Assembly (NCBI GenBank): GCA_965208835.1
Contig: OZ242358.1
Location: 2,336,001-2,400,000 of the forward strand
Direction: 5' to 3'
DNA from: Candidatus Latescibacterota bacterium
GTDB taxonomy: Bacteria > Latescibacterota > UBA2968 > GCA-2709665
DNA: 64,000 nt
Under the pieces are notes generated by a model. The model was not told the DNA's origin. It searched no databases and was given only the letters and a program-made list of their open reading frames with translations. Made by a program: the position numbers and the translations under genes. Every line of letters begins with the position of its first letter. Position 1 is the stretch's first letter. Positions 1-64,000 of the stretch are shown here, in pieces.

Positions 1-315
1 GTCTTCCAGGGTATGGGCGGCGGGCACTTCGGAGTTCACGTGTTTTCCGGCTTCCAGGGCCATCGCCGCCATCGCGCCCTGTTCCCTGCAGCGGACGCAG
101 AGGGCGATGGCGTCCACGTCGCGGTCGGCCAGGATGTCCTCGTACGCCGAATACGCGGTGGCCGGGTTATCAAGCGCGGCGAGCGCCCGTTCGTGCAGTG
201 GCGCGATGGGGTCGCACACGGCCGTGATCCGGTAGCCGCGGAGGCGTTGGAGCAGACGGAGCCAGTGCAGGCCCCTGTGTCCAAGGCCGACGAGGCCAAC
301 GCGAATGTCATCCAT
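1..315 (-). CDS. Gfo/Idh/MocA family oxidoreductase (N-terminal part; runs off the window edge)
   Basis: Not in the ORF track. Manual translation from ATG 315 gives MDDIRVGLVGLGHRGLHW...AVCDP...YEDILADRDVDAIAL...ALEAGKHVNSEVP, a Rossmann GxGxxG motif plus the AGKHVxxE signature. Confidence 0.85.
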   Translation of the reverse strand, partial: MDDIRVGLVGLGHRGLHWLRLLQRLRGYRITAVCDPIAPLHERALAALDNPATAYSAYEDILADRDVDAIALCVRCREQGAMAAMALEAGKHVNSEVPAAHTLED

Positions 316-324
316 TGAATACTT

Positions 325-364
325 CAGAACGAAAGAACGAGACTACGAGACTACGAAAGAACGA
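325..364. repeat. 8-bp degenerate tandem repeat (5 units, N5-CGA)
   Basis: cagaacga/aagaacga/gactacga/gactacga/aagaacga; reverse complement of the unit type at 28811-28930. Confidence 0.75.
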
Positions 365-495
365 GACCACCTTCGCCGGGATCACGGGATCGAACCCGCG
401 TTCGTCTGCGTTGGCTGGATTCAGACGAATATACGGATCTGCGACCGGCAGGCAAGCGCATCTTTTTCGCCGAACCGGCGTCGTTCCGGTTGAAC

Positions 496-1722
496 CTATT
501 CGGGGCGCCGTCCTGGACCGGGATCGGATGCCCTGTGAAAATAGTAGAGTCCGATACCGCAGGCAACCGCACCCAGGGCGAAGACGGCACCGATCGCGAA
601 GGGTAACGGAGTGCCCCAGTCGATGAGTTTTCCGCCGCCCAGGCTCCCGGACAGCATGCCGGCGCTCCATGCAACGTGCGCGCTGCCGACCACGCGACCC
701 TCTTCGCCTTCACGGGCGGTCAGTTGGAGAATACCGGGCATGGTCGTGGAAAGGGACCACGCGAAAACGGAAGCCACGATCCCGAAGATGTACAGTCCCG
801 CGAGCGTGTGCGCCGAAAACGCCAGGCCCACGGCGCTGACGGCCACGATCGAGGACGAGATTAAAACCGGTTTCCAGCGGCCGATACGATCGACCAGCCT
901 GCCCGTGAGCAACTGCGACACGCAGGCGGCGACCAGGCTGATCGCGCTGTACGTGGTAACCGACGTGTTCGTCCCTGAGACCCGAAAGATGAGCAGGGGT
1001 ATGAGCAGCGTCACCGCGCCCCAGTAACTGGTGGGCAGGTACCGGATGGCCAGCAGCAGGCGTACCTCCCGCCGCCGGCAGAGGTCGACAAAGCCAGCCA
1101 GGGAACGCGTGGCCGATCTCTCGTTGTTTTCGCGACGAGGAAGGCTGGGCAACAGGACGAGGGACAGAACGACGATTCCTGCGGCGGTCGCGCAGGCCAG
1201 ATGCCCGAGGCGCTGATATCCCAGGTTGTCCGCAATGGGTCCGGCCAGCAGGTTTCCCGCGGCGCTGCCGAGCGTGCTGCTCAGGAAGTATCCGCCCGCA
1301 GCCATACCCAGGACCCGCGCATGAACCGCGCCCAGAAGATAGCTCTGCCCGCCCGTACTGCTGAAACCGAACGTCATGCCCAAGCCGATACATAAAGCCG
1401 AGAGGAGATAGGGGTCGCCGGTGAGAAAGATCGCGCCCGCCAGCAGCGGTCCGAACTGGCCCAGAATGAGTACCCGTTTGATACCGAAGGCATCGCACAG
1501 CATGCCGGCGGGAACCGAACAGAGTCCCCCCAGCATGAAGAAGAGTCCGCGCAGGCCCGCGGAGAACAGCGGGGACCGGTCAAGGCCGGCTTCCACGTAC
1601 ACCGGAAGGAGTGAGGAATAGAGGGGGGAGGAGACGAAACTGGCAAGGAAGGAAACGACGAGTAGGGCGACGAACCGGCGGTTCAGCAACTCATTGAGGC
1701 CTGAGGAGGATGGTTCGGACAT
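496..1722 (-). CDS. MFS transporter
   Basis: 408 aa with about 12 hydrophobic segments; motif A-like GMLCDAFGIKR and GRLVDRIGRWK. Confidence 0.9.
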   Translation of the reverse strand: MSEPSSSGLNELLNRRFVALLVVSFLASFVSSPLYSSLLPVYVEAGLDRSPLFSAGLRGLFFMLGGLCSVPAGMLCDAFGIKRVLILGQFGPLLAGAIFLTGDPYLLSALCIGLGMTFGFSSTGGQSYLLGAVHARVLGMAAGGYFLSSTLGSAAGNLLAGPIADNLGYQRLGHLACATAAGIVVLSLVLLPSLPRRENNERSATRSLAGFVDLCRRREVRLLLAIRYLPTSYWGAVTLLIPLLIFRVSGTNTSVTTYSAISLVAACVSQLLTGRLVDRIGRWKPVLISSSIVAVSAVGLAFSAHTLAGLYIFGIVASVFAWSLSTTMPGILQLTAREGEEGRVVGSAHVAWSAGMLSGSLGGGKLIDWGTPLPFAIGAVFALGAVACGIGLYYFHRASDPGPGRRPE

Positions 1723-1793
1723 TAATTGAACCGGATTATTGCGATTCGCGTTCGAAAGCGCTGGACAACAAATCGCGGCGAAATCATATTTAG

Positions 1794-1892
1794 CAGTCCG
1801 TTGATAAAGTTGCTCTGCAGGCGAGGCCGCGCAACGCAGTATCTCGACCGCAAGGGCCGGCCGCAGCCCGGATGGGCTTGTTCAATGGGCTG
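1794..1892. mobile_element. MITE-like element with imperfect terminal inverted repeats
   Basis: Left end cagtccgttgataaag versus reverse complement of right end cagcccattgaacaag (12/16 match); no coding capacity. Confidence 0.55.
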
Positions 1893-1917
1893 TCAGGTGT
1901 GAATTTCAGGCCGGCCT

Positions 1918-1946
1918 ATTATGGACGATCGCCGTCGCGTTGTCAA
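1918..1946 (-). promoter_or_regulatory. sigma70-type promoter for the MFS/oxidoreductase genes
   Basis: Minus strand TTGACA-17 nt-CATAAT. Confidence 0.65.
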
Positions 1947-2062
1947 CCCAAAAGCGTTTTCGGCGTCACTGCGGTTGCGGGCCGGCCCCGAAGCGGCGCA
2001 GGTCGTCTAAGTGCCGAAACGCGCGTGTCGGGTCGGCGGCAGGGGGTGCAAAGAGGTCCTGT

Positions 2063-2593
2063 ATGGAGAAAAGAGAAAAAAAGGTGGTACAGGGCTGGAC
2101 CGGCAGGTTTTATGAGGACTTCGCCGTGGGCGATGTCTATCGGAGCCGGTTCGGGAGAACGGTGACGGAGGCCGACAACCAGTTGTTTACGCACCTGACG
2201 CTGAATACCAATCCGCTTCACTTTGACGAGGCGTATGCCCGCGGCACGCGTTGGGGAAAGATCCTGGTGAACAGCACGTTTACGCTGGCGCTGGTGGTTG
2301 GCATGAGCGTGCCCGACGTAAGTGAGCGGGCGATGGCGAATCTGGGGTGGAGCGAAGTCCGGATTCCCAATCCGGTTTTCGTGGGAGATACGCTCTATTG
2401 CGAGACGGAGGTGCTCGCCAGGCGCGCGTCGAAGTCGTTTCCGGAAGCGGGCATTGTAAGGGTGCGGACCCGGGGAGTCAATCAGGACGGGCGCGTCGTG
2501 ATCGACCTGACGCGCAGTGTAATGATCTACAAGAGGGCGCACGCGCCGCCCGGAATAAACTTTCCCGAGATTCGCGAGGAGAAGGACGGGTGA
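2063..2593 (+). CDS. MaoC family (R-specific enoyl-CoA) dehydratase
   Basis: GRFYEDFAVGD...GRTVTEADN...LTLNTNPLHFD hot-dog-fold motif; start moved to ATG 2063. Confidence 0.9.
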   Translation: MEKREKKVVQGWTGRFYEDFAVGDVYRSRFGRTVTEADNQLFTHLTLNTNPLHFDEAYARGTRWGKILVNSTFTLALVVGMSVPDVSERAMANLGWSEVRIPNPVFVGDTLYCETEVLARRASKSFPEAGIVRVRTRGVNQDGRVVIDLTRSVMIYKRAHAPPGINFPEIREEKDG

Positions 2594-3447
2594 ACGCGAT
2601 GCGGTCCTGGCTGTTTGTGCCGGGGCACCGGCAGCGGATGATCGAAAAGGCATTCGGTCTGTCGCCGGATGTCGTCATCCTGGATCTGGAAGACGGCGTC
2701 CCGCCGCGCAGTAAGGACGACGCGCGCGGGACGGTGGCTGCCGCGCTGGGGCGCGTCCCGGAAGGAGTGACTCCGTTCGTGAGGGTTCACGCGGCAGGGT
2801 CCCCGGAGTTGCGCGCTGATCTGCGGGCGCTCTCCGGAGCGGGTCTGCAGGGCCTCGTGTTGCCCAAGGTACAGGGTCCTGATGATGTGCTTGAAATGCA
2901 CCGGTGGCTCGACGAACACGAAACATCGGTAGATTTACCGTCCGGCACCCTCAGGCTGCAGGCGACAATTGAGAGCTCCGGGGGTCTGGTCCAGGCTCCG
3001 GCGATTGCAACCGCCACCCCCCGGCTGGCGGGGCTCATGTTCGGCGCGGAGGACTTCGCGCTCGATATGGGCCTTTTTTCGCAGCCGGGTCAGGGTCTGC
3101 TCGACTACGCCCGGTCGGCGCTGGCTGTCGCCGCGGCAAGCGGACGAATAACGGCCATAGACAAGGTCTTTACCGACGTCCGTGATTCTGACGGACTGGC
3201 CCTGGAAGCGCGGCGGGCCAGAAACCTCGGATTTTCCGGGAAAGCCGTGATCCACCCGGACCAGGTCAGCGCGGTGAATGAGATTTTCAGCCCCACGGGA
3301 GACGAGGTAACGCGGGCGAGGAGGATCGTCACGGCCTTCGGTTGCCAAACGGAAGGCGCCGCGGTCGTGGACGGCCGGATGGTCGACAGACCGGTCCTGG
3401 AACAGGCTCGAAGGATTCTGGACCGGCTCGGGGACGAACCTGCTTGA
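2590..3447 (+). CDS. CitE/HpcH family CoA-ester lyase (citryl/citramalyl/malyl-CoA lyase-like)
   Basis: RSWLFVPG, ILDLEDGV, LPKV, FGAEDF, GKAVIHPDQ, VDGRMVDRP; GTG start overlaps the upstream stop (GTGA). Confidence 0.9.
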   Translation: MNAMRSWLFVPGHRQRMIEKAFGLSPDVVILDLEDGVPPRSKDDARGTVAAALGRVPEGVTPFVRVHAAGSPELRADLRALSGAGLQGLVLPKVQGPDDVLEMHRWLDEHETSVDLPSGTLRLQATIESSGGLVQAPAIATATPRLAGLMFGAEDFALDMGLFSQPGQGLLDYARSALAVAAASGRITAIDKVFTDVRDSDGLALEARRARNLGFSGKAVIHPDQVSAVNEIFSPTGDEVTRARRIVTAFGCQTEGAAVVDGRMVDRPVLEQARRILDRLGDEPA

Positions 3448-3518
3448 GCCGGAGCGGTTTTTTGGTTTCTTTCGCGTGAGGTTCAATTTCAAGTAGCTTC
3501 CACGGGCATGAGGGTCAC

Positions 3519-4724
3519 TTGCAGGAAAGACACCAGCACCCGCCGTTGAGCGGCATCAGGATTGTCTCGGTGGAGCAGTTCGGCGCCGGTCCGTGGGGGA
3601 CGATGATGCTCGCGGACCTGGGGGCGGAGATCATCAAGGTCGAAAACCCCGGGACGCGCGGCGATGTCGCGCGTTATGTGCCTCCGTATACCGCTGATCG
3701 CGACAGCCTGTATTTTCAAAGCTTCAATCGGAACAAGAAGAGCATAACGTTGAATTTACAACATCCGGAATCCAGGGAGGTACTGCATCGGCTGGTGAGG
3801 GTTTCGGACGGCGTTTTCAACAACCTGCGCGGGGACCTTCCCGCCCGGCTGGGCCTGGACTATCCGTCCCTGAGCGAGGTCAAGGCTTCGATCGTGTGCT
3901 GCTCGCTTTCGGCATTCGGGCGCAGCGGGTCTCGCGCGGACGAGCCGGGTTACGACTATCTGATGCAGGGCTATGCCGGCTGGATGAGCCTTACTGGAGA
4001 ACCGGACGGCCCGCCGACGAAAACAGGACTCTCCCTCGTGGACCTCGGCGCCGGCGCGATGGCGTCGCTGGGCATGGCCAGCGCAATCTTCCGCGCCAGG
4101 CAGACGGGGCTGGGTTGCGACGTGGACGTGAATCTGTTCGATACGGCGCTTGCGCATCTGGGATATGTCGGTGCGTGGCACCTGACCAGGGGCTATGAGG
4201 CGGAACGGACGCCCGATTCTTCCCATCCGTCGCAGATTCCGTCGCAGGTGGTGCCGACAAAAGACGGTTGGCTAGTGGTGATGTGCGCGAAGGAGAAGTT
4301 CTTCCGAAATCTCGTTTGCGTTCTCGGTGCGCCGGAACTGGCGGAGGACTCCCGGTTTCGCTCCTTTGAGGATCGCCTGGAAAACCGGGACACGCTGGTT
4401 CCGATTCTCAAGAACCGCTTCCGCGGGAAGACGACCGCCGACTGGCTTGCGCTGCTCAAGGGCAAGGTGCCCTGTGCGCCGGTGAACACCGTTGCGCAGG
4501 CCTTCGCCGACCCGCACGTGGCGGAGCACGACATGATTCTGGAGCTGCCGCATCCGGAGTTCGGCGCCGCCAGGGTCGTGGCAAGTCCTATAAAGGTCGA
4601 CGGCCCGTCGGTCGAACCCCGGCGCGGACCCTCGCTGGGAGAACACAACGAGCGGGTCCTGGGCGACTATCTGGGCTATTCGACCTCGGAGATCGAGAAA
4701 CTCCGCGGCGATGGCGCCATCTGA
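3519..4724 (+). CDS. Family III CoA-transferase (CaiB/BaiF)
   Basis: PLSGIRIV, AGPWGTMMLADLGAEIIKVE, NRNKKSITLNL, GYDYLMQG, PSLGEHN. Confidence 0.92.
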   Translation: MQERHQHPPLSGIRIVSVEQFGAGPWGTMMLADLGAEIIKVENPGTRGDVARYVPPYTADRDSLYFQSFNRNKKSITLNLQHPESREVLHRLVRVSDGVFNNLRGDLPARLGLDYPSLSEVKASIVCCSLSAFGRSGSRADEPGYDYLMQGYAGWMSLTGEPDGPPTKTGLSLVDLGAGAMASLGMASAIFRARQTGLGCDVDVNLFDTALAHLGYVGAWHLTRGYEAERTPDSSHPSQIPSQVVPTKDGWLVVMCAKEKFFRNLVCVLGAPELAEDSRFRSFEDRLENRDTLVPILKNRFRGKTTADWLALLKGKVPCAPVNTVAQAFADPHVAEHDMILELPHPEFGAARVVASPIKVDGPSVEPRRGPSLGEHNERVLGDYLGYSTSEIEKLRGDGAI

Positions 4725-4765
4725 GTCGTCGCATCCGGGACATCTCTCCCCGCCCGACCCACCAC

Positions 4766-5030
4766 CTGGTGAGAGGGGAGACGTTAGACGGGAGAGGGGG
4801 AGAAAACCGGGTAGACGGGAGACGCAAGACGGGAGAGATTTCCTGCCTTGTGAGGGTTCTTTTCGGGCCGAAGGCGAGAAGTTGCGAAATATCGGGCAAG
4901 GACTTCATCTACCGTCTTCCCTCTAACGTCTCCCCGCATTTCTTCTACCGTCTACCGGCTCCCGTCTCACCGCCTTTTGTCTTCCCTCTACCCGCATTCA
5001 GGCTTTTTGCTGCCAAAACTACGGTTATCC
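4766..5030. repeat. Intergenic palindromic repeat, copy 1 (AGACGGG/CCGTCT arms)
   Basis: Shares ctggtgaga, gttagacgggagaggggg, gagagatttcctgccttgtgagg, cgggcaaggacttc and cccgcattcaggctttttg with 10144-10305. Confidence 0.8.
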
Positions 5031-5064
5031 TTTATAGAAATGAGGCTAAAAGAATGGAGACCCC

Positions 5065-5910
5065 ATGGGCAATACGTTGACGCTTCCGGCGCACTATTAC
5101 CGCCAGCACGACGCGGACCTGGACGCCGACATTCCGGGACGCGGCTACGCGGGCTGGACCTCGCGAATGCTCGACGTGCCGCTTGAAAGGACGGCGCTGG
5201 TGAGCATGCACGCGTGGAATCCGGGTCTGGTGGACGCAATCCCTCCCGGCCCGGGGTCGCCGTACGACGGCTGGTTCCGTATGGTGGAATACCTGCCGAG
5301 GGCGATGAAGATCTCGCAGGACGTCTTTCCCCCGCTTCTGCAGGCGGCAAGGCAGGCCGGACTTTCCGTCATCCACGTCGCATCGAGCGAGAGCTATACC
5401 GCGTCGTACGACGAATACCAGCGTATCAAAGGGATGGCCGGGGAGGAGCCGCAGGCGGCGTGTGGCGCGGTGGAAGACCCGCTGAAGAAGCAGTGGCAGG
5501 CGGAACGGGGCAGGCAGATGACCGGCGCGCACAACCAGCCGGACATTTCGGCGGGGTTCAAACACATCGACTTTGCGCCCCAGGCGATTCCGGTAGCCGG
5601 CGAGCCGGTGGTGATCAATACCCATCAACTGAATGCGGTCTGCCGTGAGCGGGAAATCTGGCACCTGATCTATATCGGGTTTGCCGTCAACTGGTGTCTT
5701 CTCGCCAGCCCCGGTGGCATGGTCGATATGGGAAGGCTGGGGTACGTGTGCTCGACCATCCGGCAGGCGACAACGGCCGTTGAGAACGGGGAGAGTTGTA
5801 CCGAGGAATGGGCAAAGGAGATTGCGCTGTGGCGGGTCTCGCTGATGTTTGGCTACGTGTTCGACGTCGATCCGGTGATGGACGCGCTCAGTCAACTATC
5901 GGATGGGTGA
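5065..5910 (+). CDS. Isochorismatase-like (cysteine hydrolase) family protein
   Basis: ERTALVSMHAWN, ARQAGLSVIHV and LIYIGFAVNWCL resemble the isochorismatase fold; RBS ggag upstream. Confidence 0.6.
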   Translation: MGNTLTLPAHYYRQHDADLDADIPGRGYAGWTSRMLDVPLERTALVSMHAWNPGLVDAIPPGPGSPYDGWFRMVEYLPRAMKISQDVFPPLLQAARQAGLSVIHVASSESYTASYDEYQRIKGMAGEEPQAACGAVEDPLKKQWQAERGRQMTGAHNQPDISAGFKHIDFAPQAIPVAGEPVVINTHQLNAVCREREIWHLIYIGFAVNWCLLASPGGMVDMGRLGYVCSTIRQATTAVENGESCTEEWAKEIALWRVSLMFGYVFDVDPVMDALSQLSDG

Positions 5911-5947
5911 CGGCTGGTTCGGCAGCCGATAAGCAGGGTGAAGCGGT

Positions 5948-6610
5948 CTACAGCGCCGTAACGAGCGCGATGGCCCCCACGACGAGCAGGGAGACCGCCC
6001 AGATCAGATCGAAGTTGATCCAGTTTCGCCGCAGCACGGCCAGCCCCAGTTTGCGGTAAACGACCCACGCGACGGCGCCCATCACGAGCCACATGGCGAA
6101 CGTATGGACGCCAACGGCCAGAACGACGTTGGCGGGCGGGTTTGCAACCGGCGCGCCATGGCCGTGGCCGGCGGTCGCCACACCCAGAAGGGCGGGAACG
6201 ACCATCAGTCCGGCGCCGTGTGCGGTGGCCATCAGAAACGACCAGGAGAAGAGGTCTCCGGGCCCTACCTTCATGCCCACCCAGCGTGGATGCCGGTAAT
6301 AGTTGAACAGCTTGTAGACCCCGAAGGCGATCAGCAGGAGGGCGGTTATCCACTGCACGGCGGACAGGGAAATGAAGTGGAGGCCCGCCAGCACGCAGGC
6401 GGCCACGAGGGCGACCGAGGCGGCGTGGCCGGCCGCGATGGGAAAGAGCGCGATCCAGACGGCGCGTCCGCTGTTCTGCTGGAGCCCCAGGGACAGGGCG
6501 AACAGCCAGCCCATGCCGGGATTCAGTCCGTGAAAGGCGCCGAAGCCGATCATCGCCAGCCACGGACCCAGCCAGTCAGGAAGGGTAGCAGAAAGAGTCG
6601 GTAGAGGCAT
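5948..6610 (-). CDS. His-motif membrane protein coupled to the SBP56 gene
   Basis: About 6 TM segments with GAFHGLNPGMGW, AAGHAAS, ATAHGAG and GVHT; RBS gaaggagg; overlaps the 3' end of the SBP56 gene. Confidence 0.75.
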   Translation of the reverse strand: MPLPTLSATLPDWLGPWLAMIGFGAFHGLNPGMGWLFALSLGLQQNSGRAVWIALFPIAAGHAASVALVAACVLAGLHFISLSAVQWITALLLIAFGVYKLFNYYRHPRWVGMKVGPGDLFSWSFLMATAHGAGLMVVPALLGVATAGHGHGAPVANPPANVVLAVGVHTFAMWLVMGAVAWVVYRKLGLAVLRRNWINFDLIWAVSLLVVGAIALVTAL

Positions 6611-7973
6611 CTCCTCCTTCCAATCTGACCTGGTGGACGCGCGTTTCGCCGAAGTCGATGAAGAAATCGGGATCAAGTTCGAGCCCTCCGTCCTTATCGG
6701 CGTTGGCTTTCGTCATCCACCCGTCCATTCCGGACGGATAGAACTGGTCGTCCCAGGCGCTGTAGAGCGAATTGGTAAAGTAGATCCTCCGGCCGTCGCG
6801 GCTGATTTCCACCATCTGCGGGCCACCCGACAACGAGCCGTCACGCTTCGCGTGCGGCTTTTTGTTTACAATACCCCCGATTTCCACCTTGCCGGTCAAT
6901 ACCGGTTCGAACGGATCGGAAACGTCGTACTGATGCAGTTCGCCCAGGCCCCAGCATGAAACGTAGAGAAACCTGTCGTCCAGCGAGAGGTCGATATCGG
7001 TGACCAGGGGCGGTACGGCTTCGAATGCTTTCAACATCGGCGGCAGGTCGGCCGCACTGGCCGGCACGGCCGGAATTGAGATCGCCTTCCGCATTCGCCA
7101 GGCGTCGTTTTCGCGGAACCAGGTCCAGATGGACGCGGACAGGTCTGCCGTGCTCACGACCACGCCTGCGAATCCGTAGGTCTTCCGCGGATCGTGAGCC
7201 GGGCGCAGTTCCAGGAGCATCTGATTCTCGGGGCCGATGTCGACTGTCTGATCGAGCCGGCGCCTTCTGAGGTCCCAGAAGTGGAGCCGGTGGCCGTACC
7301 GGTTCGCGAGCAGGTCCTCGGGCACCACCCCGTTCTCGAATTGCTCCGGCTTTCCCCACTCGCTGCTCATCATGACGTCTTCCGCCAGGTGCCACCAGAA
7401 GTCGTACGCCAGCTCCTGCGATCCGCGATGGATTTCCCACGGACCGATGACGTCGAAGCTGAAGTGGTCGAGCAGGAAGATCCCCCCCGGTCCGTCCGAT
7501 CCATTGGCCGGCCCCAGGGCGCTGACGTAGATCGCGTCGGGACCGCAGTGTACGGTGTGGGGCCTGCTGTAGCCCGACCTGGCCATGAGCTCCTCGGGCT
7601 CTATGATCTTGACGATATGGGGCCTGGTGGGGTCCGGTCTGGTGTCCACGATGTATATGCGTGACGTGCGCAGGGCGGGCAGGATCAGGTAGCGGCGTTC
7701 AAGATGGGGATGGGGAGCATAGGGGCACAGGGCCGAGCTGCAGGCATTCCAGCCGAAGTGGTGAAGTTCGTCCCCGTTATACGGCATCTGAAGGGAATAA
7801 ACGGTTTGACCGTACGTGGGAGATTCTGCATCCAGATCCACCACGCACAGCGCGTCGGGTCGATCGTTCCCGCCGGGATTGAGAGCGGATACGTAACCGT
7901 ATCGTTCAGGCGGAGCCTGCATGGCCATCCTGGGGGATGGGTAGAACGATGGATCGGGTTTCCATAGTGGCAT
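6576..7973 (-). CDS. Selenium-binding protein SBP56 family (methanethiol oxidase / SELENBP1-like)
   Basis: DELHHFGWNACSS, PHTVHC, YDFWW, SSEWG, TDIDLSLDDRFLYVSCW, GGPQMVEISRDG, SLYSAWDDQFYP, GGDASTD; start ATG 7973. Confidence 0.92.
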   Translation of the reverse strand: MPLWKPDPSFYPSPRMAMQAPPERYGYVSALNPGGNDRPDALCVVDLDAESPTYGQTVYSLQMPYNGDELHHFGWNACSSALCPYAPHPHLERRYLILPALRTSRIYIVDTRPDPTRPHIVKIIEPEELMARSGYSRPHTVHCGPDAIYVSALGPANGSDGPGGIFLLDHFSFDVIGPWEIHRGSQELAYDFWWHLAEDVMMSSEWGKPEQFENGVVPEDLLANRYGHRLHFWDLRRRRLDQTVDIGPENQMLLELRPAHDPRKTYGFAGVVVSTADLSASIWTWFRENDAWRMRKAISIPAVPASAADLPPMLKAFEAVPPLVTDIDLSLDDRFLYVSCWGLGELHQYDVSDPFEPVLTGKVEIGGIVNKKPHAKRDGSLSGGPQMVEISRDGRRIYFTNSLYSAWDDQFYPSGMDGWMTKANADKDGGLELDPDFFIDFGETRVHQVRLEGGDASTDSFCYPS

Positions 7974-8098
7974 CGTCGCACGTTCCTTCCAATGGGAGAT
8001 GGAGGAGGTTCGCGGTGGCGAGTACACCGGGGGCGTGCGACAACGCACGGGCTCCGGTGTACCGGGTCATAATCGGACTGCAGTCGGGAGCGGAGATG

Positions 8099-10132
8099 TC
8101 AGAGTTGGCGATAGTCGATGGTACCGGGCTCAGAAACCAAAGCGCACCCTGAAACTTCGAGCACGGAGCCGGCAGCGAGCCGGCCGGAGTCGAATTTGTC
8201 TTCCACGGTTCGGACGTGCGCGAATTCCGCATCCGTCCGAATGCCGCGGCAGGTAAACGTACTTTCAGGCCCCGCGGTCAGGACCATGTCGGCCACGTTG
8301 CCCGATCGAATGCGAACGGCGCAGCCCGCGGCGGTACCGGCGGCGTCGATCTCGGGAGGCGCCATGTCTTTGTGATACGGAACGAACGCGACAACGCAGA
8401 ACAGAGGGCTCCAGAACCAGTCGTAGCGCAATCTGGGATGGTCGTGGAACGTCTCTTCGCGCCACCGGCCCGGCCACGGCGTCGCAATTTGGACGTCGCA
8501 TCGGTTCTCTCGCCGGCATCCGACGATGGATACCCTGTCACGTCCGCACTCAAGCCGATTGCCGGCGGCGGTGTGCAGCAGCCAGGTCAAGATCGGTCGG
8601 TCGTGCATTTCAAAATCCAGGCGGTCGACAACGATCACGGAGGCGGGCGCGCCTCGCGCATCCGGAAGGCAGAGCAGGCGCCGGACGAATCGCTTTGCGC
8701 ATCCGTAGCTGCCGCCCGCTTCGGATTCGACAAAGGGGAAGTTGCCCTGGATATCCGCGCGTACGATGCCGTCCGTTCCCGCCGGGCCCCGTCGCTGCAT
8801 CTCACCCATCACCAGAGGCAGATTGTGGGCTTCTCCCAGCGCGCCAAGACGAAGCACTTCGGTGGTGTCGGGAAGCCGTTCGAGGGCGTAGCCCGAGTCG
8901 CAGGCAAAGCTCTCTCCGAGAGCGTGCAGCGCGAAGTGATTGCGATCGGCCTGCCGGTGCCCGCCGGCCGGGAAGACGTCGCACAGAAATGAAAGGAAGA
9001 AATCTTCGGACCCCCACCCGGAGCGGACGTCCACAAGGCCCCTGTTGCGAAAATGCCGGACCCTGGGTATGTCCCGGCGGTCGGGCGGCACGGGCTCTAC
9101 CGACGGGTCGAAGTAAAGCAGATAACGCGTAACGGTGTCGCTCCAGCCGTCGGCCGGCGGGTGCCAGTATTCGCCTCCGGCCGGGGGCTTATCGATGCTC
9201 TGCCAGAGCCACTGGGCGAGTCCGCTGTTCTGTTGAGAAGCCAGAAGGGCGAGCCATTCGATGTGAAACCCGTCGTTGCAGTCGTTCAGCGGATTCGGCC
9301 GCCCCGTCGCCGGAATGAGTTCGTACGCGAGCCCCTCCGCGATGCGTTCCCATCCGGAATGGTTCGTGAGTTCCCGGTCCCCGCAGGCGGCCAACGCCAG
9401 GGCGAACGGGGCGAGGTAGTGCAATGTGGCGCTGCCATACGCCGGCCCTTCGTAGAATGCGCCGTCGCCGTCGTGACCCTTTTCGAGGAAGAGCAGGCAT
9501 CGCTTCTTCGACAGGTCCAGAGCGGCGTTGAACCGGGACTCGTCCAGCACGCCGTACCCGCGGAGTACGAGTCCGAGCAGGCCCAGACCGATGAGTCCGA
9601 TGGCGGCCATGTTCCAGTCCGGGCGCTTCTCCTCGGGGTCCGGCGGGTCATCGAGCGTATAGTCGATGAAAGGAAGGCAATAGGTGCCGATTTCTACGCG
9701 ATCCGCGTCCGTCAGCTCGTGCCGTAACAGGTCCAGTCCGATGGCCAGAACCATGGAGCTGGCGCCGGCGTCCAGGCAATTGTCCCGCCACGTGCTGTAC
9801 GGGCGCCCGTAGTTCGTGCCGCCGCAGTTCTCCACAATACGGTATTTGACGATCGTCCGGAGAATGTTGCATGCCTCCGACGCGTACTTTCCGTCAAGGA
9901 GAACGCCGCCCACGGCAAGGGTCTCGATCGAATTGGGCAGCAGGCGGCCGCCCGGCCTGGTCAGCCAGAAGTCCGCTTTGCGTTCGTTATAGTCGATGTA
10001 TGCGTTCGAGGCCGGATCGAGATGGTCATCGCAGGCTTTCCTGAGAATTCGTTTTAACGAGGATACGACAGGACTGGCGTCAACCCGCCGGTTCTCCAGA
10101 ATGGGGCGAAATAGCGATTCCGGAATATTCAT
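8099..10132 (-). CDS. Heparinase II/III-like polysaccharide lyase family protein
   Basis: DGAFYEGPAYG, VRSGW, GHRQADRNHF and AHNLPLV, typical of the alpha/alpha-toroid plus Hepar_II_III architecture. Confidence 0.7.
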   Translation of the reverse strand: MNIPESLFRPILENRRVDASPVVSSLKRILRKACDDHLDPASNAYIDYNERKADFWLTRPGGRLLPNSIETLAVGGVLLDGKYASEACNILRTIVKYRIVENCGGTNYGRPYSTWRDNCLDAGASSMVLAIGLDLLRHELTDADRVEIGTYCLPFIDYTLDDPPDPEEKRPDWNMAAIGLIGLGLLGLVLRGYGVLDESRFNAALDLSKKRCLLFLEKGHDGDGAFYEGPAYGSATLHYLAPFALALAACGDRELTNHSGWERIAEGLAYELIPATGRPNPLNDCNDGFHIEWLALLASQQNSGLAQWLWQSIDKPPAGGEYWHPPADGWSDTVTRYLLYFDPSVEPVPPDRRDIPRVRHFRNRGLVDVRSGWGSEDFFLSFLCDVFPAGGHRQADRNHFALHALGESFACDSGYALERLPDTTEVLRLGALGEAHNLPLVMGEMQRRGPAGTDGIVRADIQGNFPFVESEAGGSYGCAKRFVRRLLCLPDARGAPASVIVVDRLDFEMHDRPILTWLLHTAAGNRLECGRDRVSIVGCRRENRCDVQIATPWPGRWREETFHDHPRLRYDWFWSPLFCVVAFVPYHKDMAPPEIDAAGTAAGCAVRIRSGNVADMVLTAGPESTFTCRGIRTDAEFAHVRTVEDKFDSGRLAAGSVLEVSGCALVSEPGTIDYRQL

Positions 10133-10143
10133 ATCAAACCTTC

Positions 10144-10305
10144 TGGTGAGAAGTTAGACGGGAGAGGGGAGAGATTTCCTGCCTTGTGAGGATTCTTCTC
10201 GTGCAGAGGCAAGGAGGAAAAACATACCGGGCAAGGACTTCTTCTACCGTCTCACCTCTGCCGTCTCCCCGCATTCAGGCTTTTTGTGGCCAATTTAACG
10301 GTTTT
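10144..10305. repeat. Intergenic palindromic repeat, copy 2
   Basis: Shorter relative of 4766-5030; the tail gctttttgtggccaatttaac recurs near 51474-51495. Confidence 0.8.
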
Positions 10306-10359
10306 CTTTTTTCGAATTGACGCTATCCCTGATTCGTCGTCGCGCCGGACGAGCCGGGA

Positions 10360-11124
10360 TCAATCCCGGTCCATGCCCGGCGGCATGAAGATCTCCCGAC
10401 GCCGGCCGTCGCTGTATCCGTCCACCTCGCTGAGCACCACGCCGGGGCTGGACAGCGCCGCCCTCACGATCTGGCGGTTGAAGGTATGGACGTAGTCTGA
10501 GGTCAGGTATTCTTCTACGGGCATCCAGAGACATTCTTCGATTTCTTCGGGCTGCGGGATGATTTCGTAAGAGAGCGGCTTGAGGCGGCAGACAAAGTAG
10601 ATATCGGACTTGTCGTGGCGGTATCCGTGCCAGTGGCGGAAACACACCATCGCTTCAAATGACGTCCTTACACCCGTTTCTTCCCGGATTTCCCGTACGG
10701 CGGCCTCGGCCAGGTGTTCGCCGGGATGCAGCGCACCGCCCGGAAGTTTGTAGTAGGGCCTGCTGCTGCCGCGGTGTTTTTCGCAGACAACCAGAATCTC
10801 GTTTTTCTCACTGATGACCACCCCTCCCGCACCAATGTAGTGGGTGGCGAAACCGGGGATGAATGCGTCATCGACCAGCGGCCGGGTCAACAGGAGATAA
10901 GCCTCGCCGCTGTGATGAAAAGAGAAACCCGCCTGAACCGCGACGGGTATGAATTCCGACTTGCTTATGGGAACCTCCAGCCACACCAGCTGGTAGCCTC
11001 CCTTTTTCCAGATCTCCAGGGACATTGAGAGCCGGTGGCTGAACGTCTCCATGTCTGAGGGAAGGCTTTCGGGGCTGATTACAATGCCGTTGAAGGCATT
11101 GGTAGTATGCTCGAGGACGTCCAT
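10360..11124 (-). CDS. NUDIX hydrolase with N-terminal pre-NUDIX domain (NUDT6 / plant NUDT2-like)
   Basis: SLEIWKKGGYQLVWL, GFSFHH, ATHYIGAGG, Nudix box GGALHPGEHLAEAAVREIREETG, KSDIYFVC. Confidence 0.85.
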   Translation of the reverse strand: MDVLEHTTNAFNGIVISPESLPSDMETFSHRLSMSLEIWKKGGYQLVWLEVPISKSEFIPVAVQAGFSFHHSGEAYLLLTRPLVDDAFIPGFATHYIGAGGVVISEKNEILVVCEKHRGSSRPYYKLPGGALHPGEHLAEAAVREIREETGVRTSFEAMVCFRHWHGYRHDKSDIYFVCRLKPLSYEIIPQPEEIEECLWMPVEEYLTSDYVHTFNRQIVRAALSSPGVVLSEVDGYSDGRRREIFMPPGMDRD

Positions 11125-11225
11125 ATCGGGATCCCCCGGATCCTTGTCGGCGCGGTTGGCGGCGACCTGAATGTAAACAGCCTGCGGCCGGTTCACAAGT
11201 GGTTTTGATACGGAGAGGTTTTGGC

Positions 11226-11254
11226 TTGACAGGGTGCGGCCAGCGGTTGATATT
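11226..11254 (+). promoter_or_regulatory. Candidate sigma70 promoter for the SelA-like gene
   Basis: TTGACA-17 nt-GATATT. Confidence 0.45.
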
Positions 11255-11342
11255 GACGGTCCTTTTCGGTTGCGGAAAGCGGGATTGTGCAGGCTTTTTT
11301 GCGTTTGTATTGAGTGCCGGATCCGAGTTCAGGAGGTGGTGG

Positions 11343-12542
11343 ATGAGCAGTGTTTATGAACGCCTGGGTATTCGTACCATAATCAATGCGGCCGGGCCGT
11401 CCACACGGTTGAGCGGGTCGATTCTCCCGGCGGAGGTGGCGCGGGCCATGGCGGAAGCCTCTCAACATTGCGTGGATATCGCGGAACTGCAGGCCTGGGC
11501 GGGCCGGGCCATTGCTGACATCACGGGGGCCGAGGCCGGGTACGTCACGTCGGGAGCGGCGGCGGGCATCATGCTGGGCGTGGCGGCGTGCGTTACCGGA
11601 CTGGATCCTGGCAGGATGAACCGTCTGCCGGACACCGGGGGCATGAAGGACGAGGTGATTATCCCGCGGAGCCACCGGAACTTCTACGACCACGCCATCC
11701 GTGCGGTTGGCGTTAAGCTCGTGGAGGTTGGGATTTCCGACCGGTACAGCGGCGCCGGAGTCAGGGATACGGAAGCCTGGGAAATTGCCGATGCGATTAC
11801 CGACCGGACAGCGGCGGTCGCATATGTGATGAATGCGCGGGCGCGCCCGGACCTCGCGGACGTTGTGAAAGCAGCCCACGATCGTGGTGTGCCGGTTGTC
11901 GTGGACGCCGCCGGACAGCTCCCGCCCCAGACGAACCTCCAGCGATTTGTCGAAGCCGGGGCGGACGTGGTCTGTTTCAGCGGAGGAAAGACCATTCGCG
12001 GGCCGCAGAGTTCCGGGATCCTTTGCGGTCGGAAAGAACTGGTCATGGCCGTCGCCCTGCAGCACCTGGACCAGGACGTTTTTTACGATCTCTGGAACCC
12101 GCCGCCCTCGCTGATCGAAAAGGATCGGCTGCCAGGTGCGCCTCAGCATGGGATCGGGAGACCATGCAAGGTTGGCAAGGAGGAGATCGTGGGGCTCATC
12201 ACGGCGCTCAGGCTGTTCGTCGCCGAGGGGGACGAGGAGCGCCATGCCCGATGGTCGGCTGAAATTCGGAGTCTCGCGGATGCACTCGAGACACTGCCGA
12301 ATGTGCGGGTAACCGCGGCGACCGATCCGGGCAGGCCCGTTCCCGGTCTGCGGGTTGAGATCGACGAAGCCGCGGCAGGAATCTCAGGGCTGGAACTGGC
12401 ACGGCGACTCATCGAGGGCGAGCCCGGCATTCACTGCAATACGGCTGATGTGTACGAGGGCGCATTGGGGTTCGGTCCCATGTGCCTGAGGGAAGGGGAC
12501 GTGGAGGCGATCGGAAGGAGAATGGGTGAATTGCTGGCCTGA
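11343..12542 (+). CDS. SelA-like PLP-dependent enzyme (DgaE / D-glucosaminate-6-phosphate ammonia-lyase-like)
   Basis: IINAAG, VTSGAAAG, VVVDAA, FSGGKTIRGPQSSG and KVGKEEIVG; RBS aggagg. Confidence 0.8.
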   Translation: MSSVYERLGIRTIINAAGPSTRLSGSILPAEVARAMAEASQHCVDIAELQAWAGRAIADITGAEAGYVTSGAAAGIMLGVAACVTGLDPGRMNRLPDTGGMKDEVIIPRSHRNFYDHAIRAVGVKLVEVGISDRYSGAGVRDTEAWEIADAITDRTAAVAYVMNARARPDLADVVKAAHDRGVPVVVDAAGQLPPQTNLQRFVEAGADVVCFSGGKTIRGPQSSGILCGRKELVMAVALQHLDQDVFYDLWNPPPSLIEKDRLPGAPQHGIGRPCKVGKEEIVGLITALRLFVAEGDEERHARWSAEIRSLADALETLPNVRVTAATDPGRPVPGLRVEIDEAAAGISGLELARRLIEGEPGIHCNTADVYEGALGFGPMCLREGDVEAIGRRMGELLA

Positions 12543-12646
12543 GAGACGAGAGGACAGGCCGGCACTAAGACAGCTTCTAAGGTCAACGTTTCTGAACTCG
12601 TAGCGAAGGCGTTGGCCGGACCGGTACGGTATCGGGAGATTCAATT

Positions 12647-13993
12647 ATGAACGTGGATTGGGATGCGGCGGGACGGGAAGCGGTGGACTGGCATTGCAGG
12701 CTGCTTCGTTTCGACACCACGAATCCCCCCGGTAACGAACTGCCCCTCGTCAGGGACATTGCCGGGGCGCTGACCGGTGAGGGTCTCTCTCCCGGCGTCC
12801 TGGAATCCGCGCCCGGGCGCGGGAACCTGGTGGTGCGTCTCAAGGGTGACGGATCCGAACGTCCGCTGCTGCTGCTGTCGCATATCGACGTGGTTCCGGC
12901 GGAGCCCGCGAAATGGACGCGCGACCCGTTCGGCGGCGAGGTGGACTCGGGATATGTGTGGGGACGCGGGGCGATCGATTCCAAGCTGACGACGGCCGTC
13001 GGGCTGCAGGTACTGTTGTTGTGCAAGCGCCTGAATCTGCCGCTGACGCGCGACCTGGTCCTGGTGGCGGCCGCGGACGAGGAGCTTGGGGGCGTGCAGG
13101 GGGTGCGGTGGCTTGCGGCCAATCACCCGGAGGTGTTCGACGCGGAATACGGCATCAACGAGGGCGGCGGCTTTGCGTTACTGATCGACGGGCGTCCGGT
13201 ATACACGTGTCAGGTGGCCGAAAAGGGGAGTGCCGAGTTGAACCTGGTCGCGCGCGGACAACCCGGGCACAGTTCCGTTCCCCACAGCGACAACGCGGTT
13301 TTTCATCTGGGAGGGGCGCTGGAGCGATTGAGCGGCGTGAAGATGCCTAACCGGATTACGTCCGGTGTGAGGGCGTTCTTCGAAGGCGCCGCGGCAGCGC
13401 AGGTGAGAGACGAGGTGGCGGAACAGTTGCTCGGAGTACTGGATCCGGATCGCTGTGAAGCCTCGCTGCAGGCCTTGCCGGTTGACGAGCCGACCCGGAA
13501 AATGTTCGACGCGATGGTGCGCAATACGTGCGCGCCGACCATGCTCGAGGCCGGCGTCAAACGCAACGTGATCCCTTCCGAAGCCGTGGCGCGGCTGAGC
13601 GGCAGACCCTTACCCGGGGTGGACGAAGAGGGGTTTGTCCGGGAAGTTCGTGACATGGCCGGCGACGGCGTCGCTCTCGAAATGGAAAAGGACTTCAGGC
13701 CGGGCACGGAGTTCGACCATCGGACGCCGCTGTTCGACGTGGTCCAGGCGTCGATTTCCAAATGGGATCCGAATGGGGTCGTCGTCCCGTACATGCAGAC
13801 GGGCGGCACGGATGCGCGGTTTCTGCGGGACCGCGATATCCACATCTATGGATTTCTGCCCATGCGGTACGAGGAGGGCGAGGCGTATTTCGACTTGTGC
13901 CATGGGCACGACGAACGGGTGTCCGTCGCGAACGTAAGATTCGGAGTGCAGGTTCTGTTCGACGTCGTGTGCCGGCTGAACGGTATCGGGTAG
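12647..13993 (+). CDS. M20/M25/M40 family metallopeptidase
   Basis: SHIDVVPA, WGRGAIDSK, ADEELGG, NEGGG, GGTDARF and HGHDERV. Confidence 0.92.
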   Translation: MNVDWDAAGREAVDWHCRLLRFDTTNPPGNELPLVRDIAGALTGEGLSPGVLESAPGRGNLVVRLKGDGSERPLLLLSHIDVVPAEPAKWTRDPFGGEVDSGYVWGRGAIDSKLTTAVGLQVLLLCKRLNLPLTRDLVLVAAADEELGGVQGVRWLAANHPEVFDAEYGINEGGGFALLIDGRPVYTCQVAEKGSAELNLVARGQPGHSSVPHSDNAVFHLGGALERLSGVKMPNRITSGVRAFFEGAAAAQVRDEVAEQLLGVLDPDRCEASLQALPVDEPTRKMFDAMVRNTCAPTMLEAGVKRNVIPSEAVARLSGRPLPGVDEEGFVREVRDMAGDGVALEMEKDFRPGTEFDHRTPLFDVVQASISKWDPNGVVVPYMQTGGTDARFLRDRDIHIYGFLPMRYEEGEAYFDLCHGHDERVSVANVRFGVQVLFDVVCRLNGIG

Positions 13994-14021
13994 ATGCCGG
14001 ATTGGCTCCTTCAACGGCCAA

Positions 14022-14918
14022 TTAGCGTTCCAGTACGTGTCGAAGCGCGCCTTCGAGTTCGGGGTGTTGAAAGTCAAATCCGGATTCCTGCAGGCGGTTG
14101 GGCGTGACGCGGGTGCTGGACAGCAGCAGGGCATCCGCCATTTTGCCGAATGCCAGCCTGGCGGCGAATGCCGGCATGGGGAAGAGCGTCGGACGAGACA
14201 GAATACCCCCCAGTGTCTTGGTGAATTCCCGGTTGGTCACCGGCGCCGGCGACACGGCGTTGACGGGGCCCTCGAGCGTTTCCGTGTTGAGCGCGTGGAC
14301 GATGACTCGTGTCAGATCGTCCAGAGAGACCCAGCTCATATACTGATCGCCGCCGCCGATCACGCCACCAACGCCCATCTTGAACGGGAACAGCATTTTG
14401 GCCAGCGCGCCGCCGTCCGCGCTGAGTACGATTCCGACTCGCAGGTTTACGGTGCGGACGCCGGCGTCAGTTGCGGGCCGCGCGGCATTCTCCCACGCAA
14501 TGCACGTCTCCGCAAGGAAGTCGGCGCCAGGCGGGCTTTCCTCGTTGAGGACTTCGTCGCCCCGGTTACTGTAATATCCGATCGCCGACGCTGAAACCAG
14601 AACGCCGGGGGGCGTCTGCAGCCCGGCAAGGCCCTGCGCCAGAAGCCGGGTGCCGTCTTCGCGGCTGCTGCGGATTCTGCCTTTCTTTGCTTCGTTCCAC
14701 CTGCCGGAAGCGATGTTCTCGCCTGCCAGATGCACCACGGCCTGGATTCCTTCGAGGGCGGCAGGCGCAAGTTCTCCCGTTTCCGGGTCCCACCGGCGCT
14801 CCATGTCGTCTCTCGGGCTCGTGCGAACCAGCCGCAGTACGCGGTGGCCGCAGGCTTCGAGATGCGGAACGAGAGAAGATCCGACGAGCCCTGTCGAACC
14901 CGTCACGAGTACGGTCAT
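14022..14918 (-). CDS. TIGR01777 family oxidoreductase (YfcH-like epimerase/SDR)
   Basis: VTGSTGLVG, VHLAGENIA..RWN, SASAIGYY, GDQYMSWV, GPVNAVSP and LSRPT. Confidence 0.92.
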   Translation of the reverse strand: MTVLVTGSTGLVGSSLVPHLEACGHRVLRLVRTSPRDDMERRWDPETGELAPAALEGIQAVVHLAGENIASGRWNEAKKGRIRSSREDGTRLLAQGLAGLQTPPGVLVSASAIGYYSNRGDEVLNEESPPGADFLAETCIAWENAARPATDAGVRTVNLRVGIVLSADGGALAKMLFPFKMGVGGVIGGGDQYMSWVSLDDLTRVIVHALNTETLEGPVNAVSPAPVTNREFTKTLGGILSRPTLFPMPAFAARLAFGKMADALLLSSTRVTPNRLQESGFDFQHPELEGALRHVLER

Positions 14919-14939
14919 GGGGTGCCTCCTTGTTTGTTG

Positions 14940-15151
14940 AAAGCTGTTTTAAAATTACCGGTGAGTTCCCGAGCGCGAGCGAAAAAGTGGCGGTTATGAG
15001 GCGCGAGGGGCGCGCAGCGCCGACGGGAGAATCCGCGCATATCCAATGTATCGTGGCTGCGCGCCCCTCGCCACTCTTGGGCGGGTTTGACCAACGCTGA
15101 CCGGCGCTTTTACAGCCGCGCGAAGACCGCTGGGAATTTTAAAACAGCTTC
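14940..15151. mobile_element. MITE, family B copy 1
   Basis: TIRs aagctgttttaaaatt / aattttaaaacagcttc. The right end abuts the TTA that is the stop codon of the DUF420 gene. The 3' half is homologous to 25324-25491. Confidence 0.8.
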
Positions 15152-15565
15152 TTAGAGTTGGTAGAGCATCACGTAGATGATCACGCCGCTGACGCACACG
15201 AACATCCAGACCGGCCACACCCAGCGGGCGAGGCGTCTGTGTGGCTGGTATCGCCCCCGCAGGGCAAGCCATACAACCGCGAGGACGAACGGCGCGTTCA
15301 GTGCAGCCAGTACGATGTGCGGGACCAGGATGGCAAAATAGACGCCGCGGGTCCAGTCGTGGTGAGGATAGGGTACGGACCCGACCTTGAAGTGATAGAA
15401 CAGATATGAAGACAGAAACAGGGCCGAAAAGACGAGGGCGAGGAGCATCATTTGCCTGTGTTGTCGGATGTTGCCGCGCCGGATCTGCAAATAGCCGATC
15501 AGGAGAAAGACGGCGCCAATCGTGTTGAATATCGCATTGAGTGCTGGCAGGTCGTTTACGGCCAT
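15152..15565 (-). CDS. DUF420 family membrane protein
   Basis: LPALNA, HRQMM, FLSSYLFYH, YFAILVPHIVLA and HRRLARWVWPVWMFVCVSG. Confidence 0.88.
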   Translation of the reverse strand: MAVNDLPALNAIFNTIGAVFLLIGYLQIRRGNIRQHRQMMLLALVFSALFLSSYLFYHFKVGSVPYPHHDWTRGVYFAILVPHIVLAALNAPFVLAVVWLALRGRYQPHRRLARWVWPVWMFVCVSGVIIYVMLYQL

Positions 15566-15802
15566 CCGTACCTCGTAAGGGATTCAAAATCAAGTGTACT
15601 CATTTTTTTGTTTGTTGGCAACCGAATGAGATTGCCGCGGTCTGGAAATCGAAGCTGCGGCGGGGTGCGCGTACGGCAGAGACCGTACCCAGGCGACCCG
15701 CTTCCCGTGGATGGGCGGAACCGGTTGACACTGTATTGGATTTCCGCTTTTTTCGTCTTCTTGGGAAGTCTATAAGCCATTTTAAAACAGGAGGATAATG
15801 GC

Positions 15803-16006
15803 ATGTCGTCAACGGGCGGCCAGTGGATGACTCCGGGAGAGATCGAGCAGGCTCTCGGGCGCAGAAAGTCCAGGGAGGTATTCGAAGACCTGATATACGA
15901 TCGGCGCACCCGGCGAGAGATTCTGGATCTGCTGATAGAGGCCACAGCCTGTAATGAGTTTTCGGCGGAAGACTTCCTCAGGGAAATCGTAAAAACCAGA
16001 GAGTAA
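15803..16006 (+). CDS. Small hypothetical protein (67 aa, predicted helical)
   Basis: aggagg upstream, natural-looking composition, directly upstream of nadB on the same strand. Confidence 0.6.
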   Translation: MSSTGGQWMTPGEIEQALGRRKSREVFEDLIYDRRTRREILDLLIEATACNEFSAEDFLREIVKTRE

Positions 16007-16054
16007 ATCGTGCCGCCGCCGCGGCGCCGGCGAATTCGAAAGGGAAGGCAGATC

Positions 16055-17707
16055 GTGTCCGAAGTCCTGGAGACCGACTATCTGGTCATAGGCAGTGGTA
16101 TTGCCGGCCTTTCATTTGCGCTGAGAGCGGCCGAGTCCGCCTCTGTCGCTGTGATTACCAAGAAGGAGTCCCAGGAGTCGAATACGAACTATGCCCAGGG
16201 GGGAATCGCCGCAGTATTCGATTCGGACGATTCCTTCGAACGCCACGCGGCTGACACGCTCGCGGCCGGGGCCGGTCTCTGCCGCAGGGAGACCGTGGAA
16301 CTGGTGGTTGAACAGGGTCCACAGATGGTTCGGGAATTGATCGACTGGGGCGCCGCATTTACAACAGGGTCTGCCGGGCGTCTGGCGCTGGGGCGGGAAG
16401 GAGGACACACCCGTCACCGGATTGTACACGCGGACGACCTGACGGGAATGGAAATCGAACGGGCGCTGACGGAAGCGGTCGAGGCGCATCCCAACATAAC
16501 GCGGTTCGAACACCATATGGCGGTGGACCTGATCACGGAACACCATCTCTTTGGCGTCAGGAGCGAACCGCAGGGTCGGATTCATTGCTGGGGGGCCTAC
16601 GTTCTGGATTCAGCGTCAGGCCGGGTCCGGCGATTCCTGGCGCGAATCACGCTTCTGTGTTCCGGCGGGGCGGGGCAGATTTATACGCACACAACCAACC
16701 CGGGGATCGCAACCGGCGACGGGATCGCCATGGCCTACCGGGCGGGGGCGCCGATAGCCAATCTGGAGTTTATGCAGTTTCACCCCACGACGCTCTACCA
16801 TCCGGAGGCCGATTCGTTCCTGATTTCCGAGGCGGTGCGCGGTCACGGCGGCGTGCTGGTGGATCGTCACGGCCATCCCTTCATGGACGCCTATCACGAT
16901 ATGGGGGCGCTGGCGCCGCGCGATATCGTCGCCAGGGCAATCGACAACGAGCTGAAGAAGAGCGGCGCTCCCTGCGTGTATCTCGACATCACCCACGTGT
17001 CCGCCGCCGAGATTCAAGCGCGTTTTCCGAACATCCACCGGCGATGCCTAGCGCTCAACGTCGATATCACCCGGCAGCCCATTCCCGTCGTGCCCGCGGC
17101 TCACTATATGTGCGGCGGCGTGTCAACCGACCTCTGGGGGCGTACGGATATAGAAGGGCTCTACGCCTCCGGAGAGGTGGCGCACACCGGTCTGCACGGC
17201 GCGAATCGACTGGCCAGCAATTCACTTCTCGAGGCGCTGGTGTTTTCGGACCGCGCCTGTCGGCACGCATCCCGGTGTCTGGACAGGGTAACCGGCATTC
17301 CCGACGTACCCCTCTGGCGGGATGACGACGTGTTCAACGCCGAGGAATGGGTGCTTCTGTCCCATGATCGAACGGAGGTCCAGAAGTTGATGTGGGATTA
17401 CGTTGGCATCGTACGTTCCGACTTCAGGTTGAAAAGGGCGGCCCGGCGAATTGGCGTTATTGCCCGGGAGGTCGAGGAATTCTACAAGCGGACCAGGGTT
17501 ACGGAAGCGCTCCTGGAGTTGAGAAACATCACCACCGTGGCCGCGCTCGCCGTTCGCTGCGCACTGAAACGGCGCGAGAGCAGGGGGCTTCACTATAACG
17601 TGGACTGTCCTGCAGACGACACGGCGACACCGTCGGATACGGTCCTGTCCGCCCGCGAGACCTGGCAGTCGTCCGAAATCGACTGGCAGGCGGCCCTGAA
17701 TATCTGA
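16055..17707 (+). CDS. nadB: L-aspartate oxidase
   Basis: IGSGIAGL, SNTNYAQGGIA, REGGH..RIVHADD.TG, EFMQFHPT, LAPRDIVARAI, GLHGANRLASNSLLE, ESRGLHY; GTG start. Confidence 0.95.
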   Translation: MSEVLETDYLVIGSGIAGLSFALRAAESASVAVITKKESQESNTNYAQGGIAAVFDSDDSFERHAADTLAAGAGLCRRETVELVVEQGPQMVRELIDWGAAFTTGSAGRLALGREGGHTRHRIVHADDLTGMEIERALTEAVEAHPNITRFEHHMAVDLITEHHLFGVRSEPQGRIHCWGAYVLDSASGRVRRFLARITLLCSGGAGQIYTHTTNPGIATGDGIAMAYRAGAPIANLEFMQFHPTTLYHPEADSFLISEAVRGHGGVLVDRHGHPFMDAYHDMGALAPRDIVARAIDNELKKSGAPCVYLDITHVSAAEIQARFPNIHRRCLALNVDITRQPIPVVPAAHYMCGGVSTDLWGRTDIEGLYASGEVAHTGLHGANRLASNSLLEALVFSDRACRHASRCLDRVTGIPDVPLWRDDDVFNAEEWVLLSHDRTEVQKLMWDYVGIVRSDFRLKRAARRIGVIAREVEEFYKRTRVTEALLELRNITTVAALAVRCALKRRESRGLHYNVDCPADDTATPSDTVLSARETWQSSEIDWQAALNI

Positions 17708-17763
17708 ACGTTCGCCCGGCAGGGCAGTACCCTGAGTCGTGCGCGCACCCTGGAGAAGCCTGC

Positions 17764-19563
17764 ATGCAAAACGGCATCGCCGTGCTGGATTTCGGGGGGC
17801 AATACGCCCACCTGATCGCAAATCGCGTCCGCCGATTGCGGGTCTATTCGGAAGTCTTCCGGCCCGACGTGGACGCTTCCGCGGTGAATGGATACTCCGG
17901 CCTGATTCTGTCCGGAGGGCCCGCCAGCGTCTACGACCCGGATCAGCCTGCGTTCAATCGCGCGCACCTGGATTCCGGGCTGCCCGTACTCGGGCTCTGT
18001 TACGGCCACCAGCTGGTCTGCCGGGAACTGGGTGGCGAGGTTGCCCGGGGTGTTATCCGCGAGTACGGATCGGCGGAACTGCGGATTCGGTCCACAACAG
18101 GCTTGTTCGCGGGCATGGAGCCGTCTCAGGTGGTGTGGATGAGCCACGGCGACGTAGCCCGCCGTTTGCCGGAGGGGTTTGAGGTTCTGGGCGCGACCGA
18201 GGATTGCGCGACGGCCGCGGTCGGGGATGCGCGGCGCAACATCTATGGACTGCAGTTCCATCCGGAGGTCGCGCATACGGCTCGCGGCATGGATATACTG
18301 GACAATTTTCTGAATATCTGCAAGGCGCCGCGTACCTGGACGATGGCCAATTACGTGGAAACGGCGATGGAGGAGATTCAGGAGCAGGTCGGACCGAAGC
18401 GCGTGTTTCTGCTGGTTTCCGGAGGCGTGGACTCAAGTGTGGCCTTTGCACTGTTCAACCGCGCGCTCGGACCGGAGCGGGTGCTGGGCCTGCATATCAA
18501 CAACGGTTTTATGCGGAAGGGCGAATCCGCCGCAGTTTCTGACGCGCTCACGAGCGAAGGATTCGAAAACCTGGTTGTAGAAGATGCGACGCAAGCGTTT
18601 TTGCTGAGTACCGAGGGTATGGTGGAACCGGAAGAGAAGCGGCTGGCCGTCGGCAGGGCGTTTCTCGATGTCAAGGATCGCGTATTGGCCCGAATGGATC
18701 TGGATTCCGATGGCTGGTTGCTGGGCCAGGGCACGCTTTATCCGGATACCATCGAATCCGGCGGCACGGAACACGCCGCGGTGATCAAGACGCACCACAA
18801 CCGGGTGGACGCGGTAGAGGAGTTGATCGCCCGCGGCCTCGTCATCGAACCGCTGGCACACCTCTACAAGGACGAAGTGCGCGAACTGGGGATTGCCCTC
18901 GGCCTTCCTCAGCATCTGATATGGCGCCAGCCCTTTCCCGGACCGGGGCTGTCCGTGCGCTGCCTCTGTTCCCGGGGAGACGGCGCCGATACGCCGCAGG
19001 CGGAGGCCGAGGAAGCCGCCCGCGATATAGCGGTCCGCGCCGGACTGGGCCTCCGCCTGCTACCCCTGAAGAGCGTGGGGGTTCAGGGAGACTTCCGCAC
19101 CTACGCTCACCCCGCGGTTGTCTGGGGTGAGGCGGACTGGACGGTTCTGGAGGACGTTTCCACGCGTGTCACAAATGCGGTATCCGCGATCAACCGCGTC
19201 GTCTACCTGCTGGCGCCGTCGGCGCTTCCTGAACTGAAGCTGAAGCGGGCCTTCCTGACCCAGTCTCGTCTGGATCTTCTCAGGGACGTGGACGCGCTGG
19301 CGATGGCGGCCCTTGAGCGTGAGGGCCTGTCGAAGAAGGTGTCTCAGATGCCCACTGTCCTGCTGCCGTTGACATCCGACGGTGTCGGGGAGACCGTGGT
19401 TTTGAGGCCGGTAGAAACGCCGGACTTCATGACGGCGAGGTTCAGCGAGCTGCCCTTCGATTTCGTGCTGAAACTCGCGCGTAAGATTCTGAATATGGGA
19501 GGCGTCGAGGCGGTGTTTTACGACGTGACGCACAAACCGCCTGGAACGGTCGAGTGGGAGTAG
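17764..19563 (+). CDS. guaA: GMP synthase (glutamine-hydrolysing)
   Basis: VLDFGGQY, LGLCYGHQ, LQFHPEV, SGGVDS, IKTHHN, PFPGPGL and KPPGTVEWE. Confidence 0.96.
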   Translation: MQNGIAVLDFGGQYAHLIANRVRRLRVYSEVFRPDVDASAVNGYSGLILSGGPASVYDPDQPAFNRAHLDSGLPVLGLCYGHQLVCRELGGEVARGVIREYGSAELRIRSTTGLFAGMEPSQVVWMSHGDVARRLPEGFEVLGATEDCATAAVGDARRNIYGLQFHPEVAHTARGMDILDNFLNICKAPRTWTMANYVETAMEEIQEQVGPKRVFLLVSGGVDSSVAFALFNRALGPERVLGLHINNGFMRKGESAAVSDALTSEGFENLVVEDATQAFLLSTEGMVEPEEKRLAVGRAFLDVKDRVLARMDLDSDGWLLGQGTLYPDTIESGGTEHAAVIKTHHNRVDAVEELIARGLVIEPLAHLYKDEVRELGIALGLPQHLIWRQPFPGPGLSVRCLCSRGDGADTPQAEAEEAARDIAVRAGLGLRLLPLKSVGVQGDFRTYAHPAVVWGEADWTVLEDVSTRVTNAVSAINRVVYLLAPSALPELKLKRAFLTQSRLDLLRDVDALAMAALEREGLSKKVSQMPTVLLPLTSDGVGETVVLRPVETPDFMTARFSELPFDFVLKLARKILNMGGVEAVFYDVTHKPPGTVEWE

Positions 19564-19657
19564 GGTCCGGGATTGTCGACGGTTTCGCGGCAGCTTCGAA
19601 GGGCCGCGGGACGGGCTGTCGGTATGTTTGAATTCAACCCTCGAGGAGGCAAATCCG

Positions 19658-20095
19658 ATGCATGAAGTCAACTATCTCGCTGTTTTGATCGCAGGCGTTT
19701 TGCCGATGCTGGTGGGTGCCGTCTGGTACGGCCCCTTGTTCGGAAAGAGGTGGCTCGGTTATATGGAGACCACGGAGGAGGAGATACGCAAGGACTTCAA
19801 CCCACTCAAGACGTACGGCGTGAGTTTTCTGCTGGCGCTTGTCACCGCTTTCATACTTGCGCAACTGCTTGCCGGAATGGGAGGGCAGCAGGATATTTCA
19901 TCGCTGCAGGGGAGCGGGGGAAAGGCGATGGTGGGCATCCATCTGGGATTGATGGCGCTGATCGCCTTCGTGCTGCCGGTGGCGTACCAGTCCGTGGCCT
20001 TCGAGCGGCGCAAGGCCGGCCTGTTCTGGCTCAACCTGGGGTATAACGGCGTCGCGCTTCTCGGGCAGGGCGTGGTCGTCGCGGCCTGGAGCTGA
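19658..20095 (+). CDS. DUF1761 family membrane protein
   Basis: VNYLAVLIA...GAVWYGPLFGKRW...INxGY-like C-terminus; RBS gaggagg. Confidence 0.8.
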   Translation: MHEVNYLAVLIAGVLPMLVGAVWYGPLFGKRWLGYMETTEEEIRKDFNPLKTYGVSFLLALVTAFILAQLLAGMGGQQDISSLQGSGGKAMVGIHLGLMALIAFVLPVAYQSVAFERRKAGLFWLNLGYNGVALLGQGVVVAAWS

Positions 20096-20809
20096 CGCAA
20101 CAGGACACCACGGGAGGGCTGGAATCGAAAACGGTCGGTCGGAAGCGACGGCCGTTTTTTCGTCCAGGGCAAAGCGATCGACCGGGACGGTCTGTTCGAC
20201 ACGCCGGTGACGGGCGGCGAACGCGGCCTTGACCCGCGAGCCGAGCAGCACGCAGATGAAGAATACGGCGCCTCCGGCCAGCATGAGGTTGGTGAGATTC
20301 AGCAGATTTCCGATTACCGCGAAGAGCAGGTACCGCGGGAATCGCCCGAGAAAAACGGCGACCAGGTACCGCTGGAAGGGATAACCGCTTGCCGGACTGA
20401 GGATCCGGAAGATATAGAACGGTATGAACGGAACCAGCGCGGCGAACCATATTGCAAAAAAGGGCGCTTTCATGAAATAGTGAACAGCGCCCTTGTAGAC
20501 ATCGCTTTCGCGCGTCCGCCTGATTCTGGCGTTCTGAAAGGCGAAGTTGATGGCCCGGTAGTCCACGAAGCAGGCGATCAGGGTGCCTGCAACGGCGGCA
20601 ACCGCAACCGCGACAGGATGATAGGACCGGCCAAGGTAAACCAGCGCGGGTTCGTGAGGGAACGGAACGAAGGAGTTGGCGGGAATGCTGTAGAAGAAGA
20701 GAAGCGAAAGGTCGCGATATTGAGGCAGCAGGAGCGCCGCTGCGCCCGAAATTGTGAACAGGCCCGCCGCAGCGCCGAGAAATACTTTCCAGCCCTTGCT
20801 CATTTCCAT
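19898..20809 (-). CDS. VTT / SNARE-associated (DedA/YqaA-like) membrane protein; C-terminal tail may be read-through
   Basis: PFPHEP, AGTLIACFVDY, PFIPFYIFR and FLGRFPRY; the last ~70 codons overlap the DUF1761 gene in antisense. Confidence 0.7.
   Translation of the reverse strand: MEMSKGWKVFLGAAAGLFTISGAAALLLPQYRDLSLLFFYSIPANSFVPFPHEPALVYLGRSYHPVAVAVAAVAGTLIACFVDYRAINFAFQNARIRRTRESDVYKGAVHYFMKAPFFAIWFAALVPFIPFYIFRILSPASGYPFQRYLVAVFLGRFPRYLLFAVIGNLLNLTNLMLAGGAVFFICVLLGSRVKAAFAARHRRVEQTVPVDRFALDEKTAVASDRPFSIPALPWCPVASAPGRDDHALPEKRDAVIPQVEPEQAGLAPLEGHGLVRHRQHEGDQRHQSQMDAHHRLSPAPLQR
20128..20160 (+). terminator. Hairpin / intrinsic terminator after the DUF1761 gene
   Basis: aaaacggtcg...cggccgtttttt. 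Confidence 0.5.
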
Positions 20810-20850
20810 AACCGACAGACCCTTTTTTCGGTGGGTAGTGCTGCGGCGAA

Positions 20851-20879
20851 AATATAAGTGAATCTTTTAAAAGTGTCAA
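20851..20879 (-). promoter_or_regulatory. sigma70 promoter for the VTT gene
   Basis: Minus strand TTGACA-17 nt-TATATT. Confidence 0.65.
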
Positions 20880-20953
20880 CTTTTTTTCAGTTCGCGTTCT
20901 GAATTTCGTCTATACGCAGTTCCCTTATCGACTCCGCAACGTGCGGACGGTTC

Positions 20954-22306
20954 CTAAAACGTGCTTTCCGGCGTTGTTCCGGGGCACCAGCGTGCCGTTG
21001 TCAACGCGGGGACGAGCGCATTCAATGCCGACGGGGTTCCGATTCGCCTGAGCGCCTCGGCGGCGTTGCCCCGTGCGTAACGATTGTCGTCTGCCAGCCC
21101 GTCACTGAGCTCTGGAACGGCGGATTCGGCTGCCGGACCCAGTTTGGCAAGGGCCAATGCGGCGGTGCGACGCACGTCGCCGTCGGTATCCTGCATATGC
21201 TTCTTCAATCCTGAAACCACTGCCGGATCCCCAACAGCGACATTTCCGAGCGCTTCCGCGGACCACCGGCGGATTTCCGGGTCGTCGTGTTCCAGGGTGT
21301 CGACCAGGCCCGGGACGGCCTCTTCGGCGCCTCCGCCGATATCCGCCAGGATCTCGACTGTCCGGGCAGTGTCGTCTCCGAGCCGCTCGACCATGTCCGG
21401 AACCGCCGGCGCACCGATGGCGCTCAGGGCGTATGCCGCATTGCGTCGCACGGACTCCGACCCGTCATCCAGAAGGGCCGTAAGGGTGGGTATGGCGGCG
21501 GTTCCTATCCTGGCGAGGCGGTAGGCGGCATTGAGGGCCGTGTTTTCATGCGCGTCGTCCAGGTCCCGTGCGCTTGCGGCCACCTGCGCGTTAACGCCGT
21601 TCGCGGGAGGACGTCCACGGTGCCAGTCCCACATGTGGTTCCACAGCAACGCGCGTTCGTCCGTGTGGTTCCAGCCACCTCGCGCGGCACCCCCGGATCC
21701 GCCGTGCCGCCAGCTCGGGGTGTCCGGTTCCTGCATCCGCGCGAAGAGGAATTTCATCATATAGCGGGGCCCTTCGCTGGAATTCGGCATGGCCCGGTGC
21801 CACAGGTCGTAATGGACGATCGTGACGTCGCCCGCGTCCCCGTATAGCGGCAGTTCCTCGCTCGCTTCCGCGTTATAGGTGTTGTTGTAGTGGCTGCCGG
21901 GCACGACGCCCGTGGGACCCAGGCGTATCGGAGTGGGCTGGGGGTAATAGAACGCCATGGCCCACCTTGTGTGATGGTGCCGCCGGTTCCAGCCGTCCAT
22001 ATGCATACGCTGACCGTCGCTTCCCGGCGGGTTGCAATGGCAGTGCCGATGCGGATGCATATAATAGTTGGCGCCGAGTAGCCCCGTGAGCCCGCCGGCG
22101 ACGTTCGGGTCCTGGAAGACCCTTTGGATTTCCGGCAGCCTGGGCAGAAGGTTGTTCCCGGGGTTGCCCTCTTTCTCAAATATGTCGTCGGTGCGCCGGT
22201 AGATGTCGTCATGGAATTCCGGAGGAAGCTCCGTCTTGACGGAAATGAACCCGTTGACGACGTAGAACCGCATCTGTTCGTCGGTGAGCAGCTTGGCTCT
22301 TCGCAT
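20954..22306 (-). CDS. Phytanoyl-CoA dioxygenase (PhyH)-like domain fused to HEAT repeats
   Basis: QRMHMDG (HxD), GPTGVVPGSH and LWHRA, then repeats such as VRRNAAYAL, IRRWSAEAL, VRRTAALAL and ARGNAAEAL. Confidence 0.85.
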   Translation of the reverse strand: MRRAKLLTDEQMRFYVVNGFISVKTELPPEFHDDIYRRTDDIFEKEGNPGNNLLPRLPEIQRVFQDPNVAGGLTGLLGANYYMHPHRHCHCNPPGSDGQRMHMDGWNRRHHHTRWAMAFYYPQPTPIRLGPTGVVPGSHYNNTYNAEASEELPLYGDAGDVTIVHYDLWHRAMPNSSEGPRYMMKFLFARMQEPDTPSWRHGGSGGAARGGWNHTDERALLWNHMWDWHRGRPPANGVNAQVAASARDLDDAHENTALNAAYRLARIGTAAIPTLTALLDDGSESVRRNAAYALSAIGAPAVPDMVERLGDDTARTVEILADIGGGAEEAVPGLVDTLEHDDPEIRRWSAEALGNVAVGDPAVVSGLKKHMQDTDGDVRRTAALALAKLGPAAESAVPELSDGLADDNRYARGNAAEALRRIGTPSALNALVPALTTARWCPGTTPESTF

Positions 22307-22328
22307 GGGAGGACCTCTCTTCCGGCCG

Positions 22329-23516
22329 TCAGGCCCGTGGGCGCCCCGGTTGCCAGGGATGCGCCAGAAGGGCTTCTTCGACAATGTCCGTGCCCCAACC
22401 CGGCGCGTCGGGAACGGCCATGCGTCCGTCGACGATGGTTGGCGGATCCGTGACGAGGTCGTCTTTCCAGGGCACGTCGTCGATGTCTATTTCCATGATG
22501 CGCACGTTTGGAAGCACGGCGCATAGGCTCGCACTGATGAACGATGCGAGGTGGCTGTAGTAGTTGTGCGGGGCGACGTTCAACTGGAAGACTTCAGCGA
22601 GGTCCCCGATTTTTCTGGACTGTGAGAAACCGTTCCACGGAACGTCGATCATGAACACGTCGGCCGCCTGACGCCTAAAATAGGGAATATAGCCCCGCAT
22701 GTGAAACAGATTTTCACCGGTGCAGATGGGCGTGGAGGTGGACTGCCGGATCGCCAGGATGGCATCGGGATCGTACATGTCGATTTCAAGCCAGAGCAGG
22801 TTGAAGGGCTCCAGAACTCTTGCGATTCGCCTGCAGGCTTCCGGCTTGAAGTTGAAGTTGAGGTCCAGGTTGATGTCGACGTCCGGTCCGACGGCTTCCC
22901 GGAGCGTGCCCACAAGGCTCTCGATCTGCGTCAGCAGCCGATTCGATATCGCCTGGTCGGTCGTACCGGGTTTGCCGGCAAAGCCCGGAAAGTAGACCGA
23001 ACCGGGATCGCCGGGAAACAGGATGTTGGTCTTGAGCGCCGTGAAGCCCTTTTGCACGACCTCGCGGCCCAGCGCGGCAACGTCGCCCAGGTTGCGCAGC
23101 GGCGGGGTCCCGATGAGTTCGTGCGCCCGGATCCTGCTGGTGCCGCAGTGCGACCAGTAAAGCCGGACGTCTTCCCGCGTGGGCCCGCCGAACAGCTCGA
23201 CAACCGAAATGCCGAGGGCCCGCGCCTTGATGTCCACCAGGGCCAGTTCGATACCCGAAATGGCTTTCGCTGCCGCGCCGTCAGGACTCTGGCGGCTGCG
23301 TCTGACCATATCCTGGAACCGCATTTCGAACGGGCGCGGATCCCGGCCGATCAGCACGGCTTTGAAATCTTCAACCGCGCCTGCGACGCTCAGGGGCATC
23401 TTGTCGTCGCTGCATTCGCCCCAACCCGTAACGCCGTCGTCGGTTTCCACCTTGACCAACAGCCAGGACCGCCAGCCGGCGTCGACGTGGAACGTCTGTA
23501 TATCCTTGATGCGCAT
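22329..23516 (-). CDS. Mandelate racemase / muconate lactonizing enzyme family (enolase superfamily, sugar-acid dehydratase-like)
   Basis: VKVETDDGVTGWGE, AISGIELALVDIKAR, GFTALKT, ICTGENL, APHN and PGWG. Confidence 0.9.
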   Translation of the reverse strand: MRIKDIQTFHVDAGWRSWLLVKVETDDGVTGWGECSDDKMPLSVAGAVEDFKAVLIGRDPRPFEMRFQDMVRRSRQSPDGAAAKAISGIELALVDIKARALGISVVELFGGPTREDVRLYWSHCGTSRIRAHELIGTPPLRNLGDVAALGREVVQKGFTALKTNILFPGDPGSVYFPGFAGKPGTTDQAISNRLLTQIESLVGTLREAVGPDVDINLDLNFNFKPEACRRIARVLEPFNLLWLEIDMYDPDAILAIRQSTSTPICTGENLFHMRGYIPYFRRQAADVFMIDVPWNGFSQSRKIGDLAEVFQLNVAPHNYYSHLASFISASLCAVLPNVRIMEIDIDDVPWKDDLVTDPPTIVDGRMAVPDAPGWGTDIVEEALLAHPWQPGRPRA

Positions 23517-23621
23517 TGAATCGCCTGCTCCCGGCCGCCGGGCGGGCGGCCTCAGAACAAAGAAACAGGGGGCGCGTGTCTGCCCCCTGTTCGCGTCGCG
23601 TGTGAATTGTGATTTACGGTT

Positions 23622-25040
23622 CTACGCGTCGAAATACAGCGCGAATTCGTACGGATGCGGCCTGAGTCGCATCTCGTCGATTTCGTTCTTGCGCTTGTAG
23701 TCGATCCAGTGGTCAATCACGTCCAGGGTGAAAACGCTTCCCTTGAGGAGGAAATCGTGATCGGCTTCAAGGGCGTTGATGGCTTCTTCCAGCGATCCGG
23801 GCGTCTGGGGGACTCTGGCCAGTTCTTCCGGCTCCAGATCGTACAGGTCCTTGTCAAGGGGCTCGCCCGGGTCGATTTTGTTCTCGATGCCATCCAGGCC
23901 GGCCATGAGCATGGCTGCAAAGGCCAGGTAGGGGTTGCACGAGGGGTCCGGGCAGCGGAACTCGATCCGCTTTGCTTTGGGGCTGGGCGAATACATCGGG
24001 ATCCGGACGCAAGCACTGCGGTTGCGCTGGGAATAGGCCAGGTTGACCGGGGCTTCGTATCCTGGTACAAGGCGTTTGTAGGAGTTGGTGGTCGGCGCGG
24101 CAAATGCCAGCAACGCGTGTGCGTGTTTGAGGATGCCGCCGATGTAGTGGAGCGCCATCTCGCTGAGTCCGGCGTAGGCTGAACCGGCAAAGAGAGGTTC
24201 GCCGTTCTTCCACAGACTCTGGTGCACGTGCATCCCCGTGCCGTTGTCTTCAAAGAGCGGCTTGGCCATGAAGGTGGCAGTCTTGCCGTGTTTCCTTGCC
24301 GTATTCTTGACAATGTACTTGTAGAGAATCAGCTTGTCGGCGCATGACAGCAGCGGCGCGAACCGGAAGTCGATTTCACCCTGGCCGCCGGTCGCCACCT
24401 CATGATGGTGGGCTTCGACTTCGATTCCGCTGTTGAGCATATGCAGAACCATCTCGCTCCGGATATCCTGAAGGCTGTCGGTAGGCGGCACCGGGAAGTA
24501 CCCCTCTTTGTAACGCGGCTTATAGCCCAGGTTCGGCTGTTCGTCGCGGCCGGTATTCCAGCGGCCTTCGTTTGAATCGACGTAATAGTAACCCGAATTG
24601 TTCGTCTGGTCGAAGCGGATATCGTCGAAGACGAAGAATTCGGCCTCGGGTCCGAATGTGGCCGCGTCCGCGATGCCTGAAGATTTAAGGTAGTTCTCGG
24701 ACTTTTTCGCCACGGTTCTGGGGTCGCGGGTGTAGAGGTCTCTCGTGATCGGGTCTTCGATTTCACAGAATATAACGAGCGTGGGAATCTCAAGGAAGGG
24801 ATCGACAAAGGCCGTATCGGCATCCGGCATCACGAGCAGGTCGCTTTCGTCGATGGATTGCCAGCCGCGCATGCTGGAGCCGTCGAAGCCGAGGCCGTCT
24901 TCGAACGTGTCTTCTTCGACTTCCTCCGCCGGCACGGAAAAATGCTGCCAAAGCCCCGGATAGTCCGTAAAGCGGAAATCCACGATCTTCACGTTGTTAT
25001 CCTTGATCATTTCAAGGACGTCTTGAGGCGTCTTGCCCAT
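23622..25040 (-). CDS. glnA: Glutamine synthetase type I
   Basis: [50 protein letters not shown] and KDLYDL; start ATG 25040 with RBS aaaggag. Confidence 0.97.
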
Positions 25041-25275
25041 GCTGCCGCTCCTTTCGGGTGTGGGTCGTTGAATGGTCTCCACAAATGTCAAGACGAAATT
25101 GGAACGGCGCAAATATACGGGCAGTATGTTTCGTATAGATTGCAAATATGTTAAATATATGTTAATAGCGGTACCGCTCAGCATGAGTGGGCGATGCCGG
25201 CGGCGCCAGCCGCCAGAGTCCGGAAACAGTCGCGGAGCGGGGAATTTGCGCCGTTCCGGATCAGCAGTAAAAGGC

Positions 25276-25304
25276 TTGACAAGAAACTTGCATTCCTTTA
25301 TCAT
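25276..25304 (+). promoter_or_regulatory. sigma70 promoter pointing towards hrcA
   Basis: TTGACA-17 nt-TATCAT. Confidence 0.65.
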
Positions 25305-25323
25305 TTGAGGGAATACGGATTTA

Positions 25324-25491
25324 GAAGCTGTTTTAAAATTCCTGGCGAAAATGTGTCGGTCAAGGCGGGCAAATTCGGCTATGAGAGGCGAGCAAGCGCA
25401 GCCTCGATCTCGTAGAACGGGTGGATTTGACCAACGCAGACCGACACTTTTGCAGCCGCGCGAAGACCGCTGGGGGTTTTAAGACAGCTTC
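25324..25491. mobile_element. MITE, family B copy 2, with TTA target-site duplication
   Basis: gaagctgttttaaaa ... ttttaagacagcttc, flanked by TTA at 25321-25323 and 25492-25494. Confidence 0.82.
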
Positions 25492-25702
25492 TTAGCTGGA
25501 TTCCGACAGTCTGAAGCTGCCCCTGCCATCCGGGTTGGCGTACGGGGGCATGCCGTCGGCATGCCAAAACGTCACCCTTCACGAAGTCCGCTCTCCCCCG
25601 TTAAAAACCGTCCACTGACTCAGATCGTCAATCTAAAGCTCAACGGGCATCTCCTCCGGCCCCCGCGGTCTTTCTCTGAGGCTATCGGAAGGGGTGGGAC
25701 GT

Positions 25703-26737
25703 ATGTTGCAGGTACAGCAGCGCGAAGCGGCAATTCTGAAAATTCTCATCAGCAAGCATGTCAATACCGGAGAGCCCGTCGGGTCACGCGCCATCGCCAG
25801 GTCCGGTCTGGGTCTCAGTTCCGCCACGGTGCGCAATTCCATGGCCGACCTGGAGGAGAAGGGCCTGCTCACCCATCCACACACCTCGGCCGGCCGCGTA
25901 CCCACGGACAAAGGCTACCGCTATTACGTCGACAAAGTGATGCCGCGGCAGACAATCGAGGAGGAGGAGCGGGAAGAGATCCGAGAGCGGGTAAGGGCAT
26001 ACGTTCGTGAGGGGGATATCGAGGCCTTGCTGGAGCAGATGTCCAGATTGATCGCCGATCTCTCAATGAACCTGGGCATGGTTCTCTCGCCGAGGTTCGA
26101 GCGGGGCGTATTCGACCGACTGGAAATGGTTCATCTGTCCGAAGGCAGGCTGCTGCTGGTGCTTGCGATCAAGTCGGGGCTGGTGAAGACGATGGTGATG
26201 GAGGTGGACTCGGCCATCACGCCGGGCGAGCTGGACGAGACCTCGCGGGCGGTAAACGAACGCCTGTCCGGTCTCAGCGTTGCGGAGATCAGGGATTCGG
26301 TCGCAGAGCGGCTCAGGGAGGTTTCGAGCGGGTCTCCCAGGCTGCTGCGGGTGCTGTGCGACAGCGCGTTGAATCTCTTCCGGTTTCAGAACGGCATGGA
26401 TCTGCATTTCGGCGGGGCCGGCAATTTCATTATGCAGCCGGAATTCAACCGCAAGAAAAACGACCTGGCCGCCCTCATGGAGCTGCTCGAGGCCCGGGAA
26501 CCGATGATTACGATTCTGGACGAACGGACCGAACACGAGGGGATTTCCGTGACGATCGGCGCCGAAAACGGGCCGCCGCAACTTCAGGGCTGCAGCGTGC
26601 TTACGTCGCGGTACCGCGTCGGCGCCATTTCCGGGGTCATCGGGTTGATAGGCCCTACCCGCATCCCGTATGCGAGGCTCATTCCCCTGACCCGGTATAT
26701 GGCCACGCTGGCCGAGGAAATGCTGGATCACCAGTGA
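25703..26737 (+). CDS. hrcA: Heat-inducible transcription repressor
   Basis: GEPVGSR, SSATVRNSMADLEE, HPHTSAGRVPTDKGYRYYVD and IGPTR. Confidence 0.95.
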   Translation: MLQVQQREAAILKILISKHVNTGEPVGSRAIARSGLGLSSATVRNSMADLEEKGLLTHPHTSAGRVPTDKGYRYYVDKVMPRQTIEEEEREEIRERVRAYVREGDIEALLEQMSRLIADLSMNLGMVLSPRFERGVFDRLEMVHLSEGRLLLVLAIKSGLVKTMVMEVDSAITPGELDETSRAVNERLSGLSVAEIRDSVAERLREVSSGSPRLLRVLCDSALNLFRFQNGMDLHFGGAGNFIMQPEFNRKKNDLAALMELLEAREPMITILDERTEHEGISVTIGAENGPPQLQGCSVLTSRYRVGAISGVIGLIGPTRIPYARLIPLTRYMATLAEEMLDHQ

Positions 26738-26755
26738 GAGGACACGCACAAGAAA

Positions 26756-27373
26756 ATGATAGACTCTGACGAAGTCAACGGCAAGGAAACAGAGGAGGAA
26801 GCCGCCGAACCGGAGGGTAGCGGGGAAGCGGAGGCTTCCGGGGAAGAAGACGCCCCGGACCCGCTTGAGGAAGCCCTCCGGGAGTCCGAAGCGTACAAGG
26901 ACCGGTGGATGCGTCTGGCGGCCGAGTTCGACAATTACAAGAAGCGGAGGACCAGGGAGTTCGATGCCCTGGTACAATCGGCCAGCGAGAACCTGATTCG
27001 GGATCTGCTGCCCGTTCTCGACTCGGTCGCGCGTGCGCAGGAACATCGCGCCGACGGCGAGGAAGATTCAGAGGGTTTCAAAGAGGGCGTCGCGATGATC
27101 ATGGAGGCGTTTCCCAAAGTCCTCCAGCGTCGCGGTCTTTCCGAGATCGAAGCCGCAGGGCAGCCGTTCGACCCCAACCATCACGAAGCGCTGATGCAGA
27201 TGACATCCGAAGATCACGAAGAAGGGCTCGTGATGGCGGTAGTGGAACGCGGCTACCGTCTCGGCGATAAAGTGATCCGGCCCGCAAAGGTCGTTGTGAG
27301 CGGCGGAAGCGCGGGGGAGGCGTCCGAAACCGATGAAGAGGGCGAGAAAGAAAGTGAAGCGAGGCAATCCTGA
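26756..27373 (+). CDS. grpE: Nucleotide exchange factor GrpE
   Basis: RLAAEFDNYKKR, LLPVLD, FDPNHHEA and GYRLGDKVIRPAKVVV. Confidence 0.96.
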   Translation: MIDSDEVNGKETEEEAAEPEGSGEAEASGEEDAPDPLEEALRESEAYKDRWMRLAAEFDNYKKRRTREFDALVQSASENLIRDLLPVLDSVARAQEHRADGEEDSEGFKEGVAMIMEAFPKVLQRRGLSEIEAAGQPFDPNHHEALMQMTSEDHEEGLVMAVVERGYRLGDKVIRPAKVVVSGGSAGEASETDEEGEKESEARQS

Positions 27374-27410
27374 GCAGGGCCGGAATTCGGCTCTGCTGTC
27401 TGTTTTGTCG

Positions 27411-27577
27411 TACTGTTCTGTCCCGGAAATAAGTTGCCTGAATTCGGCCGCTGAGTCGCCCGGCTCGCAAGGCGCTTGAGCGCAGGCGACCTGTGCAAGG
27501 TCAGCGAGCGAGGGGAACGCAGCGAGACGGGATGATTCGGCGGCCGAATGGTGAGGTATTTTTGGGACAGGACAATA
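27411..27577. mobile_element. MITE-like hairpin element between grpE and dnaJ
   Basis: tactgttctgtcccggaaata versus reverse complement of the right end tattgtcctgtcccaaaaata (17/21); internal attcggccgc/gcggccgaat pairing. Confidence 0.7.
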
Positions 27578-27587
27578 GGAACGGGTA

Positions 27588-28745
27588 ATGTCCAAACGCG
27601 ATTATTATGACGTACTGGGTCTGCAGCGTGGCGCGACCGATGGCGACATCAAGAAAGCCTATCGCAAGCAGGCGATGAAATATCACCCCGACCGGAACGC
27701 GGGGGATGAACAGGCCGCGGCCAGATTCAAGGAGGCTGCGGAAGCGTACGAGGTTCTGGGCGATGCGCAGAAGCGCCAGGTTTACGACCAGTACGGGCAC
27801 GCGGGCCTGGGCGGTCCGTTCCAGGGCGGTGGATTTCAATGGTCCGACTTCACCCATGCAACCGATTTTGAAGATATCTTTTCCAACCTCGACGACGTGT
27901 TCGGCGGCGGGATTCTGGGCGATCTGTTCGGCCGCCGCGGGGGTCGGCGCGGCCCACAGCGCGGTGAAGATCTCCGCATACCGCTGCGGTTGACGCTCGA
28001 GGAAATTGCGTCCGGCGTCCAGAAGCGGATCCGCTTCGCCCGCATGGACCGTTGCGACACCTGCGCCGGAAGCGGCGCCCGGTCCGGCGCGGCCGCCAGG
28101 ACCTGCAGCGTATGCAACGGAATGGGGCAGGTGCGCCAGGCCACGAGGTCTCTGTTCGGGCAGTTCGTGAACGTAACCGTGTGCCCGCAGTGCAACGGCG
28201 AAGGGAAGGTGATCGGCGACCGCTGTTTGGAATGCGGCGGCGACGGCAGGATGAAGAAGACCGTAAGTCTGTCCGTCAATATCCCGGCGGGCGTCACCGA
28301 CGGCAACTACATACCGTTACGGGGGCAGGGCAGCGTCGGGCCCAGGGACGGGGCCGCGGGTGACTGTATGGTGCTGATCGAAGAGGCGGAGCACGAGCAT
28401 TTCGAGCGGCACGGCAACGATATCCTCTATGAGTTGCCCATCAGTTTCAGCCAGGCGGCGCTCGGCGCGGAGGTCACCGTGCCCACACTGAGCAGCAGGG
28501 CCGAGATGAAGATCCCGGCGGGGACCCAGTCCGGGCAGGTCTTTCGCCTGAAGGGCAAGGGAATTCCGGAGCTGAACGGGTATGGCACAGGAGACCAGTT
28601 GGTCCGCGTGATGGTCTGGACGCCCGCTCGTCTCAACGAAGAGGAAAAAGCGCTCTTCCGACAGCTGGCCGATTTCGAAAACGTCCAGCCTCCCGAGGGT
28701 GGAAAGGGCTTGTTCGACCGCATGAAGGAAGCGTTTGGCGCGTAG
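27588..28745 (+). CDS. dnaJ: Molecular chaperone DnaJ
   Basis: J-domain HPD, G/F region and four CxxCxGxG repeats. Confidence 0.97.
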   Translation: MSKRDYYDVLGLQRGATDGDIKKAYRKQAMKYHPDRNAGDEQAAARFKEAAEAYEVLGDAQKRQVYDQYGHAGLGGPFQGGGFQWSDFTHATDFEDIFSNLDDVFGGGILGDLFGRRGGRRGPQRGEDLRIPLRLTLEEIASGVQKRIRFARMDRCDTCAGSGARSGAAARTCSVCNGMGQVRQATRSLFGQFVNVTVCPQCNGEGKVIGDRCLECGGDGRMKKTVSLSVNIPAGVTDGNYIPLRGQGSVGPRDGAAGDCMVLIEEAEHEHFERHGNDILYELPISFSQAALGAEVTVPTLSSRAEMKIPAGTQSGQVFRLKGKGIPELNGYGTGDQLVRVMVWTPARLNEEEKALFRQLADFENVQPPEGGKGLFDRMKEAFGA

Positions 28746-28810
28746 CGTCCGTTTCGTACCCGACGCGGAATGACGCGTCGCGTGATCGCTGTATTGCGCG
28801 TTTCATGGTT

Positions 28811-28930
28811 TCGTATTCTCGTCTTCTCGTAGTTTCGTATTCTCGTTTTTTCGTAGTTTCGTAATTTCGTATTCTCGCAGTCTCGTCTTATCGTAGTCTC
28901 GTCTTATCGTAGTTTCGTATTCTCGCAGTT
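28811..28930. repeat. 8-bp degenerate tandem repeat (15 units, TCG-N5)
   Basis: tcgtattc/tcgtcttc/tcgtagtt/tcgtattc/tcgttttt/... in strict 8-bp phase between the convergent dnaJ and metG genes. Confidence 0.9.
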
Positions 28931-28932
28931 TC

Positions 28933-30369
28933 TCATGTCAGCCTTGGAAAAAGGGGCTGGCTTTTTTTTATCTGCGATTTTGAGAAACTGGCCTCAATTC
29001 TGCGCGCAGTACCGGGAAGAAAGGGTCTCAGTACCCGCGAGACATCCAGAACCGCCCCGATCCAGGCCGAGAGGTGTTCCGACAGGCTCTCGGCCTTCTG
29101 ATCATTCAGAAGTTCCCATGGACGCGCCGCGTCGATATCACGGTTAATTTCGTCCACGCGCCGCCAGATGGCCCGGAGGGCGCCGGCGAAGTCGAACCTG
29201 TCCAGCGCGCCGCTCACGTCAGACGGGACATGGGTTTCACGCGTATCAGGGGGACCACAAACGGACCTCTCGCAGAGGGATTCCAGCCGGCGCACGAGGT
29301 TACCAAGCCCATTCGCCAGGTCCGAGTTGTAGAGTTCCCGCAACCGGGCTACCGATACGTCTCCGTCCTCTCCGGAGCGGACGGCGCGGAGCAGGTAGTA
29401 CCGGAGGGCGTCGGCGCCGAATCGGCGAATCAGAGGGAACGGATCGACGGCGTTGCCCTGCGATTTGCCGATCTTGCGCCCCTCCACGGTCAGGTGTCCG
29501 TGGACGTAGATGGTTCCGGGCAGCGGCAGGCCGGCCGAGAGCAGCATGGCCGGCCAGTAGATCGCGTGGAATTTGAGGATGTCTTTGCCGATGACATGGA
29601 CACAGTTGGCGCATTTCCGCCAGTAGCGTTCGAAATTGTCGACGTTTGAACCATAACCCGGCCCGGTGAGGTAATTTGTCAGGGCGTCGAACCACACGTA
29701 TATAACCTGCGATGCATCTCCCGGTACGGGTACGCCCCAGCCTCCCGATCGCTCCCGATTGCGGGAGATGCTGAAATCCTGCAGGCCCTGGCGGATGAAG
29801 CCAAGCGCCTCGTTTCGCCGGGTTTCCGGGAGAATGCGAAGCTTCCCGGATGCTATCAGGGTCTCCAGCGGCTTCTGATAGGCGGACAGGCGGAAGAAAT
29901 AGTTCGTTTCCGCGACGTTCTCGGGTACGACGCCATGTACAGGGCACCGTCCGTTTGCCAGATCCCTTTTCAAGTAGAAGTCTTCGCAGCCCACGCAATA
30001 CAGACCCCGGTATTTTCTGAGGACGATGTCCTCCTTCCGGCAGGCCAGCCAGAACCGGGAGGCGCCGCGGAAGTGGGCGTCGGACGAGGAGCGAATGAAA
30101 GCGTCATGAGAGATATCGAGGGCCCTGGCGAGGTCCCGGAAGACAGCGGCGTTCCGGTCGCAGAGCTGACCGGTGGACAACCCTTCGCTCACCGCGGCCT
30201 GCACGTTTTTGAACGCGTTCTCGTCGGTCCCCGTCAGAAAGAAGGTGTCGTTGTCCTGAAGACGGCGCCATCGGGCGATAACGTCGGCCTGCACCAGTTC
30301 CAGCGCGAAACCCACGTGTGGGCGGGCGTTGACGTAGGGAATCGAGGTCGATACGTATGAGGTTTTCAT
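28933..30369 (-). CDS. metG: Methionine--tRNA ligase, short form lacking the C-terminal tRNA-binding domain
   Basis: IPYVNARPHVGF (HIGH-like), LTGTDEN, YCVGCE/CPVH knuckle, YVWFDAL, IGKDILKFHAIYWPA and KIGKS (KMSKS-like); start ATG 30369 with RBS aaagga. Confidence 0.93.
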   Translation of the reverse strand: MKTSYVSTSIPYVNARPHVGFALELVQADVIARWRRLQDNDTFFLTGTDENAFKNVQAAVSEGLSTGQLCDRNAAVFRDLARALDISHDAFIRSSSDAHFRGASRFWLACRKEDIVLRKYRGLYCVGCEDFYLKRDLANGRCPVHGVVPENVAETNYFFRLSAYQKPLETLIASGKLRILPETRRNEALGFIRQGLQDFSISRNRERSGGWGVPVPGDASQVIYVWFDALTNYLTGPGYGSNVDNFERYWRKCANCVHVIGKDILKFHAIYWPAMLLSAGLPLPGTIYVHGHLTVEGRKIGKSQGNAVDPFPLIRRFGADALRYYLLRAVRSGEDGDVSVARLRELYNSDLANGLGNLVRRLESLCERSVCGPPDTRETHVPSDVSGALDRFDFAGALRAIWRRVDEINRDIDAARPWELLNDQKAESLSEHLSAWIGAVLDVSRVLRPFLPGTARRIEASFSKSQIKKSQPLFPRLT

Positions 30370-30384
30370 GGCGTTTCCTTTCTG

Positions 30385-30423
30385 AAAAAAAAAACCCACC
30401 GCCGATCCGTCGGCGGTGGGTTT
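30385..30423 (-). terminator. Intrinsic terminator (attenuator) immediately upstream of metG
   Basis: Perfect 14-bp stem aaacccaccgccga / tcggcggtgggttt with a 4-nt loop, ending in a run of 10 T on the minus strand 15 nt before the metG ATG. Confidence 0.88.
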
Positions 30424-30451
30424 GTCAAATACGGTAACCGTGTCGTTCAGT

Positions 30452-30610
30452 TCAAGTCAAGGGATGCTCCGCCGCAGGATTCTCGAAAGGGAAGGAGGAC
30501 ATCATGCACATCGGGATCGCGGCGACATGAGTCGACGCCGTGCTATGCCTTACGACTGAGGACCGCCCTGATACGCGCGACCTGAAAGCTGACAATTGAA
30601 CGGATTTCAT
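30452..30610 (-). CDS. Putative metG leader peptide (52 aa, Met-Cys-Met-Met cluster)
   Basis: MKSVQLSAFRSRVSGRSSVVRHSTASTHVAAIPMCMMSSFPFENPAAEHPLT*; RBS taagggg; lies between the promoter and the terminator. Confidence 0.65.
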   Translation of the reverse strand: MKSVQLSAFRSRVSGRSSVVRHSTASTHVAAIPMCMMSSFPFENPAAEHPLT

Positions 30611-30638
30611 TTACAGCACCCCTTATTGTGTGGGCTTA

Positions 30639-30667
30639 AAGATAGATGGTCGGCCATGAATTGTCAA
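30639..30667 (-). promoter_or_regulatory. sigma70 promoter driving the leader and metG
   Basis: Minus strand TTGACA-17 nt-TATCTT, 28 nt upstream of the leader ATG. Confidence 0.75.
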
Positions 30668-30818
30668 GCGCGGAATTCTTAACTTGCCCTTGTCCTTTTC
30701 GCGTGATGGGCTTACATTGTCGAAGACGGGAGAACCGGCGACCGGCCCGGCGGTCGCCAGGGTACAAGCCTTACCGGGCGCAGTCTTATTTTGGCGAACT
30801 ATCGATAGGGATTCGGCT

Positions 30819-31868
30819 TTGCTTTTCTGGCTGGGAGAACGCTTCGCGGACGTTTACGGTCCCCTTCGGTTGTTGACGTCCTATCTGTTTCTGGCAGTCC
30901 TCGGCACGGCGATGGCAGGGTTCTTCACCTGGCGTCTGCTTCCCCGGTTGTGGAAGCGCCTGCCCAGAGACCGGGGCCGGGCGTATGCCGTGGAGAACGA
31001 ACAGAGCCACGGTAAACCGGTCGGTGCGGGCATTATCTTCATACCGATCTACGTCGCCGTGTGCATCCTGGTCCTACCGCCGGGCTCCCGGTACTGGCAG
31101 ATCCTCGGGTGCATACTGCTTGCGATGGTGGCCGGTTTTCTGGACGATCGAAGTCCCGGAGGATGGGGCGAATATCGCGTGGGCGGCATCGACCTGGGCA
31201 TCTCGTTACTGGGTGCGATGGTCATCTGCCAGTTGGAACCGGTCCAACTCTGGCTGCCGCTGATGAAGACGCCGGTATCGGTTCCGCCGTGGATTTTCGT
31301 GCCCGGCGCCGCGCTGTTGATCTGGGTCTCGATCAACGCCACCAACTGTACCGACGGCGTGGACGGGCTGTCGGGAAGCCTGAGCGTGATGGCGTTCGTC
31401 TACCTGGCCACAATTCTGTACGGGATTGTGGGACACCGGGATATCGCCAGGTACCTGCTCGTGCCGCATTACCCGGATGGCGCGGTCTGGGCGCTGTTCG
31501 CGTTCATTATGGCCGGGTGTCTGGCCGGTTACCTCTGGTATAATGCGTATCCCAGCTCCGTTCTCATGGGAGACGCGGGCTCCCGCCCGATGGGCTTCCT
31601 GCTCGGGATATTGGTTCTGGCGTGCGGCAATCCGTTTCTGATCGTCGTCGTCGCCGGCGTGGTTCTGGTGAACGGCGCCACCGGGCTCCTGAAAGTCGCG
31701 TTTCTGCGGTTTTTGAAAATCGGGATATTCAGGACGGTCCGTTATCCGCTGCACGATCACTTCCGGCACAAGAACGGCTGGTCGAATACCCACGTGCTCG
31801 TGCGGTTCATCCTGCTTCAGGCGTTCGTAACGCCAATCCTGCTGGTGCTGCTGGTCAAGATCCGATGA
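30819..31868 (+). CDS. mraY: Phospho-N-acetylmuramoyl-pentapeptide transferase (MraY-like, outside a dcw cluster)
   Basis: GFLDD, NATNCTDGVDGL, YNAYPSSVLMGDAGS and PLHDHF..NGWS; probable TTG start at 30819. Confidence 0.8.
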   Translation: MLFWLGERFADVYGPLRLLTSYLFLAVLGTAMAGFFTWRLLPRLWKRLPRDRGRAYAVENEQSHGKPVGAGIIFIPIYVAVCILVLPPGSRYWQILGCILLAMVAGFLDDRSPGGWGEYRVGGIDLGISLLGAMVICQLEPVQLWLPLMKTPVSVPPWIFVPGAALLIWVSINATNCTDGVDGLSGSLSVMAFVYLATILYGIVGHRDIARYLLVPHYPDGAVWALFAFIMAGCLAGYLWYNAYPSSVLMGDAGSRPMGFLLGILVLACGNPFLIVVVAGVVLVNGATGLLKVAFLRFLKIGIFRTVRYPLHDHFRHKNGWSNTHVLVRFILLQAFVTPILLVLLVKIR

Positions 31869-31888
31869 ATGGCACGTGAGAGGAGCGC

Positions 31889-33235
31889 ATGGACGAAAAA
31901 GAGACATTGAAGCGAGAGATCTGCGAGGCCATCGACCGCCGCAGGGGGCAGATCGAGCGGATCGGGGACCACATCATGGCCCATCCCGAGACCGGTTTCA
32001 AGGAATTCGAGACCGCCAGGCTGGCGGCAAACACGATGGAGGAATTCGGGCTTTCGCCGGAAACCGGGCTGGGGATTACTGGGGTAAAGTGTATCCTCCG
32101 GGGTGCGGAGCCCGGCCCGACGGTGGCCTTGATCGGAGAGTTGGACTCGCTCGTGGTACCGGACCATCCCATGGCGGACCCCGATACCGGCGCCGCGCAT
32201 GCCTGCGGCCACAACGCGCAAATGGCCGGGCTGCTGGGCGCGATGATGGGGATGGTGGACACCGGCGCAGCGAAGGCGATGGCCGGAAACGTCGTGTTTT
32301 TTGCAGTGCCTGCCGAAGAATACATTGAAGTCGAGTACCGGATGGGACTCGTCAGGGAAGGAAAACTGGAGTTTCTGGGCGGGAAACCGGAGCTTGTCCG
32401 GCTCGGTCATTTCGACGATATCGACGTGGCGGCGATGATCCACACGCACAGCGACCACAATATGAAGAAAGCGGCGATTTCCGAGTCGTGCAACGGGTGT
32501 CTGGTGAAGATGATCCACTTCATCGGCCGGGCCGCGCACGCCGGAGGCGCGCCGCATCGGGGAATCAACGCATTGAACGCCGCGCAGATCGCGTTGGCTG
32601 CGATTCATGCGCAGCGGGAGACGTTCCGTGATGGCGACGCGATCCGAGTGCACCCGATTATCACCAAGGGCGGAGATATCGTGAACGTGGTGCCGGCGGA
32701 AGTCCGGATGGAGACCTACGTCAGGGCAAAGACGAACGAAGCCATGCTGGACGCCAACGAAAAGGTCGACCGCGCGATCCGCGCCGGGGCGATGGCGGTG
32801 GGCGCGCGCGTGGAAATCGAAACGCTTCCGGGATACCTGCCGCTCCGGAACGATCCGGCGATGAGCGCGATATTTGAAGCGAATTCGAAGGCGTTGTTCG
32901 GTGAGGACGAGGTCTGTGAGGTCTCCCACAGAACGGGGTCCACCGATATGGGGGATCTTTCCCACATCATGCCGGCGATCCATCCCTACATGGCAGGGGC
33001 GGACGGTGTGGGGCACAGCGCGGATTGGCATATTTCGGACAAGGAAATGGGATATCTTGCGCCCGCGAAATCACTGGCGCTGATGGCGGTGGACCTGCTC
33101 CACGGCGACGGCGGGGCGGCAACCGATCTGCTCAGTGACTATAAACCGGCGATGACGAAAGACGAATACCTCGCGTTTCAGCGGGCGCTTTTCAAGACAG
33201 AGATCTACGACGGGGCGCACGAGGGTCGTGACTAG
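31889..33235 (+). CDS. M20D family amidohydrolase
   Basis: HPETGFKE, GELDSL, HACGHN, PAEE, GRAAHAG and GSTDMGD. Confidence 0.9.
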   Translation: MDEKETLKREICEAIDRRRGQIERIGDHIMAHPETGFKEFETARLAANTMEEFGLSPETGLGITGVKCILRGAEPGPTVALIGELDSLVVPDHPMADPDTGAAHACGHNAQMAGLLGAMMGMVDTGAAKAMAGNVVFFAVPAEEYIEVEYRMGLVREGKLEFLGGKPELVRLGHFDDIDVAAMIHTHSDHNMKKAAISESCNGCLVKMIHFIGRAAHAGGAPHRGINALNAAQIALAAIHAQRETFRDGDAIRVHPIITKGGDIVNVVPAEVRMETYVRAKTNEAMLDANEKVDRAIRAGAMAVGARVEIETLPGYLPLRNDPAMSAIFEANSKALFGEDEVCEVSHRTGSTDMGDLSHIMPAIHPYMAGADGVGHSADWHISDKEMGYLAPAKSLALMAVDLLHGDGGAATDLLSDYKPAMTKDEYLAFQRALFKTEIYDGAHEGRD

Positions 33236-33296
33236 CGCGTCCGAAACCGTAGACAGGCGGCGGCGAGTCTGAGAATACCGCGCTGCCGTGCGAATT

Positions 33297-33321
33297 GCAG
33301 GGGCGTCCCTTGTGGGCGCCC
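33297..33321. repeat. REP-like palindrome (second copy at 41754-41778)
   Basis: Identical 21-mer gggcgtcccttgtgggcgccc at 33301-33321 and 41758-41778. Confidence 0.7.
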
Positions 33322-33365
33322 GTTTTAATACTGAAGAGGCATGGATCCGGTTAAGGAGAATGAAG

Positions 33366-34994
33366 ATGTCACATCCGAACGAAGATAACATAGGCTGGAA
33401 TGCGGTCAGCAGTACGGGCGCGGTTGCCGCGGGGGGCGCGGGCGCCGTGGCCGCGGGGATCGAAATTCTGGAACGGGGCGGGAACGCGGCCGATGCGGCG
33501 GCGGGGACCATCCTCGCGCTGAACGTGACCGACCACGGCGCGTGTTCGATCGGCGGCGAGGTGCCGGTGATCATCTACGATGCCGGCAACCGGGAGGTCA
33601 AAACGCTTTCCGGTCAGGGACGGGCGCCGCTCTCGCAGGAAGCGATCGCCTGGTACATGGAAAACGGCATTCCGGACAAGGACATCAAGATGGCGCCGGT
33701 CCCGTCGGTCGTGGATCTGTGCACGACGCTGCTCATCCGGTACGGCACGCAGTCCTTCGAAGCGATCGTATCCCCCACGCTGGCAATCCTGGATGAAGGC
33801 GAGGAATCCTGGCATCCCCGGCTTGCCGACACGCTGCGCAGGCTGGTTGAGGCCGAACAGGCGGCGCGTGGAAGCCGCGAGGAGAAGGTGGCGGCCGCGA
33901 GCGACCGTTTCTACGGACGAAACGGGGCCCGCCAGGACGTCGCCGACGCGCTGGAAGCGGACTACGTGGAAAAGGGCGGCTTTCTTCGTAAATCGGACCT
34001 GGCGGCCCACCGGACGCTGATCGAAGATCCCGTCGCGGTCAACTACCGGGGATACGACGTGTATAAATGCGGTCCGTGGACGCAGGGCCCGTACCTCTGC
34101 CAGGCGCTGCGCCTTCTGGAGGGCTTCGACCTGAAATCCATGGGCCACCTTTCCGCGGATTACGTGCACGTGGCCGTGGAAGCGATCAAGTTGGCCATGG
34201 CCGATAGAGACGCCTACTACGCCGATCCGAATTTCGTGGACGTGCCGATGTCCGAGCTTCTGTCGGACGCTTATACGGAAATCCGCCGGCCCCTGATCGA
34301 TATGGAGAAAGCCTCGCTTGAAGCCAGTCCCGGCGATCCTTACGGAATGAAGGCGCTGCGCGGCGACGGCGTGTTCGAACCGGGTATCGGCGGTACGACG
34401 ACGTGCGTGGTCGCCGACCGGTGGGGAAACGTCGTTTCGGCAACGCCGAGCGCGAACGTATATCGTGGGGAAACACCACTTGGCGGGCGGACCGGAGTGT
34501 CGTACGGAAACCGCCTGCGAAGCCTGAACACGACGCCGGGCCATCCCAACTGCATCCAGCCGGGAAAGCGCCCCCGGATCACGCTGACGCCGACGCTTGT
34601 CTTTAAGGACAGCAAGCCGATTCTGGCGATCAGCGTCGCGGGCGGCGACCTTCAGGACCAGGCGACGCTGAACCTGCTCCTGGATTTCATCGAGTTCGAT
34701 ATGGCCCCAAAAGACGCCGTCACCGCGCCGCGCTTCGCCACGGCGCACCACGAGGACTCGTTCGATCCGAATCCCAATCGTCCCGCGACGTTCAAACAGG
34801 TCGGTTCGCTGAACATTAGCGACCGCGTGAGCCGGGACGTACGCTCCGAACTCGCGGCTCGCGGTCATCGCGTCACGACAAGCGACGGGCCGATCGCGAC
34901 CCCCGTTATGCTCTACGTGGACCCGAAGGACGGACGTTTCCACGCCGCCGGCGACCCCGCCGCGGGCCGCCACGCGGCGGGGCTGGAGGGATAA
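33366..34994 (+). CDS. ggt: Gamma-glutamyltransferase family protein
   Basis: GGNAADAA, SIGGE, PWTQGP, ADRDAYYADP, autoprocessing TTTCVVADRWGN, PGKRPRITLTP and GGDLQDQ. Confidence 0.88.
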   Translation: MSHPNEDNIGWNAVSSTGAVAAGGAGAVAAGIEILERGGNAADAAAGTILALNVTDHGACSIGGEVPVIIYDAGNREVKTLSGQGRAPLSQEAIAWYMENGIPDKDIKMAPVPSVVDLCTTLLIRYGTQSFEAIVSPTLAILDEGEESWHPRLADTLRRLVEAEQAARGSREEKVAAASDRFYGRNGARQDVADALEADYVEKGGFLRKSDLAAHRTLIEDPVAVNYRGYDVYKCGPWTQGPYLCQALRLLEGFDLKSMGHLSADYVHVAVEAIKLAMADRDAYYADPNFVDVPMSELLSDAYTEIRRPLIDMEKASLEASPGDPYGMKALRGDGVFEPGIGGTTTCVVADRWGNVVSATPSANVYRGETPLGGRTGVSYGNRLRSLNTTPGHPNCIQPGKRPRITLTPTLVFKDSKPILAISVAGGDLQDQATLNLLLDFIEFDMAPKDAVTAPRFATAHHEDSFDPNPNRPATFKQVGSLNISDRVSRDVRSELAARGHRVTTSDGPIATPVMLYVDPKDGRFHAAGDPAAGRHAAGLEG

Positions 34995-35070
34995 TCAGAG
35001 AGAAAACCCGTCAATTCGCGAAAGACGAGCGATAAACGTACGCTTCCGCGACAAGACTTACTGAAAAACG

Positions 35071-35111
35071 AAAAGGGCCCTGCCGACAACGACGTCAGCA
35101 GGGCTTTTTTT
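35071..35111 (+). terminator. Intrinsic terminator after ggt
   Basis: gccctgccgac...gtcagcagggc followed by a T run. Confidence 0.75.
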
Positions 35112-35204
35112 GTGTCAGGTTAGTTGTTCAGGGATAGGCGGCAACCCACGGCCGGGGGTCTACATACCGGTATCGCCGGGAATCCCGGTTGTTTGAACGG
35201 AAAA

Positions 35205-35270
35205 TCACGATAATATCACGATTTGTACCTTAAATTCACCACAACGTTATTTTATAATGGATATTATCAC
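35205..35270. promoter_or_regulatory. AT-rich promoter region with ATCACGAT direct repeats
   Basis: TCAC at 35205 and 35216 (11 bp apart), also at 35236 and 35267; TATAAT at 35253. Confidence 0.5.
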
Positions 35271-35473
35271 GATAATTCCATATTATATGCGAGCAAGGTA
35301 GACCGGAGACCGTCTCAACCGGAAGATCACTCTGTATACGCATCGTCGCAGACGATTCAGGAATGCAGGGTCCCGGGACGTAGCTGCCGGCAGCCGCGTT
35401 TAAGTCGATGGCAGCGTGTTCTGTGATGGAAAATTACCGGCTTTCTGATCAAAACCTTCGGCGGAACGAACAC

Positions 35474-35578
35474 GACAGCAACGGGATCGCCACCGGGGAG
35501 GGCAAGCTCACGCTCAACGGCGGCACCATCAGGCAGGCCGTGACGGACGTGGCCGAGGACCTGAGCCACGATCCCGTG
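35474..35578 (+). pseudogene. Relic fragment of the surface-protein gene at 46254-49067
   Basis: Encodes DSNGIATGEGKLTLNGGTIRQAVTDVAEDLSHDP, versus DSDGIAIGEDKLTLNGGAIKQAVTDVAADLSHEP at ~47850-47954. Confidence 0.8.
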
Positions 35579-35615
35579 ACCCCCAAAGTTGATCAGCCAC
35601 ATGAAGGGGTTTCAC

Positions 35616-38600
35616 ATGCGTAGAAGCAGATTCCACCACATTCAGTGTGTGGTCGTGGCCATATGCGTGGCAGTTGCTGTCAGTCCTGACGCAGCACATG
35701 GCCAATCCATCCCATCCAGTTCGTTTGTCACCACCTGGCGCACGACAGCGAACAACCAGTCCATAACCATTCCCGCAAGCGGCACGTACACCATCGACTG
35801 GGGCGACGGGACCGTGGGAGAGGACATTAGCGGCAGGCAGACCCACAGGTATGATGCCGCCGGTACCTACACGGTGCGCATATCCGACGGCATCACCAGA
35901 TTCCACCTCTCCGGCCGCGCGGTAGCGCCCAAGCTGGTCTCCATCGACCAGTGGGGGACGGCCGAGTGGACGTCGATGCGCGAGGCATTCCAGGGCGCAT
36001 CCAACATGGTATACAACGCCACCGACGCCCCCGACCTCTCGCGCGTCACGGACGCCAGCTACATGTTCTACAAGGCGACCTCCTTCAACGGCGACATTTC
36101 CTCCTGGGACGTCTCGTCAGTCACTCATATGTCGCACATGTTCTGGGGCGCCACCTCCTTCAACCAGCCCCTGGACGCCTGGGACGTCTCGTCAGTCACC
36201 GACATGTACGCCATGTTCTCCCGCGCCACATCCTTCAACCAGCCTCTTGACTCCTGGAACATGTCGTCGGCGACCCGGATAGCGCGCATGTTCTCCACCG
36301 CCACCTCCTTCAACCAGCCCCTGAACTCCTGGGACGTGTCGTCCGTGACCAACATGTTCTCCATGTTCTCCAACGCCCACTCCTTCAACCAGCCTCTTGA
36401 CTCCTGGGACGTGTCGTCTGTGAAGACAATGAACGGCATGTTCAACCGCGCCTACGCCTTCAACCAGCCTTTGGACTCCTGGGACGTGTCGTCGGTGACC
36501 TACATGTACGAAATGTTCCGCCACGCCTACGCCTTCAATCAGCCCCTGAACTCCTGGGACGTGTCGTCTCCGACCACAATGCACGGCATGTTCGAGGAAG
36601 CCCGCTCCTTCAACCAGCCCCTGGACTCCTGGGACGTGTCGTCTGTGACCGGCATGAATTACATGTTCCGCGGCGCCACCTCCTTCAACCAACCCCTGGA
36701 CTCCTGGGACGTGTCGTCTGTGACCGACATGAGCAGCATGTTCGCCGGCGCCACCTCCTTCGACGGCGACGTCTCCGACTGGAACGTGTCGTCTGTGACC
36801 TCCATGGCCGGCATGTTCTACGGCGCCACCTCCTTCAACCAGCCCCTGAACTCCTGGGACGTCTCGTCTGTGACCAACATGTACAGCATATTCGCCGGCG
36901 CCACCGCCTTCAACCAGCCCCTGGACTCCTGGGACGTCTCGTCCGTGACCAGCATGGTGGACATGTTCTACGGCGCCACCGCCTTCAACCAGCCCCTGGA
37001 CTCCTGGGACGTCTCGTCCGTGACCAGCATGGTGGACATGTTTTACGGCGCCACCGCCTTTGAGCAGAACCTGGGAAACTGGCACATCGTGCTGGATGAC
37101 ACGTCAATCGACTATAGCGATACAACGGGAACCGTCGGGCGCATATCAGCGCAGAACGCCTTCCTTGACCGGCAGAACCCCGTCTACGGGATAGGCCCGG
37201 GCGGCGACTCCGGCTCCTTCGAGATGAATCGCTCCAAGCTCGTGCTGAAGGAGGTTCCCACAAAGGACTCGTACACGGTGACCATCACCGCGACCTCCAC
37301 GGGAGACTTTGGCACCGGCAACTCCCGGACGTTTACCATAGACGTGTCGGGCCTGCCCAACTACTTGTCCGGGTCGGCCTTTGTCACAACGTGGAAGACC
37401 ACGGCGCCCGGCCAGTCCATTAGCATTCCAGCAAGCGGCACGTACACCATCGACTGGGGCGACGGGACCGTGGAAGTGGACGTGAGTGGCCGGCAGACCC
37501 ACAAGTATGATTCCGCCGGTACCTACACGGTGCGCATATCCGACGGCATCACCCGATTCCACCTCGCCAACCGTGGAGTCGCACACAGGCTGGTCTCCAT
37601 CGACCAGTGGGGGACGGCCCGGTGGACGTCGATGCACGAGGCGTTCCAGGGCGCGTCGAACATGGGGTACAATGCGACGGACGCCCCCGACCTCTCGCGC
37701 GTCACCGACGCCAGCTACATGTTCAACAAGGCCACCTCCTTCAACGGCGACCTGTCCTCCTGGAACGTCTCCTCGGTGACCAACATGTACGGAATGTTCT
37801 GGGACACCGTCGCCTTCAACCAACCCCTGGACTCCTGGGACGTGTCGTCTGTGACCACCATGCACAACATGTTCTTCAGAAACCCCGTCTTCAACCAGCC
37901 CCTGAACTCCTGGAACACGTCGTCCGTGACCGACATGGACGGCATGTTCTCTCACGCCCGTTCCTTCAACCAGCCCCTGGACTCCTGGGACGTCTCGTCC
38001 GTGACCGACATGACCGGCATGTTCGCCTTCACCCCATTCAACCAGCCCCTGGACTCCTGGGACGTGTCGTCTGTGACCGACATGCACGCCATGTTCTCTC
38101 ACGCCACCGCCTTCAACCAGCCCCTGAACTCCTGGAACACGTCGTCTGTGACCGACATGAACCGCATGTTCCAGGACGCCGCCGCCTTCAACCAGCCCCT
38201 GAACTCCTGGGACGTGTCGTCTGTGACCAAAATGTTCTGGATGTTCCGCAACGCCTCCTCCTTCAACGGCGCCCTGGACTCCTGGGACGTGTCGTCTGTG
38301 ACCGACATGAACAACATGTTCCGCAACGCCTCCTCCTTCAACCAGCCTCTCGACTCCTGGAAACCCTCGTCTGTGACCTCCATGGCCAGCATGTTCTCCG
38401 GCGCCTCCTCCTTCAATGGCGCCGTGGACTCCTGGGACGTGTCGTCTGTGACCGACATGGTGTGGATGTTCGCCGGCGCCTCCTCCTTCAACCAGCCCCT
38501 GAACTCCTGGGACGTGTCGTCCGTGACCAACATGTTCGACATGTTCTACGACGCCACCTCCTTCAACCAACCCCTGGACTCCTGGGACGTGTCGTCTGCC

Positions 38601-41600
38601 ACCTCCATGAACAACATGTTCGACGACGCATCGGCCTTTGAGCAGAACCTCGGAAGCTGGTACATCGTGCTGGATGACACGTCAATCGACTATAGCGATA
38701 CGCTGGGAATCGTCGGACGCCTATCCGCGCAGAATGCCTTCCTTGACGGGCAGAACCCCGTCTACGGGATCGGCACGGGCGGCGACTCCGATTCCTTCGA
38801 GCTGAATCACTCCAACCTCGTGATGAAGGAGGTCCCCACCAGGGATACGTATACGGTGACCATCACTGCGACTTCCTCGGGAGGCTTCGGTACGGGCAAC
38901 TCCCGGACTTTCACCATAGACGTGAGCGACTCTACCGGAACGGCCCCTTTCACCGATCCAATGTGGTCGACGACGTTGACGGTCGAAGCCCGGAACGGCT
39001 ATCGGGGCTACTCGAGGATCGCCAGTCCCGATCTGGGCGCGGTGTCCGACTACAGGTTCCAGTACGGGTCGGGTGCCTACGAGGCGCAGATCGTCGTCGC
39101 GTATGCCGACGGCGTGGTCTTCCAGGTTCGCAGCCGAGGGGAATCGCTCTCGGACTTGACCCTGGAGTGGGCGGGTGAGACCCTCCCGTTGAGCGCCGCC
39201 GCCCGTAACGGCGACCGGTTTACCTGGGGCCAGACCTGGCTGGATGCCAACGCGGCGTCGCTGAATGCGTCCACGTACGCGACGACCCTGCCCGACAGCG
39301 GGACGGGCGCCGTCTGTCTGCGCACCACGGTGCAGACCTGTCCGAGCACGACGATCACGCAGCCGGCGATCGGTCCGACGATCAGCGTGTCCGATACCAG
39401 CGCGACGGAAGGGTCCGCGCCGCCGCTGACCGCGACGTTCGAGAACGCGCCCGCCGAGCACGACGGGTCGAGCGCGTTCACGCTCGAGCTCGCCTTCAGC
39501 ACGGAGGTGTTCGACGGCAACGAGGACTTCAACAAGAACCGGGCGGTCCGGGACGCCCTCCGGGTGACCGGCGGCACGGTCAGGGGCAGTCGCCGGGCGA
39601 ACCCCGCGGAGTACGACCGGTGGATCGTCCGCATTAAGCCGTCGGGTCCTGACGACGTGACGGTGACGTTGCCGGCAACGACCGGCGGCTGCGACGCCGC
39701 CGTGGCGATCTGCACACCGGACGGCCGGGCTCTGTCGAATGCGCCGAACGTCACGATTCAGGGCCCGCCGGGCCTGTCGGTGGCGGACGCGGAGGTCGAA
39801 GAAGGGCCCGACGCGGCATTGGCGTTTATGGTGACGCTCGACCGGGCGGTCTCGGGGCCTGTGACCGTGGCCTGGGCCACGAGCGACGGCACGGCGATTG
39901 CGGGCACAGACTACACCGCGGAGAGCGGGACGCTCACCTTCGCCGCGGGCGAGACAGAGAAGACGGTGTCGGTGGCGGTGCTGGACGATGCGCATGACGA
40001 GGAGAGCGAGACGATGGCGCTCACGCTCTCGACCCCGTCGGGAGCGTACTTGGCCGATGCCACGGCCACAGGGACGATTAATAACTCCGATCCGCTGCAG
40101 CGTGCGTGGCTGTCGCGGTTTGGACGGACGGTGGGCGCGCACGTCACGGACGCGGTGGGCGAGCGGCTGTGGAGCACGCCCGGACAGGGCCCCCATCTGA
40201 CGGTAGGCGGTTACCGGCTGCCCCTGGGGTGGCAGACCGCAGAGTCGGCTGAGGATGGCCGAGAAGCCCTCGCCCCCGGTGGGGGAGAGCAGGGTGAGGG
40301 TGAGCCGCCCGGTTCGACTGATGAGGACCCGGGTGCATCAACCTCCAAGCCGTTAGGGTTCCTAGCCGAAGTGGCCCGGGTCCTGGGGATTGCGCCCGGC
40401 GCGGGCGTGGCCGCCACGGATTCCCGCTGGCTCATCGGCCCCGGCCCGGACCCCCGGCCGGGACGGAGTCGGGTGTTCGATTTCGGCCAGATCTTCGATC
40501 TGCGTCAGGTCCTCCTGGGCAGTTCTTTCCGGCTCGACCTGAACGGGACCGGGGCCGGCACTGCGATGCCACTCCTGACGGCCTGGGGCCGGTTCGACGG
40601 CACCGCGTTCGACGGCCATGACGGCGGCCTGGCGATCGACGGGGACGTGTTCACGGGCACCGTGGGCGTTGACGGCGAATGGGATCGGCTGCAAGTCGGC
40701 GTGGCGGCAGCCCACAGCCGGGGTGACGGCGGGTACACCATGCCGGGGACCGGGATGCGCGGGACGGGCGACCTCGAAACCGCCCTGACCAGTCTGCATC
40801 CCTACCTGCGCTATGCCGTCACCGAGCGGCTGGACGTCTGGGGCATGGCGGGCTACGGCCGGGGTGACTCAAAGTGGGCCGTGCCCGAAGGGACCCTGGA
40901 GGCGGACACGGATTTCGTCATGGGTGCGTTCGGGGGTCGGGGCATTCTGCTGGCCGCCCGGGATGCCGGAGACTTGCAACTGGCCACGCGCACGGATGCC
41001 ATGTTGACGCGCACGAGTACGGATGCGGTTGCCGGGCTGGCTGAGACGGATGCCGACGCGCACCGAATGCGGGTGGTCCTGGAAGGCAGCCGGGGGGTGA
41101 CGTGGGCCGGCGGGCACCGCCTGACGCCGGCGGTGGAACTGGGCCTGCGGCATGATTCGGGGGACGCCGATACCGGCTTCGGCCTGGAAGTGGGGGGCCG
41201 GGTGCAATACGCAATCACGACCCTGGGCTTGACCCTCGAGGGCGCTGTGCGCGGCCTCCTGGCGCACGAAGATGAGGACTATCAGGAATGGGGGGCGAGC
41301 GGGATGGTGCGCCTGGCCCCGGGGGCCAACGGCAAGGGCCTGGCGCTGACCCTGGCGCCGACCTGGGGTGCGGCACGGAGCGGCATCGACGGCCTGTGGT
41401 CGCGGCAGACTACGCAGGGCCTGGCGCCGCAGAAGACACGGGGCAAGGCTGGCCGACTGACTACGGACGTGGGCTACGGGATGCCCGCGCCGTTCGGCAC
41501 GGGCATCCTGACGCCGTATGTGGGCACCGTTCTGGCGGAAGGCCGGACCCGTACCTATCGGGCCGGGACGCGGCTACGAGTGGACACCCGTCGGGCCGCG

Positions 41601-41696
41601 GGCCTGACCCTGAATCTCGAGGGCCGGCGCCAGGCGCCCACAGGCCGACAGCCGGTCAACCAGGACCTCCGCCTCCAGGCCACCTGGACCTTCTGA
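35616..41696 (+). CDS. Giant BspA/DUF285 LRR surface protein with two PKD-like+DUF285 modules, Calx-beta and a C-terminal autotransporter-like beta-barrel
   Basis: Signal peptide; TIDWGDG; 13 and 12 copies of the 25-aa FNQPLDSWDVSSVTxMxxMF repeat; Calx-beta TSDGTAIAGTDY..GTLTFAAGETEKTV; C-terminal AWLSRFGRT...GLRHDSGDADTGFG...terminal F. Confidence 0.9.
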   Translation: MRRSRFHHIQCVVVAICVAVAVSPDAAHGQSIPSSSFVTTWRTTANNQSITIPASGTYTIDWGDGTVGEDISGRQTHRYDAAGTYTVRISDGITRFHLSGRAVAPKLVSIDQWGTAEWTSMREAFQGASNMVYNATDAPDLSRVTDASYMFYKATSFNGDISSWDVSSVTHMSHMFWGATSFNQPLDAWDVSSVTDMYAMFSRATSFNQPLDSWNMSSATRIARMFSTATSFNQPLNSWDVSSVTNMFSMFSNAHSFNQPLDSWDVSSVKTMNGMFNRAYAFNQPLDSWDVSSVTYMYEMFRHAYAFNQPLNSWDVSSPTTMHGMFEEARSFNQPLDSWDVSSVTGMNYMFRGATSFNQPLDSWDVSSVTDMSSMFAGATSFDGDVSDWNVSSVTSMAGMFYGATSFNQPLNSWDVSSVTNMYSIFAGATAFNQPLDSWDVSSVTSMVDMFYGATAFNQPLDSWDVSSVTSMVDMFYGATAFEQNLGNWHIVLDDTSIDYSDTTGTVGRISAQNAFLDRQNPVYGIGPGGDSGSFEMNRSKLVLKEVPTKDSYTVTITATSTGDFGTGNSRTFTIDVSGLPNYLSGSAFVTTWKTTAPGQSISIPASGTYTIDWGDGTVEVDVSGRQTHKYDSAGTYTVRISDGITRFHLANRGVAHRLVSIDQWGTARWTSMHEAFQGASNMGYNATDAPDLSRVTDASYMFNKATSFNGDLSSWNVSSVTNMYGMFWDTVAFNQPLDSWDVSSVTTMHNMFFRNPVFNQPLNSWNTSSVTDMDGMFSHARSFNQPLDSWDVSSVTDMTGMFAFTPFNQPLDSWDVSSVTDMHAMFSHATAFNQPLNSWNTSSVTDMNRMFQDAAAFNQPLNSWDVSSVTKMFWMFRNASSFNGALDSWDVSSVTDMNNMFRNASSFNQPLDSWKPSSVTSMASMFSGASSFNGAVDSWDVSSVTDMVWMFAGASSFNQPLNSWDVSSVTNMFDMFYDATSFNQPLDSWDVSSATSMNNMFDDASAFEQNLGSWYIVLDDTSIDYSDTLGIVGRLSAQNAFLDGQNPVYGIGTGGDSDSFELNHSNLVMKEVPTRDTYTVTITATSSGGFGTGNSRTFTIDVSDSTGTAPFTDPMWSTTLTVEARNGYRGYSRIASPDLGAVSDYRFQYGSGAYEAQIVVAYADGVVFQVRSRGESLSDLTLEWAGETLPLSAAARNGDRFTWGQTWLDANAASLNASTYATTLPDSGTGAVCLRTTVQTCPSTTITQPAIGPTISVSDTSATEGSAPPLTATFENAPAEHDGSSAFTLELAFSTEVFDGNEDFNKNRAVRDALRVTGGTVRGSRRANPAEYDRWIVRIKPSGPDDVTVTLPATTGGCDAAVAICTPDGRALSNAPNVTIQGPPGLSVADAEVEEGPDAALAFMVTLDRAVSGPVTVAWATSDGTAIAGTDYTAESGTLTFAAGETEKTVSVAVLDDAHDEESETMALTLSTPSGAYLADATATGTINNSDPLQRAWLSRFGRTVGAHVTDAVGERLWSTPGQGPHLTVGGYRLPLGWQTAESAEDGREALAPGGGEQGEGEPPGSTDEDPGASTSKPLGFLAEVARVLGIAPGAGVAATDSRWLIGPGPDPRPGRSRVFDFGQIFDLRQVLLGSSFRLDLNGTGAGTAMPLLTAWGRFDGTAFDGHDGGLAIDGDVFTGTVGVDGEWDRLQVGVAAAHSRGDGGYTMPGTGMRGTGDLETALTSLHPYLRYAVTERLDVWGMAGYGRGDSKWAVPEGTLEADTDFVMGAFGGRGILLAARDAGDLQLATRTDAMLTRTSTDAVAGLAETDADAHRMRVVLEGSRGVTWAGGHRLTPAVELGLRHDSGDADTGFGLEVGGRVQYAITTLGLTLEGAVRGLLAHEDEDYQEWGASGMVRLAPGANGKGLALTLAPTWGAARSGIDGLWSRQTTQGLAPQKTRGKAGRLTTDVGYGMPAPFGTGILTPYVGTVLAEGRTRTYRAGTRLRVDTRRAAGLTLNLEGRRQAPTGRQPVNQDLRLQATWTF
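36050..38650 (+). repeat. Two arrays of ~75-bp coding tandem repeats (DUF285)
   Basis: ttcaaccagcccctggactcctgggacgtgtcgtctgtgacc repeated in phase, in arrays at ~36050-37070 and ~37710-38650. Confidence 0.92.
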
Positions 41697-41788
41697 CCTC
41701 GTCTGTCCGCAAAATCGGGGTAACTCCACTCTTCAACCCGCCACATTGGCGGTGCACGGGCGTCCCTTGTGGGCGCCCGCCTCTCTGT

Positions 41789-44200
41789 TTACGTTTCTGT
41801 GGACGCTTTTTCCTGAACTTCCGGCTTGCCGATGCGATAGCCGACCCCGTGTTCCGTGAAGATGTACCGAGGTTCGTCGGCATCGTCTCCCAACTTCCGC
41901 CGGAGCCGCTTGACCAGCGTACGGACCCTGCGCAGGTCCACGCCGCGTCGCCTGCCCCAGATTCGACGCAGCAGCGCATCGTGCGTCACCACCCGACCGG
42001 GGTTTACACAGAGTTCATACAGCAACTCGTACTCATGTGCGGTCAATTCCACGCGGCGTCCGCCCACGGTCACGCTCCGCTCCTCGAAATTGACGGTGAG
42101 GTCCTGCAATACGCATGGCTCCTCAATGTCCTTACGCAACGGACCGGGTTCCTTGCGCAGCGCCGCCTTGATGCGTACGACGAGTTCGGTGGGAGAAAAA
42201 GGCTTCACGATATAGTCCGACGCGCCCAGCGCGAACGCCCGCTCGATGTTCTCTTCCTGGCCGTATCCGGAGAGAAAGATGACCGGGATCCTGTCGATCT
42301 CCAGGATATCCTTCATCAGTTCGAATCCGTCCGTGCCGGGCAGTACGAGGTCGAGGAGGACCAGGCGAGGCTCGCGCGACTCGATCAGTTTCGCCACTTC
42401 GCCGGGATCGCCCGTTACAATCGCTGCGTACCCCGCTTGTGTAAGGATTTCACGCACGGACCTCAAGGTCTGCGGGTCGTCATCCACCGCGAGGATTGCG
42501 CCGTTGTGACTTTCGCTATCGCGCGCGGGCTCACCGGGACGCGCAGGGGCGCGGGCCGCGGATGCCGGAGTTTCCTCGGCAACCGGTACCGTGAAGGTGA
42601 CCTTCGTGCCAAGGCCCGGTCCGTCGCTCTCGGCCCACACTCTTCCACCGTGGGCCTCCACGATCCCCTTGCAGATGGCAAGCCCCAACCCGGTGCCCTG
42701 GGCGACCCTCTCATCGCTGTTGCTGTCGATTCGTGAAAACTTCCTGAAGAGTTGCGGCAGGAGGTCCGCGGTCAGACCCTTACCTTCGTCGATAACTGAG
42801 ATATGAACCTGGAAATCTTCACGCAACGCGGCCAGCCGGATCGGCGATGACGCGTCGGAGTACCTGGCGGCATTGAAGAGGAGATTGTCCAGAACCTGGA
42901 CGATGCGGCGCCTGTCAACCATAACCCAGGGCAGGTCCGGCGAAAGGTTGATTTCTACAGCGCGCGCGTCGCCGCCCCGCAGGAAGGTATTCCTTGCCTC
43001 ATCGACGATTTCCCCCACGTCGGCCGGCTCCGGCGTGATCGCGAGCGAACCCGTCTCGATTCTGGCCACGTCGAGCAGGTCGCTGATCTGGTCCCGCATG
43101 CGATCCGCCTGCTGGTCGATGATCCGGTAGAATTGACGTGCTTCGGCAGGATCGAGTATCGACGCATCGTCAAGCAAGGCGGCGGTCGAGCCCTTGATGG
43201 ACGTCAACGGAACCCGAAGTTCGTGGCTGACCATGCCCAGGAACTCGGCGCGAAGCCGCTCCAGGTCCTCCAGGGGCGTCATGTCCTGGATGGTCACGAC
43301 AACCGACTCGATATCGCCGTTCCCGGAACGGATGGGCGTGGCATTGACCAGCGTCGTCACGGACCGTCCGTCGGGAACCTGGAGGATGATCTCCTCCGCA
43401 CGCACAGTTTCTCCTGATCCCAGTAACTCGGCCACTTGAACCTCTTCCAGGGAAACCACTCGACCGTCGGCGCGCCGGAACGTAATCACTTCGAGCAGCT
43501 GCTCCTCCGGATGGCCCGGCGTGAGCAGGGCGCCCACGAGCCGTCTCGCCTCGCGGTTGAACGTCAGCGGCGCACCGGACTTGGCGTCGAAGACCACGAC
43601 CCCGACGGGTGAGGTGTCGATCAGAGTCTCCAGGTCGAGCCTTGCCTTCTGCTCGTCCCGGTGCCGGCGTGCATTGGCGATGACCGGCGCCGCCTGCGAG
43701 GCAAACATCGCCAGGGTTTCTTCGTCCGCCGCCGTGAACGTATCGTTGCCTCCCTTCTCGCAGAGACTGAACGTCCCCACGCTCTGGCCGCGGTAGCGGA
43801 TGGGCGTCGCCAACGCCGCGGGGGCGGGACTCAGAGGTATTTGAGGGCGGAACTCGGGCAGACCTTGAGACCGGAGGTAGCTGTGGAGATTCCGAAGCCG
43901 CAGCGGCTCCCTTATATGGGTGAAGTGTTCAAAAAGCTTGTGCCTCTCCGGCCTCAACCACAATCGCCTGGACTGATTGGGCGATAATCCGGACGTCTTG
44001 CAGTCCTGCACCCGCCCCTCATCGTCAAGCAGTACCATCAGGCCGTATCTCGCACCGGTCAGCGATCGGGCGCTGTCCAGTACCTCCTGCAATACGGCGT
44101 CGAACTCCAGACTCTCATTGATGCGAAGGCTGGCCTCGCTCAACTTCGACAGGCGGTCGCGGAGGTCCGCTATCTGTTGATCACGTTCGTCGATCTGCAT
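41789..44200 (-). CDS. Hybrid sensor kinase/regulator: GAF-PAS-HisKA-HATPase-REC-OmpR wHTH
   Basis: VSHELRVPL, NLLFNAARYS, GTGLGLAIC, AVDDD..LLDL..KPF and LRRKLGDD..YIFTEHGVGY. Confidence 0.92.
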   Translation of the reverse strand: MQIDERDQQIADLRDRLSKLSEASLRINESLEFDAVLQEVLDSARSLTGARYGLMVLLDDEGRVQDCKTSGLSPNQSRRLWLRPERHKLFEHFTHIREPLRLRNLHSYLRSQGLPEFRPQIPLSPAPAALATPIRYRGQSVGTFSLCEKGGNDTFTAADEETLAMFASQAAPVIANARRHRDEQKARLDLETLIDTSPVGVVVFDAKSGAPLTFNREARRLVGALLTPGHPEEQLLEVITFRRADGRVVSLEEVQVAELLGSGETVRAEEIILQVPDGRSVTTLVNATPIRSGNGDIESVVVTIQDMTPLEDLERLRAEFLGMVSHELRVPLTSIKGSTAALLDDASILDPAEARQFYRIIDQQADRMRDQISDLLDVARIETGSLAITPEPADVGEIVDEARNTFLRGGDARAVEINLSPDLPWVMVDRRRIVQVLDNLLFNAARYSDASSPIRLAALREDFQVHISVIDEGKGLTADLLPQLFRKFSRIDSNSDERVAQGTGLGLAICKGIVEAHGGRVWAESDGPGLGTKVTFTVPVAEETPASAARAPARPGEPARDSESHNGAILAVDDDPQTLRSVREILTQAGYAAIVTGDPGEVAKLIESREPRLVLLDLVLPGTDGFELMKDILEIDRIPVIFLSGYGQEENIERAFALGASDYIVKPFSPTELVVRIKAALRKEPGPLRKDIEEPCVLQDLTVNFEERSVTVGGRRVELTAHEYELLYELCVNPGRVVTHDALLRRIWGRRRGVDLRRVRTLVKRLRRKLGDDADEPRYIFTEHGVGYRIGKPEVQEKASTET

Positions 44201-44645
44201 CTCCTTCTAACCTCGATATGTCGGTGTTTGCACCCTCGTCAGGTTTTTCCCGGTGCTGCGAGCGGGGTGCATTTCAGAGTTGCGAATCAGCCTCAATCGA
44301 AAAAAACAGTCACGCGGCGACGCGATAAAACCCTCCGAAACAGGGCGTTCTCGACGTATAGAAGGACGTTTCTTCCTTCACGTCCAGTGACCTGGTGTAT
44401 CCTGGCAATCAGCCGTCTAATCGCCTTTATTTACAATCATATATTCGAATTTACGTACCCGAAGACTTACGAATCAAGGTCAGTTGCAGGCCAATGGAGC
44501 GAAAGACCATTGCAACAGGTAAATTCACGGTGTGTTTTCGAACGTCACGCGACGTGCGGTAAGTTCACTCGATTGGTGACAATATAGGTCAGGATGTTTC
44601 CTGAATCCAGCGCATTTTCGGAGCGGCGCGTCAATTCACCGGATG

Positions 44646-45881
44646 TCACGTTTCGACGTCCGGGTCCTCCATGTCTCCGAGACGATATCCTTCCCCAGGC
44701 TGATTGAGTATGTAAGTGGGATTGTTCGCGTCGTCTCCCAACTTGCGGCGGATTTTCTTTACCGTTGTTCGCAACCGCCGCGTGTCAGTGGAATCCAGCG
44801 TGTCCCAGACCCGCCGCAGCAGATCCCCACTGGTCTTCAGCCGCCCCGCGTAGGACGACAGCTCCACCATCAGACGGTACTCGAGCCTGGTCAGATGGAT
44901 CTGCCTTCCCGCGATCGTCACTTTACGCCTGTTGTAGTCAATTCTCAAATCTCCCAGAACGAACGGATCTTCCGGTACGGGGTTTTCCCGCTCCTTCCGG
45001 CGACGCAGCGCTGCCCTGATCCTGGCCGATAGTTCGGCGGGCGCAAAGGGTTTGACCACGTAGTCGGCTGCACCGGCATCGAGTGCGCGGGCGATCGCTT
45101 CCTCGTGCGCGTACGCAGAAAGGAAGATGACCGGAAGATCGGGATCGGTAATAACGTCGGTCATCACGTCAACCCCGTCGGTTCCCGTCAGGACCAGATC
45201 CAGCAGCACGAGGGCCGGTCGGTGTTTCTCCAGTAGTCCGGGTATTTCGTGCGGATTGCCGGTCACGCGGGCGTGATATCCTTCTCCGGTCAGGAAGTCT
45301 TTGACTCTTCGCAGTGTCTGAGTGTCATCGTCCACGACCAGGATGGACTGCGGCTCCCGCCCCCTCGTACGCCTTTCCGCGTCGACTGCAAGATCGCTGC
45401 GCCGCCGCACCAGATCCTCCAGGGGTGCCAGATCCTGCAGCGTCACCACAAGCCACTCGACCCCGCCGTCGCCTGTAAGAATCGGTCTGGCGTTCATCAA
45501 TGCAGTCACCCGTCGGCCACCGCGGATCCGGACCTCGACGTCCGCCGCCCGGATCGTCTCGCCCGCGCTCGCCGCCCGGGCAACGGGATGCTCCTCGAGC
45601 GAGAGCATTCGCCCGTCGCCTCGTCGAACGGAGACCGTCTCCAGGAAATGACCCATCGACTGCCCTGGCGTCAACAGGTCGCCGGCGAGCCTGCTCGCCT
45701 CCGGGTTGACGGTCGACAGCGTTCCCGTTACGACGTCGATAGTGACGATGCCAACCGGCAACGTGTCTATCAGTGCGCTCAGGTCGAGGCTCTCGTTGTT
45801 CCGCACGCTCGCTTGGCTCGACGTCTCAGGCTGCACCCCAAGAGTCGGGTCTATGCCTTCAGTCCGTTCCCCGGACCCCAT
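44646..45881 (-). CDS. PAS-REC-OmpR wHTH response regulator (kinase-less paralog of the adjacent gene); start uncertain
   Basis: ALIDTLPVG..VTLQDLAPLEDL joined to ILVVDDD..LLDL..KPF and IRRKLGDD..GEGY. Confidence 0.85.
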   Translation of the reverse strand: MGSGERTEGIDPTLGVQPETSSQASVRNNESLDLSALIDTLPVGIVTIDVVTGTLSTVNPEASRLAGDLLTPGQSMGHFLETVSVRRGDGRMLSLEEHPVARAASAGETIRAADVEVRIRGGRRVTALMNARPILTGDGGVEWLVVTLQDLAPLEDLVRRRSDLAVDAERRTRGREPQSILVVDDDTQTLRRVKDFLTGEGYHARVTGNPHEIPGLLEKHRPALVLLDLVLTGTDGVDVMTDVITDPDLPVIFLSAYAHEEAIARALDAGAADYVVKPFAPAELSARIRAALRRRKERENPVPEDPFVLGDLRIDYNRRKVTIAGRQIHLTRLEYRLMVELSSYAGRLKTSGDLLRRVWDTLDSTDTRRLRTTVKKIRRKLGDDANNPTYILNQPGEGYRLGDMEDPDVET

Positions 45882-46000
45882 GGTCTCTCCATGATCAACT
45901 GATTGAACTCCGTGACGTTCCGGAATGTGTTTGACGAAAACTTCACCTCGAAGGTTTACAGACCCTGTGGCGAGGAGGTTTTTGTTGCACGACCAAATAA

Positions 46001-46048
46001 TCACAATAAAATCACAAGAAATCTTTCCAGAAGTCACTATTTAGTCAC
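46001..46048. promoter_or_regulatory. 11-bp-phased TCAC direct repeats (candidate OmpR/PhoB-family operator)
   Basis: TCAC at 46001, 46012, 46034 and 46045 in the AT-rich divergent intergenic region. Confidence 0.55.
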
Positions 46049-46253
46049 ATTAGTATTGTATATTAGTCAACATAGGCGGCCAACAGATGTCCGTCAAGGC
46101 AAATTGAGGTCAAAAGCCCTTGAAATATCATAATATAACCGTACCCGTAACTGCTCTGGGCAGGCCTGGTGCGTAACGGAAGCGCTGTGGATATGCGAGA
46201 CGATCGCGGAGCCAGGCGGAATGGACACGGCCGAAACAAGAAGGGAGAGATAT

Positions 46254-49067
46254 ATGCATAGAAGAAGCCTCCGACTCGCCGTACGGATCGCATTGATCTC
46301 CATCGTTGTCGGACTGAACGTCTTTCAGGGCCCGTCCGAGGTCTTCGCCGACCACGAGATCGCTACCATGACGGCGATGAACGTGATCTCCGTACCTCCT
46401 GATTCCGCCTTCTTCAGAGTTTTCTTTTCGAATGACCCCAATGGGGAGACCTACGGGCTGGGAGAGATCATTGAAATCGAGGCCACCTTCAACAGGGGCA
46501 TGCTGGTCACCGGCAGCGGCGAGGTCAAGATGGACCTCACCGTCGGCGACTCGACGCGGACCGCCACGTACCATCGCGGATCCGGCACGAGAAAGCTGGT
46601 GTTCCGTTACGAAGTGATCGCGACGGACGCGGACACCGACGGGATCAGCGCACCCGCGACAGCCTGGAGGGGAAGCGGCACGGTGAAGACCTCTGTTTCC
46701 AACTTTGCGGCGGTGTTCACCCCCATAGGGCTCGACACCCAGTCCGGTCACAGGGTGAACGGCAGCCTCGGGCCCTGGGTCACCAACGTGGAAATCGCCT
46801 CCACCCCTGCCTCCGGCACCACCTACCGGCATGGAGAAGAGGTCGAGATCGACGTGACGTACACCGCTCCCGTGCGGGTCGACAGCGTCGACCAACCCTG
46901 GTTACCCTATTTCTGGAACAGGGCGTCGGATGGCACGGAACAGCAGAATCTTGCCTGGTACCGGAGCGGAAGCGGTACAAACACGCTGCGTCTCTCCTTT
47001 ACGGTGAGATCCGAATTCAAGGACACCGACGGGGTCCGGATCGCGAGTGCTGCCCCTGACAGCCCAGGCCAGAGAAGGGAAAGAATCGTCTGGGCGTTGA
47101 ACCACGACGGCGTGAGGGCGCCCTGGAGAATGTCAGGGCTCGATGCGGATGCCGACCACCAGATGAACGGGGAGCCGTACATCAAGGGGGTTGCCATCAC
47201 CTCGAGCCCGGCATACGGCGCCACCTACCGGCGCACGGAGGCGATCCGGATCACGTTCACCTTCGACCAGAACGTCCGGGTAGAGGGCACCGTAACCAAG
47301 AACTTGAAGTTCACCTATGGCGACGGCGAGTCCACCAGCCCGCATGCCCAATACGCCTCCGGCAACCGCACCAGGGCATTGGTCTTCAAACACACCGTCG
47401 TGGAAGGGGATGAAGACACGGACGGTCTCACCGTCCTGGCGGGCAATGACGGCGGGTGGGGGGGGAGCGGCAAGATCTGGTCGTCGCGCCCGGCGGGTTC
47501 CCTGGAGACTTCCGCGCAAGCCGATCTGACCCACGGCGAAATCGCGAACGCCGACAGCCACAAGGTGGACGGAGGGCTGACCCTGCCCGCTCCCGGCATC
47601 TCGTCGGTCGTGCTGGTTACGGATCCGGGGGACGACTCCACGTATGTCGCCGGCGACTGGATTGGCGCCAAGGTGACCTTCGACGAAAGCGTGTCCGTCA
47701 CGGGCACTCCGCAGCTCGGGTTGGCAATCGGGACAACGGAGAAGACCGCCCGGTTCGGGCAGGGCTCGTTCGAGGGAAGTGTGAGCCCCGGCGACAGGAC
47801 CGCCGGCCCCGAGGTGGTCTTCGGCTACCAGGTGCAGGCGGGCGACGTCGACAGTGACGGCATCGCCATCGGGGAGGACAAGCTCACGCTAAACGGGGGC
47901 GCCATCAAGCAGGCCGTGACGGACGTGGCCGCGGACCTGAGCCACGAACCCATGGCCACCGATACCGGCCACAAGGTGGATGCCGTGGCCCCGGTCCTGT
48001 CATCCATCGCCATCAGCTCCCGTGCGGGCGGCGACAGGCTCTACGCCGTTGGCGACAGCATCGAGGTGACGATGACCTTCAGCGAGGAGGTGACGGTTTC
48101 CGGCGCTCCGCAACTGGATCTGGACCTCGGCGGTGAGGCGAGAACGGCCACCTACGACTTCACTGGAGACTCGTCCGCGGTCTTTGCCTACGTCGTTCAG
48201 GAGGGTGACGCCGACACGGACGGCATCGCCATCGACGCCGACACCCTCAGTCTCGGCGACGACGACGCCATCACGGACCTTGTCGGCAATTCAGCTGAGC
48301 TGGCCTTCTCGGCCGTAGCCGCCGACAGCGCCCACAGGGTCGACGGGGTGTCTCCGACGCTCAGCTCCGCGGAGGTCTACCACACCGGCAGCAAGGTCAA
48401 CCTGTTTTTCAGCGAGCACGTCACCGTTCCCCGGATTCTCTACACGATCAGGAGTATCGTCAACGTAAATCTCGGTCAGTTCTTCATAGCGGTCCTGACG
48501 GTCGAGGTGGACGGCGACCAGGTGAGGCCCAGTTCCGCCTCTCTTCACGGTCTCTCGTTGCAGCTGAACCTCCCCGCCTCGAGTCGGGTGACCGAGAGCC
48601 AGCGGGTCAAAGTGTCCTACGACAACATCTTCGCCCGCGATGCGGTGGGGCTCTTCATCGACAGGGTCGGCAACCCGTTGGCCAACTTCGACGCCACCAG
48701 TGTACCGAACAATTCCAACCAGGCGGACGCGGACGAACCGGACGTAGGAGAACTTGCATTGAGCCGGGACGAAATCAGGATCACCGAAGGAGAAACAAGA
48801 GGGTATACGTTGGCCCTGGCGTCCCAGCCTTCCGACAGTGTGACCGTTGTCGTCAGCAGCTCCTCGAGCAAGCTGTCCACCAATCGCGACAGCCTCACCT
48901 TCACCACGGGTAACTGGTCTACGGCGCAGAGGGTGAGGCTCACTGCCAGCCAGGACGACGACGACCTGAACTATTGGGTGGCCGTGACCAACACGGGTAG
49001 CGGGGGAGGGTACGACGGCGCGAAGCGGTGGGTGCTTGTGGTCATCGACGACGACGACGGCGAATAG
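46254..49067 (+). CDS. Large secreted/surface protein with repeated Ig-like beta-sandwich units
   Basis: Signal peptide; about five ~125-aa units (TY..G..I.V..TF...V.V.G.P.L.L..G...A.Y..GSGT..LVF.Y.V..GD.D.DGI); C-terminal SLTFTTGNWSTAQ.V motif. Confidence 0.8.
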   Translation: MHRRSLRLAVRIALISIVVGLNVFQGPSEVFADHEIATMTAMNVISVPPDSAFFRVFFSNDPNGETYGLGEIIEIEATFNRGMLVTGSGEVKMDLTVGDSTRTATYHRGSGTRKLVFRYEVIATDADTDGISAPATAWRGSGTVKTSVSNFAAVFTPIGLDTQSGHRVNGSLGPWVTNVEIASTPASGTTYRHGEEVEIDVTYTAPVRVDSVDQPWLPYFWNRASDGTEQQNLAWYRSGSGTNTLRLSFTVRSEFKDTDGVRIASAAPDSPGQRRERIVWALNHDGVRAPWRMSGLDADADHQMNGEPYIKGVAITSSPAYGATYRRTEAIRITFTFDQNVRVEGTVTKNLKFTYGDGESTSPHAQYASGNRTRALVFKHTVVEGDEDTDGLTVLAGNDGGWGGSGKIWSSRPAGSLETSAQADLTHGEIANADSHKVDGGLTLPAPGISSVVLVTDPGDDSTYVAGDWIGAKVTFDESVSVTGTPQLGLAIGTTEKTARFGQGSFEGSVSPGDRTAGPEVVFGYQVQAGDVDSDGIAIGEDKLTLNGGAIKQAVTDVAADLSHEPMATDTGHKVDAVAPVLSSIAISSRAGGDRLYAVGDSIEVTMTFSEEVTVSGAPQLDLDLGGEARTATYDFTGDSSAVFAYVVQEGDADTDGIAIDADTLSLGDDDAITDLVGNSAELAFSAVAADSAHRVDGVSPTLSSAEVYHTGSKVNLFFSEHVTVPRILYTIRSIVNVNLGQFFIAVLTVEVDGDQVRPSSASLHGLSLQLNLPASSRVTESQRVKVSYDNIFARDAVGLFIDRVGNPLANFDATSVPNNSNQADADEPDVGELALSRDEIRITEGETRGYTLALASQPSDSVTVVVSSSSSKLSTNRDSLTFTTGNWSTAQRVRLTASQDDDDLNYWVAVTNTGSGGGYDGAKRWVLVVIDDDDGE

Positions 49068-49097
49068 GGGAGAGGCGTGACCAATCACTGGTGCAGG

Positions 49098-50345
49098 ATG
49101 AAAGCATTGATATTGTTCCTTATCTCGATGTATCCGGCCTCTTTGCGGGCAGACGCGGCCTCTCCGCCGGATACGTGGAACCTGGTTCAAAACAGTCTGA
49201 ATTTCAACGTTCGGACCATCATCTATCCGGCGGAAGGGAATGAGGATCCCATTCCCGTGACGCCCTATCTCACCCTTGAATTGTACCGGTGCAACTCCTA
49301 CAAGCTAACCGTTGGGGTACGGGCGGCAGCGGGGTACAGGTTTCCCCATTTCCTGCCGGACCCGCCGGTTCACGAACCGGCTCCCGAATCGAGAGCGATC
49401 GCAGCGTTCGGCTACTATACGCTGCAATCCGATACCCTTCGTTTCAACGCTCATTATCTGAGCCTGTTCGAAGACGGCGAAGATCTGGAAGACGTCGTAA
49501 AGCAGTCCGATAGCGAGATGGCGCTGGAGGAATACAGGCTCATCATTGCCTTCGTAAACACGATTTTTCTTGACTTCTTCAATGACCTCTACGCAAACCC
49601 GACCCGCGGCAGGCTGGTCTTCATGCTGCCCGGCGACAGCGATTTTGCCGACCCTTCCGTGGATTCTGGCGAGGAAATCGTCTGGGAACTGGTGCCGCAG
49701 GGCGGTCCCTCGTCCATTTCCCGGTCGTCGGTACAGGCCACCGTAAAGGGCGACGGGACGGAGGGCCTGACGGTGGAATTCGCCCGTTCGGTATCGGGGC
49801 GGCCCCCGCAGTACGCCTGGTGTGCGGTCACCGACGGCGACGGCCGCGTGGCGCTCGACGTCGTCACGCTGCACGGTTCGGGAGTCACCGGCTACTACAG
49901 CGCTCGCGCCCGCAATGAAGCCGGCGGGATCGTGGGCCGATGGCACAGCATTCCTCTCAACGAGGACCACCGCCAGATCCTGGAACTGACGCTGGGGGGC
50001 GCCGCCCGCGTTCTGGCCAGCCACGCGCTCTATTCAGCCAGGATTGCACCGCCTGAGAACACACAACCTGAAGCCTGGTTGGCGCCCAATTTTCCCAACC
50101 CGTTCAACAGCAGCACGCTTATCGCATACCGTCTGGCGGAAGCGGGTCCGGTGCGTCTGGAGGTCTTCAATTCCCTGGGCCAGCACCTGAACACGCTGGT
50201 GGACGATCACCAGGCCGCGGGCAGGTACGTGGTCCGGTGGCATGCGCGCGACGGGCGCGGAAATGACATGGCCGCGGGTGTTTACCTGGTGCGCCTGTTC
50301 CATCCGGGAGGCGTGGACGCCCGGCGCATGCTGTATCTCAAGTAA
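49098..50345 (+). CDS. Secreted protein with C-terminal FlgD-Ig / T9SS-A-like domain
   Basis: Signal peptide; LAPNFPNPFNSST.I.Y.L...VRLEVFNSLGQ...AAGVYLVRL. Confidence 0.8.
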   Translation: MKALILFLISMYPASLRADAASPPDTWNLVQNSLNFNVRTIIYPAEGNEDPIPVTPYLTLELYRCNSYKLTVGVRAAAGYRFPHFLPDPPVHEPAPESRAIAAFGYYTLQSDTLRFNAHYLSLFEDGEDLEDVVKQSDSEMALEEYRLIIAFVNTIFLDFFNDLYANPTRGRLVFMLPGDSDFADPSVDSGEEIVWELVPQGGPSSISRSSVQATVKGDGTEGLTVEFARSVSGRPPQYAWCAVTDGDGRVALDVVTLHGSGVTGYYSARARNEAGGIVGRWHSIPLNEDHRQILELTLGGAARVLASHALYSARIAPPENTQPEAWLAPNFPNPFNSSTLIAYRLAEAGPVRLEVFNSLGQHLNTLVDDHQAAGRYVVRWHARDGRGNDMAAGVYLVRLFHPGGVDARRMLYLK

Positions 50346-50421
50346 CGCGACTGAATTGGTTTCCCGGACGGGCTTGAAACACGCCGTTGGACAAACAGAA
50401 TCAGGGATAGGAGGAGATTCA

Positions 50422-51180
50422 ATGAAATACGCACTGTTTCATTCGATTGTCGCGATGGTCGTCCTGGCAACCGCTGTCGCGGCGGAAGAGGATCGTTTTG
50501 AAGGACAGGTCGTCAATCCGCGGTCCCATCCGGTGAAAAGGGTGCAGGTGGAGGTTTACAGGCTCGATGATCCGCGCCAGCGGTTGACCGCGCTGACGGA
50601 CGAAAGCGGGGGTTTCTCGCTGCCGCTGCGAGACCTTGTTCCGCCGAGACCGAATGCGCTGCTGCAGAATCATCCGAATCCGTTCAATCCTTCCACCCTG
50701 ATACCCTTTGAGATCGAGAAACGCGGGCACGTGCGTCTGGACGTTTATAACATTCTGGGACAGCGCTTGATCACGCTGGTCGACGAAGAACGCCCGGCCG
50801 GACTCCACAGGGTGCAGTGGGACGGCACCGACAGACTCGGCAGGGGCGTGAGCGCGGGGGTCTACATCTACCGGCTCAGCACGGGAAACTGGCACGATGC
50901 GCGGAAGCTGATGCTGCTGGACGGCGCGTCGGGACGCGCGGGCGGTAACGCGGCGGGACTCGTGGAAGAAGCAGGGGCTCACACGCTGGGTGTGAAGATT
51001 ACGGGCGAGGAGATCCTGCCGGCGACCTTTACCTGGGGTCGGGGCTCCGGGCCCCTGGTGGTGGAAGTGAAAGGAATTGAAGACCTCATTCCGCCCGAGG
51101 TCGTGGACTCAAAGACCGGGGCCAATCCCTTCTCCGGAATCAGCCTCGCCTCGATAGCTCAAATTGTGTCCGGACGCTGA
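50422..51180 (+). CDS. Secreted protein with internal FlgD-Ig domain
   Basis: RBS aggagg; signal peptide; LLQNHPNPFNPST..VYNILGQ..WDGTD..SAGVYIYRL. Confidence 0.8.
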   Translation: MKYALFHSIVAMVVLATAVAAEEDRFEGQVVNPRSHPVKRVQVEVYRLDDPRQRLTALTDESGGFSLPLRDLVPPRPNALLQNHPNPFNPSTLIPFEIEKRGHVRLDVYNILGQRLITLVDEERPAGLHRVQWDGTDRLGRGVSAGVYIYRLSTGNWHDARKLMLLDGASGRAGGNAAGLVEEAGAHTLGVKITGEEILPATFTWGRGSGPLVVEVKGIEDLIPPEVVDSKTGANPFSGISLASIAQIVSGR

Positions 51181-51237
51181 GAGCGACCATCGAACAGGGC
51201 CGGGATCCTCTGATGAGGCGCGGCCCTTCGGAAAACG

Positions 51238-51278
51238 AAAACGCCCTGCTGATCGATTTTCAGCAGGGCGTTTCTTGT
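51238..51278. terminator. Bidirectional intrinsic terminator between the surface-protein block and tRNA-Glu
   Basis: aaaacgccctgctga...tcagcagggcgtttc with T-rich tails on both strands. Confidence 0.75.
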
Positions 51279-51291
51279 TTGTTTTTTTATA

Positions 51292-51367
51292 TGGTGACCC
51301 CGAGGGGAGTCGAACCCCCGTTTCCAGGGTGAGAACCTGGTGTCCTAGGCCACTGAACGACGGGGTC
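51292..51367 (-). tRNA. tRNA-Glu (anticodon CTC)
   Basis: 76 nt: GACCCCG acceptor stem, CCAGG-TTCTCAC-CCTGG anticodon arm, GGGGG-TTCGACT-CCCCT T arm and encoded CCA. Confidence 0.97.
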
Positions 51368-51386
51368 ACCCAGTCAAAGCGGGCGA

Positions 51387-51415
51387 AATCTACCCAAATT
51401 GGCCGTTTTTGTCAA
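51387..51415 (-). promoter_or_regulatory. sigma70 promoter of tRNA-Glu
   Basis: Minus strand TTGACA-17 nt-TAGATT. Confidence 0.7.
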
Positions 51416-51587
51416 GGGATTACGGTCTTTCGCGGCGTCGCTTCGATGTATTTTTCGAACCGGTTCCTTTTGTGCTTTTTGTGGCCAATTTAACCGTAGT
51501 CTTCGTGCGAATTTTTACCGGGAGCAGTTAATATTTGACATCGATTGTGCCTGCTACGGTGGAGAGAAACTTGCCCAAACACGGACG

Positions 51588-51654
51588 CTGAGCTTGTCGA
51601 AGCGCCCGCGTTTCGGCACGCTTTTTCCTTCGCCGACCCTTCGACAAGCTCAGG
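51588..51654. repeat. REP-like inverted pair ctgagcttgtcgaag / cttcgacaagctcag
   Basis: The same motif occurs at ~58138/58226-58245, ~61716 and ~62171. Confidence 0.75.
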
Positions 51655-51722
51655 GAGCGGCCCAGGTTGGCCGGTTAGTGTTGTGGAAAAAGGTAAACTA
51701 TCGGGTGCTCCCCGTAGTAATG

Positions 51723-52094
51723 TCAGTCTCTCGGCGGCACGGCGCAGAGGAAGCCGAGGGGTTCGTCGCCGGTATTTTCGAACTGATGCTGCTCGTTCGG
51801 AGGAATGTAGACGATGTCGCCGGGGCCGATTTCGAAGACTTCCCAGCCCATCAGCAGACGGGCGGTGCCTCTGAGGACGTAGACGCCGTGGTCGTGGTCG
51901 TGACGGTCGAACGAGGTCTGCCCGCCGGGCGAGACTTCGTAGTACCGCATGCCGAAGTTCACGGCCCCGTCCCGCTTGCCGATGACGACCTGTTTGCTGC
52001 CGCCCACCGCGCCGCCCCTTTCGTAGGTCTCGACTTCGACGCCTTCCCAGGCGTAGTTGCCATGCTCGCCGGTAAACCGATGTATAACGCCCAT
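51723..52094 (-). CDS. Cupin domain protein
   Basis: FGMRYYEVSPGG, HDHDHGVYVLRG and GDIVYIPPNEQHQFEN. Confidence 0.88.
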   Translation of the reverse strand: MGVIHRFTGEHGNYAWEGVEVETYERGGAVGGSKQVVIGKRDGAVNFGMRYYEVSPGGQTSFDRHDHDHGVYVLRGTARLLMGWEVFEIGPGDIVYIPPNEQHQFENTGDEPLGFLCAVPPRD

Positions 52095-52126
52095 GGAAAC
52101 CCTTCAGAGTACGGCGTCCCCTGCGT

Positions 52127-53212
52127 TTACATGAAGTTCCTGACGCCGCTGCCGTGGAGCTCGGAGATACGGGCGGCGGTCTCCTCGTCGAAGCCCACCT
52201 GGACCAGTTCCTGAATACGTTTGTTGTGCATGGTACTGTAGAGGTCGCGCACCAGGGAACGGCCCTTCTCGATCTGATCGGGCGAGGACCCGCCGCCTGC
52301 GAGGGTCATCATCGCATTCAGCACGAAGGGGCTGGCGCCGGAAACCTGCTGCAGGAAGGCGGTGCGTTTTTCGGCTGCCTGGGCGAGCCGGGTGATGACC
52401 TCGGGTCGCTGCTGGATGTGATATCCGATGTGAGAGAGACCGTAGCCAACGTGGCGGCCCTCATCCTGCCGGGCGAGTTTGAAGACCCGGGCCGTGACGG
52501 GGTCCGGCGACACCTCCTCCAGGAATCTGAGAAGCTCCATGAACGTACCTTCGCCCAGCACGTGGAGGAGGAACGACGCGTCCGTGAAGTCTTCCTGGGC
52601 GAGTAGGCTTTGAAGAGACCATTCCGTGGCCGAGGAGACGTACTGCAGCCCGCCGCCGTTGGCCAGCGCTCGCTTGGTGAAGACTTCCACGTGCCTGGCC
52701 TCATCCATCACCTGGCTGGAGAGAAACAGGATGACTTCGGAAAAACACGGGTCGATGCGGCCGATGAACTTGGCGGGCAGGTACAGGGCCAGGTATTCGT
52801 TCTGGATCATGAACGTGCAGACCTGGCAGACCGCGCGTTCCAGGTCTTCCTCGAGCTCGGGCAGGTCGCGCCAAGGGATATCCGTCGTCGCGTTCCATTG
52901 GCCCTGTTTGGCCTGTTCGACCAGGTCGGCGATGTTCTCGGCCCAGACCTCGGTCTTCTGAACGATGCCGAAGTCGAAGTCGGGGGTCTTGGGGTCCACG
53001 ACCGAGCCCCGCTGCGCCAGGCCGTGGTTGGGCGGCGCCAGTTCCGGAACCGCGCCCGGCCTGCCGACAAGACAGTCGGGAAGGAAGATGCCACGCTCGT
53101 CGCGCGGCGGTACCCTGATGCCCCAGTCGGGTTCGCCCCAGGAGGTTGTATCGGGGATATTCCGGTCCACGTATCGCCACTCCTCTTTTTGTCCGCCGTG
53201 TCGTCCCGTCAC
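52127..53212 (-). CDS. Ferritin-like di-iron protein
   Basis: QWNATTDIPW, QNEYLA, DEARH, GEGTF and QDEGRHVGYG (paired ExxH motifs). Confidence 0.8.
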   Translation of the reverse strand: MTGRHGGQKEEWRYVDRNIPDTTSWGEPDWGIRVPPRDERGIFLPDCLVGRPGAVPELAPPNHGLAQRGSVVDPKTPDFDFGIVQKTEVWAENIADLVEQAKQGQWNATTDIPWRDLPELEEDLERAVCQVCTFMIQNEYLALYLPAKFIGRIDPCFSEVILFLSSQVMDEARHVEVFTKRALANGGGLQYVSSATEWSLQSLLAQEDFTDASFLLHVLGEGTFMELLRFLEEVSPDPVTARVFKLARQDEGRHVGYGLSHIGYHIQQRPEVITRLAQAAEKRTAFLQQVSGASPFVLNAMMTLAGGGSSPDQIEKGRSLVRDLYSTMHNKRIQELVQVGFDEETAARISELHGSGVRNFM

Positions 53213-54379
53213 TTATTCCCTGCCGTTGAGGACCATTTTGACAAAGTCGCCGAAGTCGGTTGTGTCGAATGTCCTGAAGGAGGTCAGCATCGACGGCGTC
53301 CATTCATCGTGCCAGATCCACGCCGTCCACCCGATATTCCGGGTCTCGCAGAAATCAACGAGGGGCCGGGCATATTCCTGCCTGATTCTCCCCGGATCTT
53401 CCGAATGACCGTAGCCCCATTCACCCAGGAAGACCGCGTCGGTTTTATCCAGGTCGAAGAGAACGTCCTTCCACGCTTCGCCCTTCCACGGGTAAGGATG
53501 CGTTTCGTACACGACGTTAGGCCGGTCCACCGGGTCGTCCAGGGCGCCGCTGAGGTCGTACCCCCAGTCGGTGCCCGAAACGAGGACGAGCGCCCGGGGG
53601 GCCACGTCGTGGATGACGTCCACAAGCGATTCGGCGACCGGGCGCCACTCATTCCAGGTGATGAAGGCGGGTTCGTTGAACGTCCCGTAGATGACGTGCG
53701 GCAGGTCGCTGTATCTTCGGACGATCGCGTCCAGCGCCTCGATCGCCAGCGACAGGTCGGGGTTGTAAGGATTTCCACGCCAGGGGTGTACGTACCCCCA
53801 ATCGGGGTTCTCCGTCTGCCCGGTGAGCGGGTTCCCGTGCGCGTGCCAGCCAAGAAAGACGTAGACGCCGCGACGCCGTCCCCAGTCGACGATCGGATCC
53901 ACGAACGCGGGCAGGTAGTCTGGGTACCGATCCCAGAGGTCCGGATGAATGGGGACCCGGATGACGTCCACATTCCATTCGTCCGCCAGGAATTCGAGCG
54001 CGTCCATTCCGCGGCGGGTCGAGGCGTGCAGGAAGAACGGATCGATCACGGCCACGCCGCGCAGCACAACGTCCACGTTCTGACCGTATACGTCCGCAAA
54101 CGCCAGAAAGTCGGCGAAATCGACGCTGCCGCTCCCGTCGAGGTCGTATTCTTTCCTGGACGAACCGTAGGCTTTCGCAAACAGAAGAAAGTCCGAAAGG
54201 TCCACCTGTCCGCCACCGTCGAAGTCCGCGTCGGCGGCGGTCGCGCTGACGATTCTGTGTCCGTCGACCCGTAGTCTCGACAGGTTCTCCGCGGCGCCTG
54301 ACGCGGTTGCAGAAAGCGACAGGGCCAGGATCAGAAAGGAAAAGACCAGGTTGCTGGATCTCCGGACTTTCATGGGCAT
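53213..54379 (-). CDS. GH5 (cellulase family) glycoside hydrolase with inserted dockerin/EF-hand pair
   Basis: Signal peptide; VIRVPI, WHAHG, FNEP (acid/base), HPYP and LGEWG (nucleophile); DFDGGGQVDLSDFL / DLDGSGSVDFADFL. Confidence 0.85.
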   Translation of the reverse strand: MPMKVRRSSNLVFSFLILALSLSATASGAAENLSRLRVDGHRIVSATAADADFDGGGQVDLSDFLLFAKAYGSSRKEYDLDGSGSVDFADFLAFADVYGQNVDVVLRGVAVIDPFFLHASTRRGMDALEFLADEWNVDVIRVPIHPDLWDRYPDYLPAFVDPIVDWGRRRGVYVFLGWHAHGNPLTGQTENPDWGYVHPWRGNPYNPDLSLAIEALDAIVRRYSDLPHVIYGTFNEPAFITWNEWRPVAESLVDVIHDVAPRALVLVSGTDWGYDLSGALDDPVDRPNVVYETHPYPWKGEAWKDVLFDLDKTDAVFLGEWGYGHSEDPGRIRQEYARPLVDFCETRNIGWTAWIWHDEWTPSMLTSFRTFDTTDFGDFVKMVLNGRE

Positions 54380-54711
54380 TAAGGGATCGTTCGCGAGATG
54401 AATGGGTCACACCTTCGCCGATACTGTCATCCAGAGGAGGCATGTGCGCTCAGAATGACGGCCGGGCCCATTGTCAGGCCGGCGACATCCTTTCAGCGAA
54501 AGATAGGAACAAAGCCCACGTCGAGCAAGGCTGATTGGTAAATTGCGCCGCTGATGCGCCGGGAGACGCGTCTCCGTGACGTAGCGGTCGAGTTATGGAA
54601 TTATCTTGTAAGCCCCGCCGGTTGGCGTTATATTTGAGACTTTTGGGCGGATCTGCACGGGCCCCCGCGAACGCGGGTAATCGGGACGTTGATTATGCCG
54701 GAGAGGGTTTG

Positions 54712-55698
54712 ATGTTGAAATACATCGCGTGGCGAATTCTGATGATGATTCCCACGCTATTCGCCATATCGATCGTGTCATTCCTGATCATCCAGCTTCC
54801 TCCGGGAGATTTCCTCACGTCGTACCTGGCGCAGCTCACCTCGATGGGCGAGACGGTAAGCGAAGAGGTCATCGAGGCGCTCCGGGCGCGCTACGGGCTG
54901 GGCAGTCCGGTCTACGTTCAGTACTGGACCTGGATGACGGGCATCATCACGCAGGGCGATTTCGGGATGTCCCTGCTGTGGGGCAGGCCGGTGAGCGAAC
55001 TGCTGTGGGAGCGGGTCAGCCTCACGGTGATGGTGAGCGCGAGTTCGGTGCTCTTCATCTGGGTGGTTGCGATACCCATCGGCATCTATTCTGCCGTCCG
55101 GCAATATTCCATCGGCGACTACATCTTCACGTTTCTGGGGTTCCTTGGGCTTGCCACGCCGCCGTTCATGCTGGCCCTGATCGCGCTGTGGATCGTCTTC
55201 GTGTCCACCGGCAGCGTCCTGGTGGGTCTTTTTTCCCCGGAATACATCGACGCGTCCTGGTCGTTCGGCAAGGCATTGGACCTGCTCGCGCACCTGTGGA
55301 TTCCAATGGTGATCCTCGGTACCGCGGGAACGGCCGGGACGATCCGCGTGATCCGCGCCCAGATGCTGGATGAATTGCACAAACCCTATGTCGTCACCGC
55401 CAGGGCGAAAGGCGTGTCGGAACTCAAGCTTCTCTTCAAGTATCCCGTGAGGATCGCCCTGAATCCCTTCTTCAGCACCCTGGGCTGGCTGTTGCCCCGG
55501 CTGATCGCGGGAGAGATCCTGGTGTCCATCGTGTTGAATCTGCCCACTACCGGGCCGCTTCTTCTCGGCGCGCTCACCAATCAGGATATGTACCTCGCCG
55601 GGAGCTTTATGCTGATCCTGAGCACGTTGACGGTCATCGGGACGCTGATTTCGGATATTTTGCTCGCCTGGGTGGACCCGAGAATTCGCTATTCGTAG
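54712..55698 (+). CDS. ABC transporter permease (DppB/OppB-like)
   Basis: LPPGD, GDFGMS, YVVTARAKG and AWVDPRIRY. Confidence 0.92.
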   Translation: MLKYIAWRILMMIPTLFAISIVSFLIIQLPPGDFLTSYLAQLTSMGETVSEEVIEALRARYGLGSPVYVQYWTWMTGIITQGDFGMSLLWGRPVSELLWERVSLTVMVSASSVLFIWVVAIPIGIYSAVRQYSIGDYIFTFLGFLGLATPPFMLALIALWIVFVSTGSVLVGLFSPEYIDASWSFGKALDLLAHLWIPMVILGTAGTAGTIRVIRAQMLDELHKPYVVTARAKGVSELKLLFKYPVRIALNPFFSTLGWLLPRLIAGEILVSIVLNLPTTGPLLLGALTNQDMYLAGSFMLILSTLTVIGTLISDILLAWVDPRIRYS

Positions 55699-55786
55699 AT
55701 CTCCGGGTACGCCGGAAAATCTCAAGGAGTCGCCAGTAATTACAACCAGACCGCACAATAAGAGGCTCTCCAGGCGATTGCCGCCT

Positions 55787-56974
55787 GTGGCGCAGTCGTT
55801 GAAGGATGCCTTACGGAAGCTGAAGGCGAACGGGATCCCCGGGTTGCCCGGGCGTTCGCGGCCCGGGTCCGCCGACGAAGGAACCGGAGCGCAAGTGCTG
55901 GTGGCTTCCCAGTGGCGGCTGATGTGGTGGAAGTTCCGGAAACACCAGCTGGCGAAGATCGCGGGCGCGGTCCTGATTCTCTTCTATCTCGTGGCGGGAT
56001 TCTGCGAGTTCGTGGCGCCGCACGATCCGCACAGCCTGAATACGAAATACATCCACGCGCCCCCTCAAAAGGTCCGATTCTTCGACGCAGAGGGGGCGTT
56101 TCATTTCCGGCCCTTCGTGTACCGGCATGTCCAGCAGCGGGACCCGGTCACGCTCCGCCTCTCCTATCACGAAGACCACTTCCAGCGATTCCCCATACGG
56201 TTCTTTGTCAAGGGTGATCCCTATGCGCTGTGGGGGTGGGTCCGCATGGAACGCCACCTGATCGGTCTCGACAACGGGGAACGCCTGTTCTTGCTGGGTG
56301 CGGATCGCATGGGCCGGGACCTGCTTTCGCGAATCGCCTACGGGGCGCGGATATCGTTGTCGATCGGCCTCATCGGCATCGCCATCAGCTTCGTGCTGGG
56401 ATTGATCATGGGGGGCATCTCCGGCTATTTCGGCGGGAGAATCGACGACGTGATCCAGCGGCTGATCGAGTTCATCATGGGAATCCCCGGCCTGCCGCTC
56501 TGGATGACGCTCAGTGCGGCGCTGCCGCCCGACTGGCCGATCATCCGCGTCTACTTCGGCATCACGATCATTCTCGCTTTCGTGGGCTGGACCGGCCTCG
56601 CCCGGGTCGTCCGCGGGCGGTTTCTGGCGTTGAGGGAAGAGGACTTCGTGATGGCGGCGCGCCTGGGCGGCGCCCGGGAGAGCCGGATTATCGCCAAGCA
56701 CATGGTGCCTTCTTTTCTAAGTTATATCATCGCCGCGCTCACGCTGGCGGTGCCGCAGATGATTCTGGGCGAGACGGCGCTGAGCTTCATCGGGCTGGGG
56801 TTGCGTTCGCCGGCGATCAGCTGGGGTGTGCTGTTACAGGACGCGATGAACATACGGGCGGTGGCGCATTTCCCCTGGCTGCTGCTGCCGGGCGGGTTCG
56901 TGATCGTCGCCGTGCTCGCGTTCAACTTTCTAGGAGACGGGCTGAGAGACGCGGCCGATCCGTATTCACGGTAG
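55787..56974 (+). CDS. ABC transporter permease (DppC/OppC-like); start uncertain
   Basis: LLGADRMGRDLLSRI.YGARISL, ETALSFIGLG, SWG.LL and NFLGDGLRDAADP. Confidence 0.92.
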   Translation: MAQSLKDALRKLKANGIPGLPGRSRPGSADEGTGAQVLVASQWRLMWWKFRKHQLAKIAGAVLILFYLVAGFCEFVAPHDPHSLNTKYIHAPPQKVRFFDAEGAFHFRPFVYRHVQQRDPVTLRLSYHEDHFQRFPIRFFVKGDPYALWGWVRMERHLIGLDNGERLFLLGADRMGRDLLSRIAYGARISLSIGLIGIAISFVLGLIMGGISGYFGGRIDDVIQRLIEFIMGIPGLPLWMTLSAALPPDWPIIRVYFGITIILAFVGWTGLARVVRGRFLALREEDFVMAARLGGARESRIIAKHMVPSFLSYIIAALTLAVPQMILGETALSFIGLGLRSPAISWGVLLQDAMNIRAVAHFPWLLLPGGFVIVAVLAFNFLGDGLRDAADPYSR

Positions 56975-56983
56975 AAGGGAACC

Positions 56984-57985
56984 ATGGATCCATCGATTTT
57001 GCTTGAAGTCCGCCGTCTGCGCGCTCATTTCTTCTCCGACGAGGGTACGGTGCGGGCCGTCGACGGGGTGGATTTCCGGATCATGAAGGGAGAGACGCTG
57101 GGCGTGGTGGGAGAAAGCGGCTGCGGCAAGAGCGTGACGGCCCAATCCATTCTCCAGATCCTGCCCAGGAACGGACGGATCGTCTCGGGGGAGGTGCTGC
57201 TGCAGGCCAACGGGAAAGTCGTCGACCTGGCGAGGCTGAAGCCGAACGGCAGGGCGATTCGGAATATCCGCGGCAAGGAGATCGCCATGATGTTCCAGGA
57301 GCCCATGACCTGCCTGAGTCCGGTCCATACCATCGGGAATCAGATCGAAGAGGCCATCCGGCTTCATCGGAGCGCGGACCGGAAGGAAGCGCGCGAGATC
57401 GCCGTCGACATGCTGCACAAATGCGGTATCCCCGAACCGGAACGGAGGGTGGACGCCTACCCCCACCAGTTGAGCGGGGGCATGCGGCAGCGCGCGATGA
57501 TCGCGATGAGTCTGTCCTGTCGGCCCCGCCTGCTGATCGCGGACGAGCCGACAACGGCGCTGGACGTGACCACGCAGGCGCAGATCCTGGACCTGCTGAA
57601 GGCGTTGCAGGAGGAGATCCATACCTCCATCATGATGATTACGCACAACCTTGGAGTCGTGGCGGAACTGGCGGACCACGCGATGGTGATGTACCTGGGC
57701 AAAGTCGTCGAGTTTGCGCGTTGCGAGACCATATTCAACGATCCGAAACATCCGTATACCCGCGCCCTGCTGAAATCCATTCCACGATTGGGACGCAAGG
57801 CGAAGGAAGGACTGCTGTCAATCGAAGGATCGGTGCCGAATCCGTACGAACTGCCCAAAGGCTGCATGTTTCATCCGCGGTGTCCGGACCGGATAGAAGG
57901 CGTGTGCGACCGGTACGAGCCGGAGCTGACGAAAATCGGTTCCGAACACGGCGTGAGTTGTTTCCTGTATTCCGATCCGAACTGA
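56984..57985 (+). CDS. ABC transporter ATP-binding protein (DppD/OppD-like)
   Basis: GESGCGKS, LSGGMRQR, IADEPT and HPYT..C.FHPRC. Confidence 0.95.
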   Translation: MDPSILLEVRRLRAHFFSDEGTVRAVDGVDFRIMKGETLGVVGESGCGKSVTAQSILQILPRNGRIVSGEVLLQANGKVVDLARLKPNGRAIRNIRGKEIAMMFQEPMTCLSPVHTIGNQIEEAIRLHRSADRKEAREIAVDMLHKCGIPEPERRVDAYPHQLSGGMRQRAMIAMSLSCRPRLLIADEPTTALDVTTQAQILDLLKALQEEIHTSIMMITHNLGVVAELADHAMVMYLGKVVEFARCETIFNDPKHPYTRALLKSIPRLGRKAKEGLLSIEGSVPNPYELPKGCMFHPRCPDRIEGVCDRYEPELTKIGSEHGVSCFLYSDPN

Positions 57986-58375
57986 CATGGATGGACACGA
58001 TAAACAGGATGACTGGCAATCGGCCTGGCGCACACGACATTTGCCTGATGAAAGCGATGTATCCCTGGATGAGAAACCACGCGACGTCATTGAGGCCCCC
58101 GTTGCCATCGCTTGCCGAAACGTGGTCATTGCCTGTGCTGAGCTTGTCGAAGCAAGCTTGTCGAAATGCCCGTGTTTCGCGATGAATCCCGATCGTACCG
58201 CGAGCCCTTCGCCGACCCTTCGACACCCTTCGACAGGCTCAGGGCAAGTGCTCAGGGAGCAGCTCAGGGCTGGGGCGCATTGCTGGCCTTGCGACTCAGT
58301 CACAGAATCCCGTCAAGCTGTTTTAGGGATAGAATATCGCTGCCCGTATCCACCCGTGCGCCATGAAAGTTGACC
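57986..58375. repeat. REP-like mosaic inside the ABC operon
   Basis: ctgagcttgtcgaagcaagcttgtcgaa followed by cccttcgacacccttcgacaggctcaggg and gctcaggg units. Confidence 0.65.
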
Positions 58376-59404
58376 ATGTCCGATAGCAATTCCGTACTCC
58401 TGGACGTGAAGAACCTGCGGAAGTACTTCCCCATTACCGAAGGGTTTCTGAAACGCGTGGTGGGTCAGGTGAAGGCTGTGGACGGCGTCAGTTTTGCGGT
58501 GAAGAGACAGGAAACGCTGGGCCTGATCGGCGAGAGCGGGTGCGGCAAGACAACGGTCGGCAGGAGCATACTCAGGGCGATCGAGCCCACGGAAGGCGAG
58601 GTGCTCTTTGAGGATGGGGGAACGATGGTCGACGTCTGCCGGCTGTCGCGGAGGGAGCTGAGGACGTTCCGCAGACATATGCAGATGGTTTTTCAGGATC
58701 CGTATTCTTCGCTCAATCCCCGCATGACCGTCTTCGACATCGTGGCGGAGCCGCTGGTGGTGAACCGGATCGCACGCGGCGCCGAGCTGGAGGACCGCGT
58801 GGCGGAACTGCTCAGGGTCGTCGGGCTGGATCCGCAGTTCATGCGCCGCTATCCCCACGCGTTCAGCGGCGGCCAGCGTCAGCGGATCGGCGTCGCCAGG
58901 GCACTGGCGTTGAACCCCAGGCTGATCATCGGCGATGAACCCGTTTCGGCGCTGGACGTCTCGGTTCAGGCGCAGGTGTTGAATCTGCTTCAGGAACTGC
59001 AGGACCGGATGGGGCTCACGTATCTGTTCATTTCGCACGATCTGGCGGTGGTGGAGCACATCAGCGACCGGATCGCCATTATGTACGTCGGACAGATCGT
59101 GGAACTGGCGGACGAGGAGACGTTGTTTGCGACGCCGAAACATCCCTACACCGAAGCGCTGCTTTCGGCCGTCCCGAAGCCCGATCCGGCGTACAAGAAG
59201 CGGAAGATTCTGCTGCAGGGCGAAGTGGCCGATCCGGCCAATCCTCCGTCGGGATGCTATTTCCATCCGCGCTGCCCGTACGTGGAGGACGTGTGCCGGG
59301 AGGAGTCGCCCGAGCTCGTCGACGTCGCGCCGGCGGATTCAGACCCGCATTTCGTCCGCTGCCATTTCAGCGATACGTTAAACCTGGTCGGCATCGAAGC
59401 ATGA
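58376..59404 (+). CDS. ABC transporter ATP-binding protein (DppF/OppF-like)
   Basis: [27 protein letters not shown] and [14 protein letters not shown]. Confidence 0.95.
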
Positions 59405-61332
59405 AAGTCTTCCGTAAAACAGCCTGCCGCACCGCGGGCATCCTCGCGAGTCCGGTCATTCTGCTCGCCTGGTTGTGTTCGCCCGCCGACGCTGAAGTGC
59501 AGGCATCTCTTAGGACGCTGAACGAAGCGCCGATGCTCAGAGAGCGCGTCCGGAACGGCCAGCTTCCCGCGTTGCGGGAGCGGTTGCCGGAGGCGCCGGC
59601 GGTGGTGCGGCCGGTGGAACGGATCGGCAAGTACGGCGGGACGTGGAGGCGGGTGCACATGGGCATGCCGGACCGGGCCGGATGGATGCGGCTGACCTAC
59701 GATCCTCTCCTGCGCTGGTCAAAGGATTACGCCAGGGTAGAGCCCAATCTCGCCCACGCCTGGGAGGTTTCGGAAGACGGCCGGGAATTCACGTTCCACC
59801 TGCGGAAGGGGATTCGCTGGTCCGACGGCGCGCCGTTCACGGCCAACGACTACATGTTCTGGTACGAAGACGTCATTCTGAACGACGATCTGAATCCCGT
59901 CAAGCCGAGCTGGCTCACAATCGCCGGCGAACTGGGCGTTGTCGAGCGGGTGGACGACCATACCATCCGGTTTCGTTTCGTGAAACCCAACGGCGTGATC
60001 CTGCAGTGGTTGGCCTCCTGGACGGACATCGTCGCCGGTCCGCCGCCGAAGCACTATCTCAAGCAGTTCCACCCCAGGTACGTTTCGAAGGAGAAACTGG
60101 ACGCCGTCGTGATCGAGGAAGGGTACGACACCTGGATGGCGCTGTACGATACCAAGAGCACCGCATTTCTGAATCCGGAACGGCCCGTGCTGTGCGCCTG
60201 GCAGGCGAGGACCGGAGCGGATGCGGCCATCTTCATCGCGGAGCGCAACCCGTTTTACTGGAAGGTGGACCCGGCGGGCAACCAGCTTCCGTACATCGAC
60301 AGGGTGGAGATGACGCTTGTGCAGAGCGCGGAGACGGTGACGCTCAAGGCCATCGCGGGCGAGATCGACATGCAGAGCCGGCGGGTCGAATTCATGAACT
60401 ACCCGCTACTGATGGAACACCGGGAGAGCGGTGGATACCGCGTCCTGCGCTGGAAGCCGGCGACCACGGGTCAGGGCACCGTGTATCTGAATCAGAACTA
60501 CACCCACCAGGACCCGGTGATGGGCGCCCTGCTCAGGAATCGCCGATTCAGACGGGCGCTGTCGCTCGGCATCGACCGGCGACAGATCATCGATCTGTTC
60601 TATATGGGAGTGACCGAGCCGAGACAGGTCGTCCCGTACACGGACGAACTGCACGGTGTGCCCAGTACCGATACACTGTACACCGTATATGATCCGGACC
60701 GGGCGAATCGTCTACTCGATGGTATCGGGCTGGACAGGCGGGACGGCGCGGGATACCGATTGCGTCCCGACGGTAAACGTCTGAAGTTCACCATCGCCGG
60801 ATTCACGCCGGGGACCGCCTACGTGGACGTGGCCGAACTGCTGGCCTCCCAGTGGACCGTGCTGGGCATCCAGTCCACGGTCAAACCCGAAGACGTGGCG
60901 CTGTGGGTGACGCGCGCCACGGCCGGCGAACACCACGTCTCCGTCTACGCTGCGTCGGGCGGGTTTCGGCCGCTGATGGATCCCGTGTGGTTCTTCCCGT
61001 CGGCGTCCACGGCGTACTGGGCGCCGCTCCACGGACTCTGGTACAGCAGCGGGGGAAGGGCGGGTGAAAAACCCACCGGGGACATCGCCCGCATCGTGGA
61101 GATCTACGAGCAGGCGATGACCACGATGGACGAAAACGAGCAGGTGGCGCTCGTGAAGCAGGCCGTGAGGATGCACTCGGAAAACCTCTGGCGAATCGGC
61201 GTGTGCGGCGGGTTCGACCAGGTGTTCGTTGTCAAAAACGATTTCCGCAACGTTCCCGAAACCGGTCTGGGCGACAACCCGCTGCTCACGCCGGGCTACA
61301 CCCATACCGAACAGTATTTCTTCGATCGATAA
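59401..61332 (+). CDS. ABC transporter substrate-binding protein (family 5)
   Basis: Signal peptide; [51 protein letters not shown] and EQYFF. Confidence 0.92.
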
Positions 61333-61356
61333 AAGCCCTGCACGCGTTGGCGATAA

Positions 61357-62280
61357 CTGTCATCCAGAGGAGGCCCCCCGGGCCGACGAGGGATCTACTG
61401 CAGCATCGATTCATCAGTGCGCGACTTGCACATGTCGATACCCAATAGGCAGCACAACCCCTCCTTCTAGCACACCCCTCCTTGATCGCATTCGATTTCA
61501 CGACTGACATCTCCACGTGACGTACGTAAGGGTGGGGCAGACATTCCTGTCTGCCCACGTCAGGGTTCTTCTGTGATAATGCAGATAGACATCGTAGGGG
61601 CAGGTTTCAAACCTGCCCCTGCAAATTGGATTGTCGAGCCAGCTTTGGGTCTCGTAGGCAACACTCTGTCTCATATGCATTCGATTTCCAACTCAGAGGA
61701 CTTGCCCTGTTTGTGCTGAGCTTGTCGAAGCAAGCCTGCCTGCATTGAGCTTGTCGAAATGTCGAATGGTGACCCCCGGGCCGCCGAAGGATCTACTGCA
61801 GCATCGGAGCATCCCCGCGCGCCTTGCCCGTGGCGACACCCGAGAGGCAGCATGTCCGGCTCCTGAAGCTTCAGATACTATCTGAGTGTCTGTCATTCGC
61901 CCCACCCGCCAGCCAGCACACCCCCTCCCTTTTTCCGTTCGGTTCCCCAATGATTCCCTGATCGACCTCGCGAGAGTCGTGACGTGAAGGTGGGGCGGAC
62001 ATTCCTGTCTGCCCACGTCAAGGTTCTTCTGTCGAAATGCTGAAAGACAGCGTAGGGGCAGGTTTCAAACCTGCCCCTACAGGTTGGATTGTCGAGCCAG
62101 CTTTGGGTCTTGTAGGCAATACTCTGTTTCATATGCATCGGATTTCCAACTGCCATCCAGAGGACTTGCCCTGAGCTTGTCGAAGGGTGCCCCATGGGCC
62201 GACGAAGGATCTCCTGCCGCATGGGAGCATCCTCGCACGCCTTTCACGTGTCGATTCCCGAGAGGCAGCACAACCGCGTT
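61357..62280. repeat. Tandemly duplicated (~458-bp period) mosaic of REP-like palindromes (BIME-like)
   Basis: gtggggc(a/g)gacattcctgtctgcccac at 61532 and 61990; gtaggggcaggtttcaaacctgcccct at 61594 and 62052; conserved linkers between them. Confidence 0.85.
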
Positions 62281-62985
62281 TTCTGAGTCGCTGGTTCTAC
62301 GAGGAATCCCTGATTGCTGCTCCGGAAAACGCGGTGTGTTTCGAATCTCAGTTGCGAATCCGTGCCTCATTGAGCAAGAAAACACAGGAATTCATCAAAA
62401 AATCATCATTATCGACCAACATTTCAGTGATAATCCAACAAAAATGTTTTACTTTACCGTCCGCGCTGACGCAATTTGCAACACATTCGCTGACCATAGC
62501 GTCGTTGAATCGTCCTCGAGCGCTATCGTCCGAAGATTTGAGGCTGAATGTCGTCCCGGGATACCACGGCGCTGGGAAGCACAGAGCCACCGCTGCGGTT
62601 CAATATACAACCATCAACGCCTGTTTTCAGCCCGGCGTCCCCGTCAGGCAAACCTGACTCACCGGCAATGCTCGATAGTTCTTCCCGTCGAGAAGCCGTC
62701 TTCCTCGCTTTTCTCCTACTCTACGAATTCTATCCATCCGTGACGCGAGCCGGTAGGCGCACACGTCTGCACGTGATCGGATCAATCCGTGTGCGGCGCC
62801 GGTGTGAGTTCCCATCGGCAACCTCCGCCCGCGGCAACGCTGTCCGGGAAACGCTATCACACAGAAAATCAACCGGGAAATGCCGATGTGGATTCCGCGT
62901 GCTTCCCAATCGGAATCGGGCGGTCGCATTTCGGAGCGCACCCATTCGTGTCATCGTGCAGGTAAACGAGTCATAGGAGGCAGGT

Positions 62986-64000
62986 ATGTTGCGGAGCTTG
63001 GTTGTAACCGTATCCACGGCATTCGCGCTGGTCGGTTCGACGTGGACTGGAGACGTCGGCTTTATAAGACCGCATTCCGTTTCTGCGCAGGGTGTGTCTC
63101 ATTTGGCGGTCATTCCTGAATACGTTGAGGACCTTTCCAGCCACCCGCGTTTATTGCTGGACACCAGGATCGAGACTCCTGCGCGGAACAACAGCGTACT
63201 GACCCTTCCTGAGAAGAAGGTGGGGGAAACGATGCAACTTCAACTCTTTGCGCCGGATCTGGCGGGCCAGCAGATGTTGGGTATGGGGGTTGAACTCGCG
63301 TTGCGGGGCAAGACGTTTAGCAGCTATGTCGACGACCTGTCCTATACCGGTCCTTTTCCGCTACAGCTAGAAGCGGAGGATTCGAACCTTGTCGTAGCGT
63401 CTCTGACTGCGGTGACGGTCGCAGCCAGCGGATATCTGGGGCAGATAGACCTGGAAGCGCGGGGCGAACTGACGTCGTCGGACGCGCTGACGGTGCGGTC
63501 GGCTGAGATGGCAGGCGCAGACGGGAATGTGGAGAATCTGGACGTGTCGCAAGCGGTACTGACCTTTAGGCAGGCGCCGGCGTGTCCTGGGGATTTTGAC
63601 GGGAACGGGATGGTTAACCTGGTCGATTTTCTGGCTTTTGCACGCGGCTTCGGCACGCGTTCCGGGGATGCCAATTACGATGCGCAATTAGATATGGACG
63701 GTAGCGGCGCGGTCGATCTATCGGATTTTCTGGCCTTTGCAGGCGTATTCGGCACGACGTGCGCCGTACAGGTGTCCCCTCCCGTGACCATTCCTGATGC
63801 CAACCTGCGCGCGGTGATCGAGGACAGCCTCGGGAAAGCGAGCGGTGCACCCATCACGCGTGAAGAGATGGCGACGTTGACGCGGCTCGACGCGCCGAAC
63901 ACGGGCGTTCGAGACCTGACCGGGCTCGAGCATGCGACCAACCTGACAAGGCTGGATCTTGGCACCGTGTGGCGATCCGGCGAGGGCTGGGTCAATACCA
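62986..64000 (+). CDS. Secreted modular protein: beta-rich (cohesin-like) domain, dockerin/EF-hand pair and internalin-type LRR (runs off the window)
   Basis: Not in the ORF track. RBS aggagg; open from ATG 62986: MLRSLVVTVSTAFAL...GDFDGNGMVNLVDFLAFA...DMDGSGAVDLSDFLAFA...IPDANLRAVIEDSLGK...DLTGLEHATNLTRLDL. Confidence 0.85.
   Translation, partial: MLRSLVVTVSTAFALVGSTWTGDVGFIRPHSVSAQGVSHLAVIPEYVEDLSSHPRLLLDTRIETPARNNSVLTLPEKKVGETMQLQLFAPDLAGQQMLGMGVELALRGKTFSSYVDDLSYTGPFPLQLEAEDSNLVVASLTAVTVAASGYLGQIDLEARGELTSSDALTVRSAEMAGADGNVENLDVSQAVLTFRQAPACPGDFDGNGMVNLVDFLAFARGFGTRSGDANYDAQLDMDGSGAVDLSDFLAFAGVFGTTCAVQVSPPVTIPDANLRAVIEDSLGKASGAPITREEMATLTRLDAPNTGVRDLTGLEHATNLTRLDLGTVWRSGEGWVNT

Follow-up and report, generated by a model that had tools for sequence, protein, structure and literature searches.

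A candidate methionine-codon attenuator ahead of a methionine-poor second methionyl-tRNA synthetase gene in Latescibacterota

Leader-peptide attenuators are textbook regulators for Trp, His, Phe, Leu, Thr and Ile/Val and for a few synthetase genes, and Rfam holds leader families for Trp, His, Leu, Thr and Phe. The classical E. coli systems, including pheM-pheST, trpL, hisL, leuL and thrL, present one order of parts: a promoter, a short ORF containing codons for the cognate amino acid, and a terminator with a competing upstream strand. Other modes of control are the T-boxes of Firmicutes, which govern auxiliary synthetases such as thrZ and tyrZ, and translational attenuation of the ermC and cat type. 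Classical attenuators of synthetase genes, some of them second paralogues, also appear outside the Proteobacteria. One study describes candidates of the leader-peptide type for trpS2 and leuS of Streptomyces (PMC1262725), and another describes His-codon leaders before hisS paralogues in Bacillus, with a mention of ermC (PMC2965389); both refer to control of synthetases by T-boxes.

Methionine is an awkward case for this kind of regulation, in that ATG has to serve both for sensing and for initiation, and the regulated enzyme charges both Met tRNAs. For the methionine operons of Actinobacteria, the first of these studies reports that no conserved upstream RNA structures were seen (PMC1262725), and the available sections of a review of aminoacyl-tRNA synthetases make no mention of attenuation or MetRS2 (PMC7373986). 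The literature that we searched contained no Met-codon leader or metG attenuator in print, and no account of a synthetase that is poor in the amino acid it charges.

Here, we analyze a locus on the minus strand of a 64,000-nucleotide stretch of contig OZ242358.1 from a Candidatus Latescibacterota bacterium (the window, whose numbering is used throughout). It has the same order of parts as the E. coli systems, the competing strand being a predicted one, and, like the pheST attenuator, it lies directly before a synthetase gene, metG2. Unlike the classical leaders, it uses Met codons, which double as start codons, it places these regulatory codons 33 codons from the start, and its host belongs to an uncultured phylum. 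At 52 codons, it is also longer than classical leader peptides. Compared with the trpS2, leuS and hisS leaders, it concerns another amino acid and another phylum, and the product of the controlled gene is additionally depleted of its own amino acid. The logic resembles that of the thrZ and tyrZ T-boxes, in which a back-up synthetase is induced by poorly charged cognate tRNA; whereas a T-box reads the uncharged tRNA directly, the reader at metG2 would be a ribosome on cognate codons. From the sequence evidence set out below, we estimate a probability of about three in four that the locus is a ribosome-mediated transcription attenuator of the trp/pheST type, specific for methionine, that gates the Met-poor metG2.

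Layout of the leader and of the gene it precedes

The leader is preceded by a putative sigma-70-type promoter at 30667-30639, in which TTGACA (30667-30662) and TATCTT (30644-30639) are separated by a 17-nt spacer and match the consensus at 10 of 12 positions. This is the sole such site between 29800 and 31400, but shuffled sequences are expected to contain 0.6 of them, so the site alone is not significant. When the 14 genomes of the genus that carry metG2 are aligned, TTGACA is invariant and the -10 element nearly so. A Shine-Dalgarno-like AAGGGG (30624-30619) lies 8 nt 5' of the leader start codon, and the alignment keeps a GGGG, GGGAG or AGGAG block at its position. The ORF itself extends from the ATG at 30610 to 30452, with 52 codons followed by TGA, and encodes the peptide MKSVQLSAFRSRVSGRSSVVRHSTASTHVAAIPMCMMSSFPFENPAAEHPLT. 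Its only internal Met codons form the cluster ATG-TGC-ATG-ATG at codons 34-37 (30511-30500).

Four segments that could compete for pairing begin within this cluster. Region 1 (GAUGUCCUCC, 30503-30494), the proposed anti-antiterminator strand, consists of the last Met codon and the adjoining Ser-Ser codons. Region 2 (30477-30463) combines CUGCGGCGG at 30477-30469 with AGCAUC at 30468-30463; within it, GCGGCGGAG occupies 30475-30467 and starts 24 nt past the last Met codon. The end of region 2 falls 13 nt ahead of the leader stop codon, which is the middle TGA (30454-30452) of a cluster, TGAnnTGAnnTGA (30459-30447), with stops in all three frames. Regions 3 and 4 make up an intrinsic terminator (30423-30385), in which AAACCCACCGCCGA (30423-30410) and TCGGCGGTGGGTTT (30405-30392) form 14 pairs, 9 of them G-C, around the loop CGGA, with a run of 10 T at 30394-30385 and a free energy of -26.7 kcal/mol. 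Every element listed in a preliminary description of this DNA, namely the promoter, RBS, 52-aa ORF, Met cluster, GC-rich block and terminator, was recovered at its position.

Only 22 nt separate the terminator stem from the metG2 start codon at 30369, leaving space for nothing but the RBS (AAGGA, 30380-30376), and the gene upstream of the leader is divergent. With this arrangement, every metG2 transcript must cross the terminator. We also considered an internal promoter for metG2 and rejected it: the scan found none besides the site at 30667-30639, and the transcript from such a promoter would still cross the terminator.

The metG2 gene (30369-28933) encodes a 478-aa protein, MetRS2, that matches PF09334 (E 1.3e-94) and TIGR00398 (397.7 bits, cut-off 336.35). 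The closest solved structure is the MetRS 2csx (E 5.6e-104), to which residues 1-458 align, spanning the catalytic and anticodon-binding domains. Two signature motifs are altered, reading HVGF for HLGH and KIGKS for KMSKT. The preliminary description had named metG as the target; the gene is indeed one for a methionyl-tRNA synthetase, but it is a second paralogue, with predicted enzyme activity, and not the housekeeping metG. A canonical 634-aa MetRS1 is encoded elsewhere in the genome by a metG without a leader. MetRS2 has a single internal Met compared with 16 in MetRS1 of the same genome, and the binomial probability of one or fewer is 0.0017. All 20 orthologues have 0-3 internal Met, and the KMSKS motif reads KI[GS]KS. 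Among the best 119 protein clusters of the ~478-aa MetRS family, 100 combine H-x-G-F with K-I-x-K-S, and most contain 0-1 internal Met.

Conservation of the leader and its counterparts elsewhere

The promoter, the ORF start, an M-x-M-[M/P] cluster at codons 34-37, the GCGGCGG block and the 14-bp terminator are kept in each of the 14 metG2-bearing genomes of the genus. The preliminary description had suggested comparing homologs for the short ORF, its Met cluster and the spacing from cluster to terminator, and each of these is conserved in 14/14. The leader is exactly 52 codons long in 13 of them; the exception, G005, has 50 codons after a 1-nt deletion. The sequence M-[C/R/Y]-M-[M/P] occupies identical leader codons in every genome, and the chance of at least three Met in a four-residue window of a 51-residue peptide is about 7e-4 at the genome Met frequency of 0.018. 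No in-frame stop interrupts the leader frame in any of the 14, and frame +1 holds 2-5 stops. Pairwise differences over codons 2-32 number 289, 350 and 435 at codon positions 1, 2 and 3, respectively, and in two genomes the N-terminal half of the leader is unrelated but equally long. These patterns suggest that the first 32 codons evolve almost neutrally, yet keep their frame and length, and that the ORF behaves as a leader and not as a protein.

Between the Met cluster and the terminator, region 2 is the best-conserved block, and its nucleotides are kept in G005 despite the frameshift. Stops in three frames occur within 21 nt around the ORF end in 11 of the 14 genomes, and 13 have the same spacing between stop and terminator. 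Each genome has the leader unit as a single copy, upstream of metG2 and on the same strand, and we found no further copies of the leader in the genome of the window. A pattern scan of the genome contigs for the terminator motif returned 18 matches, 13 of which are metG2 loci of the genus. The other 5 were rejected as chance matches that have neither a T-tail nor a MetRS.

Met clusters also occur ahead of more distant metG2 orthologues, in leader ORFs of unlike sequence that each have a terminator behind them. The clusters read SSMGMPMSM in G016, NGMGMSM in G077, RSMGMH in G079 and PPMAMPRM in G161, and the chance of such a cluster ranges from 8e-5 to 3e-2 per lineage. As judged from these sequences, the Met cluster is the only feature that the differing leaders have in common. 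Two further genomes (G095 and G113) contain two tandem leader and terminator units each; the fourth of these terminators, in G113, was read by eye. Two observations speak against the Met-sensing reading: the metG2 genes of G015 and G017 have no terminator-type leader, and leaders of family f4 are rich in both His and Met. Among 73 usable metagenome loci of the MetRS family, 11 have a leader-type ORF (at least 2 Met in 7 residues) that is followed, no more than 200 nt from the start, by a terminator at least as strong as -15 kcal/mol. In this set, leaders accompany 9 of 43 Met-poor enzymes and 2 of 30 others, an association that is not significant (Fisher p = 0.11).

The same genome contains a second system of this type, in which the leader MAARDGHSGSWWWYDFNRTGRLTAC and a terminator lie ahead of its only trpS. 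A WWW, WWR or WRW leader is present in 15/15 genomes of the genus. A genome-wide scan for cognate-codon leaders yielded 89 candidates, and the downstream ORFs of 10 were run against Pfam; among these 10, only the WWW leader adjoins a matching gene, trpS. For seven candidates the downstream genes are unrelated to the clustered amino acid (xanthine-dehydrogenase-like, BamA-like, UxuA, a glutamine synthetase fragment, a histidine kinase, ATP synthase and A2M), and the downstream ORFs of two further candidates matched no Pfam family.

Predicted competing RNA pairings and a proposed switch

Region 2 has two possible partners, region 1 on one side and the terminator's 5' arm and loop on the other. 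When region 4 is left out of the folding, RNAalifold predicts the antiterminator formed by regions 2 and 3; it also predicts a helix between regions 1 and 2 that includes the last Met codon. The antiterminator has a core of 6 bp, CGGCGG with CCGCCG, all G-C, at -8.9 kcal/mol. In its extended form it reaches 9 pairs with one bulge and -12.2 kcal/mol, compared with -26.7 kcal/mol for the terminator. The preliminary description had paired gcggcggag with caccgccg, and this duplex is predicted as the core and its bulged extension but not at full length. The alternative helix joins GAUGUCCUCC to GGCGGAGCAUC (30473-30463) through 9 pairs and is weak, at -7.4 kcal/mol. In the alignment, paired cells make up 94.4% for the antiterminator and 93.7% for the helix of regions 1 and 2, compared with 13-78% when the partner is slid.

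Folding of the terminator and antiterminator states had also been proposed: both are predicted and kept in the genus, but covariation within it is not significant. For the antiterminator, 145 of 500 shuffles match or exceed the score of the alignment; for the helix of regions 1 and 2, in which one pair has changed on both sides, 99 of 500 do. The pairing blocks are nearly invariant within the genus. Across lineages, duplex energies show that upstream segments pair equally well with their own and with foreign terminator arms, and given this lack of discrimination we dropped any claim of covariation at the level of helices. The whole leader folds no better than shuffled sequences (z = -0.78), and pairing of the window leader with the metG2 start region is not significant (p = 0.15).

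We propose that these elements work as follows. Transcription would begin from the conserved promoter at about position 30632, and a ribosome would translate the 52-codon leader. With ample Met-tRNA(Met), ribosomes would pass M-C-M-M, cross region 2 and halt at the three-frame stop cluster. Region 2 would then be occupied or re-paired with region 1, allowing the 14-bp terminator to form and stopping transcription 22 nt short of the metG2 start codon. A shortage of charged elongator Met-tRNA, whether Met itself is lacking or MetRS1 fails or is inhibited, would instead stall the leading ribosome at codons 34-37, where it would mask region 1. Region 2, 24 nt downstream, would stay free, and its CUGCGGCGG could pair with CCGCCG-A-CGG in the terminator's 5' arm and loop. 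This would keep the terminator from forming, and RNA polymerase would continue into metG2, whose product, with its single internal Met, could still be made under a shortage of Met-tRNA.

Several points weigh against this scheme. At 52 codons, the leader ORF is long for its type. Judging from the usual footprint, we estimate that a ribosome whose A site holds the stop codon would shield only ~2 nt of the core of region 2, so the scheme accounts only in part for the state of plenty. Furthermore, the leader start codon needs Met-tRNA(fMet), which is charged by the same enzymes, and a severe shortage should therefore lower translation of the leader as well.

Alternative readings and wider meaning

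The preliminary description had read the locus as a Met-sensing leader-peptide attenuator, and the conservation in all 14 genomes, the recurring Met clusters and the negative Rfam searches described below support that reading, as do the Trp-codon leader before trpS and the scarcity of Met in MetRS2. A different possibility is that attenuation depends on translation but responds to something other than the charging of Met-tRNA. The leader could encode an arrest peptide, or it could report a general slowing of translation, for example by an antibiotic, in the manner of ermC/cat or bmrCD. The residues flanking the leader Met codons are conserved along with them, giving the peptide block I-S-M-C-M-M-S-S-F, and the ORF is long; both fit such a signal, as do the mixture of His and Met in the family f4 leaders and the type B uORFs of relatives, which conserve GG[ILV]xxM[RC]xS and not a pure Met run. 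Nevertheless, the conserved flanking codons coincide with the predicted pairing strands (UCCUCC with GGCGG), and the differing leaders share nothing but the Met cluster. The regulated gene, moreover, is that of the cognate synthetase, itself nearly free of Met, and the sister system matches Trp codons to trpS. We consider a signal of this other kind unlikely. The likeness to ermC and cat applies to the type B uORFs only, where a ribosome would open a hairpin that hides the downstream start region; the element in the window would act, if at all, through its terminator.

We regard it as slightly less probable still that the 52-codon ORF is a small-protein or sRNA gene in its own right, complete with promoter and terminator, that leaky read-through at a constant level supplies metG2 and that the Met cluster senses nothing. 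The single-copy unit always lies upstream of metG2 on the same strand (14/14, compared with 0/5 chance matches), and the window leaves no space for a separate metG2 promoter. The N-terminal 32 codons are almost without amino-acid constraint, as their differences by codon position indicate, and are replaced in two genomes; in addition, the 52-aa peptide matches no Pfam family. On the other side stand the strength of the promoter, RBS and terminator, the conserved length of the ORF and the arrangement in G014, G010 and G012, where 135-350 nt, including a further uORF, separate the unit from metG2 downstream of it.

A T-box or SAM riboswitch, which the preliminary description had named as the explanation that could displace its own, is matched by neither Rfam scan. 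At the gathering threshold, the whole window gave only a tRNA (tRNA-Glu, elsewhere), with no T-box (RF00230) and no SAM model. A permissive scan (E up to 10), confined to 30300-30800, gave 14 sub-threshold, sRNA-like matches to the terminator hairpin, none of them T-box or SAM, and the leader matched no Rfam leader family. A switch that works independently of translation, for example a riboswitch of a class yet to be described, an element resembling a T-box or an operator for MetRS2 itself of the kind known from E. coli thrS, is very improbable. It would fit the RNA-level conservation of region 2 and the terminator, and synthetase genes are often autoregulated or controlled by T-boxes, but no Rfam family reaches threshold, the leader fold is no better than that of shuffles, and the 5' 100 nt vary freely while the length of the open frame is fixed, which fits translation and not an aptamer.

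A methionine-specific attenuator at metG2 may also be part of a wider design, which we put forward tentatively and with slightly less than even confidence. The ~478-aa family would represent an emergency MetRS that has been purged of Met and is made when Met-tRNA is scarce. Its Met-codon leaders would take two forms that are interchangeable across lineages: a transcriptional form with a terminator, as in the window, and a translational form, as in relatives, in which the Met codons of a uORF are the strand that hides the metG2 start region. Some genomes would have both in tandem.

The metG2 locus offers a compact and testable example of such regulation in an uncultured phylum, together with a second, pairing Trp codons with trpS, in the same genome. 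It also ties regulation to protein composition, as the enzyme that would be induced lacks nearly all Met, including the M of KMSKS. The Met-depleted MetRS2 takes the principle of low cognate bias to an extreme in a synthetase. If it is active, MetRS2 would be a natural Met-free MetRS scaffold, and its gene may mark life styles limited by Met, or exposure to MetRS inhibitors.

The leader before metG2

All the elements named in the preliminary description, from promoter to terminator, are present on the minus strand. A promoter-like site identified by pattern scan (TTGACA at 30667-30662, 17 nt, TATCTT at 30644-30639) and a Shine-Dalgarno-like AAGGGG (30624-30619) precede a leader ORF of 52 codons (30610-30452), whose sole internal Met codons form the cluster ATG-TGC-ATG-ATG (30511-30500). 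The block GCGGCGGAG (30475-30467) follows, and the stop cluster TGAnnTGAnnTGA (30459-30447) closes the ORF with a stop in every frame. Behind it lie a terminator hairpin of 14 bp (30423-30392), nine of them G-C pairs, with the loop CGGA and ten trailing T, and the metG2 start codon (30369). Shuffled versions of the region match the promoter and terminator patterns at least as often, so our case is built on conservation and context rather than on motifs alone. From the terminator stem to the metG2 ATG there are just 22 nt. Every metG2 transcript therefore has to read through the terminator, and the hairpin is an attenuator by position alone.

The regulated gene (28933-30369, minus strand; 478 aa) had been taken for metG. 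By three measures its product is predicted to be a methionyl-tRNA synthetase: it matches PF09334, scores 397.7 bits with TIGR00398 (cut-off 336.35), and aligns over residues 1-458 to solved MetRS structures. It is, however, a second paralogue, MetRS2, beside a canonical 634-aa enzyme elsewhere on the chromosome (MetRS1; HLGH motif, 42% identical to MetRS2), whose gene sits closely behind another gene and lacks a leader. Divergent from the leader promoter is a gene for an MraY-like glycosyltransferase of family 4 (PF00953; 30684-31868, plus strand), which scores under the mraY equivalog cut-off and whose true start is probably well downstream of 30684. Because this neighbor is divergent and the next gene downstream is convergent, metG2 is monocistronic. 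The sole Rfam or ARAGORN match in the window is a tRNA-Glu (anticodon CTC; 51292-51367, minus strand).

Conservation of the reading frame and candidate RNA structures

Of the 14 other genomes in the genus, 13 carry metG2. The leader unit lies upstream on the same strand in all 13 and in the window's genome, so the ORF and Met cluster, first described from a single sequence, are kept in 14 of 14. In an alignment of these sequences, TTGACA, most of the -10 element, the ORF start, CGATGTGCATGATGTCCTCC, GCGGCGG and the terminator are invariant or nearly so, and the A/C-CAT-CC block behind GCGGCGG hardly varies. The leader is in single copy in the window's genome, and a terminator-motif scan of 185,579 species genomes returned only these metG2 loci and five other matches, which lack a T-tail and a MetRS and were rejected as chance. 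One metG2 (G012:C5:1245474-1246908, locus L017) matches in two pieces that overlap (residues 1-137 and 136-478), the result of a frameshift or an assembly error.

The leader ORF is exactly 52 codons long in 13 of the 14 genomes; the remaining one (G005) has 50, via a 1-nt deletion in a C-run that could be an assembly error. None contains an in-frame stop, compared with two to five in frame +1. Across codons 2-32, pairwise differences fall almost equally on codon positions 1, 2 and 3 (289/350/435), and in two genomes the N-terminal half is unrelated but equally long. In this N-terminal part, the pattern points to selection on frame and length, not on peptide sequence. Codons 34-37 read M-[C/R/Y]-M-[M/P] in every genome. 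The ORF ends with a stop in all three frames in 11 of 14, at a constant distance from the terminator in 13, and such a stop cluster would also catch ribosomes shifting frame at hungry codons.

We label the strand at the last Met codon region 1, the GCGGCGG-type block region 2 and the terminator arms regions 3 and 4. The terminator (3:4) has a ΔG of -26.7 kcal/mol. When the 3' arm is left out, RNAalifold predicts a helix between CUGCGGCGG (30477-30469) and CCGCCG-A-CGG (30416-30407) in the terminator 5' arm and loop, a candidate antiterminator (2:3) of -12.2 kcal/mol. On the full leader, it pairs GAUGUCCUCC (30503-30494), comprising the last Met codon and Ser-Ser, with GGCGGAGCAUC (30473-30463), a candidate anti-antiterminator (1:2) of -7.4 kcal/mol. 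About 94% of cells are paired in these two helices, versus 13-78% with the partner slid. The blocks hardly vary, and the observed covariation score was reached by 145 (2:3) and 99 (1:2) of 500 shuffles. A cross-lineage pairing test, run because terminators differ among lineages, failed, since an upstream segment rich in G+C finds about as good a partner in the terminator arm of every lineage. Given these two results, the RNA switch stands as predicted and conserved, not proven.

Region 2 starts 24 nt past the last Met codon, and 13 nt lie between its end and the stop codon. It is out of reach of a ribosome stalled at the last Met codon, and by the usual footprint we estimate that a terminating ribosome covers no more than about two bases at the end of region 2. 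The geometry fits the attenuator model in part; in the plenty state, region 2 might be silenced by following ribosomes on the long ORF, by the 1:2 helix, or by both.

Other leaders before synthetase genes

A whole-genome scan looked upstream of long ORFs for small reading frames that contain an amino-acid cluster and stop ahead of a hairpin plus T-run. It yielded 89 candidates, mostly spurious, with the metG2 leader and a Trp leader among them. The latter, MAARDGHSGSWWWYDFNRTGRLTAC, has a TTGACA promoter of its own and a terminator of -21 kcal/mol and lies before the genome's only trpS (G000:C1:368380-368610, minus strand; locus L070, 1240-1470), identified by TIGR00233 (tryptophanyl-tRNA synthetase; 310.7 against a cut-off of 176.75). 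Leaders with WWW, WWR or WRW precede trpS in 15 of 15 genus genomes; the terminator is ~180 nt from trpS in the window's genome, and most relatives have an RBS directly behind it. Among ten downstream ORFs from the scan examined with Pfam, only trpS matches its leader's clustered amino acid. We conclude that cognate-codon leaders serve synthetase genes in this lineage. TrpRS itself has one Trp in 358 residues (P = 0.037). The scanned genome also holds three small ORFs ending in ...ERTTPR(H/P)TTW or ...ESTTPHPTTW just before a hairpin plus T-run (~1398710, plus; 1591847, plus; 3251318, minus). They sit upstream of unrelated genes (xanthine-dehydrogenase-like, UxuA and a 181-aa ORF) and are probably a dispersed repeat carrying a terminator.

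At seven metG2 loci, a further uORF stands immediately in front of the gene (L009, L011, L017, L014, L015, L057 and L058). Three are in the genus, where it lies behind the terminator unit and both leader kinds stand in tandem; four are from G015, G017, G077 and G079. This uORF lies 100-130 nt upstream of metG2, overruns its start out of frame, and encodes a conserved GG[ILV]xxM[RC]xS. Its conserved block (A)CAUGCGCAUGUCC, which includes the Met codons, is the best partner of the metG2 Shine-Dalgarno/start region GGAC(A/U)UGCCAUG in all seven loci (-15.4 to -24.0 kcal/mol; shuffle p ≤ 0.007 in six); the window leader has no such pairing with the metG2 start region (p = 0.15). A ribosome held on these Met codons would free the metG2 start site, and the uORF resembles an attenuator that acts on translation through Met codons.

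Distant metG2 orthologues (50-74% identical) came from five further genomes of the phylum and from G016. Strong terminators stand behind leaders reading ...SSMGMPMSMRD... (G016), ...NGMGMSMRD... (G077), ...RSMGMHTH... (G079) and ...PPMAMPRMTS... (G161). Two tandem leader-plus-terminator units occur in each of G095 (L060) and G113 (L061), with peptides rich in Met and His (HMHHHHVM, MHHHHMMW and KHHYHFHCHAM... among them); three of the four terminators were detected by a terminator scan and the fourth, in G113, was found by eye with one mismatch. Some CAU codons there could pair with AUG codons, and the attenuator reading leaves the His enrichment unexplained. The chance per Met cluster in the distant leaders is 8e-5 to 3e-2; some look homologous to each other, perhaps to the window's, and are not fully independent.

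Metagenomes contributed 80 loci of the same MetRS family (44-57% identical), and 73 of them could be used. Eleven of these have an ORF with at least two Met in seven residues, such as MMMPRAW, MSMNMQM or MPMPMSM, ending ahead of a terminator with a ΔG of -15 kcal/mol or lower and at most 200 nt from the start. The motif MM(M)PRAW(S) recurs in metagenome loci L096, L099, L111 and L150 and in L060 and L061. In the last two, the PRAWS codons (CCCGGGCCUGGUC), immediately behind the Met codons, are by eye complementary to the terminator 5' arm. A ribosome stalled at the Met codons would cover the antiterminator strand in this subfamily, whose switching geometry may differ from the window's.

Proposed attenuation of a Met-poor synthetase

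With a probability of roughly three in four, we read the leader as a classical ribosome-mediated transcription attenuator of the leader-peptide type, specific for Met and gating metG2. We infer from sequence which way metG2 responds, that MetRS2 is active despite its changed signature motifs, and which pairings form in vivo. A leader that senses peptide arrest or a general slowdown instead of Met-tRNA is unlikely: the Met cluster is the only feature common to the differing leaders, and the links are cognate, Met codons with MetRS and Trp codons with trpS. Slightly less probable still is an independent small gene, as the N-terminus is neutral, linkage to metG2 is strict, and a promoter of metG2's own would not fit. 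A translation-independent RNA switch is very improbable, since Rfam, consulted for the T-box or SAM riboswitch that might have explained the region, matched only the tRNA at its gathering threshold, the fold is unremarkable (z = -0.78), and leader variation preserves the frame.

A leader-peptide attenuator is known before pheST. Passages of two further papers present such leaders as known or predicted before Streptomyces trpS2 and leuS (PMC1262725) and before Bacillus hisS paralogues (PMC2965389). Our full-text literature search found no methionine leader-peptide attenuator and nothing on metG. The putative attenuator described here stands out by its Met specificity, by a target enzyme that is auxiliary and nearly Met-free, by a long leader with a three-frame stop cluster, and by a candidate translational twin in relatives.

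Just one of the 478 residues of MetRS2 is an internal Met (binomial chance of at most one, 0.0017). Its orthologues have zero to three (20/20), compared with 16 in MetRS1 of the same genome, 13 within the first 478 residues. Cys is not depleted (6-10 per protein), so Met is spared, not sulfur. KMSKS is replaced by KIGKS or KISKS, and HIGH by H-[VIL]-G-F. Among the best 119 related clusters from a search of 5.8 billion proteins (P0004-P0122), 100 have both H-x-G-F and K-I-[SG]-K-S, most have zero or one internal Met, and named sources include Latescibacteria, Handelsmanbacteria, Chloroflexi, Hydrogenedentes and WWE3. MetRSs of ~478 aa with these motifs form a large family with named sources in several phyla. 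Behind a switch induced by starvation, one would expect an enzyme whose synthesis does not depend on its own amino acid.
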